In this document: one piece after another, positions 1 to 64,000 of the stretch
How positions within the stretch are numbered: the first letter of the stretch is position 1
Layout of the letters: every line of letters begins with the position of its first letter
IMG/VR virus record: IMGVR_UViG_2597489997_000001
Coordinates: 96,001 to 160,000 of that record
Source of the DNA: a virus
Taxonomy: Duplodnaviria > Caudoviricetes
Reading direction: 5' to 3' (one strand)
Length of the DNA stretch: 64,000 nucleotides
Program-made: the position numbers and the translations under genes
Notes under the pieces: generated by a model
What the model saw: the letters and a program-made list of their open reading frames with translations, nothing else
What the model was told of the DNA's origin: nothing
Databases searched by the model: none

Positions 1-1
1 A

Positions 2-238
2 AGCTACTGTAAGAAACTGGAAGCGGTTGATCTTTCCCGTAAAGGTCTGACTACTATCCGTGATAACGCGATCGCACGTACCAATGCTGGCTTTGAAGCC
101 AAGAACGTTCAGAACCTGCACGCTGGTATGCTGAAGCTGTGCAAAGGTGTATCTGAACTGTCTGGTCGTTCTATCAAAGGTCAGTTGGCTTTCGTACAAG
201 CTCAGATCTCTCAGTCTACTAAGAAAAAAGAAGACTAA
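2..238 (+). CDS. 3' end of a gene truncated by the window edge; probably an abundant internal head protein
   Basis: Frame from position 2 is open to TAA at 236-238 (...SIKGQLAFVQAQISQSTKKKED). Codon usage resembles the capsid gene (ctg, ggt, cgt, gct). Lies upstream of G-x-E head proteins and is followed by a hairpin. Confidence 0.6.
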   Translation, partial: SYCKKLEAVDLSRKGLTTIRDNAIARTNAGFEAKNVQNLHAGMLKLCKGVSELSGRSIKGQLAFVQAQISQSTKKKED

Positions 239-242
239 CAAA

Positions 243-281
243 CATAATCGGATAGGGGGCTCTCGCCTCCTATCCTTTATG
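243..281 (+). terminator. Intergenic hairpin framed by CATA...TTATG
   Basis: GGATAGGGGGC-tctc-GCCTCCTATCC (250-275) directly after a stop codon. Confidence 0.6.
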
Positions 282-311
282 AATGCTATGATCTAAACTA
301 GGAGCTTAACG

Positions 312-1397
312 ATGGGCAAATTAATTCCGGATCCAAAAGCCCCGAACGAATCCACCGATTACATCTATGGCGAACGTTTGGCGCCGTTCGAAGAAAGAAT
401 GAATTTCTTTCAGAACGAAAAGGTCGTGGTTAAGAAAGACAACGTTAAGGATGAAGATAAGGCTGAAGTAGATGGCCTAGAATCGCTCATACAACGTTTC
501 AGTGATTGGGGTAAGCTAAGTTTACCTGGGTCAGTTGAAGTGGCTGTAGAGGGCGGTACAGTAGCTGGTGTTGAGGGTAGTGATCAACCTATCCCTTGGA
601 CTAAGTACTTTATTCAGCTTGCTAAAGAAGCGGTTGATTTCATTCTTAACTTTATTAACAACCGTATTGCACGTATTGACAACCGAACCTACCGGACGTC
701 TCTGAACCGTAAACGATTGGGTGTGAAATCAGTAGAGGTAACTTACCCTGCTGGTATCCGTCGTTTGATTGTTCCGCTGACTATCTCTACCGACCCTAAT
801 TGGGTTGTCGGTTCTATTGACACGCTGCGTGACTTCTATAAGCAGTCCATCCAAGCTTATCGCTTCCTCACTGCTTCTATTAAGAATGCCGGTGGTGAAA
901 CATTTGATCTAACTCGTTCGGTAGATGAAACTATCCGTGGTGTTGCCAAATGTTTTAAAATGAAAGCTCAGGGTGAAACGTACGGTACCGATATTCTTCC
1001 TGGTAACAGAAGAATGTACCTGAACGAAGTCACCGATGGTAGCACGGGTGGTATCGGCATCTATTTCTCATCAAGCGGAACTGATGCACGTATGCGTACC
1101 AATGTCTTTACCCCAACAGGGTATTTGATTGACAACACACTGAAGTCCATCGATTCAACGATCAAAGAGATTCGCTCTAACCAGAGTACGGTCTCTCAGT
1201 TGTACAGAACGTTTGAACGCGATGTGGTTAAGTACCAGACAATCAATAACCTTCGTATGGGTGCAGATGGTCGTCAGTATCTCGGGTGGTTAGTTCGCTT
1301 TGCTAAACGTCTCATGAACATGGTTCTGATTTACGTTATCAACGGACTTGACTGTGGTCTTGACTTCTGTAATGCGGGTATCCAGGATGACAATTGA
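312..1397 (+). CDS. Virion head (inner-body-type) protein with N-terminal propeptide
   Basis: 361-aa ORF with GGAG SD. N-terminal region has DGLE/S and AGVE/G, matching the S/A/G-x-E prohead protease motif of phiKZ-like phages. Confidence 0.6.
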   Translation: MGKLIPDPKAPNESTDYIYGERLAPFEERMNFFQNEKVVVKKDNVKDEDKAEVDGLESLIQRFSDWGKLSLPGSVEVAVEGGTVAGVEGSDQPIPWTKYFIQLAKEAVDFILNFINNRIARIDNRTYRTSLNRKRLGVKSVEVTYPAGIRRLIVPLTISTDPNWVVGSIDTLRDFYKQSIQAYRFLTASIKNAGGETFDLTRSVDETIRGVAKCFKMKAQGETYGTDILPGNRRMYLNEVTDGSTGGIGIYFSSSGTDARMRTNVFTPTGYLIDNTLKSIDSTIKEIRSNQSTVSQLYRTFERDVVKYQTINNLRMGADGRQYLGWLVRFAKRLMNMVLIYVINGLDCGLDFCNAGIQDDN

Positions 1398-1902
1398 TAT
1401 TATCAACGTCAATGGTCGGCATACAAAACAGCTGGTCATTGATGCATTCAATAAAGTCAATGGTACTCAGGTAAATCCTGATTTCCAACAGCTCGAGTTT
1501 GAAAGAACAGGTGACAGTAATAAGGTTATGTTGCATAACCCTGGTTCTCAAAAAGGAGCTCTTATTAATAAGATCTCTCTTAGTGACCTGTTCCCCAAAA
1601 CTATCGACCTGAGACCATTCAAAGAACGTACGGGTAATCTACCCGAGTATAACGAGAATGCTGTTAAGTTAATTAACGATAGACACAACACAGAACTTGT
1701 TCACCCAGGTAAAGATGTTCTAAAGGGTCGGACTAACATTCTTGTTGATGATGTTAAGATGTTCCTTCTGTTTTGTCGTGTTTATGGTTTCTACGAACTT
1801 GATATTTCTGAAGTTGAGATTTACAACTTTGGGACATCGCTCGTTATCACACCAAACCAAAACAACCAAATCTACACTGGTACACTTGAGGTCTTAATAT
1901 GA
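1387..1902 (+). CDS. Hypothetical protein, probably virion-associated
   Basis: ORF track 1348..1902; the ATG at 1387 (MTIDIINV), overlapping the upstream gene end, is the more likely start. Confidence 0.6.
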   Translation: MTIDIINVNGRHTKQLVIDAFNKVNGTQVNPDFQQLEFERTGDSNKVMLHNPGSQKGALINKISLSDLFPKTIDLRPFKERTGNLPEYNENAVKLINDRHNTELVHPGKDVLKGRTNILVDDVKMFLLFCRVYGFYELDISEVEIYNFGTSLVITPNQNNQIYTGTLEVLI

Positions 1903-2483
1903 CTTATGCCAATTCTGATAACTACCTACTGCTCAAGCAGCTACTGGTAGCTTTGAAGTTAAAGCATCTGGGTAGTATCGTAGAAGTTGGCAATATCGAG
2001 ATTACCAAGGATGGTGGACTCACTGATAAAATCTGTGAGTTAATGGCTACCATGGAAGCTGACTTCACTTTACCATATGCTCTGCTACGCGACATGCCGG
2101 TCCATATCGACATGTATCATATCCTGGACAGAATGCCAGCACTACATGACACCATCATCACAGACGACGCTATGGCGCCTAGTTTGGATGATAAGGATGG
2201 TCTTTACCGTTTGGTATTCAGTGCTCCAGATATTGAAGGGTTCGGGATCCAAGCGAAGGGTAAACTGAACTCCTATTCTAATACTCGGTTACTGGCTGGT
2301 CGCTTAGTTGAGGCCGCTTCATTAGGACTGACTCGCGTTCGCAAATGGGCTGAGAAATCAGATGACCCTATTCCATTGACGCAGATGTTAACTTTGCTCA
2401 ATGCGGTAGAAATCATTGACTGGCTCTTTGCATACACCAACGATTATTACGGGGTTCCTGAAAATGACCTTAAACGAGAATAA
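1899..2483 (+). CDS. Hypothetical protein
   Basis: 194-aa ORF, GAGG SD, ATGA overlap with the upstream stop. Confidence 0.65.
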   Translation: MTYANSDNYLLLKQLLVALKLKHLGSIVEVGNIEITKDGGLTDKICELMATMEADFTLPYALLRDMPVHIDMYHILDRMPALHDTIITDDAMAPSLDDKDGLYRLVFSAPDIEGFGIQAKGKLNSYSNTRLLAGRLVEAASLGLTRVRKWAEKSDDPIPLTQMLTLLNAVEIIDWLFAYTNDYYGVPENDLKRE

Positions 2484-3303
2484 CATTGACAACGAGTTCC
2501 AAGTAGTCCAGTTCCACCTGGATGGTTGTGAAGCTCTGAACAATGCTATCAACAGTAACGCAACACTGGCTGGCAATGAAAGTTATCTCCACCTTCATCT
2601 GGATGCTTTAAGTTATTCCGGTATGGAAGCAGGTAACAAGTATATTGACAGTCTGAAGGAAGCGGGCAAACGCCTCTATAAAGAAGTGACTGATATGCTC
2701 AAGCGTATTCGTGAGTACTTCTCTGGCGAAGGTAAAGATGCGGCTGACGCTCGTCTTAATGAGGCAAAAGAAACTTCCGATGCTCTCGGTAAGATGACGC
2801 CTACTGCTCCATTGCCTGATGACCACCCGGCTCGTAACCCGGATACTTACATCAAAGATCTGGAAGGTGGTGTTGACTTCAATGAACTGATTGAAGAAGA
2901 CAGTAAACTTCGGGGCGCTATGGAAAAGGTACGTCGTGCCTTTGAACCTGTTAAGAATGCGGCAACTGTAGGTCAGTTGCGTGCAGTCTATGCCCAGGCC
3001 ATTAAGGCATCTGAAGATGCTATCAATGTGATTTCCCGTAGCCTGGATGAAAAAGTTCGTAAAGCAGAAGCAGCGGCTTCTAAATTGCGTAATCCTAAAA
3101 CACCTAAAGACACTGATCCTAAAGAAGTTTCAGATGCGGTGAAGCAGGAAAACCAGGAAGCTACCAATACGGCTAAGATTGAAACACGTCAGGCTCGTAT
3201 TGTCGGCGGAATGCGTAACAAGATCGTTGCTGCGCTAGGTCACATCCAGTCATCTGGGCGTGGTCTGAAAGCCAAGATGCCTAAGTCCAAGTTTAAGGGG
3301 TAA
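2464..3303 (+). CDS. Virion head protein with processed propeptide
   Basis: Likely start 2464 (MTLNENN). DGCE/A, AGNE/S and SGME/A are clustered in the first ~60 aa, followed by a helical Lys/Ala-rich body. Confidence 0.6.
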   Translation: MTLNENNIDNEFQVVQFHLDGCEALNNAINSNATLAGNESYLHLHLDALSYSGMEAGNKYIDSLKEAGKRLYKEVTDMLKRIREYFSGEGKDAADARLNEAKETSDALGKMTPTAPLPDDHPARNPDTYIKDLEGGVDFNELIEEDSKLRGAMEKVRRAFEPVKNAATVGQLRAVYAQAIKASEDAINVISRSLDEKVRKAEAAASKLRNPKTPKDTDPKEVSDAVKQENQEATNTAKIETRQARIVGGMRNKIVAALGHIQSSGRGLKAKMPKSKFKG

Positions 3304-3305
3304 CC

Positions 3306-4226
3306 ATGAGCTATTCATTTAAGGAAGATGTCACCGCCAGATTACCGGACGGTCACTCCTTAATACGAATGTACTCAGTAGGTGAATCCGAAACCCACAT
3401 AGAAACTCTTAAGGGCTCCATTAAGCATACTTTCATAATGGCCAAGGTGGATGTCTCACCTTGGTTCCTTAAACTCCCTACAATCGCTCTCAAAGAGAAT
3501 GCGACCTATAATGACCTTTATGCTTTAATTAGCGAGGTCTATTCGTTAGGGTTAGTTGAAGGTGTTGACTATTTTAATGCTCAGCCCGTAAACCCCACAG
3601 AAATCAAGCAGTACTTCGCATTGCCTATTTTGAAGGATAGCCATGGTTATCGTGGTGAAATGCGTTGTTATGCGATTAAGGATGATTTCTCGGGCATCAG
3701 TGGTCATGTACAACGTGATCTTACTGAAGTTGATATGTTGGAAGAATTCACTCGACTGAAGATTCGTAACTACCTGGCTGGTAACCTCTTTACTTATGAC
3801 CGTCCTATGTTTATCGATGATCGGTTAAGTATCGGGTTTATCGACTATGTCTCTTCTTCCAGTTACGATGAGTTAGGTCCTATCGGTCCGGCTTTACTTC
3901 GTGAAGAATTAATTCAGTGTTCTGTTGTTGATGTGTTCAACGATGGTATCTCTGATGTCTCAATTCTTAAGACTGCGTCCAACGAACTATCCTTCTTACG
4001 TTATCTTTCTGAAAAGGGTGATTTACCTTCTCTTAAAAATTACGAGAGAATTGATCTTGAGATAGATGACTCGAAAGGGTTGCCTATTGGAGATAGTGAT
4101 AGTAGTTCGGAGAATCCGGGTCAGGGGAAAGGGGATATTAATAACACGAACGATAGTGAGTTTCCTAATTCCTCTACCGGAGGTAACTGGGAAGTAGATA
4201 AACCAGTAGAGATTGAAATCATTTAA
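3306..4226 (+). CDS. Hypothetical protein, probably structural
   Basis: 306-aa ORF with AAGGGG SD and an acidic disordered C-terminus. Confidence 0.6.
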   Translation: MSYSFKEDVTARLPDGHSLIRMYSVGESETHIETLKGSIKHTFIMAKVDVSPWFLKLPTIALKENATYNDLYALISEVYSLGLVEGVDYFNAQPVNPTEIKQYFALPILKDSHGYRGEMRCYAIKDDFSGISGHVQRDLTEVDMLEEFTRLKIRNYLAGNLFTYDRPMFIDDRLSIGFIDYVSSSSYDELGPIGPALLREELIQCSVVDVFNDGISDVSILKTASNELSFLRYLSEKGDLPSLKNYERIDLEIDDSKGLPIGDSDSSSENPGQGKGDINNTNDSEFPNSSTGGNWEVDKPVEIEII

Positions 4227-4233
4227 CTAAGAT

Positions 4234-4266
4234 CCTATTACTCCTTAATCGGGGTAATAGGGTTTT
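4234..4266 (+). terminator. Intrinsic terminator-like hairpin
   Basis: CCTATTACTCC-ttaatc-GGGGTAATAGG followed by GTTTT. Confidence 0.6.
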
Positions 4267-4301
4267 GATGTTATGATTGTAATTAAGAGGGATACAACAC
4301 T

Positions 4302-5891
4302 ATGTTTTCAGTTAAGATTCCTTCATTTGAAACTTACAAGACAGGATTGCGTCCAGCTGTTTTAACATCATTGGGACAGATACTGAAGTATTGTGATATC
4401 GATTTAAATCACAAAATCTTTTTCAATAATGAAGCTGAAGTCTCTAAGTTATTAGGTGGAGAGTATAATGGGAGACGAGGGGATGATGTTGCTACGGATG
4501 TTGGTTTTGATAACAAGATCTTCGTAGAGCTGGAAAGAGAGTTAGCCGGATATAACGATGAGTTGGATGGGAACACCACTGACGATACCGTTCCTCCTGT
4601 TTGGAGAGATCCTATCACAGGCTCCACTATTACTCCTAAGTACAGTACCCGTCGTTTCAACGTGACAGTTAACAAGTATTTCAAAGATCGTGTTAGTGCT
4701 GAGCGGTTCTATACCAACATTCGTTCTAAGACATTGGGTATCCATCAGAACAGTGAGTTCTCAACAGAGACACACTACCCGATTACTTATCCGATGATGC
4801 AGTGTTACAAAGAGATCTTCGACAGACTCATTGTTGCTAAACAGTTGCCTGATGATAAAGACTTTATTGACTGGATGATGGAATGTTCTACAGTACCTTC
4901 TGGTATCTTGAGAAACCTCATCGGTAATAACCCGGTCTTTGTCTTTAAACAGTGTATCGATGAAATCGGTATCAATATGGAAAACCCGAACATGGCTCAG
5001 GTCAATCAGGGTAGCTATATTGGTAAGTACGAGGTGAGTTTCCGTTATTGGTTCTTCTGGTCTGAACATACCGAATGGATTAACCGTTATCCGTTACAGG
5101 TATATCAACAGCCAATGCCTGAAGAGTATATTCCTGACGTGTTTGAAAAGAACATGGAAGATTATGCTACTCGTCGCTTCTTCGAATCAGCAGCTTCTGC
5201 TGTGGTGTTCGATTACAAGAAGAACAAAGATCCGTTCTATATCGTTCTCCCTAAACAAGACAACTGGAGACCAGCCCCGGAATACTGGATTAGTCCCCAG
5301 CTTCAAGTCGTTGTTAACATGGAAGACGTTGACCAGCAGGTGCTTCTGAATATCAAGGAAATCCAAGGTTTCGATTGGAACCCTAAAGTTCTTGGTTATA
5401 TCATGAAGTACCATGATAAGGTTACGAACAGACACGCTAACCCGATGCAGTTCAAAGTGTATTCCGATGATATCCAGGTATTGGAGTCCCAGATTAAGTT
5501 ATTTGATAACGGTGATTTGATCCTGACTCGTAAACCCCGGATGAGTAACATCTACCGAATCACTTTTAACTTCGACTACGCCCTCCGCCTTTACAGCGAA
5601 GAGTGTATTAAGGATTTCCTGAACGACCCGGAATGGGCTGAATGGATCATCGGTAATCTATTCCCGCAATGGCCTTGGAATCCAGGATTCGGTCAAGGTG
5701 GCGAGAATGATTGGTGGGATATCCATAATGGAATTGAAGTCGGGGATGGCGAAGAGATTCATCCATACTTCCCTTACGGTATGTTGTACAGTCTTATTAT
5801 AGCACACCGTGAAGGACAGTCCCACGATCAATTTGAAAACCTCATGAATAAAGGTAACATCGATGGCACAGACTATTATCGGCAGTACTAA
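4302..5891 (+). CDS. Virion structural protein (phiKZ-family neck/tail region by synteny)
   Basis: 529-aa ORF with GAGGG SD, in the conserved block preceding the DnaB-capsid cluster. Function inferred from position only. Confidence 0.5.
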   Translation: MFSVKIPSFETYKTGLRPAVLTSLGQILKYCDIDLNHKIFFNNEAEVSKLLGGEYNGRRGDDVATDVGFDNKIFVELERELAGYNDELDGNTTDDTVPPVWRDPITGSTITPKYSTRRFNVTVNKYFKDRVSAERFYTNIRSKTLGIHQNSEFSTETHYPITYPMMQCYKEIFDRLIVAKQLPDDKDFIDWMMECSTVPSGILRNLIGNNPVFVFKQCIDEIGINMENPNMAQVNQGSYIGKYEVSFRYWFFWSEHTEWINRYPLQVYQQPMPEEYIPDVFEKNMEDYATRRFFESAASAVVFDYKKNKDPFYIVLPKQDNWRPAPEYWISPQLQVVVNMEDVDQQVLLNIKEIQGFDWNPKVLGYIMKYHDKVTNRHANPMQFKVYSDDIQVLESQIKLFDNGDLILTRKPRMSNIYRITFNFDYALRLYSEECIKDFLNDPEWAEWIIGNLFPQWPWNPGFGQGGENDWWDIHNGIEVGDGEEIHPYFPYGMLYSLIIAHREGQSHDQFENLMNKGNIDGTDYYRQY

Positions 5892-7161
5892 GCCCCCGGT
5901 TAAAGAAGAAGTTGCTTTACCGAAGGAGTACCGCCATACGTTAGTTGAGTCACGATATATTCCTCATACAAGTATGTTGTCCCACGTCCCTGGTACCCCA
6001 ACCAGGGTTTGGTGGTATCGCGGTTCTTATGGTCGTGATGAAGAACAGCATCAGTTTGAGCCAGAGTCTATCGAGACTTATGCTTCATATAAAGTGATCA
6101 AAGACCTTATCGTTAAAATCGATAATGGAAATGGTAACTTTAACTTCATTCAACAGAGTGGTCAGTCAGATCACCGTTTGTCTGGTTATGTCTTATTTGA
6201 TCTGACGCCTAACAAAGGCGACTTGTTCATTAAAGACGTAGGGGATGGTCGTGCTGGGCTATATGCTTTAGTTGAGCAACCTGAAATCAGAACCATCTAT
6301 GCTGATAAGTGTTACTACTTTGAAGCGGAACTCCAAGCATTTATGACCGATGCAGTTCAGGCCAATCTGGACTCTAAGGTTATTGAAGTACTTCACTATT
6401 CTAAAGACTCAGCAGTAGCTGGCGGTAATGCGGTACTTACCGAGAATGACTACAGTCTGAACAAACGTCTTTACGATATGCAGATTGCCATCATCGATGA
6501 CATCATGGCTAACCACTACTTCTGGGATGAAGATACGATCTGTATTCCTAATACGGAAGGTGATTGGTTGTACGATCCATATCTGGCGAAGTTCTTAAGC
6601 TACGTGTTCCCTACTAAGTTGGTCGGTGCTCGTAAGAAGATCACAACCCTGAGCGTTCAATATTACGTTGACGACAGGAAGATGCAAGATCCTATTACTG
6701 TGTGGGATATGTTCTATCGGAATGACTTCAGTAACCCAGCCCGATACAAACAGGACTACTACGTCCACCCTCGCAATAACCTGATCAACACCCGTTTCTA
6801 TGGTAACGTATTCTTCTCTAAATTTGACAGAGCAATCGTTATCCACAAAGAGAGTGCTCCACGTAACCCATACCTTTATAGCGGTGCATTAGTGCCGTCA
6901 CCAGTACCCAATCCACCCCGTCCCCCATCAGAGGGAACGAAGTGGGATTATTTCTTCGGAGATGATTTCTACAATGGTGGTGGTACTGATACTCAGAAGT
7001 TTATTTGGAAGATGTTCAAAGAGAAGACTATTGACAAAGCAGAGCTGATGAAAGTTCTGGAAGGTTATTGGTCTCTTGATGATGTCTCTAAACTTTACAT
7101 GAGTGGTATCTACGTTGGGGCTATTAAGACTGCGCTGGTAACTAACAGCCAATACACTTAA
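5863..7161 (+). CDS. Virion structural protein
   Basis: 432-aa ORF with AAGG SD, overlapping the upstream gene; conserved structural block. Confidence 0.5.
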   Translation: MAQTIIGSTKPPVKEEVALPKEYRHTLVESRYIPHTSMLSHVPGTPTRVWWYRGSYGRDEEQHQFEPESIETYASYKVIKDLIVKIDNGNGNFNFIQQSGQSDHRLSGYVLFDLTPNKGDLFIKDVGDGRAGLYALVEQPEIRTIYADKCYYFEAELQAFMTDAVQANLDSKVIEVLHYSKDSAVAGGNAVLTENDYSLNKRLYDMQIAIIDDIMANHYFWDEDTICIPNTEGDWLYDPYLAKFLSYVFPTKLVGARKKITTLSVQYYVDDRKMQDPITVWDMFYRNDFSNPARYKQDYYVHPRNNLINTRFYGNVFFSKFDRAIVIHKESAPRNPYLYSGALVPSPVPNPPRPPSEGTKWDYFFGDDFYNGGGTDTQKFIWKMFKEKTIDKAELMKVLEGYWSLDDVSKLYMSGIYVGAIKTALVTNSQYT

Positions 7162-7169
7162 GGCCAAGT

Positions 7170-7808
7170 ATGCAAACTGAACGTTATATCCATCTTCGTA
7201 AAGAACTGGTTAGACTGTACAAGGTTCTTACTGAACAAACCTATACGGTCATTATCCCGTTATCTTCATTCCTCACTCTGAAGCAACTCGAATATGCAAA
7301 GGAACGTCCACCGATCGCAGGATTTGAATCGTTGGAAATCCCGGTAGAACGTCCATTCACCATTGCTCGTTTACTCACTGCTGTTGACGTTATGGGGGAC
7401 GAGCTGGAGATTGGATTCCGATTCCCGCGTAAAGACATCCCTGAAGTCTACACCAATATCCAGGATTGGATTCGCTACTGGATAGAGATTAAACGAGATG
7501 CTGGGTACTTGAGGACCCCAAGCATTGATGAACTTGCATTAATGGAACGTCTGGCTAAATACGTATTCTCGGCGTACGCCCATTATCACCATGAGAAAAT
7601 CAATAAAACTCTGAACGTTAACACGCAAAGCGAGATGACTTTACTTGATATTCTTAAAGGCAAGATGATGTTCGGTTCTGATATAGATGAACCGATCTCA
7701 TTCATTTCTTATGTGGATGAGTGGCGTTCTTCGACTGGGTATTCAGCTCAGATGGAAGAGTCAAGGAGTTACAACGCGAGTATGTCTGGATTTGGCGGGG
7801 GTATGTAA
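7170..7808 (+). CDS. Hypothetical protein
   Basis: 212-aa ORF with AAGG SD. Confidence 0.65.
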   Translation: MQTERYIHLRKELVRLYKVLTEQTYTVIIPLSSFLTLKQLEYAKERPPIAGFESLEIPVERPFTIARLLTAVDVMGDELEIGFRFPRKDIPEVYTNIQDWIRYWIEIKRDAGYLRTPSIDELALMERLAKYVFSAYAHYHHEKINKTLNVNTQSEMTLLDILKGKMMFGSDIDEPISFISYVDEWRSSTGYSAQMEESRSYNASMSGFGGGM

Positions 7809-9148
7809 TGCTCGGTAATCAGATTCAGGCATTTCTTAAACAAGCCACACTAACAGCTAAGATTACGAATAACCCTGCTGAGACAATGACCATCCAAGTC
7901 ATCATAATCACGCCTACGAACCAATATACGGCGTTAGGATGTGAAAGGATGGTAGAGATGGCTGACTTTGTTACAGGGACGTCAGAGACCGTACAGATTC
8001 GTGTGCGTCTACAACCATCAGTCTACTTCGACAAGATCGTTCCATATCGTGATGATATCAAGATTCAAGTCGTAATGGATTCAGGTACTGACAGGTTTGT
8101 AAGGGAGTACACCGGGGTTCCTCTTGTCGACAGGGACGTTCGTTCAGAGAGCAACAACACTGCTGCTACTAACTTGGAAGCACTGGATACCACTAACCTG
8201 GTAGCTTATGAATTCCAGTTAATAGATCCTGGGTATGCCGTTATTCGTAATAAGCCTGTATCGAACATCTATCAGATGGCAAACATCGAGAACGTGCTCG
8301 GTACAGTAATGGAAGAAGAAACTAAGAAGTTAGGATTGACCGGTTATAGTGCATATAAGGGAATGTACATGCACCGCCCTGTAGATAACACCAAAAACTA
8401 TCCGCAGATCATCTTACCTTCCGGTACCCGTCTTAAGGACGTCCCACGGTATCTCCAGAATCATAACGAGTATGGGGTTTACTCTAAAGGGTGTGGTTGC
8501 TTCTATAAGCAGAACTACTGGTGGATTTATCCGTTGTTCAATACCAACCTTTCAGATACCCATCCTCGACCTATCGATATTCTCAGAGTACCAGAGAACA
8601 AGATACCTGATTTGGACCATACGTTTTATCGTTCTGATATCTCCATGACAATCATAGCTTGTGGTAAAGGCGATCATAAAGATAGAGCCGATATCCGTAA
8701 GCAGAATGATGGTGTTGGGCAACGTGTTGTTATGGGTGATTCAATAGCCGGTGATACTGGCTACCACTATAACAATGGACGTGCTATTACCACTCGTGCT
8801 GACTCCATGCAAGAGTATAAACTATCAGACAGACGTAATGGTGAGGAATGGACGCCAATCGATCTGAACCCTACTGGTAACGTTTGCGCACCTATGTCAA
8901 CTAACGCCTTCAACGAAGGTGAGATAATTGAAGTGGAGTGGCGTAACGGAGATGTGGGTTATTTGGAACCAGGACACCCTGTACGCTATCAGTACATGCA
9001 AGATGAGGATACCATGTCACTTAGACGTGGCGTGCTCTTAGGGTACCGTACAGACTTTATTCCGATCACTACCTATGCAACACCGATGTTAAAACGCACA
9101 ACTATATTGAAGTTGTTCTTAAAACGTCAAGAAAAGTATAAAGCGTAA
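7808..9148 (+). CDS. Virion structural protein, possible baseplate hub
   Basis: TAATG stop/start coupling gives start 7808 (MLGNQ). Beta-rich 446 aa; the C-terminal W...D...LEPG.PV segment resembles contractile-tail hub proteins (inference). Confidence 0.45.
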   Translation: MLGNQIQAFLKQATLTAKITNNPAETMTIQVIIITPTNQYTALGCERMVEMADFVTGTSETVQIRVRLQPSVYFDKIVPYRDDIKIQVVMDSGTDRFVREYTGVPLVDRDVRSESNNTAATNLEALDTTNLVAYEFQLIDPGYAVIRNKPVSNIYQMANIENVLGTVMEEETKKLGLTGYSAYKGMYMHRPVDNTKNYPQIILPSGTRLKDVPRYLQNHNEYGVYSKGCGCFYKQNYWWIYPLFNTNLSDTHPRPIDILRVPENKIPDLDHTFYRSDISMTIIACGKGDHKDRADIRKQNDGVGQRVVMGDSIAGDTGYHYNNGRAITTRADSMQEYKLSDRRNGEEWTPIDLNPTGNVCAPMSTNAFNEGEIIEVEWRNGDVGYLEPGHPVRYQYMQDEDTMSLRRGVLLGYRTDFIPITTYATPMLKRTTILKLFLKRQEKYKA

Positions 9149-9156
9149 AACAAATA

Positions 9157-9209
9157 CATAACTACTAGAACAGGACCGCGAGGTCCTGTTCTAGCATTTG
9201 CTTGTTATG
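9157..9209. terminator. Bidirectional terminator between convergent genes
   Basis: Perfect 13-bp stem CTAGAACAGGACC-gcga-GGTCCTGTTCTAG (9165-9194), framed by CATAAC...GTTATG. Confidence 0.75.
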
Positions 9210-10749
9210 CTTCCATATCGTCGAAGTCTGAACCGCCACCCATTGCTTCACTACGGTGTGATAGTGATTTACGGAAAATCTTTTTCTCGAAGTTTACATC
9301 GTGGACTAAGCCATTATGAGGATCAAGAGGATAAATACCAAAACGGTTGCTTTCCATTGCTCCTTCACCACGCATCTTACCGACGTAGTAAGTAAAGAAG
9401 TTTTCGTTGTTCTGCATCTTAGCAACGTGGAAACCAATAACACAGTCTACTTCGTTCGTTAACTTAGTTGAACCTTCAGTCATTGACTTACCGCCAACAT
9501 CACGGATGAAGTATGCTTCTGAATCGTCGTCCTGTTCACGAATGAACTTCTTAGCTTCTGGGTTAAGCTGATGCGGTGTGAGCAGAGCTGCACCACGAGA
9601 GGTAAAGAAGTTACGAGCACGGTTATACAAGTTCTGAAGTTTATCAGAACGAGATTCACCTTGACAACCAGACAAGTCAGCCATAGCCAAGTAGTCATAA
9701 GCTGCAACGATGATTTCGTGACCTTTCAGTTCCAGTGTGCGAATACGCTGCATGATTTCGTGAATGTTATCATGAGACGGGTTAACACGATAGAACTTAA
9801 ATGCCCAACCGGACTCTTCAAACGTTTCGATGATCGTAGTCACAACTTCGTTAGTCGTAGCTTTAAAGAAGTCTGGCTTAGTACCAGTCTTAGCAGTAAC
9901 GAACAGTTCATACATACGCTTAAAGATCAGACCTAAGCTATCCTCAGCTGACATCAATACAACAGTTGGAATCTTCGTCTTATTACGGAGAATCGGTTTG
10001 TTGTATAAAGGAACTGATGCGATGAGGTGAGCAAGACCAAATGACTTACCACGGTTAGTCAGAGCTTCGATCATGTACATCAAACCACGACGGATACCGC
10101 AGTCAGGATACAGAGCTTCGTTAAGACCAGCCAAACCAGTTTTAATAATACCTTCTGGAGAGATCTCAACTTTAAGCTGATCGATTACACTTGCAATACC
10201 TTCTGGGTTATCAGAACCCGTAGCTTCAACCACAGCTTTATCGAAGGTATTCTCATTCATGTCGTTAATCTTCTCAGAGATCAACTCACCCATTTTAATC
10301 CAATCATCTTTACTAAGGTCTTGTTCACCTTCAAAGAGGATTGGTCTAACCATACTGCGAAACTCTGCCGAGAATTTCCCACGAGTATCGACATCACGCA
10401 GTTCTTTAATAATTTGGAAGATAAGATGACGGGCATCTTCAGTCGCATAACCATCTACGAATGCTTCTCCCAGAACTTTCTCTAACTCAGGAGAAAGAAG
10501 GATAATCTCTGCAACCTTACTGGACAGCAATGATGTTATGATATTGGAGTCTTCGGGCTGCTCACGTATCCAGCCGAGTAGTTTACGAAGATACGCTTCT
10601 GTTTTCTTGTCTTGTTGAACCAAGCTCTCTTTGCTCTTAGGAACATCACCTGCGAGTAAGATGATTTCATCCATGAGGTCTACGTCTTTTAAACGCCATG
10701 CTTGATACATCGCAGTAGCTAATTTGACGAGACGAATCAGGTTGTTCAT
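9205..10749 (-). CDS. dnaB: DnaB-like replicative helicase
   Basis: IKTGLAGLN, Walker A EALTNRGKS, SAED, Walker B-like AYDYL, HQLN and GKMRG. Divergent from the capsid operon as in phiKZ (gp118 next to gp120). Confidence 0.85.
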   Translation of the reverse strand: MNNLIRLVKLATAMYQAWRLKDVDLMDEIILLAGDVPKSKESLVQQDKKTEAYLRKLLGWIREQPEDSNIITSLLSSKVAEIILLSPELEKVLGEAFVDGYATEDARHLIFQIIKELRDVDTRGKFSAEFRSMVRPILFEGEQDLSKDDWIKMGELISEKINDMNENTFDKAVVEATGSDNPEGIASVIDQLKVEISPEGIIKTGLAGLNEALYPDCGIRRGLMYMIEALTNRGKSFGLAHLIASVPLYNKPILRNKTKIPTVVLMSAEDSLGLIFKRMYELFVTAKTGTKPDFFKATTNEVVTTIIETFEESGWAFKFYRVNPSHDNIHEIMQRIRTLELKGHEIIVAAYDYLAMADLSGCQGESRSDKLQNLYNRARNFFTSRGAALLTPHQLNPEAKKFIREQDDDSEAYFIRDVGGKSMTEGSTKLTNEVDCVIGFHVAKMQNNENFFTYYVGKMRGEGAMESNRFGIYPLDPHNGLVHDVNFEKKIFRKSLSHRSEAMGGGSDFDDMEA

Positions 10750-10787
10750 TTATTGCTCCTAGTAAAAATCTTTTAAAGGTAATTAGT

Positions 10788-11339
10788 ATGATTTTAAGAC
10801 TTGGTGAAAATGTTGTAGATGTACTGTTCCTTAACGAACAACACCTCCACATGTTGAATTCTTTAAATATTGAACTGAAGGATTTGCCTTATCTACCTAA
10901 GTTCAATGAAGTGTCCGATCAAGATTGTCTTGATTGGCTGGGCTTCCAGCGCGCTGTCGAGAAACAATACTGTGGTTTCAAGACTACAACTTATGATTAC
11001 GCCAGTGATATTACAGTTGGTAAAATTAATCGTGAAGGCGTAGTTTATAAAACAAAATATGATGAAGTACTAAATGCAGACCGTAGTGTTAATTTAGGTT
11101 CGCACTTTGCTTATCATTTGTTCAACGGTAAACTCTTTATCTTGAGCTCCAGTAATACTGTGAATAGTAAAATGTTCACAACCGTGCAGGGGAATCTGGC
11201 CAGTTCTCTTTACCAGGCTTTACTGAACTCCTTCAGCACTTTTGAAACTTACGGCCGTGAGAGTAAAAATCTCAAGGAATCGGTAAGCCAAAGAAAGTAT
11301 ATTGATCTCGGTTTTGTGCTTTCTAAGTTAGTTAATTAA
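10788..11339 (+). CDS. Conserved hypothetical protein between helicase and capsid genes
   Basis: 183-aa ORF with AAGGT SD; position equivalent to phiKZ gp119. Confidence 0.6.
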   Translation: MILRLGENVVDVLFLNEQHLHMLNSLNIELKDLPYLPKFNEVSDQDCLDWLGFQRAVEKQYCGFKTTTYDYASDITVGKINREGVVYKTKYDEVLNADRSVNLGSHFAYHLFNGKLFILSSSNTVNSKMFTTVQGNLASSLYQALLNSFSTFETYGRESKNLKESVSQRKYIDLGFVLSKLVN

Positions 11340-11460
11340 ATAGGTGTAGAGTTACTGTTGATGCGTGTTACAGATACTTATCTATCTTATGCGTAAAAAT
11401 ATTAACTACTGCGAACAAATGCATTTGTTTTCAAAAAGACTTCTTTAAAGGTAATTTATA

Positions 11461-13620
11461 ATGGAACAAAATAACGAATTCCGTTTTGGTATCTCCAAAT
11501 CTGGCGTAGACCTGAAAGCACTGATGACTGGCGTTGTTAGCAACCAGCAGTCCGACGGTACCCTGCGTGGTCTGGTTGGCGCTGAGTCAATGACCGATGG
11601 CCTGAAAGCTATCGAGAAAGGCATGGGCTTCAACCAGAAGAACGCTATCTCTTCTCTGATCGCTGACAGCGGTAAGTTCAACAGCCGCGCTGAAGCACTG
11701 AAAGCAGTTGTAGCTCACGGTGGTATGGAATCATTCTCCATGCAGCTGGATGCTGGTAACGTTGCTCGTCAGAAAGCTGCTACCATTGAACTGAACGCCC
11801 GTTCTAACCGTCAGTGGGATGCTGCTGAAGCTCTGTACCCAACTCTGATCATTCCTTACGATCAAGAAGCTCTGGTACTGCCAATCGATATCGCTGGTGT
11901 TGGTGCTTATAACGCATCTGGTAACGCTAACGAAGCTTTCGAAGATCTGCGTCCAATCGCTTCCGTTCTGGCTGACAGCAAATTCAACGCTGGCGACGAT
12001 CTGAAACTGGTTCCAGTATTGCCTGCTAACCCAACCGACGCTAACGCTGCGATGTTCGTACCGTCTGCTGACTGGGCTCCATGGGATACTACCTATGACG
12101 CAAACGACCTGCTGGGTCGTGAAGCTCATAAAACCAACTTCCTGGCGATCCGCAAGATCAACAACCTGCTGTCCCTGTGCCGTGCTCCAGGCGCGACTGC
12201 ATTTGAGCAGAACGATGAGATCGAAGCATCTTCTATCAAACTGAACCGCATCCTGCTGAAACTGAAAACCAAAGATGGTGAAGGTTTCGTTACTCTGGAC
12301 ACAGCTTCTATGGCTGGTGTTGCAGCCCGTCCGTCTACCGGTACTACTGCTGACGAAAAACGTCAGATCAACTTCGTACTGAACGGCCTGAACGTTGCAA
12401 ACCTGAAAGACAAAGACGGCAAAGCTACCGAGCTGTTCAAGTCTCTGACTGACGCTGGTCTGAAAGTATTCCTGTCTATGGAACTGAGCGCGACTTATCA
12501 TCGTTCTACCCGTAGCTGGTCTCCAACCGTATCTCCAGTTGCAGTTGCATACGTAATCAACAAAGACGGCGACCGTCTGGTAGTTGGTCACAGCAACATG
12601 CCTGCTGATATCGCAACTCTGATCACCGATCAAGCAGTTGAAGCTTCTATCCACGGTGTGGATCTGAAGATGAACCACGCGAACACCAACCGTAGCCGTT
12701 ACGGTACTACTGTTGTTTACGCTAACACCACCAAGTCCTACAACATCCAGCGCCGTCAGCCAATCAGCGTTAAGTACCCAATGCTGAATGATGACAACAA
12801 CGCTGACGTACTGGCAATGCTGGTACAGCAGATGGACATCATGGTTACCCGTAACATGTCTCACGACGCATTCAAAGCTGCTAACCAGCACTTCGCTTAC
12901 GTTTACGACAACAACGGTATGAAGATCGTTAACATCAATGACGACTCTTCTTCTGTACTGCCAGGTCAGCACTTCCTGGGTACCGTGGGCATCGAGTCCG
13001 AGATCGACCTGATCACTGAAGTTTCCACCCTGGATTCTAAAGACACTCTGGCGAACATCGAAGCTGCTCTGGTGAACAAGGTATACGACATCATCACTGG
13101 TCTGCGTGTACGTTCTAACATCTCCGCTCTGAAAGAGCTGGATGGTCGTGAAGAAGCTTACACCATCATCGCTCACGCATCCCTGGCTCCGTTCCTGATG
13201 CGTACTGGTGACTACCGTACCTTCGGTACCAATGTTAAGTTCAAAGTACTCGAAACTAACATCGATTCCGAAGTTGGTCGTATGTGGGTCATTCCTGAGT
13301 CTCAGACTAAGAATGGCGTAGTTGATATCTTCGGCGGCATGGGTATCTGTGTAGCTAAAGAACTGCTGGTAATCGAAGGTTCTGTAAACCAGAGCGATCG
13401 TCAATACCGCATGATCATCACTCAGCCTGCATACCAGCACCACAGCCTGTGCCCAGTAGCTGGCCGTCTGACCATCAAAGACATCGATAAACTGATGGGC
13501 GACGAAGGTCTGATCGCGCTGGTCAACAAACACCTGGTTACCGTTAACGGTAAACTGGAAGGCGCTGCTGGCGGTACCGGTAAAGAAATCGAAGTTGAAA
13601 TCCCAGGCACCAACGGCTAA
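11461..13620 (+). CDS. Major capsid protein precursor
   Basis: 719 aa with extreme high-expression codon bias, propeptide ending at GGME/SF (E90-S91), strong terminator downstream, and synteny with DnaB and the RNAP subunit as for phiKZ gp120. Confidence 0.9.
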   Translation: MEQNNEFRFGISKSGVDLKALMTGVVSNQQSDGTLRGLVGAESMTDGLKAIEKGMGFNQKNAISSLIADSGKFNSRAEALKAVVAHGGMESFSMQLDAGNVARQKAATIELNARSNRQWDAAEALYPTLIIPYDQEALVLPIDIAGVGAYNASGNANEAFEDLRPIASVLADSKFNAGDDLKLVPVLPANPTDANAAMFVPSADWAPWDTTYDANDLLGREAHKTNFLAIRKINNLLSLCRAPGATAFEQNDEIEASSIKLNRILLKLKTKDGEGFVTLDTASMAGVAARPSTGTTADEKRQINFVLNGLNVANLKDKDGKATELFKSLTDAGLKVFLSMELSATYHRSTRSWSPTVSPVAVAYVINKDGDRLVVGHSNMPADIATLITDQAVEASIHGVDLKMNHANTNRSRYGTTVVYANTTKSYNIQRRQPISVKYPMLNDDNNADVLAMLVQQMDIMVTRNMSHDAFKAANQHFAYVYDNNGMKIVNINDDSSSVLPGQHFLGTVGIESEIDLITEVSTLDSKDTLANIEAALVNKVYDIITGLRVRSNISALKELDGREEAYTIIAHASLAPFLMRTGDYRTFGTNVKFKVLETNIDSEVGRMWVIPESQTKNGVVDIFGGMGICVAKELLVIEGSVNQSDRQYRMIITQPAYQHHSLCPVAGRLTIKDIDKLMGDEGLIALVNKHLVTVNGKLEGAAGGTGKEIEVEIPGTNG

Positions 13621-13659
13621 GCCATTGAACCTGTGAACAACAAATAAGTTACGCACTTT

Positions 13660-13696
13660 CCTCCTACCTCACCTTCGGGTGGGGTAGGGGGTTTTT
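13660..13696 (+). terminator. Intrinsic terminator of the capsid gene
   Basis: CCTCCTACCTCACC-ttcg-GGTGGGGTAGGGGG followed by TTTTT; UUCG tetraloop. Confidence 0.85.
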
Positions 13697-13726
13697 GTTG
13701 TCTATTAAAAGATGCGGCTAAAAAAG

Positions 13727-13750
13727 TTTAAGCAGATATTATCCTTATGT
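13727..13750 (+). promoter_or_regulatory. Phage early-type promoter motif
   Basis: TTTAAGCAGATATTATCCTTATGT, 23/24 identical to 49290-49313 and related to the phiKZ early TATATTAC consensus. Confidence 0.65.
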
Positions 13751-13788
13751 AAACGTATGTGTGTTTACAATCACAAGAGGAAATAGAT

Positions 13789-14874
13789 GTGGGAAACGTG
13801 TCCGGTGACAACTGGCATCACGGTATCCATACTCCGGTTGTAGAAGGAATTGAATATTTCAACTATTCTGATTTCGATGTGACTATCACTGACAAGTTAG
13901 GAATAGAAATTGAGATACTTAGGTCAGAACACCGACCTGAACGTCTGGAAGATCGCGGCAAGGTAATTGCTCGTGTAACCAGATTAGCAGATCCACGCCG
14001 AGTTAACATACCGACGGTTGATGCACGTCTCGCTGTTGATCGTGAATACCTTATGCAGTTTAAGCGTAGCCTTGATCATCAGAAGACACGCATTGGTGAG
14101 TACGTACCTGAAACTACCCAGATGCGTTTAGCCATGCAAGCTGAATTACGGTTTGACTTCTACACCCCTACAACGATTGCAAAATCGAACCTCTTAGGTA
14201 TCACAGTCCGTGCCTCTTCTAACCGAGAAGCACAACAGTCTCCTGATACTCCTCTGGGATATATTCAGAGTGTTATCGGGGACGAGTTACGTGATGTAGA
14301 TGTAGAATGTGACAATGGGGTAGATAAGGGTATCCGTACTCTGTTCTCTGCCAGACTAATAGATAATACTAATCGTGTAGGTCCATTGTGGACTAGTGGA
14401 TTTGGTTCCACCTCTCGAGTAGTCCCAGTTAAAGATGAGGAGCAAATAGAAGGGCTATACTTAGCCGGTGGATTAGGATTAAAACATCAAGAGTTTATAC
14501 CAATCGATGATCTCATGGATCAAAAGAAACTAGTCTCGTTAAATCTACATCGAACGGAGCTAGATGCCAAACGTCATAGCACAGGAGAGTTCACAACCTC
14601 GGTTATTACTGAGAGAGATAAATTACGCAAAGAAAATAAAGATCTTAAGAATGACAATGGGAAGCTAACAGGAAAAGTAGAATCCCTGGAAAACAAACTA
14701 GAGATCGAAAAAGTAAATAAAGCCCATAGTGATTTTAAACAGACACGCACTATGGAGTATATAAAAGAAAACAACGTTAGCAATGTTTTAGGCGGCTTTA
14801 CCCGACTGTTCAGTACGGTAATGACCAACTTCAAAACGCTGATAGGTTTCTTGTCTGTTATTAAAGCAATGTAA
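13789..14874 (+). CDS. Hypothetical protein with C-terminal coiled coil and amphipathic tail
   Basis: Likely GTG start at 13789 (GAGG SD at 13777-13780); heptad region ERDKLRKENKDLKNDNGKL... Confidence 0.65.
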   Translation: MGNVSGDNWHHGIHTPVVEGIEYFNYSDFDVTITDKLGIEIEILRSEHRPERLEDRGKVIARVTRLADPRRVNIPTVDARLAVDREYLMQFKRSLDHQKTRIGEYVPETTQMRLAMQAELRFDFYTPTTIAKSNLLGITVRASSNREAQQSPDTPLGYIQSVIGDELRDVDVECDNGVDKGIRTLFSARLIDNTNRVGPLWTSGFGSTSRVVPVKDEEQIEGLYLAGGLGLKHQEFIPIDDLMDQKKLVSLNLHRTELDAKRHSTGEFTTSVITERDKLRKENKDLKNDNGKLTGKVESLENKLEIEKVNKAHSDFKQTRTMEYIKENNVSNVLGGFTRLFSTVMTNFKTLIGFLSVIKAM

Positions 14875-14889
14875 GTTTAGGAGAGATAG

Positions 14890-16581
14890 ATGGATCCGCA
14901 ACTGCTCAAAAAGGTCAGGCGTGACCGTGGTGGCTTTACCCCAGAGCTTACAGATGGATGGCACAAGAAGGACATGGACAAAATTGCACCTCACTATGAG
15001 AAGTGCCTTGAGAACATGTTCCGATCTCTTCAGGAGAAGGGCTATTACTTTGATGGGATCGAAGAGGTTTGTCCTCTGGAATTCTACAATCAGATCACTC
15101 GATCTAGTAGTAGCGGTACCAAAGACTTTGAAATCGCTAAGAACAGTTTCTTTGGGGTTCGTATCAAGAACCACTTTAAAGATCCAGTTACTGGTGTAGA
15201 GTCAGAATTGAAATCCCCGCTGATCTTCCTGGCTTATACTAATAAGCACGGTGATCTGTATACACGTAACAGCACGTATTCACTTCAGTATGTTTTATCT
15301 GAACGTGGTCCTTCTGTTGATGGTGGTCGTGATAAAACCATCTTCATCCGTGTACTGGGATATAAGTTCAAAGTAACCAAAGAGATTCACACTTTCAACC
15401 GTGTGTTCCGTACGGGTAATAAAGTCCAAACTGGTGCGATCAATATGACGCTTCCGGCAAACCGCTTTTATAACTCCCGTAATGATCGTAAGATCACAAG
15501 TAAGAAAGTACCAATTCCATTGCTGGCTTGGTATGTGTTTGGGAAATATGGTTTTGATCATTGCATGAAGGAATTTGCTGAGTGCGATTACATGATCGAT
15601 ACCTTGGACACATTACTGTCTATCTGCCCTGAAGATGATGGGTGGCAAATCTTCTCTAACACACAGTCTATCCATCCGAAAGCGTTCGATCGTCCAAAGG
15701 GCACTCCTCTGTTAGAGGAACCGGCTATCGCGATCAAGACGCGTAATAAAGGTGGTGAAGTAAGTAACCTGGCTTTACAGTACTCTGCTGGACTGTTGTT
15801 CATGTTTGGTGTATTCAGTCATGAACTGGATATCCGTCGACTGGATGACATTAACTATTGGCGTTGGATCATCGGCCGGTGTTCTATTCGTCTCCCAGCA
15901 AAAACAGCACCTGATGTGTATCTTCGTCAAATGAACGAACACTTCAGTTCTGTTGAAGAGTATGCTGATGATATTACCATCGATAAGTATAACAAGTTCG
16001 ACATCGAAGTTAAATCGACGTATGACCTGTTAAACTACTTGATGCTCAATTACTCTGCACTGATCAAACTGTACAACCCTGCTGATATGCTCCACAAAGA
16101 GCTAGCATCAATGGAGTTCCTTCTGGACTTCCTGATTCACCAGGCGAACGACTTTAAGTTCATGATCCGTAACAAGAGTAATATCACACCGAAGATTATC
16201 AACCGTGAACTAGACGCTCATTTCCGTCTGTTCAATATGGATAAGTCGGTACGTGAAAACAATACCATCTTAGAACAAACCGGCACTGATAACCCGTTCA
16301 TTGACTATGGACTGGGGATCATTCTTCAGACTAAGTCTACGGTAAACCGTGGACCAGGTAAAAAGAAAGAAGAATTCGATCCGAACCACCCTGGCAGCGT
16401 TATTGATGCTTCCCAGCCATTTGTGTGTTCGTATCAGTATAGTACAAAACCAAACCCAGATAGTCGTGGGATGTTACAACCTCGGGTGTGTCTCGTGCAG
16501 GGTAAGTATACCTCACTCCATCCCGAGGATCGGGAGGACTACGAGGCACTAAAACATCGTCTTAAGTTTAGAGAGAGTTAA
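14890..16581 (+). CDS. Non-virion RNA polymerase beta-subunit N-terminal fragment (phiKZ gp123-like)
   Basis: 563 aa, two genes downstream of the capsid. IFLAY...GDLY.RNSTY...YVL and C-terminal FVCS....KP.PD.RG.L segments resemble the RpoB N-terminal part. GGAG SD. Confidence 0.75.
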   Translation: MDPQLLKKVRRDRGGFTPELTDGWHKKDMDKIAPHYEKCLENMFRSLQEKGYYFDGIEEVCPLEFYNQITRSSSSGTKDFEIAKNSFFGVRIKNHFKDPVTGVESELKSPLIFLAYTNKHGDLYTRNSTYSLQYVLSERGPSVDGGRDKTIFIRVLGYKFKVTKEIHTFNRVFRTGNKVQTGAINMTLPANRFYNSRNDRKITSKKVPIPLLAWYVFGKYGFDHCMKEFAECDYMIDTLDTLLSICPEDDGWQIFSNTQSIHPKAFDRPKGTPLLEEPAIAIKTRNKGGEVSNLALQYSAGLLFMFGVFSHELDIRRLDDINYWRWIIGRCSIRLPAKTAPDVYLRQMNEHFSSVEEYADDITIDKYNKFDIEVKSTYDLLNYLMLNYSALIKLYNPADMLHKELASMEFLLDFLIHQANDFKFMIRNKSNITPKIINRELDAHFRLFNMDKSVRENNTILEQTGTDNPFIDYGLGIILQTKSTVNRGPGKKKEEFDPNHPGSVIDASQPFVCSYQYSTKPNPDSRGMLQPRVCLVQGKYTSLHPEDREDYEALKHRLKFRES

Positions 16582-16586
16582 AATAA

Positions 16587-19010
16587 ATGTCAGCGAACAA
16601 TGGGTCACGTGTATTAACTGGTAACCGTCAAAATCCACAACAACCAGGCGGTTTAGGAAATAATCAGCAACAAGGGAACCAGAACCAGACCGCTCAGAAT
16701 AACCCTATGGCGGGGTTGGCCGCAATGGCTCAGCGTTTGAGTGGAAATATCAACGGCCAATCTAACGGGACAAGTGGTCTCTATAACGTTGGTCCATCTC
16801 GCACTAACTTCTCTTCTCTGTTGTGTCTTGATGATACAATGGCTGAAGAACAACTGAAAGCCCAAGCTATTCAGGAAGGCGGTACATTAGCTAACCAACT
16901 TGTTATGCTCTGTGCTCGCCGTATTATCGCTAACCCGTACTTCAAAGTGTGGCGAGCTGCTTTAGAGCGCTTTAAGTCACCTAAGAAGGGAATGCCTCCA
17001 GAAGCAAACCTGGTTGAGTTCGTTAACGAAATCGACAGTAACCAGAACCTGTATAACTTTATCCTGGTTAACGCCGGTATTCAGTTGGGTTCTGTATTTG
17101 CGCAATTCATGGCAAGTGGTGATGAACGTATTCGTCAGCAACGCGATATCCTGGAACAGTGCTGGTATCAGTGTTGTGTTGATACCATTTATCTTCAGTA
17201 TTATGATTTTCTCGGTAACCATCCTGATGGTGCTCAGATTTATTATCGCTGCTCTCCATTAGTGAAAGAAGTATTGATGGAGTTGGAACCGAAGGTATTT
17301 GAATTAGCACAATCTCGTTTCACTTTTGCTGGACAGCAATGTCCATGGCGTAAAGGTCAGTTAAGTGCAATGCAACAACGCAGTGTGGTTGATAACCCAT
17401 TACTGAATGGGGTAACTAACTTCGTTGATATGGGTATGCAGGGAACTTACTTCGATCCTAACTGGAACCCGTCTACAACGGCTCCGGCTAATACGGATCA
17501 AGATGGTATGCGTAAACTGCAAGAGTATGTGCAGCGCACAGCAAACCAGGTTAAGAACGGAACCTATGGTTCTTATGTTAATAACCCGTCCATGCAAACT
17601 GAAAACTATCCACCACAGGTAACGTATGGTGATCATGATAAACCTGAGCTGTCTCTCGAGAACATTACTCGCGAGAACCGTCATCAGTATCTGATCAGCA
17701 AGTATGCGACTAATATCCCGGGTACAGATTGGTATGTAATGCCGGAGCAGTATGTCCGCTTGATTATGCCGACTATGGTCATGGATGATGGAATACCATT
17801 CCGTCTACGCGATACACGTTGCCTGGGTTGTCAGGTTATTTATCGTATTAACTGGCAGGAAGGAACATTCAACTTCCGTTTAGTGAAACACAATCTTCAG
17901 GACCTTGATATCATGTCCGCTCTGATTAGCGATCCGTCAAAGTTACTGCCGTTCATGTATGAAGAAGATGGTATTCAGAAAACTACGTTCGATCCGACCG
18001 TATATGAAACCAACAAATTCGAAAACGATGGCAAGATTTATCCTGTTGGTGAAGTGAAAGACCTGGAGAAAGAACCTGATATCCTGGTTGGTAGCAAACC
18101 AATGAAAGCAAACCTGGGTAACGAAGAGACTGTTAACCGTCTTAACGTTTACACCAAAACTTATGACCCTCAGAACAAACTGGATGCATTCGTTCTGCCA
18201 ATGGTTATGACCCGTGAATGGAAAATGGAATCCAATGTTGATATGGATCGTTTCTATTCTGATTTCGGTATGATGGTCCACGGTAACACTTATGAACTGA
18301 CAGACACTGCTCGTGTTCTTCGTGCTATCCGTGCTGCTGATTCCGAGTGTGATTCTGAGGAGTTCCGTTCTTTCGTTAAACCATATATGACCAACCTGGT
18401 AAACCGTTGGTTAGTAGAATGCCGTGGTTATGCAGAAACCCGTACAGAAGCTCAAGAAGCTAATGGACAACTGTCTTATCTGAAAGTCGGCGATATCTTT
18501 GCTGACCTCGAAGATCTGATTGAACATCTGCGTGATCAAGACCTTCCAACACTGCGTGCCTTCATGGACTACAAAACCAATACGTTTATGCGTTATGGTA
18601 TTGAAGTGCTGGTACCGCGTGAAGAAGTGAAGAAAGAGTTCGAAGAGAAGTTTTCTAAGGAAGAAGATACGATCATGCGTAATGCGTTGATCGCGACTGG
18701 TGAGACCACCATTATCATTAGTCGTAATACTGTATTCTTCAACGTTCGTAAACTGATCGGTCCTCGTACTCCTGAAGCTGTGGTATTGAAACATTCTGGT
18801 AACCCTGAGATCTTCGCTATCGTTAAGAAAGCATTGAGTGTTTCTCGTAAACACTTCAAAGATCATCCTCAGGTATTGATTAAGTTCGATACCGATGAAG
18901 GTAATAAAGTTTGGGTAGCTACTCGCTCTGACTTTGACCCGGAGAATGTATTCGTATTACGTGCCCTTGATGGTGGCGTAGATTACACTCATGCCTGGCC
19001 AATGATCTAA
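16587..19010 (+). CDS. Large hypothetical protein with Q/N-rich N-terminus
   Basis: 807-aa ORF following the RNAP subunit. Confidence 0.7.
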   Translation: MSANNGSRVLTGNRQNPQQPGGLGNNQQQGNQNQTAQNNPMAGLAAMAQRLSGNINGQSNGTSGLYNVGPSRTNFSSLLCLDDTMAEEQLKAQAIQEGGTLANQLVMLCARRIIANPYFKVWRAALERFKSPKKGMPPEANLVEFVNEIDSNQNLYNFILVNAGIQLGSVFAQFMASGDERIRQQRDILEQCWYQCCVDTIYLQYYDFLGNHPDGAQIYYRCSPLVKEVLMELEPKVFELAQSRFTFAGQQCPWRKGQLSAMQQRSVVDNPLLNGVTNFVDMGMQGTYFDPNWNPSTTAPANTDQDGMRKLQEYVQRTANQVKNGTYGSYVNNPSMQTENYPPQVTYGDHDKPELSLENITRENRHQYLISKYATNIPGTDWYVMPEQYVRLIMPTMVMDDGIPFRLRDTRCLGCQVIYRINWQEGTFNFRLVKHNLQDLDIMSALISDPSKLLPFMYEEDGIQKTTFDPTVYETNKFENDGKIYPVGEVKDLEKEPDILVGSKPMKANLGNEETVNRLNVYTKTYDPQNKLDAFVLPMVMTREWKMESNVDMDRFYSDFGMMVHGNTYELTDTARVLRAIRAADSECDSEEFRSFVKPYMTNLVNRWLVECRGYAETRTEAQEANGQLSYLKVGDIFADLEDLIEHLRDQDLPTLRAFMDYKTNTFMRYGIEVLVPREEVKKEFEEKFSKEEDTIMRNALIATGETTIIISRNTVFFNVRKLIGPRTPEAVVLKHSGNPEIFAIVKKALSVSRKHFKDHPQVLIKFDTDEGNKVWVATRSDFDPENVFVLRALDGGVDYTHAWPMI

Positions 19011-19033
19011 GTGATCGACTTGATATAAGTTAA

Positions 19034-19065
19034 AGAGAGAATCGGGCTTAGGCTCGGTTCTCTCT
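19034..19065 (+). terminator. Hairpin terminator
   Basis: AGAGAGAATCGGGC-ttag-GCTCGGTTCTCTCT. Confidence 0.6.
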
Positions 19066-19184
19066 AATGCTTGTGTATGTCTCTGTAGTGCCTTTTATTA
19101 TGTATTCGAGTACTTATTCATTTATATACTAAAAGACGCTCATAAGCTCTTTTATAAACAATTTAACCATGTATAGGACTACTA

Positions 19185-19617
19185 ATGAAAACCTTTACCA
19201 CTTCCATTCTTGTACCTGCTAAACTGAAAGCCGAATTGAACGTTATGCAGCAAATGGAAATGAGTCGTAAGCTCGCTACCAAGAACATCCCAATTTCTGA
19301 TGATCTCGGTACAGGTGCTTTAGACGATTTAGTTGATGGCGACGAATTCGTTCTGATCGTCAATGGTGAACATGAAAAACATCACCTACAAAATGAAAGT
19401 GTGTGGACATAGTGTTGGTCGTCCTCGTTTAATGATGATTGAGCCAGAAATGCCAGAGGTTAAACGTTTCCTCAGCTGGCGCATCGATCCAACGAAACTC
19501 ATGGTGCAGAAAAGCCGCACTCAGTTCCAATTGCGTAACTTCACTACTGAAGATCTCCGCCGTTTAATTCGTTCAGCCTACGCTATGGGTGAACGTCATC
19601 ATGTTAAATACCGTTAA
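19185..19617 (+). CDS. Hypothetical protein, apparently split into two overlapping ORFs (19185-19412 and 19363-19617) by a +1 frameshift
   Basis: First ORF has an AGGA SD; the second has no well-spaced SD. Removing one A from the A5 run at 19375-19379 fuses them. Confidence 0.45.
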
Positions 19618-19629
19618 GGAAAGAGAATA

Positions 19630-19818
19630 ATGTCCGGTCCTGAAGATTTCGAAGATTACCTAGCAGCAAACCCTAACGCATCTTACTCAGAACTCCAATC
19701 TAAGATGGAAGAGATTCTGAATACCGAAGGTGGTGATCGTGGGGAAATGGAAGAGATGCTTGATGAGCATTTCGAAGACTACCAATCAAGCCCTGAAGAT
19801 TTTGAGGATGAGTTATGA
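19630..19818 (+). CDS. Small very acidic protein
   Basis: 62 aa, AAGGA/GAG SD, 21 D/E versus 2 K/R. Confidence 0.7.
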   Translation: MSGPEDFEDYLAANPNASYSELQSKMEEILNTEGGDRGEMEEMLDEHFEDYQSSPEDFEDEL

Positions 19819-20408
19819 ATACGTCTACCACCAAAGTTAATTCCCTGTTTTACCCTAAGACTCTGGAAGACTTCTTCCATATCTTCCAAGTTCTCTGTGT
19901 GCATAACCAGGTCATGTACCGTGAAGAAGCATTACCAATCATTGCTGAAATCGACCATACTCATCATACAGAAACGGCACTGGCATTTGAGGGTAAACGT
20001 TTGGTTACTGTAATGGAACCAGTTCTTGCCATGATGCCTAAAGAACCTACGCGCACTAATCCTGGTGATCTTTCCCTTGGCTCAGGAGAGTCGTACAAAC
20101 TTATTCACTTGTACACCTTTGATGAGATATTTCACCCGGAACGAGTTGCTCCAAAAACCCCACTAGTAAAGGAAAAGGCAGAACGCCGAACTCCTATTAC
20201 AATGGAGCAGTTTACAGCGGCCGATAAACGTTCTCTTACACGTCCTGAATGGATCTGTGTTGAAGACTTTATCCACGCCGGTGGGTTTGGCTGGCGTTGT
20301 GCTTTGAAAACCCAGCATAGGCTGTGGGGAGTTTTCCCGGGCGGTATCATAGACCATATCAGAACAGGTCTGGATAAGCTCGGATATGACCATACCGAGT
20401 ATCTTTAA
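19815..20408 (+). CDS. Hypothetical protein
   Basis: 197 aa, GAGG SD, ATGA overlap. Confidence 0.7.
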   Translation: MNTSTTKVNSLFYPKTLEDFFHIFQVLCVHNQVMYREEALPIIAEIDHTHHTETALAFEGKRLVTVMEPVLAMMPKEPTRTNPGDLSLGSGESYKLIHLYTFDEIFHPERVAPKTPLVKEKAERRTPITMEQFTAADKRSLTRPEWICVEDFIHAGGFGWRCALKTQHRLWGVFPGGIIDHIRTGLDKLGYDHTEYL

Positions 20409-20467
20409 AATAACCGTGGGGTATATGAGGACCTCTTATAAAGCCCCTAATTTCATTTGAAAGTAAA

Positions 20468-20491
20468 CTCAGACCTATATTACCTAAGTGT
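20468..20491 (+). promoter_or_regulatory. Phage early-type promoter motif
   Basis: Contains exact TATATTAC (20476-20483), the phiKZ early promoter core, with downstream TGT at the same spacing as the other copies. Confidence 0.65.
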
Positions 20492-20530
20492 AAATACAAA
20501 CAGTATTAACTAACTTAAAAGGATTCCGCT

Positions 20531-21166
20531 ATGACGCGCCATCACAAATACTTAGGTTCCGACTCTAAGCCTGTAGAGGCTGTTGAAGCGGAATCAATCG
20601 AAGCAGTACAATCAACCATCAATCCAAGTGTAGAGGAAATTACCATGACTAACGTTAACCTGAACAACGAAGCAGCAATCGACGCAAACGTAGTAGACGA
20701 AGCAACAGTAGTTGAAACTGAAGCAACTGAAACCCTGCGCGATATCGCAGCAGTAAAACAATCTGGCGGGTTCCGTAAAGGTTCCGTAGCGTATGCAGGT
20801 ATTCTGTCCGGTGCGATCTCGGCCATCGCTATGGTACTGGCTCGTTCAGCAAGCGATGATGTCAAGCTGAGCAAAATGGATATCCTGAAACGCACTGCTG
20901 CGACTACAGCTGCTGCAACCACAATCCAGGCTGGCGTGCAGCTGGCTGCTAAACGCGTTAACAACAACTCAACAGCTTCTTATGTAACTGCCCATCTGGT
21001 CGGTTGTGTAACAGCTCCGGTTGCAATGCGCGCTATGGTAGCTTCTGGGTTTGGTGCTGAAGGTTATAAAGAGCACGGTACAACTGAATCAGAAATGCTG
21101 GCTGGCGTATCTGGTCCGGAAGTATTCGATGCAGTTGAATCAGCTCCAGTAGTTAACGAACTGTAA
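20531..21166 (+). CDS. Ala-rich probable membrane protein with acidic N-terminus
   Basis: Hydrophobic segments VAYAGILSGAISAIAMVLA and YVTAHLVGCVTAPVAM; second in-frame start with its own SD at 20645. Confidence 0.65.
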   Translation: MTRHHKYLGSDSKPVEAVEAESIEAVQSTINPSVEEITMTNVNLNNEAAIDANVVDEATVVETEATETLRDIAAVKQSGGFRKGSVAYAGILSGAISAIAMVLARSASDDVKLSKMDILKRTAATTAAATTIQAGVQLAAKRVNNNSTASYVTAHLVGCVTAPVAMRAMVASGFGAEGYKEHGTTESEMLAGVSGPEVFDAVESAPVVNEL

Positions 21167-21169
21167 AGA

Positions 21170-21230
21170 CATAACTCCTACTCACCGTAATGGTGAGTAG
21201 GAGTATACGTTTAGTTACTTATTTTTTTTG
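21170..21230. terminator. Bidirectional terminator between convergent genes
   Basis: ACTCCTACTCACC-gtaat-GGTGAGTAGGAGT, followed by a T-rich tract. Confidence 0.75.
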
Positions 21231-24116
21231 TTAGCTGGTCCAAAGGTCATCACCGCCACCTTTAAGATCATCGCCTAACCCATTATCGGTTTGGACTTGT
21301 TCAACACCTTCTTCCTTAGGTGTACCATCGTCATTAAAGTTCTCAACGATAGTTTCATTACCTGGTTGTTCCGCATCCAAGTTTTCATTGAACATGTCGT
21401 CACTAGGTTTCTGAGGAACTAACCCATCGCCATTTTCATTGGTCAGGAAACTTTGTTCTTGAGGCTCAAGTGAATTCAAAGAGTCATTGTTTTCCTTTTC
21501 AATTTTATCTTTGAGCTTCTCAGCTTTAACATCACCCTTCTTAGTTCCTTTATGCCATTCGGTAAGGAACTTAACAACGTTCAGATCAAGATCGGTTACA
21601 CGAGAAATGTATGTCAACATACCACCCGCATTACCGTTGCTCAGAATCTGTTCAAACGGCATTGGTAAGTTATACCGTTCGAATGCTTCAGTCAGAAGTA
21701 CGCCTTTCATAGTCCCAATGATATTCTCACCATCCAGACCAATCTCTTCAGCACGTTTCTGCAACATCTCGACACCGCCACCCATGGTAGTCCAGACTTC
21801 AACCAGTTTCTCAACAGCTTCAATCTTGTCTTCCAGTTTAAGCAGGCTGTCTGTAATGGCGGGGGTAGGAAGAGTAACGAAGAAACTATTTAAGAAGTCT
21901 TTAAGGACTAACTCGATAGCTTCCATATCTTCTACTTCTACTTCTTCAGCACCGTTGTTATTAATTTTCTCAGCGGCTTCTTCTTTAACTTCCAGCGCGC
22001 CAGTCTGATCGGGTTTCTCGTATAGGGATTTGTTCTCTCTGATAACTTCAACCAGTTCAGCAATCAGTGGTTCGTTAACACGCATATGTTTGCGCATGAT
22101 GTCAGTGAACCCACGAGAGAAAGTACGAGAATAATCCGTGGTTTGGTTACGCAACAGCTCTTGGTCAGCCAATGCTTCAATAGCAAAGTCATTACCATCA
22201 CCAGTGTCTTCCAGCCAGCTACGTTTCAGACCGAAGAAACCAGAGATGGTGTTCAACAGGTTTTCACGTAATGACGGATCAATACCTTTAAGTGATTCAC
22301 GTTCCATCTGACGTGCAGTGATGTCAGGGGTAATAGCGTATTTGTTATCGCTAGGGTTAACCTTGACAGTAACTGACTGCTCTTTAAAGCGGTCAAGTAC
22401 CGCATCAATAGAAACGTTATTATAACCTAAGATATCGTGAAGCGTTGGGTTAGCTGAGAAGTATTCATCACGAATCATCGCAATGGTATTACGGATATCA
22501 AAGTCTTCTTCTTCTGGTGTGATTTCCAACAGGGTATGAGAGATAGAGTTCTCAACCTGAGCAAGAGCATCAGCGGTATCCAGAACAGCCAGACGAGTGA
22601 TGTGTAATTTAGCTTCATCAACCAGTGAACGACCAACACCCAGACGAGAGAAGTCGATCGCAACGTAAGTTACGTACTCAGCAGGAACGAAGATAGCTCG
22701 AACACCCTGGTCACGTAAAGCACGCCCCAGATAGAGTTTCTTATTCTCTTCAGTTAAAGAGATACTCACATCTTTATGGAGATCACCATTGAGGAAACCT
22801 TCAATTAGTTCCTTCTCAAGTGTAGCAGATGAGAACTCTGCCATCCACGCCATGTCTTCGTTACATTCTTTACCCTCAGCCACAGTGCGGATATGGTTAA
22901 CGATTTCGTTAATCGAACCCATCTTAGGTTGAGTGGCTTCGCCAGCACCTTTGGCTTTCTGATAGAATTTAACGTCTGAAGTATTCTTCAGTGGTTCACC
23001 TGTTTCCGGATCCGTTAAAAGGATGAATCCAAATGGTTTACCAATCTCACCGTTAACGTGAACGGGGATACAACCTTCAGAAGGCCAATGATAACTGATG
23101 CCAACACCACGACCATTCCCAGAATAGAACTTACCTTTACGAACGGAAGTGGACTCATTGAGTTCATATTCACGGTCAGGGTAAAGTCCTTTAATCTCTT
23201 CTTCAAGAGTCTTCTTAGAAACAGCATTGATGTGGTTATTGTTAACCTTGTGACGTTTCCGAGGATCTTTACGGAATACTGAACGAATAGCCGAATCCAT
23301 GTCTTCCAGACCAGCCATCTTCTGCAAGCGGTCAGCACGCATACGTTGTGCTAACTCACCTACTTTCAGTACAAGTGGGTTATCCGTAAATGTCCACTTT
23401 AAACGATCATCAACGATGTTATATTCTGCTTCACGGTTACTGGATGGGTTGTAAATACTTTCAAAGCCTACGAAGCTACCTTTAGTTTCGCGAGTCTTAC
23501 GAATGTAACCCAAGTTCTTAGCACGGTCCCAACTGTTCCCAGTAAAGTGTTTAGCCAGTACAGCTTCTGCCTGAGACTTAAAGGATTCAGATCCATCTAC
23601 TTCCATCCCGTTAATGAGGTGGTCGAGGACGGAGTGTGAAAGAGAAACGTGTGCATAAGAGCCAGTACGGAATAGGACATCTTTAATAATTTGAGGGGCT
23701 AACTCTTCTACGGGGTATTTTGTTGTAAAGTAGTTTTCTACCTTTTGAATCAACATATCGTGCAGCTTGGCATTCTTGATATCTGATTGTTCAGTATCAT
23801 AAATGAATAGCTGACGCTGATCCCCGTTTGGTTTCAACAGAAGAGTTGTCCAGATTTGTTCAGCACGCTTGATGTAGTGAGTAATAGTACGCAGGTCAAC
23901 TGAAGCCTGGATATTATTACTGATTATGTCAGAAAGGTTCTTTACCTTAGCGACCGGTGGTTTAGTTTTGTTTTCTGCGTCTTTCTCATCCCTGATATTC
24001 TTATCTTTGACGAGTAAGGAACGCATGCTCTTATCAAGAGGAGATGGGTTATTTAACCGTCCCCTTACTTGAGTTCGATCAGTGGGCTTTATCCCTTTGG
24101 GTAAAGTAGAAGACAT
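21231..24116 (-). CDS. Portal protein (phiKZ gp129-like)
   Basis: 961 aa. DVLFRTGSY and G.G.SL.D...L segments typical of portals, G-x-E sites (DGSE/S, VGFE/S, AGLE/D), acidic tail, divergent from the baseplate gene as in phiKZ-like genomes. Confidence 0.7.
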   Translation of the reverse strand: MSSTLPKGIKPTDRTQVRGRLNNPSPLDKSMRSLLVKDKNIRDEKDAENKTKPPVAKVKNLSDIISNNIQASVDLRTITHYIKRAEQIWTTLLLKPNGDQRQLFIYDTEQSDIKNAKLHDMLIQKVENYFTTKYPVEELAPQIIKDVLFRTGSYAHVSLSHSVLDHLINGMEVDGSESFKSQAEAVLAKHFTGNSWDRAKNLGYIRKTRETKGSFVGFESIYNPSSNREAEYNIVDDRLKWTFTDNPLVLKVGELAQRMRADRLQKMAGLEDMDSAIRSVFRKDPRKRHKVNNNHINAVSKKTLEEEIKGLYPDREYELNESTSVRKGKFYSGNGRGVGISYHWPSEGCIPVHVNGEIGKPFGFILLTDPETGEPLKNTSDVKFYQKAKGAGEATQPKMGSINEIVNHIRTVAEGKECNEDMAWMAEFSSATLEKELIEGFLNGDLHKDVSISLTEENKKLYLGRALRDQGVRAIFVPAEYVTYVAIDFSRLGVGRSLVDEAKLHITRLAVLDTADALAQVENSISHTLLEITPEEEDFDIRNTIAMIRDEYFSANPTLHDILGYNNVSIDAVLDRFKEQSVTVKVNPSDNKYAITPDITARQMERESLKGIDPSLRENLLNTISGFFGLKRSWLEDTGDGNDFAIEALADQELLRNQTTDYSRTFSRGFTDIMRKHMRVNEPLIAELVEVIRENKSLYEKPDQTGALEVKEEAAEKINNNGAEEVEVEDMEAIELVLKDFLNSFFVTLPTPAITDSLLKLEDKIEAVEKLVEVWTTMGGGVEMLQKRAEEIGLDGENIIGTMKGVLLTEAFERYNLPMPFEQILSNGNAGGMLTYISRVTDLDLNVVKFLTEWHKGTKKGDVKAEKLKDKIEKENNDSLNSLEPQEQSFLTNENGDGLVPQKPSDDMFNENLDAEQPGNETIVENFNDDGTPKEEGVEQVQTDNGLGDDLKGGGDDLWTS

Positions 24117-24144
24117 TGACAGGGCTCTCCTTTAAGGAACCTTT

Positions 24145-26271
24145 ATGCTTAAGAATATCGAATTTAAATCCTACATCATGAGGACTATATCCTTCGCAAG
24201 AACGATCGTCATCAAGTGTGAGGATATCGCCTTTCTTGACAACAGGTTGATGGAACAACATTACGGCATTGTGCCTGGTAAAGATAAAACACAATGGCGT
24301 TATTACCTTAACCTGAATGGCGACTACCACGTCACCGATGATAAAATGCAAGTTCAGTCTCTGGATAATGGCGATACGATTGAGTTCACCAAAGCCAACT
24401 TAGATTTGCACTTAGCAACTAAGCGAGCTTATAGACAGGGATCCTACTACTACACACGACTTGTCGAAAAATACCCTCATCAGTCAAATCTTATTAATGG
24501 AATCATAAACCCAATTCCACCATCGGAAAGTATCCCGGCAAAGAATTACCAAATTCTCCGTTATAACACCGATTATGTAATGTGGAATGAGTACCAGTTG
24601 ATCAATGCTCTACAAGATCATATCGACACAATGGTACAAGGTTCATTCAAGACAGAGTATTTGTATACTGATAACTTAATGTTGCCAATCATGCTGGCAA
24701 ACCTTCATGGTTCATTAGTTTCAGCTATCCTAATGATTCGTAAAGAAGCAGACGGTACCCGTTATGCTCATGACTTCTATATCTGGAGTCGCTTATCTTC
24801 ATTAGGTCTGTCTACCATTTATAAGAACGTGTTGAACCAGAAACAAACGATGTGGTTATACCGCAACCTTGAATATGTTCTCCGTAAACAAGGTCGTCGT
24901 AAAACGTTTGATGAACTGGTCGATATCGTATTGACCGAACGTCGTATTCCTATCTCCCGTTACGAAGCAATTCAAACAACGGAAGATATGCTGGAAACCT
25001 TCAAACCGAAACCGATGTTCTTAAGCCGCCCTGTTAACCTTCAACAGGAGTTCGGTCTTGATACTCGTATCTGGACTGTTCCGGAAGTTATTCGTAAAGA
25101 GCGACCATTGGCGCTTGATAACGAAGACGAAGAAGAACAAGGTATCTACGAAGCTGACTACAACATCAAGTACGGGCTTCATTCAGATATCCCTTCTAAG
25201 GTATTAGAGTCTAACATGACCGATACCACAGACAGGAACCCAGACAGGATTATGCGAGTATTGCATAACCACTGGATCTATCTTACGTCTAAGGGACTTT
25301 ATAACATCAACGTTGATGTTACTGATATTCGTACGGGTAAACACTTCCGTGTTACGACACAGGAGTCAATCATACTCTGGCATTATCTTATCAACCGTTC
25401 ACGTGGTGTTACTACGTGTACTGATATTCCTGAGTATCCGTATTACCATGTCAGAAAGATTACCCCTCCGACATTCCAGGAGTTACGGGAATTAGGGCAT
25501 AAGGATATCTTAACTGAAGAAGTCTGTAAGGACATCCTGCTTAACAGAGTTGACTTCCCTACATTAATATCTCCTGATGGTTTCTTTACCAAGTGTAAAG
25601 AGGTCCAGGACCGGATGTGGGACCATAAGAAACTCTATTCGTACATTCTTAACCTCTTCCATTCTAGTCGTCGTCAGAACGCTGTGGAGGCTTGCTATGA
25701 GACTGGTGTTGCCAAGATTGGTAACTACAAGACTTATGACGAGTTCTTACTGAAACTTGATCTTGACTACTACGACTATACTCCTGATGAATGCCTTGAT
25801 TTAGCTTGGGCCATTTGGAGTAAGGTAACGGGTTGGGAGTTTAACGACCACTTGAGTATCGGCGCTCAACAGAGATTGCTGATTAACCTCATGAAAGACC
25901 TGACCAGTTATACTGTTCAGTACATCGGTTCTACTGAAACCTTAGAAGGTCAATTCAGTTTACCATACATGATGTTGCTGGATGGTGACTATTACTTTGA
26001 AGATGGCGAAACTGCACTTGAGAGTCTCGACAATAAACTTCAGATCCCTGGTCACGTTAAAGGCATCCCAGAGATGTCGTTGGAAGCTAAGGAATTAACA
26101 GGTAGTCTACCTGGCGACAACTGGGGTCGTACTGATCCTGAGTCTATCGGTTGTGCCAAGATAGACTTACCTATGGTCCTTCGTCCTATTGAATTCCCTC
26201 CTGAACCGTCGGTGTATCGTATTATGAACTCCATGACGCTGAAGGAAGTTATTGATTATGGAACGCCTTAA
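24145..26271 (+). CDS. Baseplate wedge-like virion protein (phiKZ gp128-like)
   Basis: 708 aa with W.YYLNL.G.YH..D and LYRNLEY.....GR..TF..L motifs; head-to-head with the portal gene. Confidence 0.6.
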   Translation: MLKNIEFKSYIMRTISFARTIVIKCEDIAFLDNRLMEQHYGIVPGKDKTQWRYYLNLNGDYHVTDDKMQVQSLDNGDTIEFTKANLDLHLATKRAYRQGSYYYTRLVEKYPHQSNLINGIINPIPPSESIPAKNYQILRYNTDYVMWNEYQLINALQDHIDTMVQGSFKTEYLYTDNLMLPIMLANLHGSLVSAILMIRKEADGTRYAHDFYIWSRLSSLGLSTIYKNVLNQKQTMWLYRNLEYVLRKQGRRKTFDELVDIVLTERRIPISRYEAIQTTEDMLETFKPKPMFLSRPVNLQQEFGLDTRIWTVPEVIRKERPLALDNEDEEEQGIYEADYNIKYGLHSDIPSKVLESNMTDTTDRNPDRIMRVLHNHWIYLTSKGLYNINVDVTDIRTGKHFRVTTQESIILWHYLINRSRGVTTCTDIPEYPYYHVRKITPPTFQELRELGHKDILTEEVCKDILLNRVDFPTLISPDGFFTKCKEVQDRMWDHKKLYSYILNLFHSSRRQNAVEACYETGVAKIGNYKTYDEFLLKLDLDYYDYTPDECLDLAWAIWSKVTGWEFNDHLSIGAQQRLLINLMKDLTSYTVQYIGSTETLEGQFSLPYMMLLDGDYYFEDGETALESLDNKLQIPGHVKGIPEMSLEAKELTGSLPGDNWGRTDPESIGCAKIDLPMVLRPIEFPPEPSVYRIMNSMTLKEVIDYGTP

Positions 26272-26596
26272 GAAACAGTATTCAGATTCAGAACGTTTGG
26301 ATGTCTTAGTCAACAGGGAGGATGAACTCCTCCTTTTGTTGGATTCGAGACACGCTAAGTTTGAAAAGCAAAATCTTTCCTTTATTGATCAACACCATGT
26401 GAAGACTAACCTTAAAACTCTGAGACCTTCGGATGTTGTGAGACTTGTTCGTCATTTGGATGTGGAACTTTACTCCACCGATATTGGATCTATCAATCAA
26501 GTACCTGGCGGATATCAAATAAGTATCCGTCCCGATTGTTTGATTCATTATGGGACATTCAAAATTAAATACCGTGAATATAACGAGGATAGTTAA
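26258..26596 (+). CDS. Small hypothetical, probably structural protein
   Basis: Likely ATG at 26258 (MERLKKQ), overlapping the end of the baseplate gene. Confidence 0.6.
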   Translation: MERLKKQYSDSERLDVLVNREDELLLLLDSRHAKFEKQNLSFIDQHHVKTNLKTLRPSDVVRLVRHLDVELYSTDIGSINQVPGGYQISIRPDCLIHYGTFKIKYREYNEDS

Positions 26597-26599
26597 GAA

Positions 26600-27526
26600 A
26601 TGGCAGATAACGTAGACGCTGGGCGCGATTCCCAGAAACTCCCTAACCAGATCGTAACGCCGAACGGTATGGGTATTATTATCAACGCAGCCTGTGTTAC
26701 TCGACAGACGGTTGAAATTCCAAAGAACACCACTCTGAACGAACTGTACGACGTACTGGCTGATGAATCCCTGGGTCGCAAAGCTGGTAAAGATTTCCAG
26801 CTGGGTTACTACGGTATTGGTATCGGTGGTTCTCGTTGTATCGGTACAGATGCAAACGGTTTAGAAGGTCGCCGCGTTTACCAACACAAAGCAACTGACT
26901 ATAACGCATTCTACCCGATCCCGTTCATTGCTCGTAAGCTGGGCGAAGATATCGATCCCGTTCTTCGTGACAACTACCGTATGCGTGTTGTTAAGAAAGT
27001 CGGTGATGAGATGTATGTCTTCTATTACCTGAAACTGATTGACTTCACTGAATTCGACCCAACTCAAAAAGTGGGTGAACGTGATCCAGAGACAGGTAAC
27101 GAAACAGAACGTCCGTACATTCCTAAGAAGGAAGACCTGACGCCTAAGCCTTACGAACTGCAAGCTACAAACTCAGTACCAATTACCAACACCTATATTA
27201 ATGGTTCTGGTAAAATGACGCTGACTCTGAATGGCAATGACCTGGAAGAGATTCGTAACGTTTGCCGTATCCTGTTCAATGATAGCTCTAAAGCAGCAAT
27301 CAACGAAATGTACCTGGCTTATGGTATTGAAACCCGCAACGATGGCGACATCACTGGTGGCGGTACTGTTAACTATAAAGAACTGCAATCAGCTGTGGTT
27401 TCATACCTGATTACCGAAGCTTATGCTCGTGACGCTAACGCTAACAGCAAAATGCCTTGGGCGTTCTGGTACGGTAACTCATTGCCGCTGTTGGTTTCTC
27501 CTGAGACTCTGGCAGTAGCTGGCTAA
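26600..27526 (+). CDS. Virion structural protein
   Basis: 308 aa, GAGG SD, high-expression codon usage, GYYGIGIGG motif; baseplate operon. Confidence 0.6.
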   Translation: MADNVDAGRDSQKLPNQIVTPNGMGIIINAACVTRQTVEIPKNTTLNELYDVLADESLGRKAGKDFQLGYYGIGIGGSRCIGTDANGLEGRRVYQHKATDYNAFYPIPFIARKLGEDIDPVLRDNYRMRVVKKVGDEMYVFYYLKLIDFTEFDPTQKVGERDPETGNETERPYIPKKEDLTPKPYELQATNSVPITNTYINGSGKMTLTLNGNDLEEIRNVCRILFNDSSKAAINEMYLAYGIETRNDGDITGGGTVNYKELQSAVVSYLITEAYARDANANSKMPWAFWYGNSLPLLVSPETLAVAG

Positions 27527-27544
27527 TAACAAAGGGGCTTTGAC

Positions 27545-28165
27545 GTGACAACCGTAACTGACAAGGTCCCTCCCGTTATCGTCGAGCTTTCAATAACTAA
27601 GTGGTCTTCATTCAAGGCCACTATCCCTTCCCTTATTGAGAGTCTTGGTATCGAGATTAAACCAGAAGACTATGAAGACCGTCTTGCCTTTATTGATACA
27701 GACGGTTCTTTGAAGATCACTGGCGTTAACCTCAGTACCGGTAATGTGGACTGGGTAATAAAGAACAAAGTAATAACCAATTCTTCTGAAGAATCCATTA
27801 TGCTGGATAATCCCAAAGACTTCCACTTCAAGGAAGTTATTGAGAATGTGTCCGCATTGGTAAATACCGAAGCTGAATTGAGTTTCATGAAGAACTTAAA
27901 GTTGGATGTCCGTGATGACTCTGGTCAGATTGGTAACTCAACCGCAAGACAACTCATGCAAGTATTAAACAACTACCGCATTGGGAATGGCTGGACTGCC
28001 AACCCTGGCGCTGGTTGCACAACCGCCTACTTCGTACCTCGTTACTACGGCCCTGGTGCAGATGCTCCAGATATTTATAACTTTAACCGTGATGCTCGTT
28101 TACTGGTCGTGGTGGAGTTACTGATGTATGGGGGATATAAAACCCATGCTCTAGTCGTGAGATAG
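27545..28165 (+). CDS. Hypothetical protein
   Basis: 206 aa, GTG start with AAGGGG SD. Confidence 0.6.
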   Translation: MTTVTDKVPPVIVELSITKWSSFKATIPSLIESLGIEIKPEDYEDRLAFIDTDGSLKITGVNLSTGNVDWVIKNKVITNSSEESIMLDNPKDFHFKEVIENVSALVNTEAELSFMKNLKLDVRDDSGQIGNSTARQLMQVLNNYRIGNGWTANPGAGCTTAYFVPRYYGPGADAPDIYNFNRDARLLVVVELLMYGGYKTHALVVR

Positions 28166-28169
28166 TATT

Positions 28170-28736
28170 ATGAGTGTACGCATATTAGGGATTGACCCAG
28201 GGATAAGTAACCTAGGTGCCGCAGGCTTTGAAGTCGACTGTTATGAGCGTAAGCCTTTCAAACTCATATATGCAGACACCCTTCAAGGCGATTACAATGA
28301 TTTCGGTATATCCAAGACTAACCCATTGCAGATTAAAGCATTGGGGTTGACTCGGGCATACGGCACGGTATTTGAGATCGTTGAACCTCATGCAGTTAGC
28401 TGTGAAGATAACTTCTTAGGTCCATCTCCCTCAAGTTTCAAACGACTCATTGAAATCGTTTCATTCATTCACCTGCATAATGCCAATACAGGAGATCGCG
28501 TTGGTTTTATACAAGTGCTCCCCCGGTTAGCTAAACAGATCGTTAATGCTGACTTCAGAGGGACGACCAAGGATGATGTCACCAAAGGGTTAAAAGCTTG
28601 TCCCTTCATTGATTTGAATGGGTTCGATCTCGACAAGTTAACAGAGCACGCCAACGATGCAATCCTCCTTGGCCTTTATAGCTGTGTTCAGTATTATAAA
28701 GAATTAGGATGGGATGTCTTTGATGGAAAGAATTAA
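28170..28736 (+). CDS. ruvC: RuvC-like Holliday junction resolvase
   Basis: RILGIDPG, CEDNF, G.TKDDV and H..DAI catalytic pattern. Confidence 0.85.
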   Translation: MSVRILGIDPGISNLGAAGFEVDCYERKPFKLIYADTLQGDYNDFGISKTNPLQIKALGLTRAYGTVFEIVEPHAVSCEDNFLGPSPSSFKRLIEIVSFIHLHNANTGDRVGFIQVLPRLAKQIVNADFRGTTKDDVTKGLKACPFIDLNGFDLDKLTEHANDAILLGLYSCVQYYKELGWDVFDGKN

Positions 28737-29373
28737 AACTCTGACCGCTGAGACCCGTATACATCCGTGGGACAGAATCCCGATCGTGTTAAAAGCGATA
28801 TCGGGGTTCAACTCATGCTTGACTGTATCAGTCACCAGCGCAATCTTTATCTGGGGTATCCATCAGTCAGTTACTACTGGTGTTGGAACGTGGCCAGGAA
28901 TAGCCACCGCCCTGTTAATGATGATAGGTCCGATTATCATCGCATGGAACTTCGTAAACGCGAAATCCATTATAACTACAATTCTGACTCAAGATCCAGA
29001 TGGTGCTGAAGGGGACACTATCCCTAAGCAAGTTGTTGTACCCTCAGCTACTCCAATCATCACGGAGTCTGACATAGCAGTAGAACGTGAGATAGTTGGT
29101 CCTACTACAGTTATCCTACGCGCTATCGCTGGTGCATTCTCAACTCACATCATCTGCTTCTGTAGTCTGTTGTTTACTTGGACTATCCATGATGCCATGA
29201 TCAGCGGGAAACACCTTCCAAGCAACACTGAGCTGTTTATGGTTGTAGTTGGTCCGATTGTAACGTCATGGAACTTCGTACGCGCTAGCGCTACCCTGAG
29301 CACTGTAATGCAGGGTACGTCTGCTATATCGAAATGGCGTAACAAGTTATCTGGTTGGATAGCAACAAAATAA
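28714..29373 (+). CDS. Multi-pass membrane protein, holin candidate, built from a tandem duplication
   Basis: About four hydrophobic helices in two repeats (..W.IH.....GPI...WNFV.A); adjacent to the spanin pair. Confidence 0.55.
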   Translation: MSLMERIKTLTAETRIHPWDRIPIVLKAISGFNSCLTVSVTSAIFIWGIHQSVTTGVGTWPGIATALLMMIGPIIIAWNFVNAKSIITTILTQDPDGAEGDTIPKQVVVPSATPIITESDIAVEREIVGPTTVILRAIAGAFSTHIICFCSLLFTWTIHDAMISGKHLPSNTELFMVVVGPIVTSWNFVRASATLSTVMQGTSAISKWRNKLSGWIATK

Positions 29374-29378
29374 ACAAA

Positions 29379-29419
29379 CATATCCCTCTACCCCTCCGTA
29401 AGGAAGGGTAGAGGTTATG
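29379..29419. terminator. Bidirectional hairpin between convergent genes
   Basis: CATATCCCTCTACCCCTCC-gtaa-GGAAGGGTAGAGGTTATG. Confidence 0.7.
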
Positions 29420-29428
29420 CATGCACAA

Positions 29429-29902
29429 TTACTTTTTGATACTAATGCCTGGAGGTTTGTTATCCTGAAGATTATCAATAACAGAATTGATATTCCCAGT
29501 CATTCTATCCAAAGCTTGATTCAGTCCGTTGATTTGGTCATTGGCAGCATCCAGCTCCTTGGTAGTAGCAATCAACAAGAGTCTGGTTTCTAGGTAACAA
29601 CCTTTGAAATCATCCTGAGTTAAACAGAAGTTGTTACCAAGGTAGTAATCCAACTTACCTATGTTGCTTTCCCGGTACTTCCAGTCCTTACTATAAACGT
29701 TAGCAGGGACATCAGTGAGACTATTTTTTAGGCTGGCTAGCTGGGTTCGGTACAGGTCCAGTTTTGCTAGCTCGGTTTTCATCTCTACGTACGTCCCGCC
29801 CTCCGTTATCTTCGGTTGGCTGTTGCACGCGACGAGCATAAATGTCAGCAATAGTAAGATTAGAGTTTTTGTCATACCCATACTTACCGTAAAGATCTTC
29901 AT
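29429..29902 (-). CDS. Outer-membrane spanin (o-spanin, Rz1-like lipoprotein)
   Basis: Lipoprotein signal KTLILLLLTFMLVA-C (lipobox LVAC), starting inside the i-spanin gene in another frame. Start is 29902 or a few codons later. Confidence 0.75.
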   Translation of the reverse strand: MKIFTVSMGMTKTLILLLLTFMLVACNSQPKITEGGTYVEMKTELAKLDLYRTQLASLKNSLTDVPANVYSKDWKYRESNIGKLDYYLGNNFCLTQDDFKGCYLETRLLLIATTKELDAANDQINGLNQALDRMTGNINSVIDNLQDNKPPGISIKK

Positions 29903-30161
29903 AATCGGCTTCTCGTTTCTGTTGGTTCTGTTGAGTCGCGTTCTGTAAATTAGCAGCCCACTCTCGTTGATCCGCAGCAACCTTACCAATGTTCTCCGAA
30001 GCAGCACTAATCCGATCTACAGCAACGGACAGTTTCTCAACGGTGTCTTTGTTAAGAGTGTTGTCGGGTTTAAAGAATAACCAGCCAGCAAGCAACAGAA
30101 GTAACAGCCACATGGCTATTGTCTGGAGTCCGGCAATTCGTACTTTCCATTTGTCATCCAT
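29721..30161 (-). CDS. Inner-membrane spanin (i-spanin, Rz-like)
   Basis: Single N-terminal TM (IAMWLLLLLLAGWLFF) then periplasmic coiled coil; overlaps the lipoprotein gene. Confidence 0.75.
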   Translation of the reverse strand: MDDKWKVRIAGLQTIAMWLLLLLLAGWLFFKPDNTLNKDTVEKLSVAVDRISAASENIGKVAADQREWAANLQNATQQNQQKREADYEDLYGKYGYDKNSNLTIADIYARRVQQPTEDNGGRDVRRDENRASKTGPVPNPASQPKK

Positions 30162-30162
30162 A

Positions 30163-31389
30163 CTAAGCCTTCCTAAGTTCTACACCATGAATCTTAAACG
30201 TGTATCCCCTTTGCAGTCTACCAACATTACCAGGGTTAGTTGCATCATTCAAGATGATCTGTCCACCCTTGGTCCCGTCAGTCATGAAAGGATAGAAACG
30301 ATAGATTCGTAGGTCATGGTTAATCAGACGTTGCTTGATCCCGTAAGATTTCAAATAGGGAACAGGGAACATCCCGTTTTCCAGCAACACCGGATGTTGG
30401 AAACGATCCTCGGTGTGCAGGACATTTGGATAGCGGAAGGTAGTTAATGGAACTACATCCACCCCCAAACTTGGGTTGTCAATAAGTACGATGAAACTAT
30501 TGTGAGAGAGCAAAGCTTCTTTCTTATAGTTATCAAACTTAGTGAGATTAGTCAACTTAGGAGTTCTGGTGTAATGACGATAGTTAAGGAAGTGATGACA
30601 TACGTCAAAGGCCGTCAGATCAATCGTAAGACGATCATCGGCAGTACGTGATACAATCTCCGGGTCTACGAGTAACTGCCCGTTAACAACGACGTACGCT
30701 GTCTTAGAGGAGATGTTCTCATCTAACTTGTATTCCCATAACTTACCAGATGTGGTTTCCGTTTCAATAAGTTTATCTTTATCAAAAGGAATGGTTTTAA
30801 CCTTGCCCAGTTTCTGGAAGTTCAGAGCCCCGATTCTGATATCGTTACGATTAGCGATATAGTCGGTACCAGCACCTAACAGATAAACGCCATCACTTCT
30901 GCCAACAGAACGAACGAACACACCGTTAACAGTAAACAGTGAATAATCATTAATTTTGTTATAGTCGATATTTTGATAGCGATAATGAGAAACACGGATA
31001 TCTGGAGCCGAGTCCGCAAGCAGAGCGTCTTGCCTATCTTTTGCAAGGTTTAGATCTGCTGGATAATGGAAATAACCATAGGTGAAAATACGCTCGAGTT
31101 TGACATAGCTGTATTTATCACCCGGTGTTATGTCGGACGGCTTAAGGTTATTTCCGTTCTGAGTTTGCAACCACTGTTCAATATCGTACTGTGGGACTTC
31201 AGCGAATTCAAGTCTGTAATCTTCGAGTGAGATTGTGACATCCGAATTAAACATTTCATCACGAACTGTTATATAAAGGATATCAAACATCTTCTCAAGA
31301 TCAGCAACACTATAACCTTTGATATCCACAGGGTGGTATCCAGGTCTGTAGTTCTTGTATCGCCCCGTTGAGTATTTGTATGTGTACAT
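30163..31389 (-). CDS. Virion structural protein
   Basis: ORF track starts at TTG 31455; ATG at 31389 (MYTYKYS) with AAGG SD is more likely. LFTVNG and VVVNG.L motifs. Confidence 0.55.
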   Translation of the reverse strand: MYTYKYSTGRYKNYRPGYHPVDIKGYSVADLEKMFDILYITVRDEMFNSDVTISLEDYRLEFAEVPQYDIEQWLQTQNGNNLKPSDITPGDKYSYVKLERIFTYGYFHYPADLNLAKDRQDALLADSAPDIRVSHYRYQNIDYNKINDYSLFTVNGVFVRSVGRSDGVYLLGAGTDYIANRNDIRIGALNFQKLGKVKTIPFDKDKLIETETTSGKLWEYKLDENISSKTAYVVVNGQLLVDPEIVSRTADDRLTIDLTAFDVCHHFLNYRHYTRTPKLTNLTKFDNYKKEALLSHNSFIVLIDNPSLGVDVVPLTTFRYPNVLHTEDRFQHPVLLENGMFPVPYLKSYGIKQRLINHDLRIYRFYPFMTDGTKGGQIILNDATNPGNVGRLQRGYTFKIHGVELRKA

Positions 31390-31456
31390 ATAACAAAACC
31401 TTTTCAGAGGAATATAATTGATGCCAAATGATTCAAGATTGAAGGTATCTGGCAAA

Positions 31457-32185
31457 ATGACTTATCCTTGGAACCCGTTCCAAGATGTACCCGGTGGTCA
31501 TGTTGATCCAGAACCAGCTCACGTCCAGGGTGGCTCAGATGGTGTTATTATCGTACCTCGTGCTGGTCCATTCTTCTCTCGTGATTTTAAAATCAAGTTA
31601 GCTGACTCCGGTCGTGAACTTAAAATGGAAGCAGGTGAATATGGGTTCTTATTCCCATTCGGCGCATTCATTCAAAAGTACAACCGTTTAGCTTACGGTG
31701 CATTGCACGTTAAAGGTGTAACAGGTCCTACTGACTTCATCATTGAGTACGACACCATCGGTGGTGATTTTGTACTGGATGACATAGCTTATGCACAGGC
31801 TGTAGCTAACACCTTAACAGCACCACGTACGATTGACTGGTCTCAGTTGACTAACCTGCCTTCGGTATGGCCTTCTGACCCACACGAACAACCAGCATCA
31901 GATACCATGAACTATGGTGACTTGATTGTCTGGATGAAGTCTTATCTGGATGCTATTACAGCCACCGATATGAACTTCAACTTTAAGACTGCATTTGAGG
32001 CACACGTTAAAGAAGGTCTTCAGAAAGCCCACAAAGGTAAACTGGAAGATCTGGGTATTAACAACCTTAAAGACTGGCCAATGGCTACTGATGACGATAT
32101 TCAAGGTGACTCTACCGAAATCATCGTCAACATGCATGTCTTGAAAGAAGCTATCCGTGGATTTGCTCGTGGTGACTGGCGCTAA
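31457..32185 (+). CDS. Baseplate/tail-fibre attachment family protein
   Basis: Shares IVP..GPF and IDW..+...P..WP...H.. motifs with the N-termini of the two downstream fibres. Start 31457 or 31421. Confidence 0.6.
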   Translation: MTYPWNPFQDVPGGHVDPEPAHVQGGSDGVIIVPRAGPFFSRDFKIKLADSGRELKMEAGEYGFLFPFGAFIQKYNRLAYGALHVKGVTGPTDFIIEYDTIGGDFVLDDIAYAQAVANTLTAPRTIDWSQLTNLPSVWPSDPHEQPASDTMNYGDLIVWMKSYLDAITATDMNFNFKTAFEAHVKEGLQKAHKGKLEDLGINNLKDWPMATDDDIQGDSTEIIVNMHVLKEAIRGFARGDWR

Positions 32186-32195
32186 ATCATAAACT

Positions 32196-32225
32196 CTTAA
32201 CCGGAATCTTCGGGTTCCGGTTAAG
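32196..32225 (+). terminator. Hairpin
   Basis: CTTAACCGGAATC-ttcg-GGTTCCGGTTAAG. Confidence 0.6.
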
Positions 32226-32243
32226 TAACTCAAGGTTACTCTA

Positions 32244-35200
32244 ATGATCAAAGAAGATATTCCTCTTTATAAGTTAGACCTTACAGGTACTGACAAGTAT
32301 AACAGAGTTGACCACGAATATGGATACCGAAGAGAAGTAAAGAACAACAACATCGTAATCCCTCCTAAAGGTCCTTTCTACCAGAAGTCATTTAAGATGT
32401 ATGGTAAAGATGGTCAACCTTTAACTATGGATAAGGATTGGGAGTTCTACGGGATCATGGGTAAGTTAACCCAGTTCACCGGTAAACCCGTTGGCCTCTT
32501 TATTCGTATCCTTGATGACTCAATTACCGAATGGTATTGGGATTATCAAGTAGTGGGTAACTTTAATAAGATCACCAATGAAATCCTCAATATGCTTCAC
32601 AGCATTTATGAAGATGACCGTTTTGTTCATTGGGATAATATCGAAAACAAACCACTGTGGTTCATTCCTGAAATCCACCAACATGATCTTGCTTATGAGA
32701 TCTACGGATTTACTGACCTGGTTAAAGAACTGAGTCGTATTTCCGAAATGGAAGTGACGATGTTGCGTGCTGACGCAATCATCATTAAACAGTTGCAGGA
32801 TAACCTGGACTATTACATCGAAGGCTTCAAGAAGGTACTCAAAGATCTGATTGACAGTCACGATCGTAATAAGAAAGATGCTCACGGTGTACGTAAACAA
32901 CACATCGGTCTTGACCTGGTCGATAACTTCGCTACAGCGACTCTAGAGGAAACTCTGGACGGGTTACGTGATGATCTTCACATTACCCCTTATAACGCTG
33001 CACGTGCCGCAGAAGCTGCCGCAGGTCGAAATGAGCGACTGTTCCCATCAGGTTCTTTACCTATCCTGCGTTATGGGTCTGATACATTTATACCTCCAAC
33101 TATCATGGGTAGCTTTGAAGGTTTAGGTGGGATAACCTCACGTTGTGGCGCCATTGTTGAAAACGACGGTACATTGCTTATTCTTAAGCACCGTAACAAT
33201 GGTAAAATCCGTGGCCTGTATTTCACACGCTGTTCTAACTGGCAATCGGGCACTCCTAACTATGAGTTTACCTCTTATGTCTATCAGCACCCAACTGCCA
33301 CGGCAGCAGGTGCAGTATTAGATAGCATCATCGGTGGGTCTAACCAATATGTGATGGTTGTGGGTGACTCTAAGAAGAACCTGTGGTGGTGGGCAGAAAC
33401 TCACGGTACCTTTAACCCAGATGCACACGTCTTGATTCCATTCACAGGACAGTGGACGTCGGCTGATATGGATCCGGCAGCTAACACCCCTGCTGACATT
33501 TATAACTATCAAGGTTTGGCTTCTGTTTGTGCTGACGCTAACTATAAAGAACGTTGGTGTATTGTTCAAGGTTACCCGCTGAATAAAATCTGTGAACGTT
33601 TCCGTCAAGGTGTCATTCCCGATTACGATACGTTAGGAACTTTGGCTTGGGGCGGCGGTGCTGTTATCAATGGTGGGTTCAGTATCAACGTTGTCACCGG
33701 TAATACCATTCAACGCGTCCCTATTGATTACACCCATCCGGTATTTGGTAAGTTCAATGATAACTTCTGGACTCCACATTGGCCAGAAATAGTCGTTGAG
33801 GGTAATGTAAGAAAGATTAAATCTTATTACGCGAATTACCAACCCATGGCAAGATCCGTCCAGACGTATAACTCACCTCGTGCTTTCTGGGGTAAATTGA
33901 GCGGGTCTGGTTATGGTCTTCGAATTGATGCGTATTCCCGTGAATTTACTTTTAGTGGGGTGAACGTCGGCAGGGTAATGTCGATGAAAGCCAAAGTCGA
34001 GTTCGTGGATGTTAACGGTACTTTGACAGCTAAAATTACATCTGTTCCAGGTCAGGATAAGTTATGGACGATTAACCCTGAGGATACCACGGCGACACAA
34101 CTTGAGTGGATTGATTATATCAAGAACTGCACCACCCAGCTTCAATATGTTTCTCAAGATCAGACAGGTCTTGTTCAAATTGGTAGTGGGGTTGGATTTG
34201 GATTGTCAGGTACTGGTAACGTTTCATTCCCTCCAGCATACTCGGCCTTTAAAGCCAGGTTTATGGAATCGGGCGATGACCTCCTGACCCAGGATTATGA
34301 TTCAGCCAACATTACTTACTTCCATCGTTCGTATCGTGAAAACGAACTTAACCCTATAGGTATGGGTTCAATGTTTGCCTCTCAACGTTTCATCGTTGGA
34401 GACTACAAAAACCCAATGACCGCAGGGATAATGGTTCGCCAGTTGAAAGTTGGTAATAACCGACCTGATGGGTATCTGGAATGGTTCTATCGTCCAGTCA
34501 ACTACATGAACACCAACTATGACCACGTCCCGCCTACTCAAGTGTCGACCTTCAACGGCAATGCGATGAAGCACTACCCATTTGTTTCTGATGGGGGGAT
34601 TGTTCAGGGCCTTGGGTTCCAAATGCCGTTGATGATGCAACTTCCTACACCCGGTGCCCCGATTACCAGAAATCAGGAATTACTCAAGTATATCTGTGGA
34701 GCCAGTTCCGGTAGTCGGTTAATGGGCATCACTGATTACAATGAACTTCCAGCAGGCTATCCGGCTGTTCCCATGACGGACTATAAGTTGGTGTGGGAGA
34801 TCACGTCAACCATGTCTGGTAAGTCACCAGTATTCAGCCCGGTTAGTGTGGTCGACATCAGATCACTCATTGGCGCAAATGGATCAGTAGCCAATATGTT
34901 TAAAGCAGCTGGTTACACTCAAGCTGAAATAGACATGACCTGGGTTATGGTCAGAGTTATCAGTCCATCTGGTCAAATGCACGCCATCTGGAAAGTATTC
35001 CGTGTCAAAGCAGATACGATGGAAATCGAATCAGGTGTGTTGGTTACTACCCTAACTGTATCGGGATATACCGCTCCAGCTCCTGGCGTCGTCTATGGGA
35101 CGTATTCTGGTGTTGCAGCAACTCAGCTCTCGCAGGTTCATAAAACCATCAGCGAAGCAAATGCTGTCGGTGTGATTTACACCCTGCCTAAATATGACAG

Positions 35201-35984
35201 GGCCGTGGGTAACACTCCGGGCTATGGTTGGTGTGTGCCGTTCAAGAAACGTCAAACTCCTATCGATGCAGATACTTATACTGTACAGATCGTTCCCGAT
35301 TGTCGTTGGCAGTCGCCAGGTGGACAGACCATGTCACCTAGTACCGTTGAGATTTCTGCCGATGGTCGTACCATCCTTAACCATACCCGTGTCAACACAC
35401 CTGAATGGGGTGCTGATAGCGGTGATACACCAATGCCTTATTACGGTCGTGGTTACGCTGGTCAAGGTCAAAACATTTTCGAAGGGGCAGCAATATCGTG
35501 TTCTGTTAACAGTTACACGACTAACGTGTTCCAAGAAATCTTCCGTGGTCAGTATGAATCACAAATGGTAGTGGGAATGAGTAACATCCTTATCCCGCAA
35601 TATACCATTTATTTCAGTGAGATGAGGAATATCCTACTAGCTGGTAAAATGTATGATATCCCTGCGACATATATCGATTTGTTGGTTCAGGATCCAGCTC
35701 CTCAGAATAAGACGTATTACGTTTACCTTACTTATTCTGGTGGTAAAGCTGAGTACTCTACTTCAACAGAGATTAGACCAGAAACAGCCGCGCAATCTAT
35801 GATTGCTAAAGTTCTTTGTGGACCTACTCAGATCGATAACATTCTCCCGTATAACCGATTCTCTATGGATGGTGCTTCGATTAGTGCAGTCCGTCAGGGT
35901 TCGAGCATTCTTGCTTCCTCTGGCTCATTGTACGAAATTGGTAACACAGATAACATCTTGCTTGATAGTGATTTTATCCCGTAA
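32244..35984 (+). CDS. Tail fibre / baseplate-associated paralogue 1
   Basis: 1246 aa. H....DAHGV.K.HIGL..VDN.ATA fibre motif; YGS..+PP.I.GSFEGLGG shared with the next gene. Confidence 0.7.
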   Translation: MIKEDIPLYKLDLTGTDKYNRVDHEYGYRREVKNNNIVIPPKGPFYQKSFKMYGKDGQPLTMDKDWEFYGIMGKLTQFTGKPVGLFIRILDDSITEWYWDYQVVGNFNKITNEILNMLHSIYEDDRFVHWDNIENKPLWFIPEIHQHDLAYEIYGFTDLVKELSRISEMEVTMLRADAIIIKQLQDNLDYYIEGFKKVLKDLIDSHDRNKKDAHGVRKQHIGLDLVDNFATATLEETLDGLRDDLHITPYNAARAAEAAAGRNERLFPSGSLPILRYGSDTFIPPTIMGSFEGLGGITSRCGAIVENDGTLLILKHRNNGKIRGLYFTRCSNWQSGTPNYEFTSYVYQHPTATAAGAVLDSIIGGSNQYVMVVGDSKKNLWWWAETHGTFNPDAHVLIPFTGQWTSADMDPAANTPADIYNYQGLASVCADANYKERWCIVQGYPLNKICERFRQGVIPDYDTLGTLAWGGGAVINGGFSINVVTGNTIQRVPIDYTHPVFGKFNDNFWTPHWPEIVVEGNVRKIKSYYANYQPMARSVQTYNSPRAFWGKLSGSGYGLRIDAYSREFTFSGVNVGRVMSMKAKVEFVDVNGTLTAKITSVPGQDKLWTINPEDTTATQLEWIDYIKNCTTQLQYVSQDQTGLVQIGSGVGFGLSGTGNVSFPPAYSAFKARFMESGDDLLTQDYDSANITYFHRSYRENELNPIGMGSMFASQRFIVGDYKNPMTAGIMVRQLKVGNNRPDGYLEWFYRPVNYMNTNYDHVPPTQVSTFNGNAMKHYPFVSDGGIVQGLGFQMPLMMQLPTPGAPITRNQELLKYICGASSGSRLMGITDYNELPAGYPAVPMTDYKLVWEITSTMSGKSPVFSPVSVVDIRSLIGANGSVANMFKAAGYTQAEIDMTWVMVRVISPSGQMHAIWKVFRVKADTMEIESGVLVTTLTVSGYTAPAPGVVYGTYSGVAATQLSQVHKTISEANAVGVIYTLPKYDRAVGNTPGYGWCVPFKKRQTPIDADTYTVQIVPDCRWQSPGGQTMSPSTVEISADGRTILNHTRVNTPEWGADSGDTPMPYYGRGYAGQGQNIFEGAAISCSVNSYTTNVFQEIFRGQYESQMVVGMSNILIPQYTIYFSEMRNILLAGKMYDIPATYIDLLVQDPAPQNKTYYVYLTYSGGKAEYSTSTEIRPETAAQSMIAKVLCGPTQIDNILPYNRFSMDGASISAVRQGSSILASSGSLYEIGNTDNILLDSDFIP

Positions 35985-36047
35985 TAACTAAACAAAACTA
36001 GTGGGGCGATCTTTTGATCGTTCCATTAGTTTATTATCGAGGTTTAG

Positions 36048-39000
36048 ATGAAAGATATTGAAATTATCGACATCGACTATTCTGCCACGGACCCTCTTTA
36101 TAAGAAAGAGGATGATGTTGAAATCGCAAAAATCTCTGGGCCTTTTATAGTGCCTGAAGAAGGCCCTATTTATCAAGACTCCGTAAGGGTCATCGGGAAT
36201 AGCGGTTTAGATTTAATCCCTGGTACGGATTTCGAATGTGTCGAACCAGTAACTGACTTAACCCAAGTCACTGGCAAAGCTGTACACTTATATGTAGAGC
36301 TGAAAGACCATATCGTTGCTTCTGGTGGTAAAGTTAAACTGATCTACCAGCGTGTCGGTAAGCCGGTTATTTCAGTTAAGACACTTCTGAAGATGTTGGA
36401 AGAAATGGTAATTGAAGGGAAATCCATTGACTGGGAAACACAGGTCACTGGTAAACCTTTAACATATCCTCCAGCGTGGCACAGTCACGATATTCAGAAC
36501 AGTAAAGAGCTGGTAGGTTTTGGTGGTTTGGTAGAGCTATTCTCTCGTCTCACTTGGGAACATAAAGAGAGTGGTGAAAAGATGAAGGAACTCATCGAAG
36601 AACTCCAGACCAAAGTGTACGACCGCCTTAACTACATTCAAAAACTGAAGTGGGGTGCCATCATGGCCCACATCAGAAACTATAAAAACCCACACGGTGT
36701 TGTTCCAGCTAACGTTGATGCAGGTAACATTGCTAACAACGCAACTGCAACTCCACAGCAGGATTTGGAAGGTACTCGTACCGACCTATACTCAACGCCT
36801 AAAGGTTTCCGTCAGGCAATTGAGAACGCTGAACCGGTATCTGAAGAATACATCGCTCAGAACGAATTACCATTTGGTTATTATGGTTCTGGGATTTACC
36901 TCCCTCCTCCAATCACAGGTTCGTTTGAAGGTCTGGGTGGTGACGTAGAAAACTCAGCATTCTGTTTGGAAGGTAACGGTTGGTTAGTTGGGTTAATCCG
37001 TGCTTACGATGGTCGTGTTAAAAACCTGTACTATGTTTACAACATGGACTTCAGAGACACTAACCAGACTCGTAGCCCTTGGCTGAACACCTACGCCAAA
37101 TATGATCACCCGGTAACTGGACCAGAACCCACGGATCCAAACGCGCCACCTAAAAAGAATATCAACTTTATTATATCGGGTTCTAACGACTCTGTTATAA
37201 TGGTAGGTTCTCAGGACTCAGGCACCGGCATGGTTGATAATCCTGATAAGTGGTGGATTGGGGTTTCTAACTCAACGTTTGACCCAAACAGCCATACGTT
37301 GAAACCTTTGAACATGGCTGCTATTATGGCCGCTTGTCCTCAGAAGAATCTTACTCCAGGGCATACCACAGTTTCCCATGTAGGTGATTGGGTTTACTTA
37401 TTAGTGGGTCAGGACTCTTTCGAAGGTGACAGTTTAGCTCCGGGCACCGACTATCTTAATTCGCCATCTAACTATCAGGTAAGGATGTTTAGGGTCCCTT
37501 ATAAGGACTTGCTGGATACATCTAAGTTGACTATTAATTTTGTTCCGGTCAATGTAACCTTTGATAACGCGGATCGTCTTCATCGTACTAACCAGGTTGC
37601 TTTCTTCCCAGCCCAGATTAAACGCCCTACTGGCGGCGATCCATATGAAATCACGGGTACCGTTGTCAACTTCACAGCCAAGGTTAGAAACGCATACCTT
37701 AACCGTAAGCTTCAGTTCTTTATTGTTCCTAATCCCAACAATACGAGAATGGCCAAGATGAAAGTCTTGTGCATGCCTTATCAGATATATTACGATCCGG
37801 TACTTGAAGCGTCACGTGGTTTCCAAGCTAACGTCATGATGAGTTACGATTGGGATGTGGCTGCCAACACTATGTCTCTCGACAGTCATTGGATTAAACC
37901 TACCTACGACTCATTAACGGGAAATGTGGTTAACCCTACTCAGGTCCATAACGATTATATCGAAAGTGGTTACTGGGCATGGCACGCTTCTCGATTTGCG
38001 AACGTAGCTGGTTCCTGGGTTCCTGGTTTCGGATTTGTGTCAATGGGTTCTTCTCAGGCTGGTGTTCCTCCGTTTACCTTTGCTTTATCAAGGATAAACA
38101 GGGGCGATGATCCAGCTCAAGACTACGACCATTTCTCTAACTTGCCGATTAACTGGAGTGATAGCGCTGGGGTATTCAACAGCCGTCAGGCTATATTCAG
38201 GATGCGTTCTCCGTTTGGTGTTGCAGGTTTCCCTCGTCACTACAGTCAGTTGTATGCAATGACCGATGGAGTACGTCAATGGCCAATTGAGATATTCTCG
38301 GCTGAGAACGAGGACCAACGTCAACAAACCTTCTACCGTATAACTGAAGGCGGCGCTGATGATAACTATATCTACCGTGACTCATTGAAGTCCAAGTACA
38401 TCCCTACACAAATTAGAGGTCGTAAGACTAACTCTAGTTTTGGCGTGGTAAAAGGACTTAACTACAATGTGGGTTACGTTAACCGCCCTAGACGAGCTAA
38501 CGCCACATCCAGAGGTACTGGATTGATCAGTTGGAAACGACTAAAGGTCCATACTAATCCGGGCGCCCCTTATGAGTTTGGTCAAACAACCAACTATGAT
38601 GGTAATGTGGTAGCTTCAGTTCAAGAGCCGGACGGAAGTCTGTTGGTTAACCTTGATGTAGACTATACCCTGGATCCAGTTGCAAGAACCATATACTGTA
38701 AAGCAAATAAGCTTAAGCAGGTTCGTCTACCTCGTTCATTCTGGGTGGATATGGTCATGCAGGCGCTAGGATCTCATGCCAATGAGCTGATTGATATCGC
38801 CACTAGCTTCTTCATTAACAGAGAGCCTGGAAATAACGCAGATCAAGCTACATCAATGTGGCAGTGTACCTACCATGTTAAATCATCTCCTAGTCGTACA
38901 AGGATGATTATTGGCACCTTTACCTGGGATGTTGCCAGTACGGGTGGTGATGGGATTCGTGTACTGCGTCCAGTCGGGATGAGTTATCCATTTAACGCTA

Positions 39001-39872
39001 AAGCCACAGGTCTCGAAGGTAACTTACTTCGTCCTGGTTCTGCTGATAACACAGTAGTGAATGGACACCATGCTGTCAATGCAGATGGTTCATGGGGTTA
39101 TGTCGAACTTAACTCAGGGCTTGAAGTTAAAGCACAGAACATCCAGATCTTGGACTTTGATGCCGAAGGCCCAAAAGCAAGGGAACAGATTTGGGGACCT
39201 GGTGTAAGAATAGCCACGCCTGGTAACGCCAGCTCAATGAGAGTCTGTTATAGATTCAGGTCTGGTGCTGTTGCCGAAGCTAGCGTGATGTGGGTAAGTG
39301 GTCAGGCATTTAACGCCGAATACAACAACATTGTCTTTGCTAACAAGGACTACGGTTGGATGTACGGTGTAGCTCCACAGATATCAGGTGGTGCGATGGA
39401 TCTCCTATACCCATGGTCCGGAACATACAGAGATCAGCCAACACCTGGCGACTTCTATGTAATGAACGGTGCTACTTACGTTGAGGGCAACTGGTCGATA
39501 TTCATTAACGCTGATGTCCTTGTGACCTTTAATGGTTACAGCATGACAGCTAAGATGACTAACTGGGATCTCCGCGATCTTACCGATGTGTACAGGAGTC
39601 AGATATTCTATATCTACTGCTTCGCCAATGGTTCTGTTGCGGAATATGAGATAACTAAAATCCTTAGACACCATAACTCTAATGGAATTTTAGTTGCCAC
39701 AGTGAGAACGAACGAGCTGGGTATTTTCAGTATTACCCACCGTCAGAGTTTCACTATTAGTGGTTTCCCATTAACCCGTTTACCTGACATGGGTGTTCCA
39801 GTATCCTCTGGTGCTCTTACTGAGCAAGGTACTTATCGATTCTTGAAACGTACTGATCTGTATCAAAACTAA
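36048..39872 (+). CDS. Tail fibre / baseplate-associated paralogue 2
   Basis: 1274 aa. N-terminal ~350 aa and C-terminal ~130 aa are homologous to 32244-35984; the centre is divergent. Confidence 0.7.
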   Translation: MKDIEIIDIDYSATDPLYKKEDDVEIAKISGPFIVPEEGPIYQDSVRVIGNSGLDLIPGTDFECVEPVTDLTQVTGKAVHLYVELKDHIVASGGKVKLIYQRVGKPVISVKTLLKMLEEMVIEGKSIDWETQVTGKPLTYPPAWHSHDIQNSKELVGFGGLVELFSRLTWEHKESGEKMKELIEELQTKVYDRLNYIQKLKWGAIMAHIRNYKNPHGVVPANVDAGNIANNATATPQQDLEGTRTDLYSTPKGFRQAIENAEPVSEEYIAQNELPFGYYGSGIYLPPPITGSFEGLGGDVENSAFCLEGNGWLVGLIRAYDGRVKNLYYVYNMDFRDTNQTRSPWLNTYAKYDHPVTGPEPTDPNAPPKKNINFIISGSNDSVIMVGSQDSGTGMVDNPDKWWIGVSNSTFDPNSHTLKPLNMAAIMAACPQKNLTPGHTTVSHVGDWVYLLVGQDSFEGDSLAPGTDYLNSPSNYQVRMFRVPYKDLLDTSKLTINFVPVNVTFDNADRLHRTNQVAFFPAQIKRPTGGDPYEITGTVVNFTAKVRNAYLNRKLQFFIVPNPNNTRMAKMKVLCMPYQIYYDPVLEASRGFQANVMMSYDWDVAANTMSLDSHWIKPTYDSLTGNVVNPTQVHNDYIESGYWAWHASRFANVAGSWVPGFGFVSMGSSQAGVPPFTFALSRINRGDDPAQDYDHFSNLPINWSDSAGVFNSRQAIFRMRSPFGVAGFPRHYSQLYAMTDGVRQWPIEIFSAENEDQRQQTFYRITEGGADDNYIYRDSLKSKYIPTQIRGRKTNSSFGVVKGLNYNVGYVNRPRRANATSRGTGLISWKRLKVHTNPGAPYEFGQTTNYDGNVVASVQEPDGSLLVNLDVDYTLDPVARTIYCKANKLKQVRLPRSFWVDMVMQALGSHANELIDIATSFFINREPGNNADQATSMWQCTYHVKSSPSRTRMIIGTFTWDVASTGGDGIRVLRPVGMSYPFNAKATGLEGNLLRPGSADNTVVNGHHAVNADGSWGYVELNSGLEVKAQNIQILDFDAEGPKAREQIWGPGVRIATPGNASSMRVCYRFRSGAVAEASVMWVSGQAFNAEYNNIVFANKDYGWMYGVAPQISGGAMDLLYPWSGTYRDQPTPGDFYVMNGATYVEGNWSIFINADVLVTFNGYSMTAKMTNWDLRDLTDVYRSQIFYIYCFANGSVAEYEITKILRHHNSNGILVATVRTNELGIFSITHRQSFTISGFPLTRLPDMGVPVSSGALTEQGTYRFLKRTDLYQN

Positions 39873-39874
39873 AA

Positions 39875-39901
39875 AGAGATGGGGACTTCGGTCCCCTCTC
39901 T
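39875..39901 (+). terminator. Hairpin
   Basis: AGAGATGGGGAC-ttcg-GTCCCCTCTCT. Confidence 0.55.
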
Positions 39902-39916
39902 AAACAGGAGCAATCC

Positions 39917-42900
39917 ATGTATGTAGATCCTAATAAACCTCTTCCGCCTGCCGATACAAAGGAAGACTATCTTGGATCCGTTCTTAATGCTGTTATCGAT
40001 ATCAGTAATAAAAGAACAGAAACGCAAGGTACTCCAGAAGAGTATGAGGAGAAGATAGCCGATCAGCAATGGGAAGCTGATCAAAAGTTGGATGCCTTTT
40101 CTAAATGGGCTGATGACACTCTACTTGCCCACACTAATAAGAAAGGTGCGGTTCATGGAGAGACAAAGGCTTCGGTTGGTCTTAATCTAAAAGACAACTG
40201 GCGCATGGCTACTATTCCTGAGCATGAAGCTGGTCAAGCTAAGAACTTGTTCTGCCACCCATTCGGTTCGAAGAAACTAATCGAAGCACGTTTGGTTATC
40301 GATCCTAAGCGTTATATTCGTTCTCGCATTATTCCTATCGCTTCTGGCGGTCAGCTGGGTAACGTACCGCAATGGCCATTCAGTTGGGAAGAGGGTGAAA
40401 TCACTCAGTCCCTGGATGACCCGTTAGAGTTCTACGGTGAAACTCCGTGGCAGTTCTCTACCGATAACGGTGTGTTCCTTATTCCAGCACTGAACGGTGC
40501 AGATATCCTGACGCAGCACGTTGCTGACCCAGGTCGTCCTAAGCGCGCTGTAACGCCATTTGGCGGGACTAATATTCGTGTCTATAATAAGACCTTGGAT
40601 ATACGTCGTAGTCGTCCCTCTCTGCTGCGTGGGGAGAGTAGCGATGAACCAAGTAACTCTTTGATTAAAGGTTCCGCTCACCTGTTTGACAGGCACACAG
40701 CGTTCTATTGTGAGACTGACTACATTGGCGCCCGTGCATTTAACAAAGGTCGCTTACCGTTTGACGTTCTGACTAACAATGGCGTTACCAAGACAAACTG
40801 GGCCGGGATTCTGGAATCTCGTGAAGACATGTTGTACAACATCAATACAACCATGTTTAACGGAAACCTATCTGGCTGGGGTGACGACATTTACCTCATC
40901 TTTGAAATCGGAATGTGGCAATTCAGTCAGACCGGTTTAGATTCCAAAAATGGTTCAGGTCGTCCTGCTGAAACTATTGCTTCTTTAGGTACTAAGGTTG
41001 AGACATTAACCTTCACAGTTCCTGGTAACGGTAAATTCCGTATCCTGAAGCGCGCTGGTAAGTTGGACGCTATTGCAGTTAAGTTCCGTGATATACTGAA
41101 CTATAATGCAGCAGATAAAGATTTGCTGTGGAACCAGTTTAACCATGCTCACTTTACTCACGTAGCCTTTACTTGGCGTAACCGTTTGAAAGGTGACTTC
41201 GCTCTCCGTGTTCCTGTTGGTTTCAGTAGTAAAGATGGTGCTTATTACACCAACTACTATATGGACATCAACTGTCTGATTAAAGAGAACATGGCGACTA
41301 AGTCAGCCACTGTGGTATTCAATACTCTTCGTGAAGTGGATACGAACATTCAGACATTGAACGCTAACTTCCAGGTTACTGCCACAGGTCGTTTCGTTCA
41401 ATACGCCTATAACGTCAAAGGTGATATCTTCCACCCATTGGTGTTTAACGGGACGTTTGAATCTCAAGGTGGTCACGTCAAGGCGTACACGTTCTATAAC
41501 CGTCAGTATGTCGGTTACTATGAACACAACGTTGATGGAGTAGGTACTTGGATCGCTAATGGCGATAACATCAAACCTACCTTGGTTAAGTACAACTACA
41601 GCCAGATCTCCAACCTGAACCAAGATGGGATGTACGGTGACCACTTACGCCATATCCCTGTGAAAGCAAATACTGACGGGACAACCGACTATCTGGTTTA
41701 CAGTCGTGACTGGCGACATCAGTATCGGTGGTGCGTGGTTAATGTTAAGACGGACACCGCTCCTGAAATGCTGACCAGTACAGGTCACCACTTAGGTCCA
41801 TGGCGTAATAAGGTTGAATGGATTAAACCAAGTCAATCAGCGTTACCTTCATTCTTAATTTCCAATGAAGAGAACTCGACTGTCTTTGATACCAGTGCTC
41901 TGGTGTTTAACACACAGAACGCATTCAAAGGCTTCGCTCGGTTTGGTGTTGATGTTTCCAATGCCGCTAATCCAGTTCAGCCTATGGACGAGGTTGATAT
42001 CGATGACCCAATCCTGACTTGGATTGCTAATAATGGTGGTCGTTGGTCTAAAAGTCACAAACAGATGTTCTATTTCAAGAACAGACTGTTCTGGGTTTCT
42101 CAGACTACCGATGTGAGTGAAGTTAAAGCAGATGGTACCGACACGTATTACGGTTGGATCGCTGACTGCTATCTGGACGTCGTAGGTGACAAACGCATTA
42201 TTAAAGTCAGTGGTGCTCTTGCTGACAAAGGTGTTGCTAAGCCACTCAAGGTAAACCTCAAAACCAGTCTTGCTGTTAAGTCTTCGGAAGTAACAGGTTG
42301 GGATGCTTTTGATTCAACAGACGTTTACACGATGCTGATGAGTCAGACGGGTTCCAGAACAAGTTACCTGGTTATGATGAACCTCGCTCCATTTAACAAC
42401 TTCTACTTCGAATTCAAACTGGATATCGATACCGCACTAGCAACAACATCATTCGCTCCATTGAGCACAGGTGCTGTGGATCCAGTGTTCCCTTACGACC
42501 CTACCAATGGGTTCCAGGTAGATTACGACGCAATTACAGGTTACGGTAAGATCGCACCACACCGCTTCCACGTAAACTTCCAGACACCAGTTATGCTGAA
42601 GAAAGCCATGTGGGCATTCAGAAAGACACCTGGTCACTACGGACTGTTTTCACAATCAATCGGGTTTACTGTCGCTGAAGGTGGAGTCATGAACTCTATC
42701 GAAGGGACGCCTATTTATCCCGTTGGTTCTGTCGTAACTATTGGTGGATCTAACGTGGTTGTTAAATCACCAATCAGTGCCGCACAGTCTCAGTTCGGTG
42801 GAGACGAGGAACTACTGATTAAGCAATACGGTAGCTCTGATCCTTCTTTGACCTCTCCTGATGGTCTGACTCTTTACGGAGTTAAGAACAACTACGGGTT

Positions 42901-45058
42901 AGAGACTCAGCCTAACTCAGGTATCAGCCCTTGTGGTTTCTTGAGGAACAACAAGTTCTATCATTATGACCCTAACGGCTGGCGTCATGCTCTCTTACCA
43001 GTAATTGATGGTAAGCGTATGAGCTTCTATGGGTACGGTAACTCGTTCCCTGCCTTCTTAGGTGTCAATGGTTCCGGTGTTCCTGTTAACCGATTCTTCC
43101 TGCAAGCTCAGGCCACGATTATTCAGTGGGCTACTTCAGAAGGTCGTGTTATCTATATCGGTTCCGGTGCAAACATTAACATTGTGATCAGTGGGGAAAC
43201 CCAGAGTTACGCCGGTGGTGGGACGTACACAATACCTGCTAAGTACACAGGTGCTGTGGATATCCAGATTACTGGTCTGATTACTCTGAAGTGGATGCCT
43301 GGTTTCGGTAACCTGAAACAAATCGGTAACACTGTCACTAGACTGGACTTCTCTGAGTCAACACAGTTTACAATTACTTCTCCATTGCCTTCACGCATTA
43401 CTTCACTGCGTGGAACATTCAGAAATGCTAAAGGTGCTCAATACCCGAACATCGAGTCATGGGATACCAAGAACATTACTGACATGGCTGAGTGTTTCCA
43501 AGGGGCAACTGTCTTCAATGGTAACTTGACTAACTGGAACACGTCCGCTGTTACGACCATGGAAGGGATGTTCGATGGCGCTGCTGCGTTTAACCAGGCA
43601 ATCGGTAAATGGAACGTACAACGTGTTGAGACCATGGGTAAAATGTTCAGAGGGGCGACTGGGTTTAAAGCCGACCTTTCTACCTGGAACATTACCCGTT
43701 GTGCTGTATTCGCAGAGATGTTTAAAGGCGCATCCAACTTCAACGGGAACATCAGTACTTGGAACGTTCTGACCTGTTATGACTTTACCAGTATGTTTGA
43801 AGATACCAACCTCTTCAACGGCGATATCTCTAAATGGATTATTACCGGAGCTACACGCTTCAGTAAGATGTTCAAGAATGCGAAAGCATTTAACGGAGCT
43901 ATCAACATCTGGGATATGTCTTCAGCCATTTACATGGATGAGATGTTCAGCGGAGCTAGTGCGTTTAACAGAACTCTGGCTAACTGGAATACCAGTAAAG
44001 TCATCACGACTCGTGAGATGTTCTACAACGCCACCAACTTCGGTAAAGATGCTGCCTTCGTACTGAGTGCTTGGGATATGCGTCTGAACCTTGACTTGAC
44101 CAGAATGTTCGCTAATAGCGGATTCAACTGTAAGGTCGATGGTTGGAGCTTCGGTAAAGATGCGAGTCTGTACGAAATGTTCCTGGGAACCAAAACGTTC
44201 AACCAAGACATCTCTTCTTGGGATGTGGGTAACGTTGATGACTTCTCTGGGATGTTCAAACAGAGCACTGCATTTAAAACCATCATCTCCAATTGGGTAC
44301 TGGCTTCTGTTAGCAAAATGTCTGGTATGTTTACAGCATCGAGCTTCAGTGGAGACCTTATCGATTGGAATATCAGTTCCACTAAAGACATCATGATGGA
44401 CGGTGTGTTTGCTGATGCTCCATTCTTTAACGGAGCAGGTATCGCTACATGGAACACATCTAAAGTAACCACCATGGCAAGAATGTTTGCCAATGCTGTA
44501 ATCTTTAACCGTGACATTACGGGTTGGGATACCAGCAAGGTAACCACGTTCTTTGAAATGTTCCTCAATGCGAAGGCATTCAACCAAGCTATCGGTGTTT
44601 GGGATGTTTCTTCAGGTACTATCTTCCGCAACATGTTACGATTAGCAATTACCTTTGATCAGGATCTTGATAATTGGAACATGAGTAATGCTACAGACAT
44701 TTCTGATATATTCAGAGAAGCTGCTGCGTTTAACGGTAAAGTGGGTGCTTGGGATACATCTAATGTCATCGCGATGAACGGTACATTTGTATCCTGTCCT
44801 AAGTTCAATCAGGACATATCTGGATGGAACGTGTCTAAAGTTGAAAACTTCGTTGGTATGTTTGGTTCGACACTTGTGTTTAACCAGGATATCAGTGGGT
44901 GGAATACTTCATCTGCTACAACCATGGAAGGCATGTTCAATGCTGCAAAAGCATTCAACCAAGACCTGTCTGGTTGGAATGTTGCTAACGTAACTAACCA
45001 CACTAACTTCGATGTGGGTGCTACAGCATGGGTACTTCCAAGACCTAACTTCGTGTAA
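39917..45058 (+). CDS. Tail fibre paralogue 3 with C-terminal DUF285/BspA-like repeat solenoid
   Basis: 1713 aa, GGAG SD, HGETKASVGL..KDNW.MAT fibre motif, and C-terminal ~25-aa repeats. Confidence 0.75.
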   Translation: MYVDPNKPLPPADTKEDYLGSVLNAVIDISNKRTETQGTPEEYEEKIADQQWEADQKLDAFSKWADDTLLAHTNKKGAVHGETKASVGLNLKDNWRMATIPEHEAGQAKNLFCHPFGSKKLIEARLVIDPKRYIRSRIIPIASGGQLGNVPQWPFSWEEGEITQSLDDPLEFYGETPWQFSTDNGVFLIPALNGADILTQHVADPGRPKRAVTPFGGTNIRVYNKTLDIRRSRPSLLRGESSDEPSNSLIKGSAHLFDRHTAFYCETDYIGARAFNKGRLPFDVLTNNGVTKTNWAGILESREDMLYNINTTMFNGNLSGWGDDIYLIFEIGMWQFSQTGLDSKNGSGRPAETIASLGTKVETLTFTVPGNGKFRILKRAGKLDAIAVKFRDILNYNAADKDLLWNQFNHAHFTHVAFTWRNRLKGDFALRVPVGFSSKDGAYYTNYYMDINCLIKENMATKSATVVFNTLREVDTNIQTLNANFQVTATGRFVQYAYNVKGDIFHPLVFNGTFESQGGHVKAYTFYNRQYVGYYEHNVDGVGTWIANGDNIKPTLVKYNYSQISNLNQDGMYGDHLRHIPVKANTDGTTDYLVYSRDWRHQYRWCVVNVKTDTAPEMLTSTGHHLGPWRNKVEWIKPSQSALPSFLISNEENSTVFDTSALVFNTQNAFKGFARFGVDVSNAANPVQPMDEVDIDDPILTWIANNGGRWSKSHKQMFYFKNRLFWVSQTTDVSEVKADGTDTYYGWIADCYLDVVGDKRIIKVSGALADKGVAKPLKVNLKTSLAVKSSEVTGWDAFDSTDVYTMLMSQTGSRTSYLVMMNLAPFNNFYFEFKLDIDTALATTSFAPLSTGAVDPVFPYDPTNGFQVDYDAITGYGKIAPHRFHVNFQTPVMLKKAMWAFRKTPGHYGLFSQSIGFTVAEGGVMNSIEGTPIYPVGSVVTIGGSNVVVKSPISAAQSQFGGDEELLIKQYGSSDPSLTSPDGLTLYGVKNNYGLETQPNSGISPCGFLRNNKFYHYDPNGWRHALLPVIDGKRMSFYGYGNSFPAFLGVNGSGVPVNRFFLQAQATIIQWATSEGRVIYIGSGANINIVISGETQSYAGGGTYTIPAKYTGAVDIQITGLITLKWMPGFGNLKQIGNTVTRLDFSESTQFTITSPLPSRITSLRGTFRNAKGAQYPNIESWDTKNITDMAECFQGATVFNGNLTNWNTSAVTTMEGMFDGAAAFNQAIGKWNVQRVETMGKMFRGATGFKADLSTWNITRCAVFAEMFKGASNFNGNISTWNVLTCYDFTSMFEDTNLFNGDISKWIITGATRFSKMFKNAKAFNGAINIWDMSSAIYMDEMFSGASAFNRTLANWNTSKVITTREMFYNATNFGKDAAFVLSAWDMRLNLDLTRMFANSGFNCKVDGWSFGKDASLYEMFLGTKTFNQDISSWDVGNVDDFSGMFKQSTAFKTIISNWVLASVSKMSGMFTASSFSGDLIDWNISSTKDIMMDGVFADAPFFNGAGIATWNTSKVTTMARMFANAVIFNRDITGWDTSKVTTFFEMFLNAKAFNQAIGVWDVSSGTIFRNMLRLAITFDQDLDNWNMSNATDISDIFREAAAFNGKVGAWDTSNVIAMNGTFVSCPKFNQDISGWNVSKVENFVGMFGSTLVFNQDISGWNTSSATTMEGMFNAAKAFNQDLSGWNVANVTNHTNFDVGATAWVLPRPNFV
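43442..45055 (+). repeat. About 20 tandem ~25-aa repeats plus cap (I/L-S-x-W-N/D-T/V-S-x-V-x-x-M-x-x-M-F-x-x-A-x-x-F-N-Q-D)
   Basis: Counted by eye in the translation; matches the DUF285 / bacterial surface protein 26-residue repeat pattern. Confidence 0.85.
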
Positions 45059-45062
45059 ACGA

Positions 45063-45106
45063 CATATACTCCCTACCCTTCCTTGCGGAGGGGTAGGGGG
45101 GTTATG
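45063..45106. terminator. Bidirectional hairpin between convergent genes
   Basis: CATATACTCCCTACCCTTCC-ttgc-GGAGGGGTAGGGGGGTTATG. Confidence 0.7.
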
Positions 45107-45115
45107 CTTATGTTA

Positions 45116-46096
45116 TTATGCTGACGGGGTATCTGTTTTACTACCACCAGACTGAACACCACCATGTCGGTGACCGAGGTAACGAATGTTGTCAATGGTC
45201 CAGCCACCTTCAACGCTACCTGCTCCACCAAACTGACTGAATGCTCCTTGAATACCGACGTTACCTTGTACGGTGTAGTTACCCAGTTGGTTATAGTTCC
45301 CTTCGTGAGTAACATTGCCCTTCATATAGATTTCAGGAGAAACCAAAGAGGTCTTCTGAGTTTCCATGCTGATGGACTTATCAGCTTTCAAGCTAAGATC
45401 AGTACATTGGATATCGATCTTATCTTTACCCTTCAGTAACATATTCTTTTCACAAGAAAGGGTGATATCTTTCTTTTCAATATTAATGAAAGACTTCTCA
45501 TCATTAATGAAACTTAAAGCATGCGCCATAGAGTTCAGAGATAAGATATTATTCTCACCATCCACAATACTGAACTTCCCTTCACCTGTATTCAATTCGA
45601 ATGCATATGAAGTAGGCTCCCCATTCCCCTGTCCAGTTAAGAGCTGAATCTTCTTCTGGTGAGTGGAGAGTAAAAGCATGTAATAGTTTTCAGGTGTAAC
45701 TGGTGTGTTCTCATCTACGTTAGGTGACGCAGAGAAAGCCCAGATTATCGTCTCAAGACGCAGAGTCCCATCCATACCAAAGTAAGTCCATAAATACTTG
45801 CTCGTACCTTGGAACTTGTAGACGACTACCTTACTACCTTTACGAACATCCGGAGCTGTTACACGGTTAGTGTTTAAAGCCATCCATTTAGCAGGTACGG
45901 TGTTACTCTGTAAAGAACTACTGGATTGAGTATCACCTGTAGGTGTCAGCGTCGAGGTATTTTTAGTTTCTACCGTCGTCGTTACTTCACCATCGGATTC
46001 TGGGAACAAACCCTTGATATGGATTTGTACCTCATCAGTGTCAACGTCCTTGTCCATAGCGACAACGCCGACACCGTAGCATTCTAACACATTCAT
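45116..46096 (-). CDS. Baseplate central spike protein (P2 gpV / phiKZ gp164-like)
   Basis: N-terminal OB-fold (W......TAPDVRKG.KV), beta-helix repeats (GNV..EGN...GN..VQGNV) and C-terminal H-x-H apex (LGHRHGGVQSG...TDTP). Confidence 0.8.
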   Translation of the reverse strand: MNVLECYGVGVVAMDKDVDTDEVQIHIKGLFPESDGEVTTTVETKNTSTLTPTGDTQSSSSLQSNTVPAKWMALNTNRVTAPDVRKGSKVVVYKFQGTSKYLWTYFGMDGTLRLETIIWAFSASPNVDENTPVTPENYYMLLLSTHQKKIQLLTGQGNGEPTSYAFELNTGEGKFSIVDGENNILSLNSMAHALSFINDEKSFINIEKKDITLSCEKNMLLKGKDKIDIQCTDLSLKADKSISMETQKTSLVSPEIYMKGNVTHEGNYNQLGNYTVQGNVGIQGAFSQFGGAGSVEGGWTIDNIRYLGHRHGGVQSGGSKTDTPSA

Positions 46097-46116
46097 ATTA
46101 GACCCTTGAGGTTATC

Positions 46117-48594
46117 ATGTTAGTTAAACTGATTCTAAAGAATTACATTCCCTTAGCTAAAAAGAATGTGACTTATATCGAACTGAACACCAAAGATGTG
46201 TTTAACATCATCCTTGGTCGAAATGGGTTTGGTAAAACTTCTCTGATGAGACAGCTTACTGTATATCCACCAGATAACGCAGACTATATGCAAGGTGGTT
46301 ATAAAGAAAGTCATCATGTCATTGGTAAGAATAATTACATCCTGAAATCGACAACAGGGAAGTCTTCAGAGCACCACTTTATCCATAACGGTAAGGAGCT
46401 TAATGAAGGTAACACATTATTGGTTCAACGTGAGTTAGTTAAGATTCACTTTGGTGTTACACCAGCAATCAATAATGTCATTACTGGATTAGATGTTCGT
46501 GACTTATTCACGACCTTATCTACAGCTCGCCGTAAAGACTTCCTGATGGCTGTTAACCCAAATGACACCTCTTATGCTCTTAAGGTATTTGAACGTCTTA
46601 AAAGCAATCTGAACTCGATTAAAGGTGGGTTGAAAACTCAGCGTCAGCGTTTAGTCGTAGAGGAAGGTCGTTTATCTCAGTTAGCAGCAATGGACTCTGA
46701 TAAGCTGAACGAAGAGATTCGTGTACTGGATGACCAGATTAAGAATGCACTTCTTATTCATGGTGAGTTGTCTAATATCCAGCATGAAGATATCGTAGAC
46801 CTCCGTACTGAGATTGGTAACATCCTTTCTTTCTTAATTGGTGCTAACCATTCTGTTAAACATGGTCGTCATCAGTTATTGAGAATGAAGGAACAGTGTG
46901 AAGGAACGTTCGAGTATTATAAGAGTCGTGAAATTCGTTACTCAACCACTTTGACGGAATTGACAAGTCAGTTATCTGGCCTTGACCTGGGTAATAATAA
47001 CCTGGACAGTTATCGTCAACGTTTGGCTGTTAACCAAACAGCTATCGAGCTGAATACAGCTGAACTGGAAACACTCCAAAACCGATTTGACAAACACCCA
47101 ATATTTAACGAGATCATGGGTGATGAGAAATTCTACCACATTGCTGAAGAACTGATCTCTTCACTGCATTCGGTCAACCGTGCTCGTGATGCGGATATTA
47201 CTTCGTCTCGTTATGCTGCCAAAGTAGCAGAACTGAACGAGATCAAAATAGAACGAGATAACAAAAAGAATCAGGCTACTGAGATTCGTCATACATTGGC
47301 TCATTTCAATAAAGCTGATCTGATCAACTGTCCTAAGTGTGAAACTAAGTTTAAACTAGGGTTCGAGAACATCGACCTTAATAAACTTAATCATGATCTT
47401 GAAACCATTGAGACTCGTCTTAATGAATTACAAGAACGTTATCGTCTCGTGAATGATTACGTAGATGCTAACGAAGGGTGGTATGAGTCCATGATGGGAT
47501 TATCCCGTTATGCTCGTCGTACTGAATATCCAGCATTCATTACTAAGATCATTGGTGAATACCGTGTGGGTAAAACGGACATCTCCGTGTTGATTGATCT
47601 TATTCGTTCAACGGTAGCCATAGCAGATGTCAAGAAAACGCTTGCGGTCCTTGAAGAAGAAAATAAGAATGTCGAGACACAGATCAAGTTTCTGGAAAGC
47701 TCAAACGTCGAACTGTTGTTTAAAAGGGCGGCATGGGTCGAGCGTGAACTGGCTTCAGTTCAGAATTCTTCCCGAAGAGTCCTTAAACAAATCGAAGGAA
47801 TCGACGACCAACTTGGAACCATCATTCTCGATGCCCAAAAGAGAGATCGACTTGGTTACTTGATGGAAGAGTTAGAAGGGAAAGTTATTAACAATGGTAA
47901 GAATAAAATTCGTATGCGTGTTGCGGATGTTATTACTGAATTGACTCCTCGTAAGAGTCAGCTTATTAGTAACCTTATTCGTGCTGAATCCCTGAACTCA
48001 GTAATCCAATCTATCAAAGACAACATTGCAGACCTGGAACGTCGTGAGAAACACACTGCTTTATTAATGGACGGATTATCACCGACTAAAGGCATCATCG
48101 GTTATCTGATGAATGACTTCTTGAAATCGGTAGTTGCTAACGTTAATGCGATCATTCAACCTATCTGGACTAACCGTTTATCTGTGCTGAACTGCTCAAC
48201 CAGTAAGAGCGACGAAGATGTAGACTTGAGCTATAACTTCCCGCTTATCTCTGGTGCAAGCGATAAGACCAGTAAAGATATTGCAGAAGGTTCCGGTGGT
48301 GAGCGTGAGATCATTAACTTTGCATTCCGTTTAGTGCTTCGTCGTTACTTAGGTGACCGTTGTTCTATCCCATTAATGATGGATGAAGTGGGTGTTGCTT
48401 TTGATGAGCTACACAAAGGACGTTTCTCAGCATACATCGCTGAACAGTTACGTCTGGATAAATTACCGCAAACCTTTATGATTTCTCACAACTATAAAGA
48501 GTATGCGAGTCATGCCGATGCGAACATCATTGCGTTGAACACCGATGGTATTCGTGTTGGGTTCGAAGTCAATAAGAAATCTGTAATCAAATAA
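46117..48594 (+). CDS. sbcC: SbcC/Rad50-like SMC ATPase
   Basis: Walker A GRNGFGKT, coiled coils, zinc hook CPKC, signature SGGE, Walker B LMMDE and ISH. Confidence 0.9.
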   Translation: MLVKLILKNYIPLAKKNVTYIELNTKDVFNIILGRNGFGKTSLMRQLTVYPPDNADYMQGGYKESHHVIGKNNYILKSTTGKSSEHHFIHNGKELNEGNTLLVQRELVKIHFGVTPAINNVITGLDVRDLFTTLSTARRKDFLMAVNPNDTSYALKVFERLKSNLNSIKGGLKTQRQRLVVEEGRLSQLAAMDSDKLNEEIRVLDDQIKNALLIHGELSNIQHEDIVDLRTEIGNILSFLIGANHSVKHGRHQLLRMKEQCEGTFEYYKSREIRYSTTLTELTSQLSGLDLGNNNLDSYRQRLAVNQTAIELNTAELETLQNRFDKHPIFNEIMGDEKFYHIAEELISSLHSVNRARDADITSSRYAAKVAELNEIKIERDNKKNQATEIRHTLAHFNKADLINCPKCETKFKLGFENIDLNKLNHDLETIETRLNELQERYRLVNDYVDANEGWYESMMGLSRYARRTEYPAFITKIIGEYRVGKTDISVLIDLIRSTVAIADVKKTLAVLEEENKNVETQIKFLESSNVELLFKRAAWVERELASVQNSSRRVLKQIEGIDDQLGTIILDAQKRDRLGYLMEELEGKVINNGKNKIRMRVADVITELTPRKSQLISNLIRAESLNSVIQSIKDNIADLERREKHTALLMDGLSPTKGIIGYLMNDFLKSVVANVNAIIQPIWTNRLSVLNCSTSKSDEDVDLSYNFPLISGASDKTSKDIAEGSGGEREIINFAFRLVLRRYLGDRCSIPLMMDEVGVAFDELHKGRFSAYIAEQLRLDKLPQTFMISHNYKEYASHADANIIALNTDGIRVGFEVNKKSVIK

Positions 48595-48626
48595 CAACGG
48601 GGCTTCGGCCCCATTAAGGAAGAGTG

Positions 48627-49145
48627 ATGCAAAAGTTATTCCCTATCGCTAACAGAAATACCCGCCATCTGTTTATCGATCCACTGTTGAGTAAACCAAG
48701 CTTCGTTGCAGGTGAAGGTTATGTTAGTGGGGAAATGACCAGCTTTATTAAACCAGGTAAAGTTCCTAACCTGGCTGAGCTGTGCCGACCTGAAGATGTG
48801 AAGTTCACAGTAACAGAAGAACCCGATCCAACTACTATGGGTATCAGTGAGATCATGTTCGGCATGTATGACGAAAATAAGGAATGGCGCGTTGTATCCG
48901 TTACCGATCTCGATATTCCATTTGTTGCTGACGGCCCTGCTCGTTCGACAATCGATGGGTGCATGGCAGTCCAACATCCGTTCAAAGAAAAGGGTATGGT
49001 AAATATTCCAATCAGTCTTCTATATGAACGTGGGACTCGTGCGCTGACATTTAAAGAAGTTCCAAATGTCGGTTATGACTCTGGTGTTCCACAAATTCTG
49101 GGCATTAAACTGAACCTGGATTGGCGTGACGCTAAGATCGTTTAA
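48627..49145 (+). CDS. Stand-alone paralogue of an internal major-capsid domain (copy 1)
   Basis: AAGGA SD. Collinear motifs with MCP residues ~182-405, e.g. TSFIKPGKVPNLAELCR vs TNFLAIRKINNLLSLCR and ISLLYERGTR vs LSATYHRSTR. Confidence 0.7.
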   Translation: MQKLFPIANRNTRHLFIDPLLSKPSFVAGEGYVSGEMTSFIKPGKVPNLAELCRPEDVKFTVTEEPDPTTMGISEIMFGMYDENKEWRVVSVTDLDIPFVADGPARSTIDGCMAVQHPFKEKGMVNIPISLLYERGTRALTFKEVPNVGYDSGVPQILGIKLNLDWRDAKIV

Positions 49146-49153
49146 TACATATC

Positions 49154-49191
49154 GATTAAACTTCCTAGGATGATCCCTGGGAGGTTTAATC
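49154..49191 (+). terminator. Hairpin
   Basis: GATTAAACTTCCTAG...CTGGGAGGTTTAATC after the stop codon, preceded by CATA. Confidence 0.55.
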
Positions 49192-49289
49192 CTTGCGGTA
49201 AGGTGATTCATCGATAAAAATCAATCTTTTGTTAAAACACTCTTTATACGTCGCGAAAGCGGTGTGTAAAAAGTAGACCGCCAGTATAT

Positions 49290-49313
49290 TTTAAGCAGAT
49301 ATTATCTTTATGT
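49290..49313 (+). promoter_or_regulatory. Phage early-type promoter motif
   Basis: TTTAAGCAGATATTATCTTTATGT, near-identical to 13727-13750. Confidence 0.65.
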
Positions 49314-49368
49314 CTAAGCGATAGAAATATTTACTGCTCCGATCAATTTACTTATAGGTACTACACAC

Positions 49369-50136
49369 ATGAACAGGTTTATCTTAACCATCTTTCTCTT
49401 AATGGCGAGTACTCTGGTTTACGGGTCCGTAGGTGCTAATCCTGACGACTATACCAGAACAGTTGTAATGAAGCGTTTCGATGCAGTCAAGCATGACTTC
49501 TATGAAGCGTCCAAAGCAACAGGAATGGATATGGGTGATCTTGTTGCCATTGCCAGTATTGAATCAACATTAAATAAGACCGCCAAGAATAAAGCTCCCG
49601 GAACGTCCAGTGGACTATTGGGTTACACCAATGGTACTTGGCAATCGGACCGCAAAGCTTATCATAAAGATCTTGGTCTCTCAGCTAATGTTAGTAAAGG
49701 TAACGTCAGAGCCAATTTACTGATTGGTGGAAAAAGCTTAGTCGAAACAGAAAGATTTCTCATAGAAAATTCGCATTTGACTGTAGAGACAGTCAGAAAA
49801 GGCGACCTTTATATGAGTCATTTCTTAGGAACTACAGGAGCACTCCGCGTCATTAACTCGAATAGTTACACGCCGATGTCTAAACTCGTTAGTATTTCTA
49901 AGGCCAATCGAGTCCACTTTGTCAAGCCAAATGGTCAGGTGCGTACAGCACGTGAGTTCCGCTTGTACATGGACATGTTGGTGAAACGTGAACGCGCTTT
50001 TTACGCAGAGGAGATCCAGAAATATCAACTGGCTAAACTTACCGAACAACTTCCTTCTTCTGTAGCGGACTCCATCAATGACGTCATGTCAATCGCTACC
50101 AATAACACATCCAAGTATGTAGGTTGGTCGCTGTAA
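49369..50136 (+). CDS. Lytic transglycosylase (phiKZ gp144-like SLT domain) with N-terminal signal peptide
   Basis: IASIES (catalytic Glu), G....T.GTW and LY+.HF.G..GA motifs; N-terminus MNRFILTIFLLMASTLVYG. Confidence 0.75.
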   Translation: MNRFILTIFLLMASTLVYGSVGANPDDYTRTVVMKRFDAVKHDFYEASKATGMDMGDLVAIASIESTLNKTAKNKAPGTSSGLLGYTNGTWQSDRKAYHKDLGLSANVSKGNVRANLLIGGKSLVETERFLIENSHLTVETVRKGDLYMSHFLGTTGALRVINSNSYTPMSKLVSISKANRVHFVKPNGQVRTAREFRLYMDMLVKRERAFYAEEIQKYQLAKLTEQLPSSVADSINDVMSIATNNTSKYVGWSL

Positions 50137-50203
50137 AAACTTAATATCTACGCACTGTGTGATGTTGTGAGAGGAACAATTTTTCATAAAGAGGTTAGCT
50201 CAT

Positions 50204-50467
50204 ATGAGCATTAGACAAATTAACTGCACTTTCGACAGGAATGGTATTTTATCTCCGGTTGCTAGTTCGGGTCCAAACACAACAGTCGCATTAGTCAATA
50301 TCCAGGGAGACCAGGTTACTGGTAAGACTGGAACAATCAGTTACGCTGGTAGTGTTCGAGCATTCTTGACATTTGACCATCTCGGTTTACGAGTTGAATC
50401 ATACACGTTAACGGTGCAAGACTATGCGACTCAGGTTTCTGTTGAAAATATCGTACGCGTTATTTAA
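50204..50467 (+). CDS. Small beta-rich hypothetical protein
   Basis: 87 aa, GAGGT SD, followed by a hairpin. Confidence 0.65.
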   Translation: MSIRQINCTFDRNGILSPVASSGPNTTVALVNIQGDQVTGKTGTISYAGSVRAFLTFDHLGLRVESYTLTVQDYATQVSVENIVRVI

Positions 50468-50476
50468 TATCAAAAC

Positions 50477-50516
50477 TTAACTTGGGATGGGTAACTCCGT
50501 CCCAAGTTAACCTATG
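50477..50516 (+). terminator. Hairpin followed by TATG
   Basis: TTAACTTGGGATGG-gtaact-CCGTCCCAAGTTAA-cc-TATG. Confidence 0.6.
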
Positions 50517-50532
50517 CTGTTCGTGAGGTATA

Positions 50533-50910
50533 ATGGAGAAACGTAATAAACCTGCATCTATTTTCATTGAACATCCGAAAGGATTTAGAATGGATATTTT
50601 TGTTGACTTCACTGGAGATAGTACACTAACAGAAAGAGAAACAATAGCAAGAATTGCAAGAGTCGAAACGTGCCTGAGTAAAAATGGAATGGGTGTCGTA
50701 AAGGACTCATTTAATATCATGTTCGATTCGTATTACATGCTCATGACTGCGATCAAAGAGCGATACATTGAAGATATTACATTGCCTAATTTCGATACCT
50801 TTACCAAAGAAGATATTGAAGAAGCAATAGTCTTCCTTATTAAATCAGATAAAGCTTGTTCCTTATTCGATGAGATATTCGATGACGACCAGGCAGCAAT
50901 CGTACACTAA
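50533..50910 (+). CDS. Hypothetical protein
   Basis: 125 aa, GAGGT SD. Confidence 0.65.
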   Translation: MEKRNKPASIFIEHPKGFRMDIFVDFTGDSTLTERETIARIARVETCLSKNGMGVVKDSFNIMFDSYYMLMTAIKERYIEDITLPNFDTFTKEDIEEAIVFLIKSDKACSLFDEIFDDDQAAIVH

Positions 50911-50925
50911 CCATAGAGAAATAGA

Positions 50926-51675
50926 ATGCAAACTTTTGAAACGGTATTGTTCCACGAGAAGGATTGGAAAATAACGCTGGTCACTGAAAGAACGCCAGTG
51001 GATAAAGTAACCTCCTTCTTCAAAGTTCATTTCGTTGCAGGTGATGTCCCCCGTGTGGCTAAACGCTGTTGGTCTTATGACGGCTATCTCCACACAAAGA
51101 AAGTTTTTGCTGATCACGTAACACACCCACGTCGTTACACCCCTTTCGATATGCATTGGAAGTTAGATCGTGACTACGGGGAAGATTTCAAAGAGATGAT
51201 GGTTAGTCTAATTGAGAACCCGTTCCTCATGGCTAAGATTTGCGAACACAACCGCAAGACCAAACATCAACCCCATCTATTAAAAGGACACACTTACGTT
51301 AATAAGGAAATGGACGAACATCTCTTTGACGTATTCGATGAGCCTGACGTGGGTATTAAGCTGTGGTTTAAACTGAAGTCCGAGAAAGCCAAAGCTAAGT
51401 TAGAAGGATGCATCCAGTTCGATGGTGAGAATTGTGAATTGGATATTGACCGCTTCTTTGAAAGTCAGACGCCTCTTCTGAATCCTACTGCTGTTCAGAA
51501 TGCAGTAATGGGTTCGATTGTTGATGTCATGGCTCGTGCTCATCCTGATGAGCTTGATCGTAAAGATATCGTGGCAGAGATTGTCAAGTGGTTTGAAGAA
51601 AGCCGCTTCGGTCTCAATTTCTTATTAAATAAACTGAATAAGGAATACCCTGTACGCACTGCGACAAAATGTTAA
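50926..51675 (+). CDS. Hypothetical protein
   Basis: 249-aa ORF in operon context. Confidence 0.65.
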   Translation: MQTFETVLFHEKDWKITLVTERTPVDKVTSFFKVHFVAGDVPRVAKRCWSYDGYLHTKKVFADHVTHPRRYTPFDMHWKLDRDYGEDFKEMMVSLIENPFLMAKICEHNRKTKHQPHLLKGHTYVNKEMDEHLFDVFDEPDVGIKLWFKLKSEKAKAKLEGCIQFDGENCELDIDRFFESQTPLLNPTAVQNAVMGSIVDVMARAHPDELDRKDIVAEIVKWFEESRFGLNFLLNKLNKEYPVRTATKC

Positions 51676-51685
51676 AGGAGACGTA

Positions 51686-53659
51686 ATGTCTAATAAGGTA
51701 AAACGCTTGCTCGAGTTACAGGCTCAGATTAAGTATCATGACTACATGTACTTTGATCAGGATAAGCCGGTGATCTCTGATGCCAAGTATGACGAGATGG
51801 TTGCTGAATATCAGGAACTCCTCGAAGAACACCCTGAATTTGATCCAGCGAAACATACTGTAGGATTTGTGGCTCCAGATCCCTCAATGGAAACCGTTAT
51901 GATTGTCGAGCCGATGCTATCAATTGGCAAACGCAAGACTAAAGCCGATTTCCAGAAATGGATTACTCAGAATGTTTCAACCGATGCGATCTACGAAGAC
52001 AAGCTGGATGGGATGGCTCTGCGCATCGTTTACCATTATGGTGAGCTTATGTGCATCCATACTCGTGGTAATGGAACTGTGGGAGCAGTTCTAAGTCATC
52101 GCCGTCATTTGCTGTTGAATGTCCCTGACTATATTGCCGAAGATAAGGAAGAACCCGTAACTGAGTATACTGGGGAAGCGTTATGCATGTATGCTGATTT
52201 TGAAGCGTATGCAAAACGCCATGAGTTAGATATTAAAGATATCGATACTCGTTCCACGGTGTCTGGGTTAATGAAACGTCAGAAGTCTTCAGATCGTGAT
52301 GATCTTCCTATTTACTTCAAGTGTTATAACGCGAGCAGCAATGTTCGTAATCGTTACGGGTTTTATACCCAGCTACGTCAACACTTTATCGCTTCAGGTT
52401 TCGACTTACCTAAGTTGTTGTCACCAACCGCTGTAGAAGCTCTCCTGGACCTTCCAAGCAAACCAATCGATACTTATCCTGTCGACGGTATTGTGGCTAA
52501 GGACGACGATTTGAGGAGCTGGGATAAGGAACAGGATGCGCAGTACTATTCTTATGCAATCTGTTACAAATATCCAACCTTGGCTCTGCAAAGTAAAGTC
52601 ACGGGTATTGATTGGTCTATCGCTAATAGTGGTGAGTTGATTGGTACATTGATGTACGAGCCTGTTGACTATGACGGAACTAAATTGTCCCGTTGTAAGT
52701 TAGACTATGCTGCAAGCTATTTCGAGAAAGGCTTGCGTATCAACTCCATTATCAGCGTAACGAAATCAAATGAAATTGTACCCAAGCTTGTGTCTTTGGT
52801 TGAGCCTGGCACTGGTCTCAAGCTTTCATATCCTGAGTTCTGTCCATTCTGTAATAAACCTGTTCGTATGGATGATGACAATAAGGTTGCTTTCTGCGTA
52901 AACCCTGACTGTGAAGGTCAGTTGTTGAAACAGTTAACCCGCCTGTCTGAAATCGATGCGTTCGATATTAAAGGTTTGGGTCCCAAACGTATTCAAGCAT
53001 TGTTAGACCATGGATTCTTATCCAATCCGTCTGACCTGTTTGAGTTAACCGAAGAAGACCTTATCAATGCAGGAATTGATCTTGCCACATCAGGTTCCAT
53101 AATGGAACAGATTGGTAAACTGGATGACAAAGACATCAGCCGTTGGCTGGTTGCTTTAGCTATCCCTGAGTTAGGTGTTGGTCGTGCTATTGACATCTCT
53201 AACTTAGCTGCAACGAACGGAATGAATGATGGATTGAAGTTCAGTAACCTGGATGATTTCATTCGTATCATGACTGACGGCATGTTCCTTAAGAATACGT
53301 TTGGATTGGATGGATTGGTTATCGGAATGCATATCAAAACGCATGAAGAAGAGATCCGTAAATTCCTATCCCACTATACGTTTAACAAGGAACGCACGGG
53401 CATCGCTCAGGGAGTCCCTGTATCGATCTCTGGCGGTTGGCCGGTGCTTACACGGGGATTATTAGCGGAAGGTCTTGCTAACGCCGGATACGTGCTCTCA
53501 GACACTGTCTCGCAGTCAGCCAAGGTGTTACTCACCGGAACTAAACCTAGTCCTGGTAAGATAGCCAAAGCTAATCGCTGGGGTATTCCGATTATTAACA
53601 TTACGTCGGTATATGACATTGCAACCATTGCCGTATTGATTGCTAATGCAAATAAATAA
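51686..53659 (+). CDS. ligA: NAD-dependent DNA ligase
   Basis: N-terminal HDY.YF..D.P.ISD..YD domain, adenylation motif EDKLDG, TRGNG, DGIV.K, zinc finger CPFC...C....C, HhH IKGLG and C-terminal BRCT. Confidence 0.92.
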   Translation: MSNKVKRLLELQAQIKYHDYMYFDQDKPVISDAKYDEMVAEYQELLEEHPEFDPAKHTVGFVAPDPSMETVMIVEPMLSIGKRKTKADFQKWITQNVSTDAIYEDKLDGMALRIVYHYGELMCIHTRGNGTVGAVLSHRRHLLLNVPDYIAEDKEEPVTEYTGEALCMYADFEAYAKRHELDIKDIDTRSTVSGLMKRQKSSDRDDLPIYFKCYNASSNVRNRYGFYTQLRQHFIASGFDLPKLLSPTAVEALLDLPSKPIDTYPVDGIVAKDDDLRSWDKEQDAQYYSYAICYKYPTLALQSKVTGIDWSIANSGELIGTLMYEPVDYDGTKLSRCKLDYAASYFEKGLRINSIISVTKSNEIVPKLVSLVEPGTGLKLSYPEFCPFCNKPVRMDDDNKVAFCVNPDCEGQLLKQLTRLSEIDAFDIKGLGPKRIQALLDHGFLSNPSDLFELTEEDLINAGIDLATSGSIMEQIGKLDDKDISRWLVALAIPELGVGRAIDISNLAATNGMNDGLKFSNLDDFIRIMTDGMFLKNTFGLDGLVIGMHIKTHEEEIRKFLSHYTFNKERTGIAQGVPVSISGGWPVLTRGLLAEGLANAGYVLSDTVSQSAKVLLTGTKPSPGKIAKANRWGIPIINITSVYDIATIAVLIANANK

Positions 53660-53668
53660 GGTGGGCAA

Positions 53669-54106
53669 GTGATCTATCCAACCTGTAACCCAAGAACTGA
53701 ACCATATCTCATTAAGGGGGTGGCCCCAGTTCAGCAAAACGGACATGAACTCTGTTTCTTTAAACCTGGCATTATTAACAACGCCAAAGAACTATTCATT
53801 GCTCCGTATGTCCCGGACTTTGAAGACATCACTATTGACTCTGAATCTCTAACCCCTGTCAGATTACTGATGGAAGGTATCGACCCCAATGGTAATAGTG
53901 TACGGTTCTTTGCTGGTAAGGAAGATGATAAAACGCATTGTTCTTATTTGTTAGGTAACCTAGAATTCGAGTATGAAGTGGTTCTCACTCATACCGACAA
54001 ATCAGATACTCTTTCTATAGAGTTAAAGGTAAAGAACTGGACCTCAACTGGAACACTTAAAGCGTTGAGTGTGATCGGTGTGGCTATCGCCGCAAAGCTT
54101 AAGTAA
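53669..54106 (+). CDS. Stand-alone paralogue of an internal major-capsid domain (copy 2, shortest)
   Basis: AAGGTGG SD and GTG start. INNAKELFIAPYVPDFE vs MCP INNLLSLCRAPGATAFE; ends SVIGVAI vs MCP SIHGVDL. Confidence 0.6.
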   Translation: MIYPTCNPRTEPYLIKGVAPVQQNGHELCFFKPGIINNAKELFIAPYVPDFEDITIDSESLTPVRLLMEGIDPNGNSVRFFAGKEDDKTHCSYLLGNLEFEYEVVLTHTDKSDTLSIELKVKNWTSTGTLKALSVIGVAIAAKLK

Positions 54107-54121
54107 CAAGCAAATTAAATA

Positions 54122-54151
54122 AGAACTCTACCCGTCATTGGGTAGAGTTCT
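54122..54151 (+). terminator. Intrinsic terminator
   Basis: AGAACTCTACCC-gtcatt-GGGTAGAGTTCT followed by a T-rich tract. Confidence 0.75.
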
Positions 54152-54177
54152 ATTCTTTCTTTTATTAAGGAGTTTTT

Positions 54178-54486
54178 ATGTTCCGTAAACATTTGGTTAT
54201 CATCCGTGGTCAATATGCTGGCATCGCTCATGGTGCTCAGAAAGTTATTGATAAAATGCAGGGACAGGACGATATCTTTCTGATTGAAGAATCAGACCAG
54301 TGTTTCACCGTAGTTGCAGGTGACGAAGATTTCAACCGCTTCGCTAAGATGTTCATGGGTGAATGGCAGGTCAGTGTTGTTAAGACTGGTCAGTTACCTG
54401 ATTACACGAACGTTCTGGTGTTCGGTAAGGTCATGGACGGCGCTCTGCAACAACGCGCTCAAGACATCGCTAAGAAAATGTTCTAA
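54178..54486 (+). CDS. Hypothetical protein
   Basis: 102 aa, AAGGAG SD. Confidence 0.7.
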   Translation: MFRKHLVIIRGQYAGIAHGAQKVIDKMQGQDDIFLIEESDQCFTVVAGDEDFNRFAKMFMGEWQVSVVKTGQLPDYTNVLVFGKVMDGALQQRAQDIAKKMF

Positions 54487-54495
54487 GGGGTAATC

Positions 54496-55116
54496 ATGGA
54501 AAAACATTACGATTTACAGCGTCGTGGTAATGACGGTTGGATTCTTAATCGTGGTGACCATCAGATCCAAATCTTCCGTCTTCGTGAAGAAATCCAGATA
54601 GGTCCTCATTTTAAGAAGGAACTCTGCGGGGTAGCTTTCCGATATCAAGATTCATCAAAGAACGATCCACAGGAATCTATAACCCTTAGTCTGAAAACAA
54701 TCGATCCGGAACATGATAATACAGATCACTCCCTTATTTATATGACCAGGAAGATATTAGAGCAGGTTCACCTGGGAACCTTTGGTCAGGAATGTTCACG
54801 TTTAAATGAGCGCACTGAGTTTCTGGAATATATCCTGAAGTTCTTGGGCGAAGATCCAAACGTCTATATCGACCGACCTATTCGTATCCCCATTGATACC
54901 CCTATTGGTAAACAGTGGTTGGTAAATTTGGAGGATGAACGATACTACGCAACTCGTAGTTATAGTCCAAGTGACGATTTATATACCACGACCATCCATC
55001 TGACAAATACGAAGTTTCAAATTGGTTCAGGTAAGTATAAAAACCAATCCATGACCTTCATGAGTAAAACTGCCGTCCCGCTGGACATTAATGCGGTAGT
55101 TCTGGTGTTTAAATAA
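54496..55116 (+). CDS. Hypothetical protein
   Basis: 206 aa, AAGGGG SD. Confidence 0.7.
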   Translation: MEKHYDLQRRGNDGWILNRGDHQIQIFRLREEIQIGPHFKKELCGVAFRYQDSSKNDPQESITLSLKTIDPEHDNTDHSLIYMTRKILEQVHLGTFGQECSRLNERTEFLEYILKFLGEDPNVYIDRPIRIPIDTPIGKQWLVNLEDERYYATRSYSPSDDLYTTTIHLTNTKFQIGSGKYKNQSMTFMSKTAVPLDINAVVLVFK

Positions 55117-55123
55117 TTAGGAT

Positions 55124-55149
55124 CCTCTGAGGGCAAGTGCCCTCAGAGG
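55124..55149 (+). terminator. Hairpin
   Basis: CCTCTGAGGGC-aagt-GCCCTCAGAGG. Confidence 0.6.
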
Positions 55150-55176
55150 TCCATTAAACTAAAGGAGTTTTATTTC

Positions 55177-55944
55177 ATGGGTGTTTTAAGAAAATTTGAT
55201 CCAGAATTAGACCAATACTTCAGTAACGATGATCCCAAATATGTTATTAGGGATTTAATATATGAATCTGAGTTAGGGAAGACCAGAGTACAATGGACCA
55301 GGGGTTTGAATACGGTAAATGCCCCATATTACGATCAAGATGGAAACCAGGTTAAATTAATCGGCGACGATTCAATCAACATTAGTGTCGTGGGGCCTGG
55401 CTCTAGTATCATGTACGCCCAGTATCCAAGTGATGATTTGGATCCAAGTATCCCCACCTTGGAATCGGTGATTAACAAAGCGTATGAGTACCTAGTTCTT
55501 AGAACAGTACAGCCCCAACCTATATCCGAATCTGATCCAGATATCGAATGGATGGCCGGTTTAACTGTGGAGAACTTACTCCTGATGATAGACGATCTTC
55601 AAATTAACATATCTGATTTTTCCACAAAGAACCCGGTCATAATCATGGGGCCCAAATGGAGACCAGTTAAAGAGTGTGGATTAAACCACTCTAAAGAGTA
55701 TTATGCTTATAATAAGGACGGATCCAATAGATACTCAGTTAGAATGAACGTCACTGATGGGTTTATAAATTATTATGTATCACAGTACAAAGAAGTGACA
55801 ATCAAGCATGGTGATTGGGTTGTCGGTGTTATTTATGAACCGACAGAGACTAAAATTCATAAAGTTCCTCTTGCCGAGGCTCATGCCATCACCACAAAGC
55901 AAATAGGAATTTTATTTAATGATGATGTTGAACAAGTGTCTTAA
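55177..55944 (+). CDS. Hypothetical protein
   Basis: 255 aa, AAGGAG SD; visibly more AT-rich codons than core genes. Confidence 0.7.
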   Translation: MGVLRKFDPELDQYFSNDDPKYVIRDLIYESELGKTRVQWTRGLNTVNAPYYDQDGNQVKLIGDDSINISVVGPGSSIMYAQYPSDDLDPSIPTLESVINKAYEYLVLRTVQPQPISESDPDIEWMAGLTVENLLLMIDDLQINISDFSTKNPVIIMGPKWRPVKECGLNHSKEYYAYNKDGSNRYSVRMNVTDGFINYYVSQYKEVTIKHGDWVVGVIYEPTETKIHKVPLAEAHAITTKQIGILFNDDVEQVS

Positions 55945-55955
55945 CTAATATAAAA

Positions 55956-55984
55956 GAGAGGTCCGTTTGGACCTCTCCTCTATG
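55956..55984 (+). terminator. Hairpin followed by TATG and T-rich tract
   Basis: GAGAGGTCC-gttt-GGACCTCTC. Confidence 0.55.
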
Positions 55985-56094
55985 TTTGTTTGAAAAAATA
56001 GGGTTCTACCTATAATAAGGTAGATAATGTTTATTAATCTGGAGATTTCTTATGAAGAGTGAACTTCCCTGTTCCTCAGTAATTTAAGGAGGGG

Positions 56095-56640
56095 ATGATG
56101 GATTGGCATATTTATACTGATGGTTCACGTATTGGTGATTCGACCACTGATGGTGGACCTGGCGGATGGGCATGGGTCTGTACCTATGGCGATATCCGAG
56201 CCGAAGATAGCTGTGGGTTCTTCAAGACCACGAACAACCGTATGGAGATATTGGCTGTAGTAGAAGCTCTTTCTCAATTACAGGAAAGTTCGTCTGTCAA
56301 GATTTATACCGACAGCCAATACACAATTGATGGTGCTACAAAGTGGGTATGGGGCTGGATCAAAAATGGATGGCAGAGAAAGACCCAATCTGGTGGTTTA
56401 GAAGATGTTAAGAACTGTGACCTGTTCAAACGTCTTCATGAACTTACCCGCTTTCACAAAGTCGAATTTATCAAGGTTAAAGCTCACTCCGGTATTCCTG
56501 ATAACGAACGCTGTGATGTGTTAGCTAAATCTGCTGCCGCTAACCCTACCAAAATCGATGAGGGATTCACTCCTCGTCCTGCTGGTGAGAAGACAGGCGG
56601 TTATCGACCTTGGGGTGGTAAACCTCACTGGAAACGTTAA
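56095..56640 (+). CDS. rnhA: Ribonuclease HI
   Basis: IYTDGS, GPGGW, TTNNRME, YTDSQY, VKN.DL, VKAHSG and NERCD.LA motifs. Confidence 0.95.
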   Translation: MMDWHIYTDGSRIGDSTTDGGPGGWAWVCTYGDIRAEDSCGFFKTTNNRMEILAVVEALSQLQESSSVKIYTDSQYTIDGATKWVWGWIKNGWQRKTQSGGLEDVKNCDLFKRLHELTRFHKVEFIKVKAHSGIPDNERCDVLAKSAAANPTKIDEGFTPRPAGEKTGGYRPWGGKPHWKR

Positions 56641-56646
56641 ACTAAT

Positions 56647-56670
56647 CCCACTATTTCGGTAGTGGGTTTT
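56647..56670 (+). terminator. Intrinsic terminator
   Basis: CCCACTAT-ttcg-GTAGTGGG followed by TTTT. Confidence 0.75.
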
Positions 56671-56694
56671 CTTTCTTATATAAGGTAGAAACAA

Positions 56695-57307
56695 ATGTAC
56701 GAACAAGTTCGGTTGATCCCTGTATTCAACTCAACTACTGAGGATGTATTTGTTCCAACAATGGATTATCCTCCGTTCGAGTTTACTTACGGTAACAACG
56801 ATATCCTGGAGCGTCCCGATCTATTTTTCAAGTTACCTGAAAGTTGATGCCAATATCAACCTGCGTCATTTGGTATCCCTTGGTTCTGAGAAATGGGGCG
56901 TCAATGATCATATTGATTTGAGCCGTCTTTACATCAAAGGTGTTCTGATCAAAGTAACCAACGGTGATAAAGAAGAAGTATTGGAGCTGGATGGTCTGTT
57001 CGGCGTTGCTGGCACTGGTTTCCTCCCAGCTATCCATTCAAGTCATCAGGTGCGCAGAGCTTATCTGAGTATGAAGCATCTTGCAGCACGTTGTTTCAAA
57101 CGTCCTGACCGTTATCCCCCAACGATCTTCGGTAATGAAGAAGCTCCTAACATCACCTTCGAGTTAGGTCTCTGTTATGATGATCAACAGGGTGTTGTTG
57201 AGACCACCATTCACTCTGCAATGAGTAGCGTCAAGTCAGCTACCGTTAAAGTGATCGGATACATTCTGGATATTGAACACAAGTCTACGGACCTGAACCT
57301 TATTTAA
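56695..57307 (+). CDS. Stand-alone paralogue of an internal major-capsid domain (copy 3), interrupted by a +1 frameshift at 56824-56828
   Basis: True start ATG 56695 with AAGGT SD (50-aa ORF to 56847), continuing in the +1 frame to 57307. The joined product aligns with MCP 181-410 with no gap across the junction. Confidence 0.75.
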
Positions 57308-57344
57308 TCCGCCATTTTATGTCATCTATTGTTGAGGTCTCAAC

Positions 57345-59777
57345 ATGCAACTTGTAACTTGTGCGTTCCCTGGAACTGGTAAGTCTACCATTTCTAACAA
57401 CGCAGAACAATACGGGCTTATCAAAGCGCACGTCTATTATGATGACAGAGAAGGCGTTTGTGTCAGTCTCTTAAACTCTGATAAAGTTCCCGTATTTGAC
57501 TCGGACAGTTCAATCTTTCCGAAAGAAAACTTTCCGAGCAATTATGTAGAACACATCAAGGGACTCCTTCGAGATTTCCCCGAATGTGTTATCATGGTAT
57601 CAAGCCACGACAATGTCCGTGAGGCATTACGTGAAGCTGGTATCGACTATATCCTTGTTTATCCACAACGTGAACTCAAGGGTGATTACCTCGAACGCTA
57701 TGAAGGCCGTGGGTCTCCAGAACCGTTCATTAAACTGATGGATGATAAATGGAATGATTTCATTGACTCTTGTGAGTCGGATCCTTCCACATCCAAACGT
57801 GTACTATCCGAAGGGGAATATCTCGTGGATAAAATTGAAGAGTTGAAGAAGTTTTGGCCTGCTAAGAAAGTAGACGGGAATGAAGCTTTCCCAACTGCTG
57901 TCATTTCAGGTACCGAGTCAATTGGCGATATCGTCAGTGATGGTGAAGGTAATGCAGTAGCTGTCTGGGGTCAGAATGGTCTGGAACCATTACCTGCTGA
58001 TGACGGTGTTACCACTGGTGATGTCATCATCGACGGTGAAACTGGGCAGGTAGTTGGTACAGTAACTGAGGTTGAAGTAGAAGCCGAAGCTAAACCTGGC
58101 CAACCTGGTGTTACTGTAGAAGTAGAAACTGAAGTTCAGCCAGCTCCTGGCGTTTCTGCGGAACAAGTAGTTGAAGCAGTTGTAGCCGCTACTCCGTGCG
58201 AACCAGACAACGTTGATGTTGAAGTTAAACAAGACGGTACTGTTGTGGTGGAAGCTTCTGAAGTTATGCCTGCGGGCGAAGCTTCTGAAGTTGTTGCGGA
58301 AGTTGTTGGTGCTCAAGCTGATGCTCCAGAAACTGTAGTTGTTCAGCCTGCTGATGTAGTTGTTGAAGCAGAAGGTAGTTTTAACCCAACTGCTGCGATC
58401 TTCGCTGCTGCTCTGGGTGATAACCCTGCTCCTGAACCAACTGTGGCTCCTGGTCCTGCCATTGTTGATCTGGCAGAACTGAATGGTCCTGATACTCAGG
58501 TAGTCGTTGCTGCTGAAGAACCAACTGTAGCTGCCGTTGTCGTTGATGACGGTACTCTGACCTCCGAGGTTGTTAGCGTTCAGGCTGATCCTTCTGTTGC
58601 TCCTGTTTCTGGCGAAGTCATTGTTGACGGCCAAGAAGACGCAGGCGGTGAAGTGACTGTTGACGTCGATCCTAAAACCGGCGTAGTTGAAGTTGAAACC
58701 GCAGAAGGTACTGTTACTGTGACCCAAGAAGAAGTTAAAGTTGACGGTGCTGACATCGTTGTTACTGGTGCAGTTGAAGGCGACGACCTTGTTCAGACCG
58801 ATGCTGATCGTGCTGACCTGATTGAGCTGAAGCTGGACATGCAGAACGATATCGATGCTATCGAGCCTATCGTAGCTATGGGTAAAACGGAAGAGCATGC
58901 TGGTAATGAAGCATTTGCAGCCGGTTCCGAAATCTTAAACAAAGCAGCTGCTGAAGCCAAAGCAACTTACGGCATCGAAATGGAACCTACCCTAGCAGGT
59001 CTGGAAGGTTTCCTGGAAGGATTGAAAGGTGCAGTGGGTAAAATTACTGCCGCTCTGAAATCCAAGCCAACTAAACAGGATCTCTCTATCGTTAAGAAAT
59101 ATCTTTACGAGAATGAGAAAGCTGCTGCGGTTTATTCCAGTGCTGATTGGCAAGGTAAGCAAACCTTCATCGAAGGCGGTAACGTCACTGTACAAACCCC
59201 TGCTTTGCTGAGTAATGCTACCACTCCTTCTGAAGTGGCTGGTGTGGTAAACTCCATGTTGAAGAATGCTGAAGATGCTTTCAGTAAACATGTTAAGAAC
59301 GAAACTGAACGTCTTAAAGCCGGTGTGAAAGCTTTCAACGCTATTCGCAACCTGGGTAAAGATGCTCCGGTATCAGAGCTTGAAAAGCATCTACCTATCA
59401 AACCAGAAAAACTGACCTCGGGCGTAGCAGACGCTGGTCTGGATAAAGTAGAAGTTGGTTTGTCTGGCAAAGAGCTTCCAGTTCTGACTGCTGACAAAGT
59501 AAAAGAAGTTGTTAAGATCATGGATACCATTACTGATACGCTGGTTAAGTTTATCCGTATGGAAGAAAGCACTTTCGATCTCTATCCTGGTGATGAAGTC
59601 GAACGTTCTGCCTTTATCGAAGCGCATGAAAATACCGGTGCTGTTAAAGAACTGCTCAGCGTGATCGAGTACCGTTCAAGCCCAGTGTCCTTCACTGCTA
59701 TCGACAAAGCACTCCATGAAAAACTGCTTCCAATTGCACAGTTCTTGGAAAGCTGGATCCTCAAATCAGTTAAATAA
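57345..59777 (+). CDS. Fusion of P-loop kinase-like domain, acidic V/E/A/P-rich linker and head-protein domain
   Basis: AFPGTGKST Walker A and FDSDSS at the N-terminus; many G-x-E sites; C-terminal ~290 aa paralogous to the next gene. Confidence 0.7.
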   Translation: MQLVTCAFPGTGKSTISNNAEQYGLIKAHVYYDDREGVCVSLLNSDKVPVFDSDSSIFPKENFPSNYVEHIKGLLRDFPECVIMVSSHDNVREALREAGIDYILVYPQRELKGDYLERYEGRGSPEPFIKLMDDKWNDFIDSCESDPSTSKRVLSEGEYLVDKIEELKKFWPAKKVDGNEAFPTAVISGTESIGDIVSDGEGNAVAVWGQNGLEPLPADDGVTTGDVIIDGETGQVVGTVTEVEVEAEAKPGQPGVTVEVETEVQPAPGVSAEQVVEAVVAATPCEPDNVDVEVKQDGTVVVEASEVMPAGEASEVVAEVVGAQADAPETVVVQPADVVVEAEGSFNPTAAIFAAALGDNPAPEPTVAPGPAIVDLAELNGPDTQVVVAAEEPTVAAVVVDDGTLTSEVVSVQADPSVAPVSGEVIVDGQEDAGGEVTVDVDPKTGVVEVETAEGTVTVTQEEVKVDGADIVVTGAVEGDDLVQTDADRADLIELKLDMQNDIDAIEPIVAMGKTEEHAGNEAFAAGSEILNKAAAEAKATYGIEMEPTLAGLEGFLEGLKGAVGKITAALKSKPTKQDLSIVKKYLYENEKAAAVYSSADWQGKQTFIEGGNVTVQTPALLSNATTPSEVAGVVNSMLKNAEDAFSKHVKNETERLKAGVKAFNAIRNLGKDAPVSELEKHLPIKPEKLTSGVADAGLDKVEVGLSGKELPVLTADKVKEVVKIMDTITDTLVKFIRMEESTFDLYPGDEVERSAFIEAHENTGAVKELLSVIEYRSSPVSFTAIDKALHEKLLPIAQFLESWILKSVK

Positions 59778-59787
59778 GGTAAACGTA

Positions 59788-61059
59788 ATGGAACTGAAAA
59801 ACATCGCTGACATCAAGAAAAAGATGCAGGGTGATATCGGAACCCTTACCAAAGTGATCTCCGCCTGTTCGCAGGCGGATACCCGCTCTGGTATGGAAGG
59901 CTATGAAGATGGCGGTAAAGTATTTACTGACGCCGCTAATCACTTCAAAACCCAATATGGTGTTTCCGTAGAACCTACCTTGGCTGGTATGGAATCTCTG
60001 GTTACTCAGCTGGCCACTGGTCTGAAGAAGATCGAAGATAAAGAAACTTCCGATGCTATTCTGACCCACATGTTAGTTGGGACTGAATCACGTAAGGCTG
60101 ATTTAGTATTGGCTCAAATACGTGGTACAAGTGATCTTCACGTCCTGACCTCGATGATCTCTAACCGTCAGGATGGTATCGACGGGATGGAAGATGGTGG
60201 TACTCACTTCGGCCACATGGTTTCTACCATTAAAGAACACTACGGTGTTGAAGTGGAACCCACGTTGTCCGGTCTGGAAAGTTTTAGCTCTGTTCTTAAA
60301 TCAGCAATCGGGAGCATTACTAACCTGATGAAAGGTAAGAATAAAGCAGAGAAAGCTCGTCTGATCAAACGTAACTTCGCTCAAGCAGAAGAAGCTGTTA
60401 AGCAATACGCTTCAGCTGAATGGCTGGGTAAGCGAGAGTACGTCGAAGATAAGACCGTTAAAGTCAAAACCCCGGCGGTCTTCAAAGATGTTAAGAACAT
60501 CTCCGATCTGATGGGTGTTGTCAATGGTATTCAGAAAGATGTTGATTCTGCGTTGGCCAAACATACGGCGGTTATCAATCAGCGCTTGACCGCTGGCCTG
60601 AAAGTATTCAATCAGTACGACAACAAAGATCCTGGTGATAAGGAAATTACAAAAGAGCTCGATGGTCTGGTAATTACCCCTCCTTATCTTAAAGGCGGTG
60701 TTGACGACTCCAAGCTGAAAGAAGTTAAACTCGGGACTTCTCCTGTTGAACTTCCGACGCTGGATGAAGCAGGTGTTAAATCCGCTGTGTCTGCTTTGGG
60801 TAAATTAATCGCTGGTATCCACACTCTGTGGGCGAAACTAGAAACCATAGATAGTAAGCTTCTGTATGAAGAGGATATCTATCAGTCCGATTTCTGGAAT
60901 AAAATGACTTCCGGTAAAGGTTTCGGTCAACTGTGGGATGCGGTCACTTATGACGCTGCCCGTGAAGTGAAAGAGATCGGGTTTGCCTACGACGACGTGG
61001 TACTCACCATTGCTCAGTTCATCGAAGGTTGGATGCTGGCTTCCATCAAGCACAACTAA
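59788..61059 (+). CDS. Virion head protein with duplicated propeptide module
   Basis: Start 59788 (AAGGT SD). SGME, AGME/S, VGTE/S, DGME and SGLE/S sites; paralogous to the C-terminus of the upstream gene. Confidence 0.65.
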   Translation: MELKNIADIKKKMQGDIGTLTKVISACSQADTRSGMEGYEDGGKVFTDAANHFKTQYGVSVEPTLAGMESLVTQLATGLKKIEDKETSDAILTHMLVGTESRKADLVLAQIRGTSDLHVLTSMISNRQDGIDGMEDGGTHFGHMVSTIKEHYGVEVEPTLSGLESFSSVLKSAIGSITNLMKGKNKAEKARLIKRNFAQAEEAVKQYASAEWLGKREYVEDKTVKVKTPAVFKDVKNISDLMGVVNGIQKDVDSALAKHTAVINQRLTAGLKVFNQYDNKDPGDKEITKELDGLVITPPYLKGGVDDSKLKEVKLGTSPVELPTLDEAGVKSAVSALGKLIAGIHTLWAKLETIDSKLLYEEDIYQSDFWNKMTSGKGFGQLWDAVTYDAAREVKEIGFAYDDVVLTIAQFIEGWMLASIKHN

Positions 61060-61078
61060 GTAAATCTGTAACTAATCT

Positions 61079-61107
61079 GGGTATAGGCTAACCCCTATAC
61101 CCATTTT
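61079..61107 (+). terminator. Intrinsic terminator
   Basis: GGGTATAGG-ctaacc-CCTATACCC followed by ATTTT. Confidence 0.65.
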
Positions 61108-61191
61108 GCTGTCTGTTGAAATTTTGCCACCTGCTTTAGCCGGACCAATAACGGTACCCGCAAAGCACACGCATATATAAGGAAGTAGTAA

Positions 61192-62427
61192 ATGGCCCGT
61201 AGTTCTGACATTCGTATTTTCATCGCTAAGAAATTCCCTACTCTCCCAATGGGTCTCATCTACGTTGAACTCCATTCATTAATTACTACAATGGAATCAG
61301 CCAAAGACGCAGAAGGTTACAAACCTGAGTACGGCACCACTTTCCAAAATGAATGGGTCAAAGATACCGTTCATATTAAACCAGGTAATAAAGTTGCTTT
61401 TGTATCCAGTAAGGTTTCCTTTACTGAGAAGTCCATTTATCAGTTCCTGGAAGAACTGTCAGTTATCAGACATATTGACATGACTGGGGATATGACATTC
61501 CTGGACATGTATGGCGTTGTGCCGCTAGATGACGTGAAAGATATAATGTCACCTGCCGAAGTTGCAGGACTCAATGCTGAGGTCTACGCTACGCTTATGA
61601 AGCGTTGGTATAACCGTCATCGTGATGGGGCTAGCAATGCAACTATAATTCAACGTCGCTTGCGGAATGTTGATGCACATATTGAAGTGATGTTGGATAA
61701 GTTTGTCTTCCATCAAGACCAACGCAAGATGAGTTTCGATGTGAAGTATGTCGGTAAGACAGAACCTCATATCTTCTTGGTACCTGACTATGCATTTGAC
61801 ATTAAAGATACCAGCAGTAAGAAGTTCCGACTTTATCACCGTGATGTTGAAAAATACGTCACTGCTGGAAACATTAATTTTGGTGATGCGGTAACTAAGA
61901 TATCTGAATTTACTGGTGGCGAGAATAAGCATATTGCTCATGCGCTCCAGGCGATCATCGGGGAGGTGATTGGATGTGTGGCTAGTGGCAACACCGATAT
62001 CTTTGTTGTCGAGGGTTATCATCACGATTACACAATCAAAGCGGCGTGGGTATCTACTCCCCACAAAACTACAATCACCTTTAGTGTAAGACCTCGTAAA
62101 CCGGCAGACCCGACTCATGTGGGAATCAATATCACTAGTGAGTTGAACCAGCTTATTGTTAGTATGAACAAATACGCGGGAGAATTCGAGCAGGCTCATG
62201 TTTCATATGTCGGGGGTTTGCTGGATGTAGCTACCAATGGCGCATTCCTATCTCAGTACGCGAATAAGCTCCCACCGGTATTATCCGACTATACCGCAGA
62301 GGTTGTTCAACCTAGTGATCTTACCGAGCATTTGGTAATTACACCCGCTGTCAAGAAAATACATGACCCTCGTCGCTATAACCTTCGATTCGTGACTCAA
62401 GGGACGCGTAAGCTAATCCCTAGGTAG
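61192..62427 (+). CDS. Hypothetical protein (may extend to 62572 via a +1 frameshift)
   Basis: 411 aa, AAGGA SD. Confidence 0.65.
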   Translation: MARSSDIRIFIAKKFPTLPMGLIYVELHSLITTMESAKDAEGYKPEYGTTFQNEWVKDTVHIKPGNKVAFVSSKVSFTEKSIYQFLEELSVIRHIDMTGDMTFLDMYGVVPLDDVKDIMSPAEVAGLNAEVYATLMKRWYNRHRDGASNATIIQRRLRNVDAHIEVMLDKFVFHQDQRKMSFDVKYVGKTEPHIFLVPDYAFDIKDTSSKKFRLYHRDVEKYVTAGNINFGDAVTKISEFTGGENKHIAHALQAIIGEVIGCVASGNTDIFVVEGYHHDYTIKAAWVSTPHKTTITFSVRPRKPADPTHVGINITSELNQLIVSMNKYAGEFEQAHVSYVGGLLDVATNGAFLSQYANKLPPVLSDYTAEVVQPSDLTEHLVITPAVKKIHDPRRYNLRFVTQGTRKLIPR

Positions 62428-62572
62428 CGTTGATCCAAAAGAACTCACTCAGATGAAGACGATATCTGATATGATGGCCGATGTCGATGATGGTCGTGTC
62501 GTGAGTTGGGAGAGTATCAAAAATCCTAAACAAACTGTTTGGTCTCGTTTAACCGGATTCTTCAAGAAATAA

Positions 62573-62612
62573 CATACCCCTACTCTCCTTAACCGGAGAG
62601 TAGGGAGTTATG
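62573..62612 (+). terminator. Hairpin framed by CATA...TTATG
   Basis: CATACCCCTACTCTCC-ttaacc-GGAGAGTAGGGAGTTATG followed by a T-rich tract. Confidence 0.7.
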
Positions 62613-62636
62613 ATTTGTTTTTCATTTGTATTTAAA

Positions 62637-62660
62637 GTGAAACAGATATTATCAAATTGT
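62637..62660 (+). promoter_or_regulatory. Phage early-type promoter motif
   Basis: GTGAAACAGATATTATCAAATTGT shares CAGATATTATC-N4-TGT with the copies at 13727 and 49290. Confidence 0.6.
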
Positions 62661-62693
62661 ATAAACGTTTATATTAATATAGAGGATTTACTT

Positions 62694-63455
62694 ATGAAAA
62701 CTATTGACCGTAATGCATTTACTCAAACTACAATCGAAGCTATCGGTTATTATGTTTACTCTCTGATCGATCCACGTAACGGCGAAACTTTCTACGTCGG
62801 TAAAGGTGTAGGTAACCGCGTATTCATGCATGTTCAGGATTCCCTGAAAACTCCGCACTCTACTGACAAGCTCGACCGTATTCGTGAGATCCACGATGAG
62901 GGTTATGAAGTAACTCATTTGATTATCCGTCACGGCATGACCGAAGATCAGGCATTTGAAGTAGAGGCCGCTATTATCGACATGACACCAAATCTAACTA
63001 ACTTAGTTAAAGGTCATGGTTCTATTCGCGGCCCTAAGTCTATCAAGCAGATCAACGAAATGTACGATGCTGAAATCGCCGACATCGATGGTCTGAAAGT
63101 TCTGATGATTAAAATCAATAATAGTTACGGCAAAATGGATCCTATTGATGCGACCTGTTTCTCCTGGAAGATCTCCGCAGAGAAAATGATGAAAGCTGAT
63201 GTTATCCTGGGTGTTGCTAATGGGATCATCCGTACTGTATTAGAACCTCGTGGTTGGAATTTCTCTAACCCAATCCAACATGGTGAGATGTGGGAACATT
63301 ATGGATTCGACCACATGGACCAAGAACAGCGTAAGCGTAAAGTAATCAAAGCTATACCTGCCGACATTCTTTTACATGAACGTTTGATAGGTAAAGCTAT
63401 ACCTGCTGAATACTCCATGAAGGGTTCTCAGCAAGCACTTCGTTATAACTACTAA
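62694..63455 (+). CDS. GIY-YIG family (LEM-3-like) nuclease
   Basis: Start 62694 (GAGG SD). YYVY.L.DPR....FYVGKG.GNR...H, EA.II and LTN.V.G motifs. Confidence 0.8.
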   Translation: MKTIDRNAFTQTTIEAIGYYVYSLIDPRNGETFYVGKGVGNRVFMHVQDSLKTPHSTDKLDRIREIHDEGYEVTHLIIRHGMTEDQAFEVEAAIIDMTPNLTNLVKGHGSIRGPKSIKQINEMYDAEIADIDGLKVLMIKINNSYGKMDPIDATCFSWKISAEKMMKADVILGVANGIIRTVLEPRGWNFSNPIQHGEMWEHYGFDHMDQEQRKRKVIKAIPADILLHERLIGKAIPAEYSMKGSQQALRYNY

Positions 63456-63472
63456 CATAGAGGAAAGTAGAA

Positions 63473-63829
63473 ATGGCTAAATATAACGCACCGTCAGTAA
63501 TACTGGCAAAAGAACTTATTGCTTCTCGTTTAAGTTTCGTCTTGATTCAAAAGCTAAAGACAACCACTCGAGGTGTACTCGCTACACGCATCGGTATGAG
63601 CCGTCACATGGTTAACCGATTAGCCCGTGGTGTTAGCAAGAATGTTTCACTGGACGCCATGCTGTTGGTTGCAGAGCGTTTAAACGTTAAATATAAAGTA
63701 TCAATGGAATGGTCTGGTAAAGGACTGCCCGCCGTAACGGTAGAGTTAGTTGATCTTTACCCTGGACTGAAGAAACCCGTCACTAAAGTCCCTAAACACC
63801 AATCCGATAATGAATTCTACATAGGTTAG
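63473..63829 (+). CDS. XRE-family helix-turn-helix protein
   Basis: TRGVLATRIGMSRHMVNRLARG....SLD..L..A..L; GAGG SD. Confidence 0.75.
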   Translation: MAKYNAPSVILAKELIASRLSFVLIQKLKTTTRGVLATRIGMSRHMVNRLARGVSKNVSLDAMLLVAERLNVKYKVSMEWSGKGLPAVTVELVDLYPGLKKPVTKVPKHQSDNEFYIG

Positions 63830-63834
63830 TCCCA

Positions 63835-64000
63835 ATGCCTCCTAAGAACGTCACTGATGTACCAGAAACAATTAAGCGTGCCATCTATGCTCCTATTTAT
63901 GAGGAGATGAGCCAACTGAAAAGAGCCACTACTCAGAAAGAGTTAGCTAGCACTTTCGGTGTAAGCCAAACCACCATAGGTAGTATTCTCAATGGTGGGA
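63835..64000 (+). CDS. Second XRE-family HTH protein, truncated by the window edge
   Basis: MPPKNVTDVPET...TQKELASTFGVSQTTIGSILNGG, open to the end of the window. Confidence 0.7.
   Translation, partial: MPPKNVTDVPETIKRAIYAPIYEEMSQLKRATTQKELASTFGVSQTTIGSILNGG

Follow-up and report, generated by a model that had tools for sequence, protein, structure and literature searches.

Three small genes of one jumbo phage, here called A, B and C, almost certainly encode free, fast-evolving paralogs of the insertion (I) domain found in that phage's major capsid protein (MCP), products of partial duplication that separated long ago; each keeps the whole domain, with the HK97 core and the propeptide missing from all three. 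The genes lie in the window, a stretch of 64,000 nucleotides of virus record IMGVR_UViG_2597489997_000001, and belong to a jumbo-phage clade in which the I domain also exists as one to three free, fast-evolving genes. Large HK97-fold capsids owe much of their inter-subunit glue to insertion domains, and the finding bears on how such domains were gained and exchanged. The first-pass annotation, which had singled out the three genes, knew of no description of such a family. Our literature searches agree, no earlier account of stand-alone I domains having been found; the one trace of the family is the Kc263 homolog, which GenBank labels "putative capsid protein". The elements considered are as follows.

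11461-13620, + strand: MCP gene of the phiKZ type, 719 aa (Pfam PF25620, E 2.8e-187; phrog_3231, E 1.6e-183)
12001-12714, + strand: I domain of the MCP (residues ~181-418), parent segment of the small genes
48595-48616, no strand assigned: G+C-rich hairpin in the gap separating gene A from the SbcC-like gene
48627-49145, + strand: gene A of subfamily A, a free I-domain paralog of 172 aa directly 3' of the SbcC-like gene
53669-54106, + strand: gene B, 145 aa, the shortest and most diverged I-domain paralog
54122-54151, + strand: terminator-like hairpin (13 pairs and a T run) closing the probable ligase-B unit
56647-56666, + strand: terminator-like hairpin past the RNase H gene and ahead of gene C
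56695-57307, + strand: gene C of subfamily C, an I-domain paralog whose frame is broken in this record
56822, + strand: extra T shifting the frame of gene C, missing in 2 of the 2 near-identical metagenome contigs that cover it

Genomic setting and the frame of gene C

Genes for replication and repair surround the three genes, which are 35-45 kb away from the capsid gene and each have a ribosome-binding site. Gene B begins with a GTG codon 9 nt past the ligase stop codon; because of this short gap, with no terminator in it, gene B is probably co-transcribed with the ligase. In Survivor, the homolog of the gene that follows C is labelled "protease", an annotation for which PHROGs gave no support.

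The coordinates and strand given by the first-pass annotation stand for all three genes, but gene C, which it had read through, is not one open frame in this record. Its 613 nt start in frame 1 (56695-56847, with a stop at 56847) and continue in the frame of ORF 56744-57307. The contigs without the T at 56822 come from runs of two studies, X1 (598 nt, 18 differences) and X3 (198 nt, 3 differences). Once the extra T is removed, the reading of gene C agrees with P0027 (ERPDHFSSYLK), an intact relative of 203 aa that is 84% identical.

Homology to the capsid insertion domain

The MCP of the window is related to gp120 of phiKZ (8y6v; phmmer E 2.4e-16). The same stretch as the one proposed at first, residues ~181-410, was recovered, and its limits were refined to ~181-418, the I domain proper. 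In the profile alignment the MCP motif LKLVPV corresponds to gp120 251-256 and IHGVDL..NTNRS to gp120 453-468. The shared segment is taken to be the I domain because these ends (251-468) fall within the borders given for it, residues 248-472, in the accessible part of PMC11297242. We had ourselves read the segment as N-arm, linker and I domain; the gp120 alignment and the ranges of the VIA matches reduced it to the I domain alone.

The claim that the three genes are homologous end to end to this one segment was borne out by profile comparison. An alignment of 50 small proteins matched the MCP alignment in hhalign with 99.4% probability (E 5.1e-22, 190 columns, MCP 181-418); family A alone gave 95.2% (E 2.5e-8) and family C 97.7% (E 1.4e-12). 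An HMM was also built from 58 small relatives, excluding the MCP and B, and run against the whole genome (284,757 bp; all 2594 stop-to-stop ORFs), where it found the MCP at E 3.2e-25 as a single domain, with HMM positions 5-188 of 189 lying on MCP 182-412. Inside this match are both of the strands said to be common to all the genes, L-x-P at the N-terminal end and h-x-G-V-x-L...N-x-N-R at the C-terminal end. The proposed common core appears as the best-conserved motif of the family, T-x-F-L-K-x-G-x-x-P-N-L-x-x-L-C (MCP 225-241, gp120 ~291-310), and conservation within the family is highest in the columns shared with the MCP I domain.

Gene B is the weak member of the family, judged by its sequence. 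Compared directly with the MCP it reached an hhalign probability of only 7%, against 96.0% (E 4.5e-9, 71 columns) when compared with the 50-protein family. The 58-sequence HMM scored it at E 0.017, and an HMM of A, C and D, run on all ORFs (hmmsearch --max), found the MCP at 3.4e-9 and did not find gene B. As a lone query B had no match in the phage collection, and jackhmmer recruited no sequence with it below 1e-3; its 12 best sub-threshold matches were all family members or MCP and stood above all 2594 background ORFs. The ESM Atlas likewise yielded no lead on B.

Identity to the MCP segment is only about 15-27% for A, B and C. The best BLASTP matches in the MCP all lay in one and the same part of it: A 38-106 with MCP 225-290 (E 2e-4), B 23-69 with MCP 220-267 (E 0.065) and C 40-105 with MCP 233-301 (E 0.001). 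The strong mutual divergence already described is real: no likeness was detectable among A, B and C by BLASTP (E at least 1.6), nor between B and C by hhalign. PHROGs returned no match for A, B or C. In Pfam, neither A, B nor either piece of C matched PF25620 (PhiKZ_MCP) at E <= 1, and none of the three reached the threshold of any Pfam family, the gathering cut-off of PF25620 being 27 bits; relatives scored 11-17 bits (P0005 E 0.0021; P0021 and P0022 E 0.08), and a precomputed PF25620.2 label on P0027 was not reproduced in our own Pfam scan. The A-family profile gave only chance matches among PDB sequences, gp120 not being one of them.

Predicted structures lead to the same domain. The AF2 model of A (pLDDT 76.9, pTM 0.75) had as its top 3 Foldseek matches the MCPs of phiKp24 and phiKZ (E 8e-5 to 3.5e-3, TMq 0.57-0.67), and VIA superposed it on gp120 250-468 (Z 13.5, rmsd 3.2, 154 residues aligned), followed by the phiKp24 MCP (Z 12.0), the S6 capsid (Z 9.4) and a next match at 4.2. 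The model of B (pLDDT 66.8) had only two sequences behind it, B and its ortholog P0025. Foldseek returned no MCP match for it, whereas the Foldseek-independent VIA search placed it on gp120 251-463 (Z 7.9, rmsd 3.4, 136 residues); the I domains of phiKZ and phiKp24 (Z 7.5) were its two best matches of 48,161 PDB chains, ahead of the S6 capsid (Z 4.7) and of the first unrelated chain (3.2). As modelled, A and B therefore match jumbo-phage MCPs alone, and across the I domain alone.

What A, B and C have in common with the phiKZ-type I domain (gp120 8Y6V; phiKp24 MCP 8BFL; PF25620) is the fold (as modelled for A and B), sequence homology over the whole domain, the motifs at both ends and the central T-x-F-L-K..P-N-L..L-C. 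Unlike that domain, they are separate products of 145-203 aa with their own start and stop. The remainder of the capsid protein is lacking, as had been noted: alignments end at the I-domain borders, and there is no N-arm, linker, P domain, A domain or propeptide.

Distribution and evolution of the family

About 47 representative clusters of small proteins of 145-230 aa were obtained among 57 hits. Gene A has nineteen relatives (36-69% identity), and gene B one known ortholog, P0025 (50% identity). A search seeded with the family A alignment reached just 4 IMG/VR contigs. The copy-number variation that the first-pass annotation proposed to test for was seen: carrier phages, all of one clade with genomes of 250-285 kb, have 1-3 stand-alone copies where counted. 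The location after SbcC, ligase and RNase H is kept in relatives, and frames are intact in all those examined. Carriers in culture (pEt-SU, N1M2, Survivor, Kc263, SXP01, AH04 and Yubaba) open the question of function to bench work now.

Six other phiKZ-like phages, including the phiKZ relative EL, had no stand-alone match; phiKZ and Goslar themselves were outside this search. The small-protein profile matched the MCP in 8/8 other phiKZ-like phages searched (E 1e-18 to 1e-28). Stand-alone genes are thus seen in one clade only and the I domain in every MCP tested, which argues for descent from the MCP to the stand-alone form. The same direction is suggested by a second group of small proteins (P0065/73/76), nested within the MCP clade with support 100/99, and the free I-domain genes have at least two independent origins.

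Purifying selection was to be expected if the genes are functional, and pN was far below pS in all pairs tested: 0.10 against 0.65 for gene A between G002 and G003, 0.28 against 0.69 for gene A between the window and pEt-SU, and 0.38 against 0.74 for gene C between Survivor and pEt-SU. The family is thus under purifying selection, yet it evolves several times faster than the MCP. Between the window and pEt-SU the MCP is 80% identical, A 62% and C 28%. In one relative (X2), 528 unlike letters stand in place of the body of gene A between conserved flanks.

Possible roles of the free domains

The reading we prefer, held tentatively, is that free I domains use the native I-domain contacts to bind MCP, procapsids or capsids. 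The products of the duplicated genes would act through the contacts of the parent domain, with a neighbouring subunit or by I-domain pairing, and could either decorate or cement the capsid surface, as dispensable proteins, or modulate assembly. Native-contact binding is the most likely action of a free I domain because the domain in the MCP itself makes such contacts: in the accessible parts of PMC11297242 and of the Goslar preprint, phiKZ-type I domains rest on the neighbouring MCP subunit and pair across local two-fold axes. The alignment of the best-conserved motif also favours contact, since the matching gp120 stretch includes Arg296, one of four residues proposed for the I-domain dimer contact in the available text of PMC11297242.

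Known capsid proteins offer partial parallels. The vertex protein gp24 of T4 is a paralog of the major capsid protein gp23 and a full HK97-fold lattice subunit. Like it, A, B and C are extra, diverged duplicates of capsid-protein sequence; unlike it, they hold the insertion domain alone and cannot fill lattice positions. Small accessory proteins on the outside of the MCP lattice are described for phiKZ (gp244 and gp35; PMC11297242) and Goslar (the gp146 "latch" and gp77; Goslar preprint). They too are small and variable in occurrence, and a decoration or cement role of their kind is the likeliest one for A, B and C, if still a tentative one; in the portions of these two sources available, they are not described as MCP-derived, a difference from A, B and C. 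If capsid decoration or regulation holds true, there would be a direct route from an MCP domain to an accessory capsid protein, or the reverse.

Several observations weaken the capsid-binding reading. The three genes sit in a replication and repair region far from the capsid gene, B probably shares a transcript with the ligase, which would be unusual for a late structural protein, and divergence is far faster than that of the MCP. Moreover, the phiKZ and Goslar capsid structures contain no free I-domain protein, as far as the accessible parts of PMC11297242 and the Goslar preprint extend. A literature search found no virion proteome of a carrier phage.

A rather unlikely alternative is that the beta-sandwich has been turned to a job unrelated to the capsid, such as binding a host or phage factor in replication, so that the fold alone recalls its origin. 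The conserved position after SbcC, ligase and RNase H, the probable co-transcription of B with ligase and the very low identity to the MCP are in line with it. Against this, the sharing of the best-conserved columns with the MCP I domain indicates that an MCP-related constraint persists, and no family match (PHROGs and Pfam; ESM Atlas for B) points to another activity.

It is about equally unlikely that the products are conflict proteins made early with the replication genes, which would titrate sensors of the MCP or poison the lattice of co-infecting relatives, the subfamilies forming an arms-race repertoire. A conflict gene could likewise show a copy number of 1-3 and no match in six phiKZ-like phages; the quick divergence, the varying copy number and the position near replication genes are consistent with a conflict role and with dispensable decoration equally well. 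Action inside the cell, if confirmed, would make these proteins the first mimics of a capsid domain used in phage conflicts.

The two forms of such a role are each improbable. CapRel and Lit/Gol are systems in which parts of the MCP are recognised inside the infected cell. By analogy, free I domains might act as decoys that titrate host sensors of newly made MCP. They copy the most exposed MCP domain, diverge quickly, differ in copy number between relatives and include a gene whose body was swapped in the X2 relative, and B is probably expressed with the ligase and not with late genes. A decoy should however resemble the surface of the MCP, whereas A, B and C have drifted to the low identities given above and the MCP is 80% conserved across phages. 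A, B and C are like the triggers of CapRel and Lit/Gol in being MCP parts, but nothing links them to a sensor: the literature search on capsid sensors gave nothing relevant, and none is known for these hosts or for capsids of the phiKZ type; nor did the search bring up a free capsid domain, encoded by a phage, that serves as a decoy.

Slightly less probable still is a weapon against co-infecting relatives, or superinfection exclusion, in which free I domains would attach to a competitor's MCP and poison its lattice in a dominant-negative manner. Quick divergence and a patchy distribution are compatible with it, several diverged subfamilies per genome could hit different competitors, and phiKZ-like phages are known to carry genes for competition between phages (compare PMC11620839). 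Such a weapon must nevertheless spare the phage's own MCP, and every subfamily retains motifs in common with it.

That the genes are functionless, decaying relics of partial MCP duplications, as the frameshift of gene C in this record and the single known relative of B might suggest, is hardly credible in view of the low pN in every pair tested, the consistent length of the 47 clusters, the intact frames of all examined relatives and the absence of the frameshifting base from both near-identical contigs.

Three small genes related to the major capsid protein

The relationship of genes A, B and C to the phage's own major capsid protein (MCP) was analyzed. The window covers bases 96001-160000 of a virus record of 284,757 bp. 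The features concerned are as follows (window positions).

11461-13620: MCP, 719 aa, of phiKZ type (Pfam PF25620, E 2.8e-187; phrog_3231; phiKZ MCP gp120, PDB 8Y6V, E 2.4e-16)
48627-49145: gene A, 172 aa; a hairpin lies between the SbcC-like gene and A; ribosome site AAGGAAG
53669-54106: gene B, 145 aa; GTG start 9 nt past the ligase stop codon, with AAGGTGG ahead of it
3' of gene B: terminator-like hairpin of 13 pairs
56695: ATG of gene C, downstream of the RNase H gene and a terminator-like hairpin

By MCP, the nearest cultured phage is Pantoea phage Survivor (82.5%), followed at 74-79% by Edwardsiella phage pEt-SU, Klebsiella phage N1M2, Serratia phages Yubaba and Sureiya, Shewanella phage SXP01, Kosakonia phage Kc263 and Erwinia phage AH04.

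The likeness of A, B and C to the MCP is real. The best BLASTP matches to the MCP fall in one stretch (A, 225-290, E 2e-4; B, 220-267, E 0.065; C, 233-301, E 0.001), and database searches found 19 relatives of A, 1 of B and 1 of C. When 1.84 billion representatives were searched with a profile, 57 matched at E <= 1e-3. Most of them (47) are small proteins, 145-230 aa long; four are MCPs, with the match at residues ~190-370; one (P0030, 379 aa) consists of two diverged family copies fused head-to-tail; one (P0056, 325 aa) carries the domain behind an unrelated N-terminal part of 130 aa; and one is a 44-aa fragment. The remaining three are long proteins (P0062, 2279 aa; P0078, 1692 aa; P0079, 753 aa) with 5-10 short repeated matches each at profile positions ~51-108, which are probably noise from a repeat.

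An HMM built from 58 small sequences, with neither MCP nor B among them, was run with filters off against the genome's 2594 stop-to-stop ORFs. Its matches were A, the two pieces of C and, next, the MCP (E 3.2e-25), with HMM positions 5-188 of 189 aligning to MCP 182-412 in one domain. Comparison of profiles from 50 small proteins and 11 MCPs gave a probability of 99.4% (E 5.1e-22, 190 columns, MCP 181-418). The homology proposed in the first-pass annotation is borne out by both searches, and the landmark motifs it named are the conserved columns of the family: an initial L-x-P; T-x-F-L-K-x-G-x-x-P-N-L-x-x-L-C; D-E-I; Y-x-R-x-T; and a closing strand h-x-G-V-x-L...N-x-N-R (MCP IHGVDLKMNHANTNRS).

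Gene B is the outlier. It reached only E 0.017 with the 58-sequence HMM, was not found by an HMM of A, C and the fourth subfamily, D, and scored a probability of 7% directly against the MCP in profile comparison; against the 50-protein family it scored 96.0% (E 4.5e-9, first 71 columns).

Gene C, which had been read as one gene (56695-57307), is a relative of the capsid-protein segment as claimed, and its frame is broken in the window record by a single extra T at 56822: frame 1 ends at 56847, the remainder being read in frame with ORF 56744-57307. Gene C is nevertheless a normal gene in the lineage, because its closest relative (database protein P0027, 203 aa, 84% identical) is intact, reading ERPDHFSSYLK at this site, and because the T is absent from both covering contigs, which come from two metagenome runs of two studies and are 97% and 98.5% identical to the window. 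Either the window record is in error here or the break is a private mutation. P0027 carries a precomputed database label, PF25620.2, which our own Pfam scan at E <= 1 did not recover.

The 'protease' annotation on the Survivor homolog of the next gene (57345-59777) found no support in the present analysis. Its 810-aa product belongs to phrog_4182 (unknown function) and has a P-loop-like N-terminus and a long acidic middle rich in V/E/A/T.

Correspondence to the I domain

In phiKZ gp120, according to the legend of Fig. 2 in PMC11297242, the N-arm spans 164-204, the I-domain linkers 205-247 and 473-484, and the I domain 248-472, with the P and A domains beyond this region. Profile alignment of the phage's MCP lineage to gp120 places LKLVPV at 251-256 and the closing strand at 453-468. 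The ends of the small proteins map inside the gp120 I domain, and the proteins therefore consist of the complete I domain and nothing else. The segment assigned earlier (MCP ~181-410) was correctly placed, and the gp120 alignment identifies it as the I domain proper.

Structure prediction, proposed as a check in the first-pass annotation, led to the same region. The AlphaFold2 model of A (A alignment; pLDDT 76.9, pTM 0.75) has ill-defined residues 1-40. Foldseek ranked the phiKp24 MCP (E 8e-5, TMq 0.67) and a pair of phiKZ MCP chains as its three best matches, with all others at E > 0.1. With VIA-align the model superposed on gp120 250-468 at Z 13.5 (rmsd 3.2, 154 residues), followed by the phiKp24 MCP (12.0) and the capsid protein of Staphylococcus jumbo phage S6 (9.4), the next match being at 4.2. 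Model B was built from B and its single ortholog only, to keep the family alignment from dictating the fold; it is of moderate quality (pLDDT 66.8, pTM 0.63), and Foldseek returned no MCP among its matches. In a Foldseek-independent search of 48,161 chains, its best three matches were the capsid proteins that top the VIA-align list of model A: Z 7.9 on gp120 251-463, where the alignment takes in 136 of 145 residues, followed by 7.5 and 4.7, the next being 3.2.

Distribution and evolution

Copies per genome were obtained by six-frame profile searches, whose first-look filter is a caveat on every count.

Stand-alone I-domain copies per genome (counts subject to the first-look filter)
This phage: 3 (A, B, C)
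pEt-SU: 3 (D in tandem with A, plus C)
Survivor: 2 (A, C)
IMG/VR genome G003: 2 (A-type and a 156-aa copy in tandem)
IMG/VR genomes G002 and G004, and Kc263: 1 each
SXP01: at least 2, one unannotated

The unannotated member in SXP01 (PV593634.1, 146226-146777; H111), 59% identical to database protein P0058, lies directly upstream of the A-type copy and forms a tandem pair with it. Cultured phages with family members include pEt-SU (pETSU_087, 088, 096), Survivor (XCN28251, XCN28259), Kc263 (QYN79947) and N1M2. Genome searches did not find gene B in pEt-SU or Survivor. No copy was found in Aeromonas phages pAEv1810 and LAh10, Vibrio VP4B, Klebsiella phiKp_32, Erwinia RisingSun or Pseudomonas EL, the MCPs of which were matched by the profile at E 1e-18 to 1e-28.

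In a maximum-likelihood tree built from 70 sequences, of which 56 are small proteins or parts of them and 14 are I-domain segments of MCPs, A, B and C fall into three distinct deep groups. The A clade is supported at 100/99, C-type proteins group with MCPs (100/99), and B falls among D-like proteins on a branch of length 2.9 with weak support. Three database proteins of 224-230 aa (P0065, P0073, P0076) nest within the clade of MCPs, next to those of EL and RisingSun (100/99), which means that free I domains have at least two origins. These three represent the second and younger one, and P0076 shares 37% identity with the EL MCP across its whole length.

Nonsynonymous change was well below synonymous change in each pair tested (A, pN 0.10 vs pS 0.65 and 0.28 vs 0.69; C, 0.38 vs 0.74), the ratios being rough because synonymous sites are near saturation. 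The small genes evolve much faster than the MCP: identity between the window and pEt-SU is 80% for the MCP, 62% for A and 28% for C. In the same comparison pS is 0.43 in the MCP gene, well under the 0.69 of gene A, which could reflect constrained codon choice in a strongly expressed gene or a difference in history. In a relative from metagenome run X2, the body of gene A (48638-49134) is swapped for 528 unlike letters between conserved flanks. A region of about 1 kb (54931-55981, with a 255-aa ORF at 55177-55944) is likewise replaced by unlike sequence there, again with conserved flanks, and both are local replacement hot spots.

Possible roles of free I domains

As described in PMC11297242 and the Goslar preprint, the I domain rests on the adjacent subunit, at its A/P junction and I-linker, and I domains pair across local two-fold axes, tying capsomers. 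Because of this known role, we deem MCP or capsid binding the likeliest activity: we tentatively propose that a free I domain would bind MCP, procapsid or capsid via native I-domain contacts. The best-conserved motif aligns, at low identity, to the gp120 stretch holding Arg296 and may correspond to it; this residue is among those proposed for the I-I contact (PMC11297242).

Several features speak against a simple role as late structural proteins: the neighbours are replication genes, the ligase and B probably share a transcript, the proteins diverge rapidly and their distribution is patchy. All of these also fit a new function or a role in conflict. A new function altogether, unrelated to capsids, is unlikely; the decoy for capsid sensors put forward in the first-pass annotation is improbable, and interference with co-infecting relatives is a rather remote prospect. 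The whole I domain is kept under selection as a separate protein, and that the genes are non-functional relics is hardly credible.

The family is a stand-alone form of a known domain. In line with the earlier reader, who knew of no description of such a family, our full-text literature search, with supplementary files outside its scope, yielded no account of free I-domain paralogs, nor any description of phage capsid-domain decoys; the available portions of the phiKZ capsid paper, the phiKZ atlas paper, the Goslar preprint and the Kc263 paper describe no such paralogs, and those of the last report no mass spectrometry. The sole prior trace is in GenBank, where the Kc263 member bears the product name 'putative capsid protein'.
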